Made by a program: the position numbers and the translations under genes. Positions 1 through 14,695 of a stretch of 14,695 bases of DNA are shown in pieces. A model generated the notes under the pieces. The model ran no database searches, was not told the DNA's origin, and saw nothing but the letters and a program-made list of their open reading frames with translations. Positions within the stretch are counted from its first letter, which is position 1; each line of letters starts with the position of its first letter. The DNA is from a candidate division WOR-3 bacterium (lineage in GTDB: Bacteria; Hydrothermota; Hydrothermia; B15-G9; WFZT01): contig JALUEE010000049.1 of the NCBI GenBank assembly GCA_027053075.1, positions 1 through 14,695 of the forward strand, read 5' to 3'.

Positions 1-2
1 CA

Positions 3-287
3 AAGCCGGGGGTAAGATTTTCCCAGATTGAGCCGGAAATAAGGGCAATTTATGAAGAGGCAGGACTGATTGATTATTATATCAAGGGTTATACTCATGG
101 AGTGGGCCTTTTGATTGAAGAGCCCCCTATAACCACGATAGTAACGAGGCACTGGACATGGCGACCCATTCCAAATATGACACTTGCCATGATTCACACA
201 CCTTTAATGCTCCCCAACGGAGCTGTAAAAAAGGAAGATACCGTGTTGATTAAGGAAGATGGGGTTGAACTTCTTACGCATGGCTGA
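3..287 (+). CDS. M24 family (Xaa-Pro peptidase-like) protein, C-terminal fragment (5' end lies outside the window)
   Basis: The frame is open from position 3: KPGVRFSQIEPEIRAIYEEAGLIDYYIKGYTHGVGLLIEEPP...NMTLAMIHTPL...GAVKKEDTVLIKEDGVELLT. This matches the M24 C-terminal motifs KPG, HGxG..(H)E.P and EDxxLIxxxGxExLT. The track start at 102 is internal. Confidence 0.85.
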   Translation, partial: KPGVRFSQIEPEIRAIYEEAGLIDYYIKGYTHGVGLLIEEPPITTIVTRHWTWRPIPNMTLAMIHTPLMLPNGAVKKEDTVLIKEDGVELLTHG

Positions 288-326
288 AAAAGTCGATTTA
301 GTGATGGGATCTGTCCAATAGATAAG

Positions 327-359
327 AAAGGGGGGTGAAACAATGTTCACCCCCCTTTT
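327..359. terminator. Probable bidirectional rho-independent terminator
   Basis: Inverted repeat aaaggggggtgaa (327-339) / ttcaccccccttt (346-358) with A and T flanks, between the convergent 3' ends at 287 and 372. Confidence 0.85.
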
Positions 360-371
360 CCTGTTCAATTA

Positions 372-1001
372 CTATTGGATATAATATCCATATAAAACGT
401 TTACTCTGCCTTCGTTTGATATATTTTTAACCTCCCCTATCCCATCAACAATAAAGTCGTATCGATAAGTGGTTCGAACCACATTACCATTGTAAATGAT
501 TTTTGTAGTAAACTTAATCTTGTATGCATTGTTAAAGCTTCCTGCGGGAACATTTACTGCTTCTTGACTTACAACTAATGCGCTGTCCACAACCCTGAAT
601 GGAGCACCGTTATAAATAACAGTAGTGTCATAGCTTAACCAGGATACACCAACTCGAAGCGGGAGTTTTAGGTAGTTTATCAGTATATGAGTTCTTGTTG
701 TATCTGTACCCACGGTGGTAAGAGCTTTCAGGAAATCTCCTTCATAAAATGCTATTAGTGTATCTTCTGGATGATTTGAATAAGTAATTACATAGGCGGA
801 ATTACCATTGTAAGAAGTATGAGCAGTTACTTTTGAAGTATCTGTTGCGTTTCCACCCTCTGGCCCATATGCCCACCAGTTGCCTACTGCGAGGGGGATA
901 ACTTGAAGGTTTCCCCCGTTACCTGGAGAGGTTGGACTGGTTTTTGAACATCCCCATGCTGCAATTGAGACCATTCCAAGTACCAGTATCAGTTTTTTCA
1001 T
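372..1001 (-). CDS. Lipoprotein of unknown function (DUF3108/TapB-like beta-rich fold, tentative)
   Basis: MKK + hydrophobic stretch + lipobox-like AWGC; S/T/P/G linker; motifs PLAVGNWWAY, VNVPAGSFNNAYKI and GIGEVK; SD AGGAGG at 1008-1013. Confidence 0.8.
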   Translation of the reverse strand: MKKLILVLGMVSIAAWGCSKTSPTSPGNGGNLQVIPLAVGNWWAYGPEGGNATDTSKVTAHTSYNGNSAYVITYSNHPEDTLIAFYEGDFLKALTTVGTDTTRTHILINYLKLPLRVGVSWLSYDTTVIYNGAPFRVVDSALVVSQEAVNVPAGSFNNAYKIKFTTKIIYNGNVVRTTYRYDFIVDGIGEVKNISNEGRVNVLYGYYIQ

Positions 1002-1098
1002 ACGTAACCTCCTTTGTTTTTTTTAATTTCTTAAATAATCAAACACGAACTTTCAATATTGCGTTTTATTTAATCTCACATCTTTTGTTGAATTATTT

Positions 1099-1139
1099 CT
1101 GGGGCCACGCACGAAGTGCGTGGCCCCAGCCAAGGGAGG
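1099..1139. repeat. GC-rich palindromic repeat, GAA triloop (copy A)
   Basis: Perfect 14-bp stem ctggggccacgcac-GAA-gtgcgtggccccag (1099-1129). The 19-mer at 1105-1123 is identical to 6600-6618. The tail caagggagg (1131-1139) is identical to 6793-6801. Confidence 0.9.
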
Positions 1140-1155
1140 TATATCCTGGAAAGGG

Positions 1156-1836
1156 TTATTGTCCTTCGATTGTATTCAATTTCAACACATTGAGTGATCC
1201 GGATAAATTTAATGTAAAAGCCGCATGGGCGGGTCTTCTGCCACGTACAAAGTTCAAAATACCATTGGTTCTAACCACTGGAATACTGCCGAAGATACCG
1301 ATGGAGCTAAAAGTGGAGAGTATCTCAAACGATTGCCATCTCGGGGCTGAGAAGAGGAGTTTAATCACAGATGAATTGAAATTAAATAAAACCTTTTCAC
1401 ACTTCCGCATCCCTGCCCCGATATATTTGAGTTTCGAAAGGGATAATGTGAGACTGATGGTATCAGCCCGTGAAGTAGAGTCATCTACGATGGTTAAAAA
1501 TGAGGCTTTTGCATCTATTTTCAGGGTCTTTACAGGCAGGTTGGTGATATCAAGTAATACCTCTGCGGTTTTTGCTTTGAGGTAAATTTTTGTTAGGAGG
1601 GGCGGGAGCCCTAAAAGGGCTCCCGCCCCTCCTATCACAACTCCTCGATCTCCATGCAACTCAACCACAAGTGTGTCTCCTACCTGCTGGAACTCCGCAT
1701 CCATTCTCTCTATCTCAACCCCTTTATTCGAGCGATAAACCACCAGTTTCTTTTTACCCACCACCCCTGTTACCTTTATAAACTTTGCCTGACCTAACGG
1801 ATGAATTAACGAAAATATCAAAAGAAATGTCACCAT
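1156..1836 (-). CDS. Exported LiaF/DUF2154 (toast-rack)-like beta-repeat protein
   Basis: Hydrophobic N-terminus; repeated beta-strand segments (IYLKAKTAEVLLDITNLPVKTLKIDAKASFLTIV, ISLTLSLSKLKYI); start overlaps the upstream gene's stop (ATGGTGA); GAGG SD. Confidence 0.65.
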   Translation of the reverse strand: MVTFLLIFSLIHPLGQAKFIKVTGVVGKKKLVVYRSNKGVEIERMDAEFQQVGDTLVVELHGDRGVVIGGAGALLGLPPLLTKIYLKAKTAEVLLDITNLPVKTLKIDAKASFLTIVDDSTSRADTISLTLSLSKLKYIGAGMRKCEKVLFNFNSSVIKLLFSAPRWQSFEILSTFSSIGIFGSIPVVRTNGILNFVRGRRPAHAAFTLNLSGSLNVLKLNTIEGQ

Positions 1837-3389
1837 AGATTCTTCCTCAATCCTGCAAATAATCTGAAATTCCTCTCTGTACCCGGGACAGTAGAAACTC
1901 CAATGTAAAACTCATCCTGCACTATTCCGATTCCAACGTCGTACTTTAGAGAGCCTGTAAGATTTGTTTTTGCGGCATCCATCCTAACGAAAAATTTTGA
2001 ATCAGAAATGCTGTACGCCGCAATCAGATTCACAAGTCCCATCCATCTGTCACCTCTGATCTCATGCCATCCGAATCCGGGCATAGTGAAAGGTCCTCCC
2101 AGGGTAAAATCAAAGGGGGAGGAAAGGCTTTTATCAGAGTAGCCAGCAGCAACTTTCAATATTAAATCAATAGAGTTGAAAGAATACTTAGCCTTTGCCC
2201 TGCCAAAGACTCTCGTAAACTGATAATATGACTTCGATAGCTGCTTTTCAGCTTCAAACCGCATTTTCAGTGATTTGCTCTCAAATCCACCTTCAATACG
2301 CGTAAAATCTACATGTCCTGTTTGAATGGGTGGGTTTCCCCGGAATTTTCTACTCTTCCTGTAAAAGAGGGACCAGTCCGTGGTCTTTCTCAAATTCAAC
2401 AGGTTAGATGTCTCATATCCTGCCTGAATCCAGGCTTCTCTGTAGGTAAGTCCTCCATAAACTCCAAAGCCACGGGCAAGATAGTAATTGGCAAATTCCT
2501 CATGCAGCAAAATGGCTGATAACGTATTCTCAACGCTTGAAAATTTCCATGCATCAGAAGACCTTCTTTCGCTGTATAGCCTCATATAAAGGTAGCCTGG
2601 CCCCACGATGGTTTTTAGCCCATGCATATAAAAATCAAATCTCTTTGATGAGAATCCATATCCAAGGTATCCGTAGTAAAAATCTCTCCCGTGTCTTACA
2701 GAGTTTTCAATATGGAGGCCAAATCCGTCAACCCGTGTGTACTCGAGAGGTGCCCTTTTCCAGGAGCTGAATGGTAACATATATTTGTGCGCTTCTTTTT
2801 CGAATAACTTTTTCTGTGGAGTAATAAGACCCGTGATATTTTTCGTATCTACATGGCCATAGCGGGATTCTATGACGGCACCCTCAAGAGAGGAGCCTTT
2901 ATTTAAATGCAGGTGTATATCACCAAAATCCGTCTTTATCTCACTCTTATGACAAATAGAGCCATAGTACCAGATGTCTCCCGTCTTTGTGAAAATTTCA
3001 AGTGAACCCTCACAACTCTCGTCATGGAGCTCGATATCACCGGTGGATGAGTTGATAAAAATGTTTTTGACAACCTTCGCCCTGAGTTCAATGTCACCGG
3101 ATACAGATTTTACCTTTATGTTCTTTAGAGTGTCTCCTGTCATATCAATATCTCCGCTGATCGTGTTCACCGAGATGGAGTCCACATAACCCGGAATAGC
3201 GAGACTGATGTCCGAATCTTTACCCTGTAGAATAAGCCTGTGGCCCTCGATTTTAAATGAGATACCTTCTAACTCCACTGTGGTATCATTTACTATTTTT
3301 AAGTCGACATTTCCGGCTCCTGAAGTAATTGAGACATAGCTCAAGTCACGTGGAAATACAAGGGAAATGAGAATCATGAGTGTCAGCAT
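1830..3389 (-). CDS. N-terminal DUF4097-like beta-strand repeats fused to a C-terminal outer-membrane beta-barrel (Omp85/BamA-TamA-like, tentative)
   Basis: N-terminal repeats NTISGDI, KSVSGDI, NSSTGDI, FTKTGDI, KTDFGDI. C-terminal ~310 aa has alternating aromatic beta-strands, YTRVDGF and FTLGGPFTMPGFG motifs and a terminal W. SD AGGAGG. Confidence 0.75.
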   Translation of the reverse strand: MLTLMILISLVFPRDLSYVSITSGAGNVDLKIVNDTTVELEGISFKIEGHRLILQGKDSDISLAIPGYVDSISVNTISGDIDMTGDTLKNIKVKSVSGDIELRAKVVKNIFINSSTGDIELHDESCEGSLEIFTKTGDIWYYGSICHKSEIKTDFGDIHLHLNKGSSLEGAVIESRYGHVDTKNITGLITPQKKLFEKEAHKYMLPFSSWKRAPLEYTRVDGFGLHIENSVRHGRDFYYGYLGYGFSSKRFDFYMHGLKTIVGPGYLYMRLYSERRSSDAWKFSSVENTLSAILLHEEFANYYLARGFGVYGGLTYREAWIQAGYETSNLLNLRKTTDWSLFYRKSRKFRGNPPIQTGHVDFTRIEGGFESKSLKMRFEAEKQLSKSYYQFTRVFGRAKAKYSFNSIDLILKVAAGYSDKSLSSPFDFTLGGPFTMPGFGWHEIRGDRWMGLVNLIAAYSISDSKFFVRMDAAKTNLTGSLKYDVGIGIVQDEFYIGVSTVPGTERNFRLFAGLRKNLW

Positions 3390-3402
3390 GGCTTTTCCTC
3401 CT

Positions 3403-4281
3403 TTAGATGGTGCTGTCTGCGACAGTTATATGAACGGAACCGTTGACCGTGTTGATAGACATACTTGCCGAGCCGTCACCGATAATGAACTTTGTTGATT
3501 TGCCAATAAAGTGCCCACTTTCTTCTAAAATTCTCGCTCGGGAGCTCGGTGTCACCTCCACGGAACCGTTTACGCTCGAGCAGGTTACCACCATCCCAAG
3601 ACCAGAGGGGACGGTTACATGGACAGATGCGTTTACCCCGGAAATATCGGCAGTTTTAAATTTTGCTATATTTAATCTCACATCTCCATTGACAGTGGAA
3701 ACATCCAGGGAGTTTGACTTTAGAAACAGCTTTATGTCACCGTTTACTGTGGCTATGGAAGTCTCGTGTGAATTAAGGTTTCCTTTGATGTCTCCGCTAA
3801 CTGTGCCCACATCGAAGGAGTGGGCGTAAATTGTGTAGGGAAGGCTTATATCCCCGTTTACGCTGGAAAGCTCAATGCCACCGAGGGAGTCGGGGACATA
3901 CAGGTCCATGTCTATGCGCACATCGCGCGGAATCCTTTCAATAAACTTTGATTTTTTTCGAACGAGAATCCCGGCCTCATCGCTCCTTCTGTACTCATAA
4001 ATTTTCAGGTAATCGAGTGCTTTTTCTGGGTAGCTGAGCTCGACACGGATATCTTTGCCTTTAGCCTTGAATACGTGAATGTCCCCTGTAACATTTTTGA
4101 GTTCAATCTTGAAATTGGCCGGCTTACCCGGAATTTTGAAAACTATATTTCTGGATGTTGTCGGCTTTGCGTCCTTCGGAATCTTAGTGTCTCCCACTTT
4201 AGCCATGGAATCTGTGTCTATCTTGATGTTTACACATCCCGCAAGGAAAACGGGAATCAACAAAAGTGCCCACTTTCTCAT
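3403..4281 (-). CDS. DUF4097-like (LiaG/YvlB-like) beta-strand repeat lipoprotein
   Basis: MRKW...FLAGC lipobox; repeats NVTGDI, SVNGDI, TVSGDI, TVNGDI, TVNGDV, SVNGSV, TVNGSV; SD AGGAGGTG. Confidence 0.85.
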   Translation of the reverse strand: MRKWALLLIPVFLAGCVNIKIDTDSMAKVGDTKIPKDAKPTTSRNIVFKIPGKPANFKIELKNVTGDIHVFKAKGKDIRVELSYPEKALDYLKIYEYRRSDEAGILVRKKSKFIERIPRDVRIDMDLYVPDSLGGIELSSVNGDISLPYTIYAHSFDVGTVSGDIKGNLNSHETSIATVNGDIKLFLKSNSLDVSTVNGDVRLNIAKFKTADISGVNASVHVTVPSGLGMVVTCSSVNGSVEVTPSSRARILEESGHFIGKSTKFIIGDGSASMSINTVNGSVHITVADSTI

Positions 4282-4291
4282 AATTCACCTC

Positions 4292-4999
4292 CTATAGGCT
4301 ATTAAATTTTTTAATAGCCCATATACCCCCAAATAGCGATGCGATGCCAATAATTGCGTAAAAAACTAAAATCTGAAGCGAAACGGTGACATTGACAAAA
4401 ATACCCTCCACGTGATAAGAGGCAAAGTTCAGGGTAATGCCTTTTAGAGGCGAAAGTATCTGATAGATCAAATGGTCTATGTAAAGGGTAACGATAGCCG
4501 TAAGAAAAGCAAGGAATCCGCTTGAGCGTCTTGCCACTGTTTTGACGGAAAATGCAGGATAAAAAACGGTAAGAACCGGGAAAGTCACAAGCCCGCTCAG
4601 GACTGCAAGTTTAAAGGTTTGAGCAGCCGGAAATGATGGGACCTGATGATATGATGTAATGAAAACCGCAGTAATAATGGATGTTAGGAATGCAAGAAGG
4701 AAGCCTTCAATAAAAACAGCTAAAAACTTTGAAAAAAGAACCTCCTCCAGAGATACGGGAAGTTGTAGAAGAAAGTAAATTGTTCCGCTGTCAAACTCCT
4801 TTTTAATCACATGATAGCCCTGAATGAATATGGCCACGTAAAGGATGGTGAAGGGGATCGAGGAGAATGCAAGAAATGAACCGGGTGAGCCGATTTTCCC
4901 CCTGAAGTAGGCCATCAGGAGGAAATTTACTGAGAGAACCACAAGGAAATGGAGCCTCAACCCCTTTAATTCTTTAGAAAGAAGCTTAGGAATATTCAT
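4292..4999 (-). CDS. ABC-2-type transporter permease
   Basis: About six hydrophobic segments; motifs LLSKELK and KEFDSGTIYFLLQLPVSLEEVLFSKF typical of ABC-2 permeases; overlaps the ATPase stop; GGAGG SD. Confidence 0.85.
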   Translation of the reverse strand: MNIPKLLSKELKGLRLHFLVVLSVNFLLMAYFRGKIGSPGSFLAFSSIPFTILYVAIFIQGYHVIKKEFDSGTIYFLLQLPVSLEEVLFSKFLAVFIEGFLLAFLTSIITAVFITSYHQVPSFPAAQTFKLAVLSGLVTFPVLTVFYPAFSVKTVARRSSGFLAFLTAIVTLYIDHLIYQILSPLKGITLNFASYHVEGIFVNVTVSLQILVFYAIIGIASLFGGIWAIKKFNSL

Positions 5000-5684
5000 G
5001 GTAGACCTCCTTGAAAATGTCCTCTATCGATTTTCCATACTCTTCCCTGAGCTTGTCTGCCGGGCCATAGAGGATGGTTACACCTTTCTTCAGGAAAAGA
5101 ACCTCGTCGAACATATTTTCGGCCTCCCTTACTATGTGTGTGGAGAAAATCACTGTGGATTCGTAAGAAGTGAATATCTTCAAAAGGGCGTCAAGAATGA
5201 GACTTCGGGATAACGGGTCTATGCCGGAAAGAGGCTCGTCGAGCAGAAAGACTTTTGCCCTTCGTGATAGTCCGAGTAAAATCTGGACGCGCTTTCGATA
5301 GCCCTTGGAAAGAGATTTAATCTTTTGCTCCGGGTGTAGCTCGAGCAGCTGGTAGAGCTCTTTCTCCCTTCCGGTGTCCCAGTCGTCAACGAATTTTTTA
5401 ACAATTTCAACATGGTCCCCAATGGTCATATCTTTGTAGAGGGCATCAATTTCCGGGATGTAGGAGGTAAACGTACGTACGTGCTTCCCGGGTCGCTCTC
5501 CATTTACCTCCACCACCCCGGAATTATAGGAGGTGATGCCCGCAAGAGACTTAAGAAGTGTGGATTTTCCGCTTCCGTTTGGTCCTACGAGACCGAGGAT
5601 TTTGCCGCCCTGGAGTGAGAAACTCACTCCATCAAGGGCACGGTTTTTACCGTAATTTTTCGTTAAATTTCTAACTTCTATCAT
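4986..5684 (-). CDS. ABC transporter ATP-binding protein (YtrB-like)
   Basis: Walker A GPNGSGKST, signature LSKGY, Walker B FLLDEP, H-loop STH. Start re-called at ATG 5684 (MIEVRNL), preceded by GGAGGAGGAG, instead of the track start at 5723. Confidence 0.93.
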   Translation of the reverse strand: MIEVRNLTKNYGKNRALDGVSFSLQGGKILGLVGPNGSGKSTLLKSLAGITSYNSGVVEVNGERPGKHVRTFTSYIPEIDALYKDMTIGDHVEIVKKFVDDWDTGREKELYQLLELHPEQKIKSLSKGYRKRVQILLGLSRRAKVFLLDEPLSGIDPLSRSLILDALLKIFTSYESTVIFSTHIVREAENMFDEVLFLKKGVTILYGPADKLREEYGKSIEDIFKEVYHEYS

Positions 5685-6042
5685 TCTCCTCCTCCAGAAG
5701 TTTAAGAATTTTCTCTTTTTCAATGGGAATGCCGATCCCCTTTAAATCATCTACAAATTTATCAACAAGCTGATTTAGCATGCCTTCCCTGAGTTCTCTG
5801 AGCTTTTCTGGGTCTTCAGTAACAAAGTTACCCTGCCCTCGCTTAGTGAATATAACACCCTCTCGAAGCAGCTCCTGATAAGCGTGCTGGACTGTATTGG
5901 GATTCACTTTGAGCTCAATGGCAAGCTCCCTGACGGAAGGTACTTTATTACCCATCCCGTACTCTCCTCTAACAATGGCTTTTTTAATGGCATCGGCTAT
6001 TTGAAGGTATATGGGCTTGCTTTCATCAAAGTTTATTCTCAT
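5671..6042 (-). CDS. GntR family transcriptional regulator, YtrA subfamily
   Basis: PIYLQI...PSVRELAIELKVNPNTVQHAYQELLREGVIFTKRGQGNFV winged HTH; only 123 aa with a short helical C-domain; first gene of an ABC operon. Confidence 0.93.
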   Translation of the reverse strand: MRINFDESKPIYLQIADAIKKAIVRGEYGMGNKVPSVRELAIELKVNPNTVQHAYQELLREGVIFTKRGQGNFVTEDPEKLRELREGMLNQLVDKFVDDLKGIGIPIEKEKILKLLEEENDRS

Positions 6043-6057
6043 TTCTTAAATACCTCA

Positions 6058-6081
6058 TGTGTATGACTGACATAATACACT
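6058..6081 (-). promoter_or_regulatory. YtrA-type operator (autorepression site)
   Basis: Minus strand AGTGTA-ttatgtcagtca-TACACA (GTGTAT/ATACAC inverted repeat). Resembles the AGTGTA...TACACT operator of B. subtilis YtrA and overlaps the -10 box and predicted start site. Confidence 0.8.
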
Positions 6082-6100
6082 AATAATCTATCACTGTCAA
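6072..6100 (-). promoter_or_regulatory. sigma70-type promoter of the gntR-ABC operon
   Basis: Minus strand TTGACA (6100-6095) - 17 nt - TATTAT (6077-6072); SD GAGGT (6056-6052) before ATG 6042. Confidence 0.85.
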
Positions 6101-6390
6101 GGGGAAGGGAAGAGTGTTTGGAAAACTGTGAATATTGACCGTGACCTCTTTTTCCCACTGGTTTGTTCTGATCTTACATTACAGGCCAATCTGGAAATTC
6201 CATTTATAAGGAATAGGGGGTGGTGAAACGTTGGGTCTGGGAAATTTGGGCTACTCACAAAGAGCTTGGTTTTGTAAAAAGAGGTCATAACCGATTTTGA
6301 TTTTTAGATTTGGTATTTTCCCGGTTTTTATAACTTCGCTGATGTAGGAAAAAGTTATTTGAGTGAACGTCGGGGATGCTTATCAAAAAA

Positions 6391-6445
6391 TTCCTTCCCC
6401 CGCTCGCGAAGCGAGTGGGGGAAGGTCAGGAAGGGGGCATTCCGC
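6391..6445. repeat. Palindrome + purine mirror tail (copy B)
   Basis: 15-bp stem at 6393-6425 (one G-T pair), loop GAA; perfect mirror gggggaagg-tca-ggaaggggg; tail cattccgc; homologous to 10158-10213. Confidence 0.9.
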
Positions 6446-6581
6446 ACATGGTTTCCCCATATTGCACACCTTATCAAATTTCAACTCTTACCAGTGGTGG
6501 GGAGAGGAAAATAGTTAGAGGAAATTTTGGCTTTTCACGCACTTCGTACGGGTCGGACTATGATGAGCTTGTTCGGAAATT

Positions 6582-6638
6582 CCCCCCTCCTATCCTCCCC
6601 CACGCACGAAGTGCGTGGGGGAGGAATAAGGTGGGGGG
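6582..6638. repeat. Palindrome with mirror tails on both sides (copy C)
   Basis: Perfect 15-bp stem at 6593-6625, loop GAA; left mirror ccccctcc-tat-cctccccc; right mirror gggggagga-ata-aggtggggg (1 mismatch). Confidence 0.9.
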
Positions 6639-6752
6639 CAAATTTTTCATTAAAAATTTACGCGGGGAGAGGAAGGAATTTTAGTTTGAGGCGGAAGAAA
6701 TCTTTGCTAAGACAACACAAAACAGTTCCAACAAGTTGAATATAAGTAAAAA

Positions 6753-6814
6753 CGTGCCTTCCCCACAGGCAAAACCTGTGGGGAAGGCACGACAAGGGAG
6801 GCGGTATTCCGCTT
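6753..6814. repeat. Palindrome + tail (copy D)
   Basis: Perfect 17-bp stem at 6753-6791, loop CAAAA; tail caagggagg...attccgctt shared with copies A, B and G. Confidence 0.85.
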
Positions 6815-7050
6815 AAAAAATCCCAATCCACTACAACCAACGAGGTGCATGAAGTAGGCCTTAAGCAAGGATCATTGAGCTGAAATTAAGCTCGAGGGTG
6901 TAGGACTCTTTGTGAATTTCCCGGTTTTCGACAATTTCTCATTGGGCGAAGATATATGTGTATGAGGGCAAAAGTCACACACGGAGATTCAATACAAACC
7001 TGAGATGTGAGTGAACTTATCTGAATGGTTGGAACTGGTATAAATCAATT

Positions 7051-7086
7051 CCCTCTCCCGCTTGCGGGAGAGGGTAGGGGAGAGGG
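7051..7086. repeat. BoxC-like palindrome + purine mirror tail (copy E)
   Basis: ccctctcccg-cttg-cgggagaggg followed by the mirror gggagaggg-tag-gggagaggg. Confidence 0.9.
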
Positions 7087-7222
7087 CTTATATCTTGGTT
7101 TAACCAGGGTCGCATTCTCCAGGACTTAAAAGCGCGAAGCTTATGAATTTAAGGTGCATTACATGTCCTATCTGACCATGCGATTGAAAAAGGCTAAGGG
7201 GATAGATTTGTTTGTTAGATTT

Positions 7223-7259
7223 TGTGGTGGGGCGCGCACGAAGTGCGCGCCCCACCACA
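7223..7259. repeat. GC-rich palindrome, GAA triloop (copy F); may also act as the valS 3' hairpin
   Basis: Perfect 17-bp stem tgtggtggggcgcgcac-GAA-gtgcgcgccccaccaca; same cgcacgaagtgcg core as copies A and C; about 120 nt past the valS stop. Confidence 0.88.
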
Positions 7260-7380
7260 TCTAATATTCAAAATTCAGACCCTACCAAAATTTAAGGTGG
7301 AAAATTGTTGATGGTCACCCATATTCCCATCAATCTTGATAAGAAAACATCCACACGATTGAATCCAAAAACTCACTACC

Positions 7381-10050
7381 CTACAGATTCCTCAGCCTTT
7401 CCTCTAATTTCTCTAATTTATCTTTGAACTTTCCAAGCTTTTCTTTTTCTCGTTCGACGACTTCCTTTGGCGCCTTCTCGAGGAAGTTTTTATTGGATAG
7501 CTTTTTAACAAGCTTCTCTATTTGCTGCTTCAGCGCATTGACTTCCTTTGAAATCCTCGACCTCTCTTTCTCTATGTCAATAATATCTCCAAGTGGCACA
7601 AAGAAGGTCATTCCGTGGGTGTGGATTGTTGCAGCCTTTCCGGGGGCATCGGTAACCTTTTCAATTTTCTCCACCTTTGCAAGAAGCTCTAAAACCGGTA
7701 ACTTTTCCTCAAGAATAGGCACAAAGGCCTCAGCCTCGGGCATTAAGGCCTGGAGAGTGAGCTTCGTATTCTTGGGCAGGTTAAATTCGGCCCTGATCTC
7801 CCTCAATCCTTCCACCACCCCTTTGAGTTGCTCGATATATTCCTCTGATATTGGGTAGGAGTGCTCATCTTTCTCTGGCCAGGGGGCCACCATGATGGAC
7901 TCACCCTCTTTATTCGGAAGCCTCTGCCAGATTTCCTCGGTAATAAACGGCATGTAAGGATGTAGAAGCTTCAGGAATCTATCGAGCACGTAAAAAGCAA
8001 CACTGAGAGCACTGTTTTTGGTCGAACTATCCGCAAGTCTCGGCTTGATCATTTCAAGGTACCAGTCACAGAATTCACCCCAGAAAAATTCGTAGAGTGT
8101 CCATGCGACTCCATTGAAGTCAAATCTATCAAGGCCATTGGTGACTTTGTCTATGGTCTCGTTGAGCTTTGTTAATATCCATTTGTCTTCAAGCTCGAGA
8201 TTCTCAGGAAGGCCGCTCCATTTATAATTGTCATCGAGGTGTAAGAAAAGAAGCCTTGTGGCGTTCCATATTTTGTTGGCAAAATTACGTCCCACCTCGA
8301 GTCTCTTGTCACTATAGATGATGTCCTGACCCTCAGGTGCAATGAGCATGAGCCCCATTCTGACCCCGTCAGCACCATATTTTTCGAAGAGCTCAAGGGG
8401 ATCAGGAGAATTTCCGAGGGATTTTGAAAGCTTCCTACGCAGTTCATCTCTTATAAGGCCGTTCAAGTAGATGTATTCAAAGGGTTCTTTCCCCATGAAT
8501 GCATACCCGGCCATTACCATTCTTGCAACCCAGAAGAAAAGAATATCCCAGCCTGAAATAAGCACATCGTTGGGATAGAAATAACGCAGGTATGGTGTAT
8601 CCTTGGGCCATCCGAGCGTCGAGAAGGGCCAGAGCCAGGATGAGAACCATGTGTCCAAGACATCTTCGTCCTGCTCGAGGTTTGGCGAACCACAGTGTGG
8701 GCACTTTTCGGGTTTTTCCTTGGCCACGGTCATTTCACCGCAGTCTTTGCAGTAATAAACTGGTATCCTGTGCCCCCACCATATCTGGCGCGAAATACAC
8801 CAGTCTTTCACATTCTCAAGCCAGTGAAAATAGACCTTCTTCCAGTTTTCAGGAACAATCTTAATGGTCCCCTCTTTTACCGCTTTTATCGCGGGCTCGG
8901 CGAGGGGTTTCATTTTAACAAACCACTGCTCAGAAAGATAGGGCTCAATCACGGTGTGGCACCTGTAGCAGTGACCCACAGAGTGACTGTAATCCTCGAC
9001 TTTTTCAAGAAATCCCGCATTTTTGAGGTCTTCTACAACCTTTTTCCGTGCCTCAAGCCGGTCAAGTCCCCTGTAAGGGCCGGCATTCTCGTTCATCCTG
9101 GCCTCGAGGTCGAGCACTACCACGTGAGGAAGGTTGTGCCTCTCTGCAATCTCGAAGTCATTGGGGTCGTGTGCAGGCGTGACCTTCACAGCTCCGGTCC
9201 CAAACTCAGGGTCAACGAGTTCGTCGGCGATAATTGGAATCTCTGGTGGAACTTCCTCTCCCTCTCCTTCGATGGCGAAGCTCTTTCTCACCCAGTTAAT
9301 GAGAGGCAGGCGGACCTTTTTACCAATCAGATGTTTGTACCGCTCATCGTTGGGATTTACGGCGACTGCTGTGTCACCAAGGTAAGTTTCAGGTCTTGTG
9401 GTGGCAACGACGATGTATCCATCCCCATCCACAAGGGGATATTTTAAATACCAGAGGTGAGAATGCTCCTCTGAATACTCTACCTCATCGTCGGCAAGTG
9501 CAGTGCCGCATCTCGGGCACCAGTTAATGATTCTTGTGCCTTTATAGATTAAACCTCTTTCATAAAGTCTAACAAAAGCCTCAATTACGGCCTCATACAT
9601 GTCGGGGTCCATGGTGAATTTGGTTCTTGACCAATCAGCGGAGACCCCGAGCTTTCTAAGTTGCTTTAAAATTGTGTTGCCGTACTTCTCTTTCCACTCC
9701 CATACTCGTTTGATAAATTCCTCTCTGCCAAGGTCGAAGCGGGTTTTTCCTTCTTTTGCGAGCTGCCTTTCAACCACGTTCTGTGTCGCTATTCCAGCAT
9801 GGTCAATCCCGGGTTGCCAGAGGGTTTCGTATCCCTGCATTCTCTTCATTCTGATAAGGATATCCTGCAGGGTGTTGTTTAGCACGTGTCCCATGTGAAT
9901 TTTTCCAGTGACGTTGGGGGGTGGCATGGAGATGGCGAACTTCTTTTTGCCGGGTTTGGGCTCAGCCTTGAAGTAGCCTTTTTCTTCCCAGAATTTGTAC
10001 CATTTGTCCTCGACTTTTCTATGGTCGTACTTCTTGTCCATTTCGATCAT
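7381..10050 (-). CDS. valS: Valine--tRNA ligase
   Basis: PPPNVTGKIHMGH (HIGH), DHAGIATQ, VATTRPET and GTGAVKVTPAHD (editing domain), DWCISRQIWWGHRIP, DVLDTWFSS, KLSKS (KMSKS), C-terminal coiled coil FLEKAPKEVV; 889 aa. Confidence 0.99.
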   Translation of the reverse strand: MIEMDKKYDHRKVEDKWYKFWEEKGYFKAEPKPGKKKFAISMPPPNVTGKIHMGHVLNNTLQDILIRMKRMQGYETLWQPGIDHAGIATQNVVERQLAKEGKTRFDLGREEFIKRVWEWKEKYGNTILKQLRKLGVSADWSRTKFTMDPDMYEAVIEAFVRLYERGLIYKGTRIINWCPRCGTALADDEVEYSEEHSHLWYLKYPLVDGDGYIVVATTRPETYLGDTAVAVNPNDERYKHLIGKKVRLPLINWVRKSFAIEGEGEEVPPEIPIIADELVDPEFGTGAVKVTPAHDPNDFEIAERHNLPHVVVLDLEARMNENAGPYRGLDRLEARKKVVEDLKNAGFLEKVEDYSHSVGHCYRCHTVIEPYLSEQWFVKMKPLAEPAIKAVKEGTIKIVPENWKKVYFHWLENVKDWCISRQIWWGHRIPVYYCKDCGEMTVAKEKPEKCPHCGSPNLEQDEDVLDTWFSSWLWPFSTLGWPKDTPYLRYFYPNDVLISGWDILFFWVARMVMAGYAFMGKEPFEYIYLNGLIRDELRRKLSKSLGNSPDPLELFEKYGADGVRMGLMLIAPEGQDIIYSDKRLEVGRNFANKIWNATRLLFLHLDDNYKWSGLPENLELEDKWILTKLNETIDKVTNGLDRFDFNGVAWTLYEFFWGEFCDWYLEMIKPRLADSSTKNSALSVAFYVLDRFLKLLHPYMPFITEEIWQRLPNKEGESIMVAPWPEKDEHSYPISEEYIEQLKGVVEGLREIRAEFNLPKNTKLTLQALMPEAEAFVPILEEKLPVLELLAKVEKIEKVTDAPGKAATIHTHGMTFFVPLGDIIDIEKERSRISKEVNALKQQIEKLVKKLSNKNFLEKAPKEVVEREKEKLGKFKDKLEKLEERLRNL

Positions 10051-10060
10051 AATGCCCTTA

Positions 10061-10089
10061 ATTTTACCTGTGACATCTTAAAAAATCAA
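10061..10089 (-). promoter_or_regulatory. Putative sigma70 promoter of valS
   Basis: Minus strand TTGATT (10089-10084) - 17 nt - TAAAAT (10066-10061), 10 nt upstream of ATG 10050. Confidence 0.6.
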
Positions 10090-10157
10090 TTTTTTGAGAG
10101 TCCTTTAGAAAATTCATTTTCTTATAATCTGCATTGGCGAAACAACTGGCTCTAAGT

Positions 10158-10215
10158 TTCCCTCCCCCACTTGCAAAGCAAGTGGGGGAGGGTGTAGGGA
10201 GGGGGCATTCCGCTT
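10158..10215. repeat. Palindrome + purine mirror tail (copy G)
   Basis: Perfect 15-bp stem at 10160-10192, loop AAA; perfect mirror gggggaggg-tgta-gggaggggg; tail cattccgctt. Confidence 0.9.
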
Positions 10216-10300
10216 GAGAATTAGAAATTCAAGATAAATACAATCTATACAAATCTGCCGCTGAGTTGAATAAAAAATTTTATTTTGAATTTATCCGGGA

Positions 10301-10363
10301 AATTTGATATATGTGTCCCCTCTCCTTTATCCTCTCCCCGCAAGTATTTATGCGGGGAGAGGA
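10301..10363. repeat. Pyrimidine mirror tail + palindrome (copy H), inverted relative to copy K
   Basis: Perfect mirror cccctctcct-tta-tcctctcccc; 13-bp stem at 10330-10363 with an 8-nt loop; the reverse complement aligns with 12837-12900. Confidence 0.9.
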
Positions 10364-10410
10364 GTCTTTGCGTTTGGAAATATCCAAATACACTCATTTG
10401 GGTGTTGTCA

Positions 10411-10439
10411 TTGTAACTTATCCTCGGATGTGTTAAAAT
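10411..10439 (+). promoter_or_regulatory. Putative extended -10 sigma70 promoter of the sigma54 activator gene
   Basis: TTGTAA (10411-10416) - 17 nt - TAAAAT (10434-10439), with a TGn extension (TGT 10431-10433). Confidence 0.65.
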
Positions 10440-10446
10440 TCTTTAC

Positions 10447-12255
10447 ATGAGTGTGGTCAAGGCAAGGGCATTTAGAAAAGTTTTTATCTCCCCCGAAAAA
10501 TTAGAGGAGAGGAAATCCCAGAATGCGAATTTAATCAGCATTATTGAGACCCTTTTCAATGAGTTTAACGTGCGGGAAAACCCATTTACCGTTTCATTCA
10601 CTGATATCGACCGTGTAGTATTGCTTTTAACAGGTAAAAAGCGAGACCCGTTTCTTGAAGAGGGACTTGTCCTGAAAGAAGAATTTGTCGGCAAAACTGC
10701 CATAAATCAGTCCATGAAGTTGGGACACACTGTAGTTTTGAGAGGCGAAGAGCACACATTGCACGCCCTAAAGGACTGGTATTGTGCCGCCGCACCGATC
10801 AGAGACCTGAAAGGCAAAATTATTGGCAGCATTGGCATTTCCACCACTGAGGAAAATTTCCCGGATTATGCTCACGGTATAGTTTCTTCACTTGCGAGAG
10901 CAATTGAAAATGAAAATAACCTGAGGATTGCCCTTGAAGAGGTAGAGGTTTCCCGAAAATACCTCGAAATCATCAGCGAGGCATCCAAGGATGGAGTTTT
11001 GTGTCTCGATGCCAATGGAAAGATTCTCTATATCAATGAAGCCGGGACGCGTATTCTGAAAATTGACCGCGAAAAGGCAATCGGAAGGCATGTTACAGAC
11101 ATCGTTGATTTCACTCCGGTGATCCTCAACGTGTTTAAAACCCACAAAGGCTATGTGGATAAGGAATTCATCATAGAGAGTCCGTCTCGGGGGCTCCTGC
11201 ATTTTATCAAAACTGCTGTGGTTGTAAGGGACAAGGACGGCAACTTTTCAGGAGTGGTGGACTTTTTCAGAGAGATAAATCGGGTCAGGAATTTTGTCAC
11301 CTCCTACATTGGTGCCGAAGCGAAGTTCACCTTTGATGATATTATTGGGGAAAATCCAAGGATAAAAGAGGCCATAAAAATTGCAAAAATTGCCGCACGT
11401 TCCAATTCCTCTGTTTTGATCACCGGTGAAACGGGCACAGGAAAAGAGATGTTTGCCCAGGCCATCCATTTCGAAAGTGATCGCTCAAACGGGCCGTTTG
11501 TAGCCATAAACTGTGGTGCTATCCCGCGTGACCTTGCAGAGAGCGAATTTTTTGGCTATGAGCCCGGGGCTTTCACCGGTGCATCCAAAAAGGGCAGACC
11601 TGGAAAATTTGAGCTCGCCGATGGCGGGACTCTCTTTCTTGACGAGATTGAGGAGCTCCCGCTTTCACTTCAGGCAAAGCTTTTGCGAACCCTCCAGGAC
11701 AAAGTGGTTACCCGTGTTGGAGGCACAAAATCCCTGAAGGTAGATGTAAGAATCATTACTGCATCCAATCGCGACCTCGTGGACCTTGTTAACCGCGGTG
11801 ATTTCCGGAAAGACCTCTATTACAGGCTGAATATCATTCACATCGAAATTCCACCATTGCGGGAACGTAAGGACGATATCCCACTCCTTGTCTCACATTT
11901 TATCCACAAGTACAACGTATCGCTGGGTAAGAATATCAAAAAGGCTGATAAGTCATTCTTGAAGCCATTGGTGCAATATGATTTTCCTGGAAATGTCAGG
12001 GAATTAGAGAACATAGTGGAGCGGGCAGTGAATATTGCCGAGACACCGGTTTTAACCGCTGAGCACCTGCCTCCGTATGTTTTGAATACCCATTCTCGAA
12101 ATGAGCCGGTGAAGACCTTTGATGAGATCAGGAAAGAGCTCCTTGAGGAGACATTAAAGAGCACCAATTTCAATATATCAGAGACTGCGAGGAGACTACA
12201 TATCTCTCGCCCCACAGTTTACAAACTCCTCAAAAAGTATGGGTTGAAAAAGTAG
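10447..12255 (+). CDS. Sigma54-dependent Fis-family enhancer-binding protein, GAF-PAS-AAA+-HTH (AcoR/DhaR-like architecture)
   Basis: GAF (WYCAAAPIRDLKGKIIGSI), PAS (DGVLCLDANGKILYINEAG), Walker A GETGTGKE, ESEFFG, intact GAFTGA, Walker B LFLDE, FRKDLYYRLN, FPGNVRELEN, C-terminal HTH NISETARRLHISRPTVYKLLKK. Confidence 0.95.
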   Translation: MSVVKARAFRKVFISPEKLEERKSQNANLISIIETLFNEFNVRENPFTVSFTDIDRVVLLLTGKKRDPFLEEGLVLKEEFVGKTAINQSMKLGHTVVLRGEEHTLHALKDWYCAAAPIRDLKGKIIGSIGISTTEENFPDYAHGIVSSLARAIENENNLRIALEEVEVSRKYLEIISEASKDGVLCLDANGKILYINEAGTRILKIDREKAIGRHVTDIVDFTPVILNVFKTHKGYVDKEFIIESPSRGLLHFIKTAVVVRDKDGNFSGVVDFFREINRVRNFVTSYIGAEAKFTFDDIIGENPRIKEAIKIAKIAARSNSSVLITGETGTGKEMFAQAIHFESDRSNGPFVAINCGAIPRDLAESEFFGYEPGAFTGASKKGRPGKFELADGGTLFLDEIEELPLSLQAKLLRTLQDKVVTRVGGTKSLKVDVRIITASNRDLVDLVNRGDFRKDLYYRLNIIHIEIPPLRERKDDIPLLVSHFIHKYNVSLGKNIKKADKSFLKPLVQYDFPGNVRELENIVERAVNIAETPVLTAEHLPPYVLNTHSRNEPVKTFDEIRKELLEETLKSTNFNISETARRLHISRPTVYKLLKKYGLKK

Positions 12256-12505
12256 GGGTCCGAGGTCTGTTGGATGATCACATCTTTAGAAAGTTTTGAT
12301 CAGGGAAAGTATTTACCCACCCACCTTTAACTGTAATGCGAGGGCTTACTTTGGGGGCTCAACTTTGACACTATTTCCCAAAACGATTGATATTCAATCA
12401 ATTTCTGTGTACCACTATTTTGACATTCAAATTTGAAAATCCGCAAAAATGCGACAAAAATTCTCCGCAAGTGTCAAACTTGAGTTAGGATGGGAATTTT
12501 TAAGG

Positions 12506-12530
12506 GGGCGCCGCGCGAAGCGCGGCGCCC
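12506..12530. repeat. All-GC palindrome, GAA triloop (copy I)
   Basis: Perfect 11-bp stem gggcgccgcgc-GAA-gcgcggcgccc containing the GCGAAGC minihairpin. Confidence 0.85.
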
Positions 12531-12760
12531 ACACCCCCAGATTTTCCATAATGAATCCCCCTCCACGCATAAAGTACACAGAGCATTTTGGCAGGATTAT
12601 GATGATTTTATACCTATACAGGTTAAACCTTAAATTTTCAGATGAGGGTGTAAATGTCCACAGGCTTTGCTCGTAGGGAAGGGCGTTTTTTTTGAGATTG
12701 CAGGGAGAATTGAGGTAAGGAACACATCTGAAGAATTTTTCGGTCAAAATCCACAAATCT

Positions 12761-12797
12761 CCCTCTCCTGCTTTGCGGGAGAGAGCAGGGGTGCGGG
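12761..12797. repeat. Degenerate BoxC-like copy (copy J)
   Basis: ccctctcctgctttgcgggagagagcaggggtgcggg aligns with copy E, ccctctcccgcttgcgggagagggtaggggagaggg. Confidence 0.75.
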
Positions 12798-12836
12798 TGT
12801 TAAGTTTTGGAATATCCTGCTTCCATAAAAAATATT

Positions 12837-12900
12837 TCCTCCCCCCGCATAAATTTGTTTGCGGGGGGAGGATGAAAGGAGAGGGGTCACATCATAAATT
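12837..12900. repeat. Palindrome + purine mirror tail (copy K)
   Basis: 13-bp stem at 12837-12872 with a 10-nt loop; mirror ggggggagga / aggagagggg (1 mismatch); inverted homolog of copy H. Confidence 0.88.
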
Positions 12901-12986
12901 CTTTATCAAAAATCCGTCTCCACCCTGTGTGTGAAAGGTTGTGGTGAGGATTTGCGTTTTGATTCCTCAAATTTTTGAACGGAAAG

Positions 12987-13032
12987 CCATCTCCCATTGC
13001 CCTTCCCCGCCTGCGCAGCAGGCAGGGAAGGG
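12987..13032. repeat. Palindrome with GCA triloop and degenerate pyrimidine tail (copy L)
   Basis: cccttccccgcctgc-GCA-gcaggcagggaaggg (13000-13032, one C-A mismatch), preceded by ccatctccc. Confidence 0.8.
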
Positions 13033-13071
13033 ATATCGATCTGCAAATTTTCCACATTACCTTTGATTTTA

Positions 13072-14694
13072 TCAGTTCACAACCACTGCCTTAAATCTCT
13101 CTACACCCCGCGTTTTCCTCACCTCTATGAAATACACTCCTGACCCCAGGGAGAAATGCAGATGATTTTGCCCTCTTATCGTCCTGATTTCCCTTTCCAG
13201 TATCTTCCTTCCATCAACTCTGTAAACTGCGACTTTCACCATCTCCCCGTGAGTTCTGATATCAAAGTTCAAGCCATGTGTGCTCAAAATCCCCGGAATT
13301 TTATTTTCCCTTATCTCCTCATGAATGGGTGATTCAACAATTCCAGTCATCGGTGAGCTTCCATAGAGCTTTGTTACCACGGAGTCGCTTCTTATGATGT
13401 AATGTCCACCGTTATCAACGACAAAGCCGTCCACCATCCATATATATAGAGGTCCGTGATAATTACTATCGAACAATTTCTCGTGAATCACCTCACCTGT
13501 ATTCCCATCAAGTTCAGCATAAAATCTGCTACTGAATACAACAACCCTGCCAGAATTCGGATCAAATTTGACGAAGGCCTTGTCATAACCCCCAGAATCA
13601 ACGAGAGTGGACCAGAGGGTGTTTCCATTGGAGTCTATTTTGTAGACATATAGGGAATCGTAATTTATCCCCGCGGCAAAATAGTTCCCATTGGGCCCCA
13701 CATCTATACTCACTATCCCATAGTTAGCAGCATTAAATTCGTTTACCCACATAGCATTGCCGCTGGCAGGGTTAATTTTCATCAGAAGTAACCTTCTCCC
13801 CGTGCCATCATTTGCCCAACCTCCAATTACTACACACCCACTACTATCCAGAGCAATTGACATTACTTCCACATGTTGAGCTAAGTAATTACGATTGACC
13901 CATAAAGTGTCCCCATTTTCATGGCTAATTCGGGCAACCGTAGGTCCTCTGTCACCGTTTGAATACACACTATTTCCAGCCACAACAAAATCCCCGTTCG
14001 GAAGTGCCACAATTTTTTCAAAAGTCCCACGTGACAGAGTGTAGTACCATGTGCTCAGGCAACCGTTGTTATCCATCCTCGCGATCGCGTAGTTGTCTGA
14101 GTTTGTCATCCTTCTGGCCAGAAAAACCACTGTGTCCTGCTTTAGAGTAAAACTTTTTACATCGTAGAAATCAGTAGTGCAGGATACAGTAGAAATTGGG
14201 TCTCCGAGCGAGTCCATTTTTTCAAAGCCTATAACAAGCTGGTCGTATCCCAGAGGTTGTGCAATGGGGAGAAGATAATTTCCATCAACGGATATTCTCA
14301 TCGAATTATCTAAGAGCATATAAGAGTGAACACTATAGTTTTTATACCACATGATTTCGCGATCAACAGGTGTGAATTTCGCTACAATAACTGCACCTGT
14401 GTCACCAAAATAGTTGTAGCCGCATGCAACGTAATTACCAGACGTATCAAGTGCCGCTGACATGAATTCACCATTATCCCAGTCTGATGGAGCGAAGTCA
14501 TATTTATATTCTTCATAAACCAAATTCCCTCTGTAAGGAGCAAGTACGATTATCCAGGGGTAAAGAAGACTGTAATAATCCACTCCACCTGCGATGAAGT
14601 AGTAGTTGTTTTTGTCCACAATTAGCGATTTGGGATGTGTGTTGTAATATGTCCAGCCCCTGAAAGCATGAGTGGTAGTCCACTCCCTTTGCAA
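13072..14694 (-). CDS. Secreted beta-propeller-like protein with a T9SS type A-like C-terminal sorting domain; 5' end outside the window
   Basis: Blade-like repeats VDKNNYYFIAGG, ALDTSGNYVACGY, ALPNGDFVVAG, ALDSSGCVVIGGW, VGPNGNYFAAG and KIDSNGNTLW. After the linker GIVES come VYRVDGRKI and LGSGVYFIEV...KAVVVN*. The frame is open to the window edge. Confidence 0.8.
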   Translation of the reverse strand: MQREWTTTHAFRGWTYYNTHPKSLIVDKNNYYFIAGGVDYYSLLYPWIIVLAPYRGNLVYEEYKYDFAPSDWDNGEFMSAALDTSGNYVACGYNYFGDTGAVIVAKFTPVDREIMWYKNYSVHSYMLLDNSMRISVDGNYLLPIAQPLGYDQLVIGFEKMDSLGDPISTVSCTTDFYDVKSFTLKQDTVVFLARRMTNSDNYAIARMDNNGCLSTWYYTLSRGTFEKIVALPNGDFVVAGNSVYSNGDRGPTVARISHENGDTLWVNRNYLAQHVEVMSIALDSSGCVVIGGWANDGTGRRLLLMKINPASGNAMWVNEFNAANYGIVSIDVGPNGNYFAAGINYDSLYVYKIDSNGNTLWSTLVDSGGYDKAFVKFDPNSGRVVVFSSRFYAELDGNTGEVIHEKLFDSNYHGPLYIWMVDGFVVDNGGHYIIRSDSVVTKLYGSSPMTGIVESPIHEEIRENKIPGILSTHGLNFDIRTHGEMVKVAVYRVDGRKILEREIRTIRGQNHLHFSLGSGVYFIEVRKTRGVERFKAVVVN

Positions 14695-14695
14695 G

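Follow-up and report, generated by a model that had tools for sequence, protein, structure and literature searches.

Structured repeats and their partner enzymes

In the RAYT/TnpA-REP systems (REP, REPIN and BIME), one gene per genome is bracketed by inverted repeats, with gene-less doublets and mosaic arrays elsewhere. The BoxC/PIT repeats of E. coli, equivalent to HPG1/HPG2 (PMC5100583), have been described since the 1990s without function or origin (PMC4666352). A single-strand triplex has been established in vitro for their TMECO motif, no triplex signal having been obtained from duplex DNA or from DMS footprinting in vivo (PMC4666352). The available part of this source names no partner gene and reports the motif as unlinked to transposons. 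In the Ssn system, the gene of a small single-domain GIY-YIG nuclease lies between its own hairpin repeats (SRM/NTS), which are dispersed genome-wide in variants tied to enzyme homologues (PMC11893778). Equally, a selfish element driven by a Vsr-type domain has a precedent in the EDxHD homing endonuclease I-Bth0305I (PMC3239194, PMC3384342).

Triplex motifs in the window and throughout the genome

The window comprises 14,695 nucleotides from a candidate division WOR-3 bacterium (genome G000), in which six three-armed repeat copies (B, C, E, G, H and K) had been noticed. All six are present with the arm order Y-arm, loop, R-arm, 3-4 nt and mirror of the R-arm, copies B, C and G having arms that begin 1-2 nt further to the right than originally given. 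Copy B (6393-6437, + strand) is a class II triplex motif of left-end (L) type with 9 perfect triads, followed by a partial L tail. Copy C (6583-6637) is four-armed and carries a triplex motif on both strands, with 8 perfect triads on the - strand and 9, one being T.A-T, on the + strand. Copies E (7051-7086, +) and H (10317-10363, -) are of right-end (R) type with 9 and 10 perfect triads, respectively, while copy G (10160-10205, +; L type, 9 perfect triads) is followed by a conserved L tail with a TTGA end. The mirror said to be perfect in B, G, E and H is so in every triad, but the purine arm of E is its own mirror, so that E is uninformative on mirror versus direct repeat. Copy K (12837-12886, +; R type, 10 triads) is a counter-example to the rule, one of its triads being broken with a C-G stem pair facing a third-arm A; its convergent partner is a degenerate L-like copy (12987-13032, -), with similar blocks on contigs C18, C44, C54 and C106. 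Further degenerate copies are of L type (6757-6803, +; 8-nt second loop, two mismatches, L tail) and R type (12760-12797, +; intact in the congener G004, used for orthologue comparison), along with a half copy at about 6658-6684.

Judged by arm order and triads, the window copies are real members of the BoxC/PIT/TM class II purine-motif triplex motifs, which bears out the geometry originally read from them. The TMECO pattern (first loop 3-6 nt, second loop 3 nt), which reproduces the published counts of 23, 29 and 1 (PMC4666352), is matched exactly by copy E and found at five other loci, the first loops of B, C, G, H and K being too long. Shared with BoxC/PIT/TMECO are the Y-R-mirror order, G-rich stems of 8-10 triads, the 3-4-nt second loop and the intergenic position in inverted pairs of two differing types (PMC4666352), whereas first loops of 11-16 nt that contain an inner stem in most copies, the four-armed double form, about 300 loci versus 23 and the location of some copies in MITEs set the present family apart.

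Throughout G000, a strict pattern scan gives 116 matches, against 0, 1, 2, 0 and 2 in five dinucleotide shuffles, and a relaxed scan 349 strand matches at 313 loci, against 0, 1, 0 and 0 in four shuffles; the family is thus expanded far beyond the window, as had been anticipated. Nearly all loci have one polarity, the reversed genome with opposite polarity yielding 6 relaxed matches versus 349. Mirror repeats outnumber direct repeats by 350:5 in G000 and by 87:0 at the flanks of homologues of the DUF559 gene treated below. Opposite A, the third-arm base is A 221, T 138, G 19 and C 3 times in G000 (A or T in 359/381) and T 146, A 102, G 0 and C 0 times at the homologue flanks (248/248 A or T), in keeping, in both sets, with triads restricted to C-G.G, T-A.A and T-A.T. 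Almost all loci (306/313) lie outside ORFs of at least 180 aa. Convergent L+R pairs fall into 27 with a 26-42-bp spacer and 14 with an 89-113-bp spacer, most bearing the tails of the cassette described below, and at least 27 gene-less left-end/right-end pairs have cassette ends.

A DUF559 gene between inverted repeat copies

Among the cognate proteins proposed for the repeats (RAYT, DUF559/Vsr-like, GIY-YIG), a candidate was found in DUF559. The single PF04480 match of G000 is a 111-aa stand-alone gene within a repeat cluster, with an L copy on one side and an R copy in inverted orientation on the other (C26:16409-16967). Both ends of this cassette point inwards, and a sigma-70-type promoter (TTAACA-17-TATAAT, 11/12 consensus matches) begins in the left tail, its -35 box being the end of the L tail, and ends 6 nt before the ATG. 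In the protein, E19, D47, E58, D60 and H64 are invariant across 20 sequences; a solved homologue is 3HRL (E 2.6e-27), and 3R3P (E 0.08) and TIGR00632 (E 1e-5) are matched weakly. These weak matches, a related catalytic fold and conserved acidic residues with a histidine connect it to I-Bth0305I and Vsr, in contrast to which DUF559 is without DNA-binding domain, intron or intein and has structured flanking repeats instead (PMC3239194, PMC3384342). Compared with Ssn, the enzyme is of Vsr-like PD-(D/E)XK and not of GIY-YIG type, a third arm is added to the repeat and the system is known from sequence only. As in the RAYT/REP systems, a single gene lies within inverted repeats, with gene-less doublets and mosaic arrays elsewhere.

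For a RAYT/Y1 HuH transposase, there are 0 PF01797 matches in G000 (95% complete). Equally, the sole PF01541 match belongs to a 712-aa frame lacking nearby motifs, and a small GIY-YIG gene was not found in G000. At the cassette site, G004 has other sequence beyond the shared upstream gene and hence no clean empty site; mapping of contigs onto the cassette gave many repeat-to-repeat joints indistinguishable from paralogues.

Co-occurrence of repeats and enzyme across phyla

In 80 loci of DUF559 homologues from at least 12 phyla, a strict motif lies within 300 bp of the gene in 46 and on both sides in 30; with T.A-T triads allowed, 59/80 have a motif on at least one side and 34/80 an inverted pair on both sides, to be set beside the 71% of Ssn homologues with a repeat and 42% with repeats on both sides (PMC11893778). 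Within 250 bp of the gene, 87 matches occur in 39 kb versus 2 in 144 kb at more than 500 bp, this distal control being largely coding DNA and the comparison covering the DUF559 family only. Upstream copies are predominantly on the + strand (42 vs 12) and downstream copies on the - strand (39 vs 14). The repeat type appears to go with the enzyme clade, as a GATT-ended type flanks 16/16 proteins of one DUF559 clade spanning four named phyla (SH-aLRT 93, in a quick tree without bootstrap; of 20 labelled matches, L004, L025, L033 and L044 were excluded as plain hairpins on inspection), and DUF559s outside this clade from three of its phyla are without it. The triplex class is consequently not lineage-specific, as had been supposed of the whole family; only its subfamilies are.

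Stand-alone DUF559 occurs in 3/41 relatives, all of which carry such repeats. No DUF559 was detected in any of five congeners with 30-294 pattern matches each (assemblies 77-100% complete), a protein search in G001, G004, G005, G011 and G023 returning only one fragment at E 0.097, and at least 10 pattern matches are held by 8/38 relatives without the gene. In six author-chosen, phylogenetically non-independent E. coli strains, TMECO counts are 23 and 29 with the DUF559 gene ycjD and 1, 2, 6 and 11 without it; TMECO lies on the 3' side of ycjD only. A literature search by titles and abstract openings, with subscription journals mostly outside coverage, yielded no report of a link between DUF559 or ycjD and BoxC or triplex repeats.

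A putative selfish cassette and its implications

The reading preferred here, at a probability of roughly 55%, takes the repeats for the ends of a likely selfish cassette, some of them as end pairs lacking the gene, with a stand-alone nuclease-type DUF559 gene (YcjD, Vsr-like) at its centre. Each cassette end, when single-stranded, is predicted to fold into a purine-motif triple helix, which DUF559 would recognise and nick, and nicking would let host repair copy the ends to new places; we infer that the window copies fold, that DUF559 binds and cuts them and that it contributes to their spread. To our knowledge, DUF559 has no known strand-joining chemistry. In the same lineage, MITEs bearing the motifs as cargo, probably moved by an IS5-like transposase, are a second vehicle.

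By the shared ends, DUF559 is likely the missing partner enzyme of the repeats. In a broader and only tentative version, which we regard as having less than an even chance, BoxC/PIT would be ends of pan-bacterial selfish elements whose mobilising enzyme, a Vsr-fold nuclease, reads the triple helix and not the sequence, each enzyme clade crossing phyla with its own purine code, leaving hundreds of gene-less end pairs and often being lost thereafter; it would amount to protein-triplex recognition occurring in nature, with E. coli ycjD as the missing BoxC enzyme. With a partner gene, a promoter-bearing cassette, derivatives lacking the gene and an additional vehicle of conventional kind, the BoxC puzzle becomes testable at the bench in E. 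coli K-12, where ycjD and 23 motifs occur together. If triple helices are indeed what DUF559 reads, it would count as a structure-specific nuclease acting on non-B DNA, and bacterial triplex DNA would have a definite biological function.

An unlikely alternative is that DUF559 cuts the folded repeats without spreading them, as an SsnA-like domesticated single-strand cutter directed, for example, against incoming DNA, while repeat numbers grow through MITEs, slippage and recombination. The layout equals NTS-ssnA-NTS, the flanking proportions compare with those of Ssn (PMC11893778), the gene is present in one copy per genome and direct evidence for mobility is limited to MITEs. However, the congeners lacking the gene keep high repeat loads, which leaves little for a host function of DUF559 to act through, and 252-274 of the 313 loci lie outside MITEs yet have cassette-type ends.

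MITEs as a second vehicle

In G000, 54 pairs of terminal inverted repeats (TIRs) with 9-10-bp target site duplications (TSDs) were found, against 0 in a reversed control. These MITEs have 15-bp TIRs and a non-coding interior, their cargo deriving from at least three founder interiors; a Y/R hairpin is present in 53/54 and a full motif in 36/54. An intact 1061-bp IS in G004 (G004:C168:4933-5993), remnants of which occur in G000, has the MITE TIRs and a perfect 10-bp duplication; its transposase matches PF01609 above cut-off and NCBIfam IS5_2, the nearest family, at 104 bits versus a cut-off of 140. By its ends, this IS5-like element likely moves the MITEs. In G000 itself, five PF01609 matches and one PF13751 match are all without the MITE TIRs, and TIRs enclose no intact transposase ORF. 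TIR length, duplications, non-coding interior, filled and empty alleles and an intact partner IS are as in MITEs of other DDE-type IS, from which the present ones differ by the triplex-type cargo of nearly all members and the several founder interiors.

The window copies are not all independent units. Copy C is cargo of a truncated MITE of which only the left TIR remains (6565-6579, +, 1 mismatch), the right end being absent through a 131-bp deletion, while G004 keeps the right end and a 9-bp duplication. Copies G and H are the convergent L+R halves of one 298-bp MITE-like mobile unit (10098-10395, +) with degenerate TIRs and no retained TSD; the genome has about 12 near-full-length paralogues of it, and two public runs of one study contain an allele from which it is absent (joint 10098 to 10408).

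Could the motifs then be passive cargo of IS5-like MITEs and other IS, among which DUF559 merely lands? This reading, distinctly improbable, draws on the hairpin content of the TSD-supported MITEs, the intact IS, clean indels between G000 and G004 (nine of about 130 bp, three of 345-384 bp), and other IS ends in or beside copies, one of which breaks the third arm of the copy H orthologue in G004. In 629 kb of G000/G004 blocks, MITE ends are present at every clean filled/empty site and no TIR-free sharp-ended L+R unit was seen, array indels ending within repeated units. The passive-cargo reading is weakened already, however, as the MITE TIR is abundant in only 2/41 relatives, G002 and G005 are motif-rich without it, and in other metagenome contigs no motif match was obtained for MITE-sized pairs of this TIR. 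It also explains neither the fixed inward polarity around DUF559 genes across many phyla nor why repeat type goes with enzyme clade.

Decay of resident copies and the nature of the fold

The original prediction had the fold rather than the sequence conserved, which stands between subfamilies, congeners and phyla but seemingly not for resident orthologues. The stem pairs T6395/A6423 in copy B and C10162/G10190 in copy G are as described, but the third-arm covariation read from them did not hold: the site is the weakest triad position, the third arm tracks the stem change in 3/11 cases, and the G004 orthologue of copy B, with its hairpin loop flipped, has the same purine variant, which was thus inherited. 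In 73 orthologous copies of G000 and G004, 98 one-arm changes break a triad versus one three-way change, so that the fold is seemingly kept in the founder and not in each resident copy. Third arms diverge by 7.9% versus 11.4% in the flanks, with ascertainment bias present, and inserted copies appear, on this comparison, to decay almost neutrally.

Such decay speaks against regulation locus by locus. Host maintenance, in which the copies would regulate locally or act as genome-plasticity sites, for instance as fork pauses or as terminator-like or RNA-stabilising hairpins, and would work in triplex form, has little probability. The position outside long ORFs, hairpins predicted to be folded still at 70 C and the link of TM loci to instability (PMC4666352) would suit such a role, but many copies occur in one genome only, gene neighbours vary among congeners and, as reported in PMC4666352, promoter, terminator and polymerase effects were absent in earlier in vivo tests.

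Most improbable is a G-quadruplex/hairpin switch (HPG1/HPG2) as the conserved fold with the mirror as by-product of four G-tracts: copies E and G match the canonical pattern and ion-dependent switching of the E. coli motifs has been reported (PMC5100583), but only 104/349 strand matches are canonical, B, C, H and K are not, neither the mirror order nor the exclusion of C at interrupting positions (3/381, 0/248) is accounted for, and NMR favoured the triplex (PMC4666352).

Three-armed repeats and their triad code

All six three-armed copies claimed for the window (B, C, E, G, H and K) are present as described, each with a pyrimidine arm, a hairpin loop, a complementary purine arm and, after 3-4 nt, the reversed purine arm. 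The mirror is perfect in B, E, G and H (9-10 triads), as claimed; K has one broken triad, and copy C is four-armed with one motif per strand. All are intergenic, 3' of the GntR gene, either side of valS and past the sigma-54 activator. A pattern search of the source genome (G000) retrieved further copies outside the window, with 116 strict matches versus 0-2 in five shuffles and 349 relaxed strand hits at 313 loci, where four shuffles gave 0-1 each and the reversed genome 6. Their polarity is essentially single, equal to class II in the scheme of the accessible part of PMC4666352. GAA and TTC hairpin-loop orientations are both frequent across the genome, and loops at window 6408-6410, 6608-6610 and 6771-6773 are flipped to the reverse complement in orthologues on contig C194 of the close relative G004, which points to extrusion or template switching. 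GC-rich, GAA-looped hairpins that lack a third arm (window 7223-7259, 12506-12530 and ~1103-1126) are a separate or stripped repeat family having the inner stem in common with copy C.

As a scan demanding the mirror is unable to test it, the register was set by anchors in 263 elements and three triad positions were left free. Two positions covary strongly (101 T-A.A plus 86 C-G.G versus 18 discordant; 105 plus 127 concordant versus 22 discordant), off-register controls with these two being mostly flat (three at p 0.26-1.0); much of this signal lies between subfamilies and is therefore inherited. At the position of the B-versus-G change, originally put forward as the example of covariation, the third arm tracks the stem in no more than 3 of 11 cases (p 0.026). 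Starting from hairpins with an unconstrained third arm, mirror order prevails over direct order 350:5 in G000, another 55 being tied. If only elements with every G triad perfect are counted, the base facing A is A in 221, T in 138, G in 19 and C in 3 cases under a register rule that disfavours G, not C, and the two commonest, A and T, are those permitted by the purine motif. The predicted triplex geometry is supported.

A DUF559 cassette with predicted triplex ends

A candidate for the suggested nuclease or transposase gene flanked by copies is a single DUF559 gene (111 aa) within a repeat cluster; neither a Y1 transposase of the RAYT type nor a small GIY-YIG protein was detected in the G000 genome. 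The gene sits in a 559-bp cassette (C26:16409-16967), framed by a left-type copy on one side and, in inverted orientation, a right-type copy on the other. A promoter-like TTAACA-17-TATAAT, with its -35 box from the conserved left-end tail, ends 6 nt 5' of the ATG, a position that suggests a leaderless transcript. The protein matches 3HRL (E 2.6e-27) and weakly Vsr and 3R3P, and residues E19, D47, E58, D60 and H64, kept in 20/20 sequences, are predicted to form an EDxHD/Vsr-type active site by analogy with the accessible parts of PMC3239194 and PMC3384342. Convergent repeat pairs, including G+H, number 27 with 26-42-bp and 14 with 89-113-bp spacers, most bearing both cassette tails with the gene absent. 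Direct repeats of ~165 bp border the cassette (locus L001:1135-1300 and 1909-2075), so that recombination between them could delete it.

Of the best 80 of 228 homologue loci from GTDB, which include some near-duplicates, 46 have a strict motif no more than 300 bp from the gene and 30 have one on each flank; with T.A-T triads allowed, these counts rise to 59 and 34. Motifs amount to 87 hits in the 39 kb adjoining the gene versus 2 in 144 kb farther out, mostly point inward and show mirror versus direct order of 87:0, with T (146) or A (102) and never G or C opposite A. When the 80 proteins are placed on a quick tree, a GATT-ended repeat type accompanies every member of a 16-member clade (SH-aLRT 93) spanning Chloroflexota, Nitrospirota, Thermodesulfobacteriota and Elusimicrobiota, and is absent from other DUF559 members in three of these phyla, four false repeat-label matches having been excluded. 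This match shows gene and ends travelling jointly from one origin, by which co-evolution is not proven. The E. coli DUF559 gene ycjD, present in 3,378 of 5,426 genomes, occupies the site of eefRABCD in other phylogroups (PMC12817139, accessible part). The E. coli subtype pattern TMECO occurs 23 and 29 times in two chromosomes with ycjD and 1, 2, 11 and 6 times in four without, the six strains being hand-picked and not independent; one TMECO lies ~170 bp beyond the ycjD stop and none upstream.

Among 41 relatives, only 3 were found to have a stand-alone DUF559, each together with repeats. Of the remaining 38, 26 have no repeats and 12 do, 8 with at least 10 matches (sums of three possibly overlapping patterns), including all five congeners, in which no stand-alone DUF559 was found. 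The gene implies repeats and repeats do not imply the gene, which counts against a DUF559 role; possible explanations are that the gene was lost once the repeats had expanded, or that assemblies break at the repeat-rich cassette.

The reading we favour, with a probability of about 0.55, is that of triplex-ended DUF559 cassettes and gene-less end pairs, whose single-stranded ends would fold, be recognised and nicked by DUF559 and then be copied through host repair, MITE capture acting as a local amplifier. Alternatively, DUF559 might be an Ssn-like cutter without mobilising role, by analogy with PMC11893778, the accessible part of which makes no mention of DUF559, triplex or Vsr; this appears unlikely.

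MITEs as a second vehicle

In 629 kb (of 708 kb) of G004 aligned to G000, mostly contigs picked for containing repeats, 122 of 195 scan hits are shared, 38 diverged and 35 in gaps. Clean gaps comprise nine units about 130 bp long and three measuring 345-384 bp. These carry GAGYNYGTTCGAAAA at their ends as a terminal inverted repeat (TIR), in most cases with a 9-10-bp duplication on either side. Pairs of this TIR with a duplication number 54 in G000 versus 0 in the reversed control. An intact 1061-bp IS in G004, with remnants in G000, has the same ends, is flanked by a perfect 10-bp duplication and encodes a DDE transposase that is closest to IS5, scoring below the family cut-off; at locus L250, a related 301-aa transposase lies between the same TIRs. 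The TIR is abundant only in G000 and G004 among 41 relatives, and MITE-sized same-TIR pairs (105-118 bp) on other metagenome contigs (L226, L234, L237, L259, L264, L281) gave no triplex hit. Insertion sites in G000 tend to have TCA, often TGTCA (the reverse of a -35 box half), in front and TGA behind. The same ~228-bp insert splits the four-armed motif in three MITEs (C23:46038-46389, C29:12345-12694, C50:11549-11898), and related ends stop several contigs.

In the window, a left TIR at 6565 precedes copy C, its right end deleted here and intact in G004; the G+H unit (10098 to 10395) has degenerate TIRs and ~12 near-full-length paralogues. Contigs from two public runs of one study join 10098 to 10408, an allele without the G+H unit; they aligned at 88% likeness (side lengths not given) and hence represent related strains. 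Within the 629 kb, none of the clean empty sites corresponded to a left/right pair lacking TIRs. As clean filled/empty sites occur only with MITEs, movement in this lineage is directly evidenced for MITEs, and the evidence for DUF559 is associative. That the repeats are passive cargo would accord with the 53 of 54 MITEs containing a Y/R hairpin and 36 the full motif; MITEs cover only 39-61 of the 313 loci. We regard passive cargo as rather improbable.

Decay of resident copies

Over 73 orthologous copy pairs of G000 and G004, divergence is 6.4-7.9% in arms, 11.4% in flanks and 16% in loops; 98 arm changes are single-arm and triad-breaking, 6 alter both stem arms with the triad left broken and 1 is three-way. 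Since ascertainment in one genome masks as many as half the changes, this fits near-neutral decay and counts against selection on each copy. The original inference that the fold rather than the sequence is conserved stands for congeners, which display the same geometry with different purine patterns, and is hardly borne out between orthologues; we infer that the fold matters in multiplying copies, not in resident ones. Host regulation, to which the intergenic placement might point, is accordingly improbable to a higher degree than cargo. A G-quadruplex switch, put forward for the E. coli motifs (PMC5100583, accessible part), is the least credible, as only 104 of 349 hits fit and B, C, H and K do not.

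While the repeat class itself is already known, a literature search, judged by titles and abstract starts, found no paper tying DUF559 to BoxC/triplex repeats. The present analysis contributes the triad-code test, the neutral-decay result, end pairs that have the cassette tails and no gene, the MITE together with its partner IS and the match of enzyme clade to repeat type.

Other elements and window neighbours

A multi-copy IS, the ORF start of which resembles IS3-family transposases, has its end within a triplex copy or 6 nt away from one in 2 of 8 G000 cases (C26:17142, i.e. L001 ~2080, and C32 near 190); such an end also lies in the third arm of the copy H orthologue (G004:C267:1-110, L092). 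Furthermore, a DDE transposase (528-aa frame) with its own short inverted ends sits amid a left/right repeat array (G000:C111 ~12520-14150, L213). In the window, genes for GntR, ABC ATPase, permease and two DUF4097 proteins run in one direction (1156-6042, minus strand), presumably an ordinary YtrA-type operon, and a beta-propeller-like protein of 540 aa (13072-14694, minus strand) bears a C-terminal sorting signal of the T9SS type that scores weakly (20.7 bits against a cut-off of 23).
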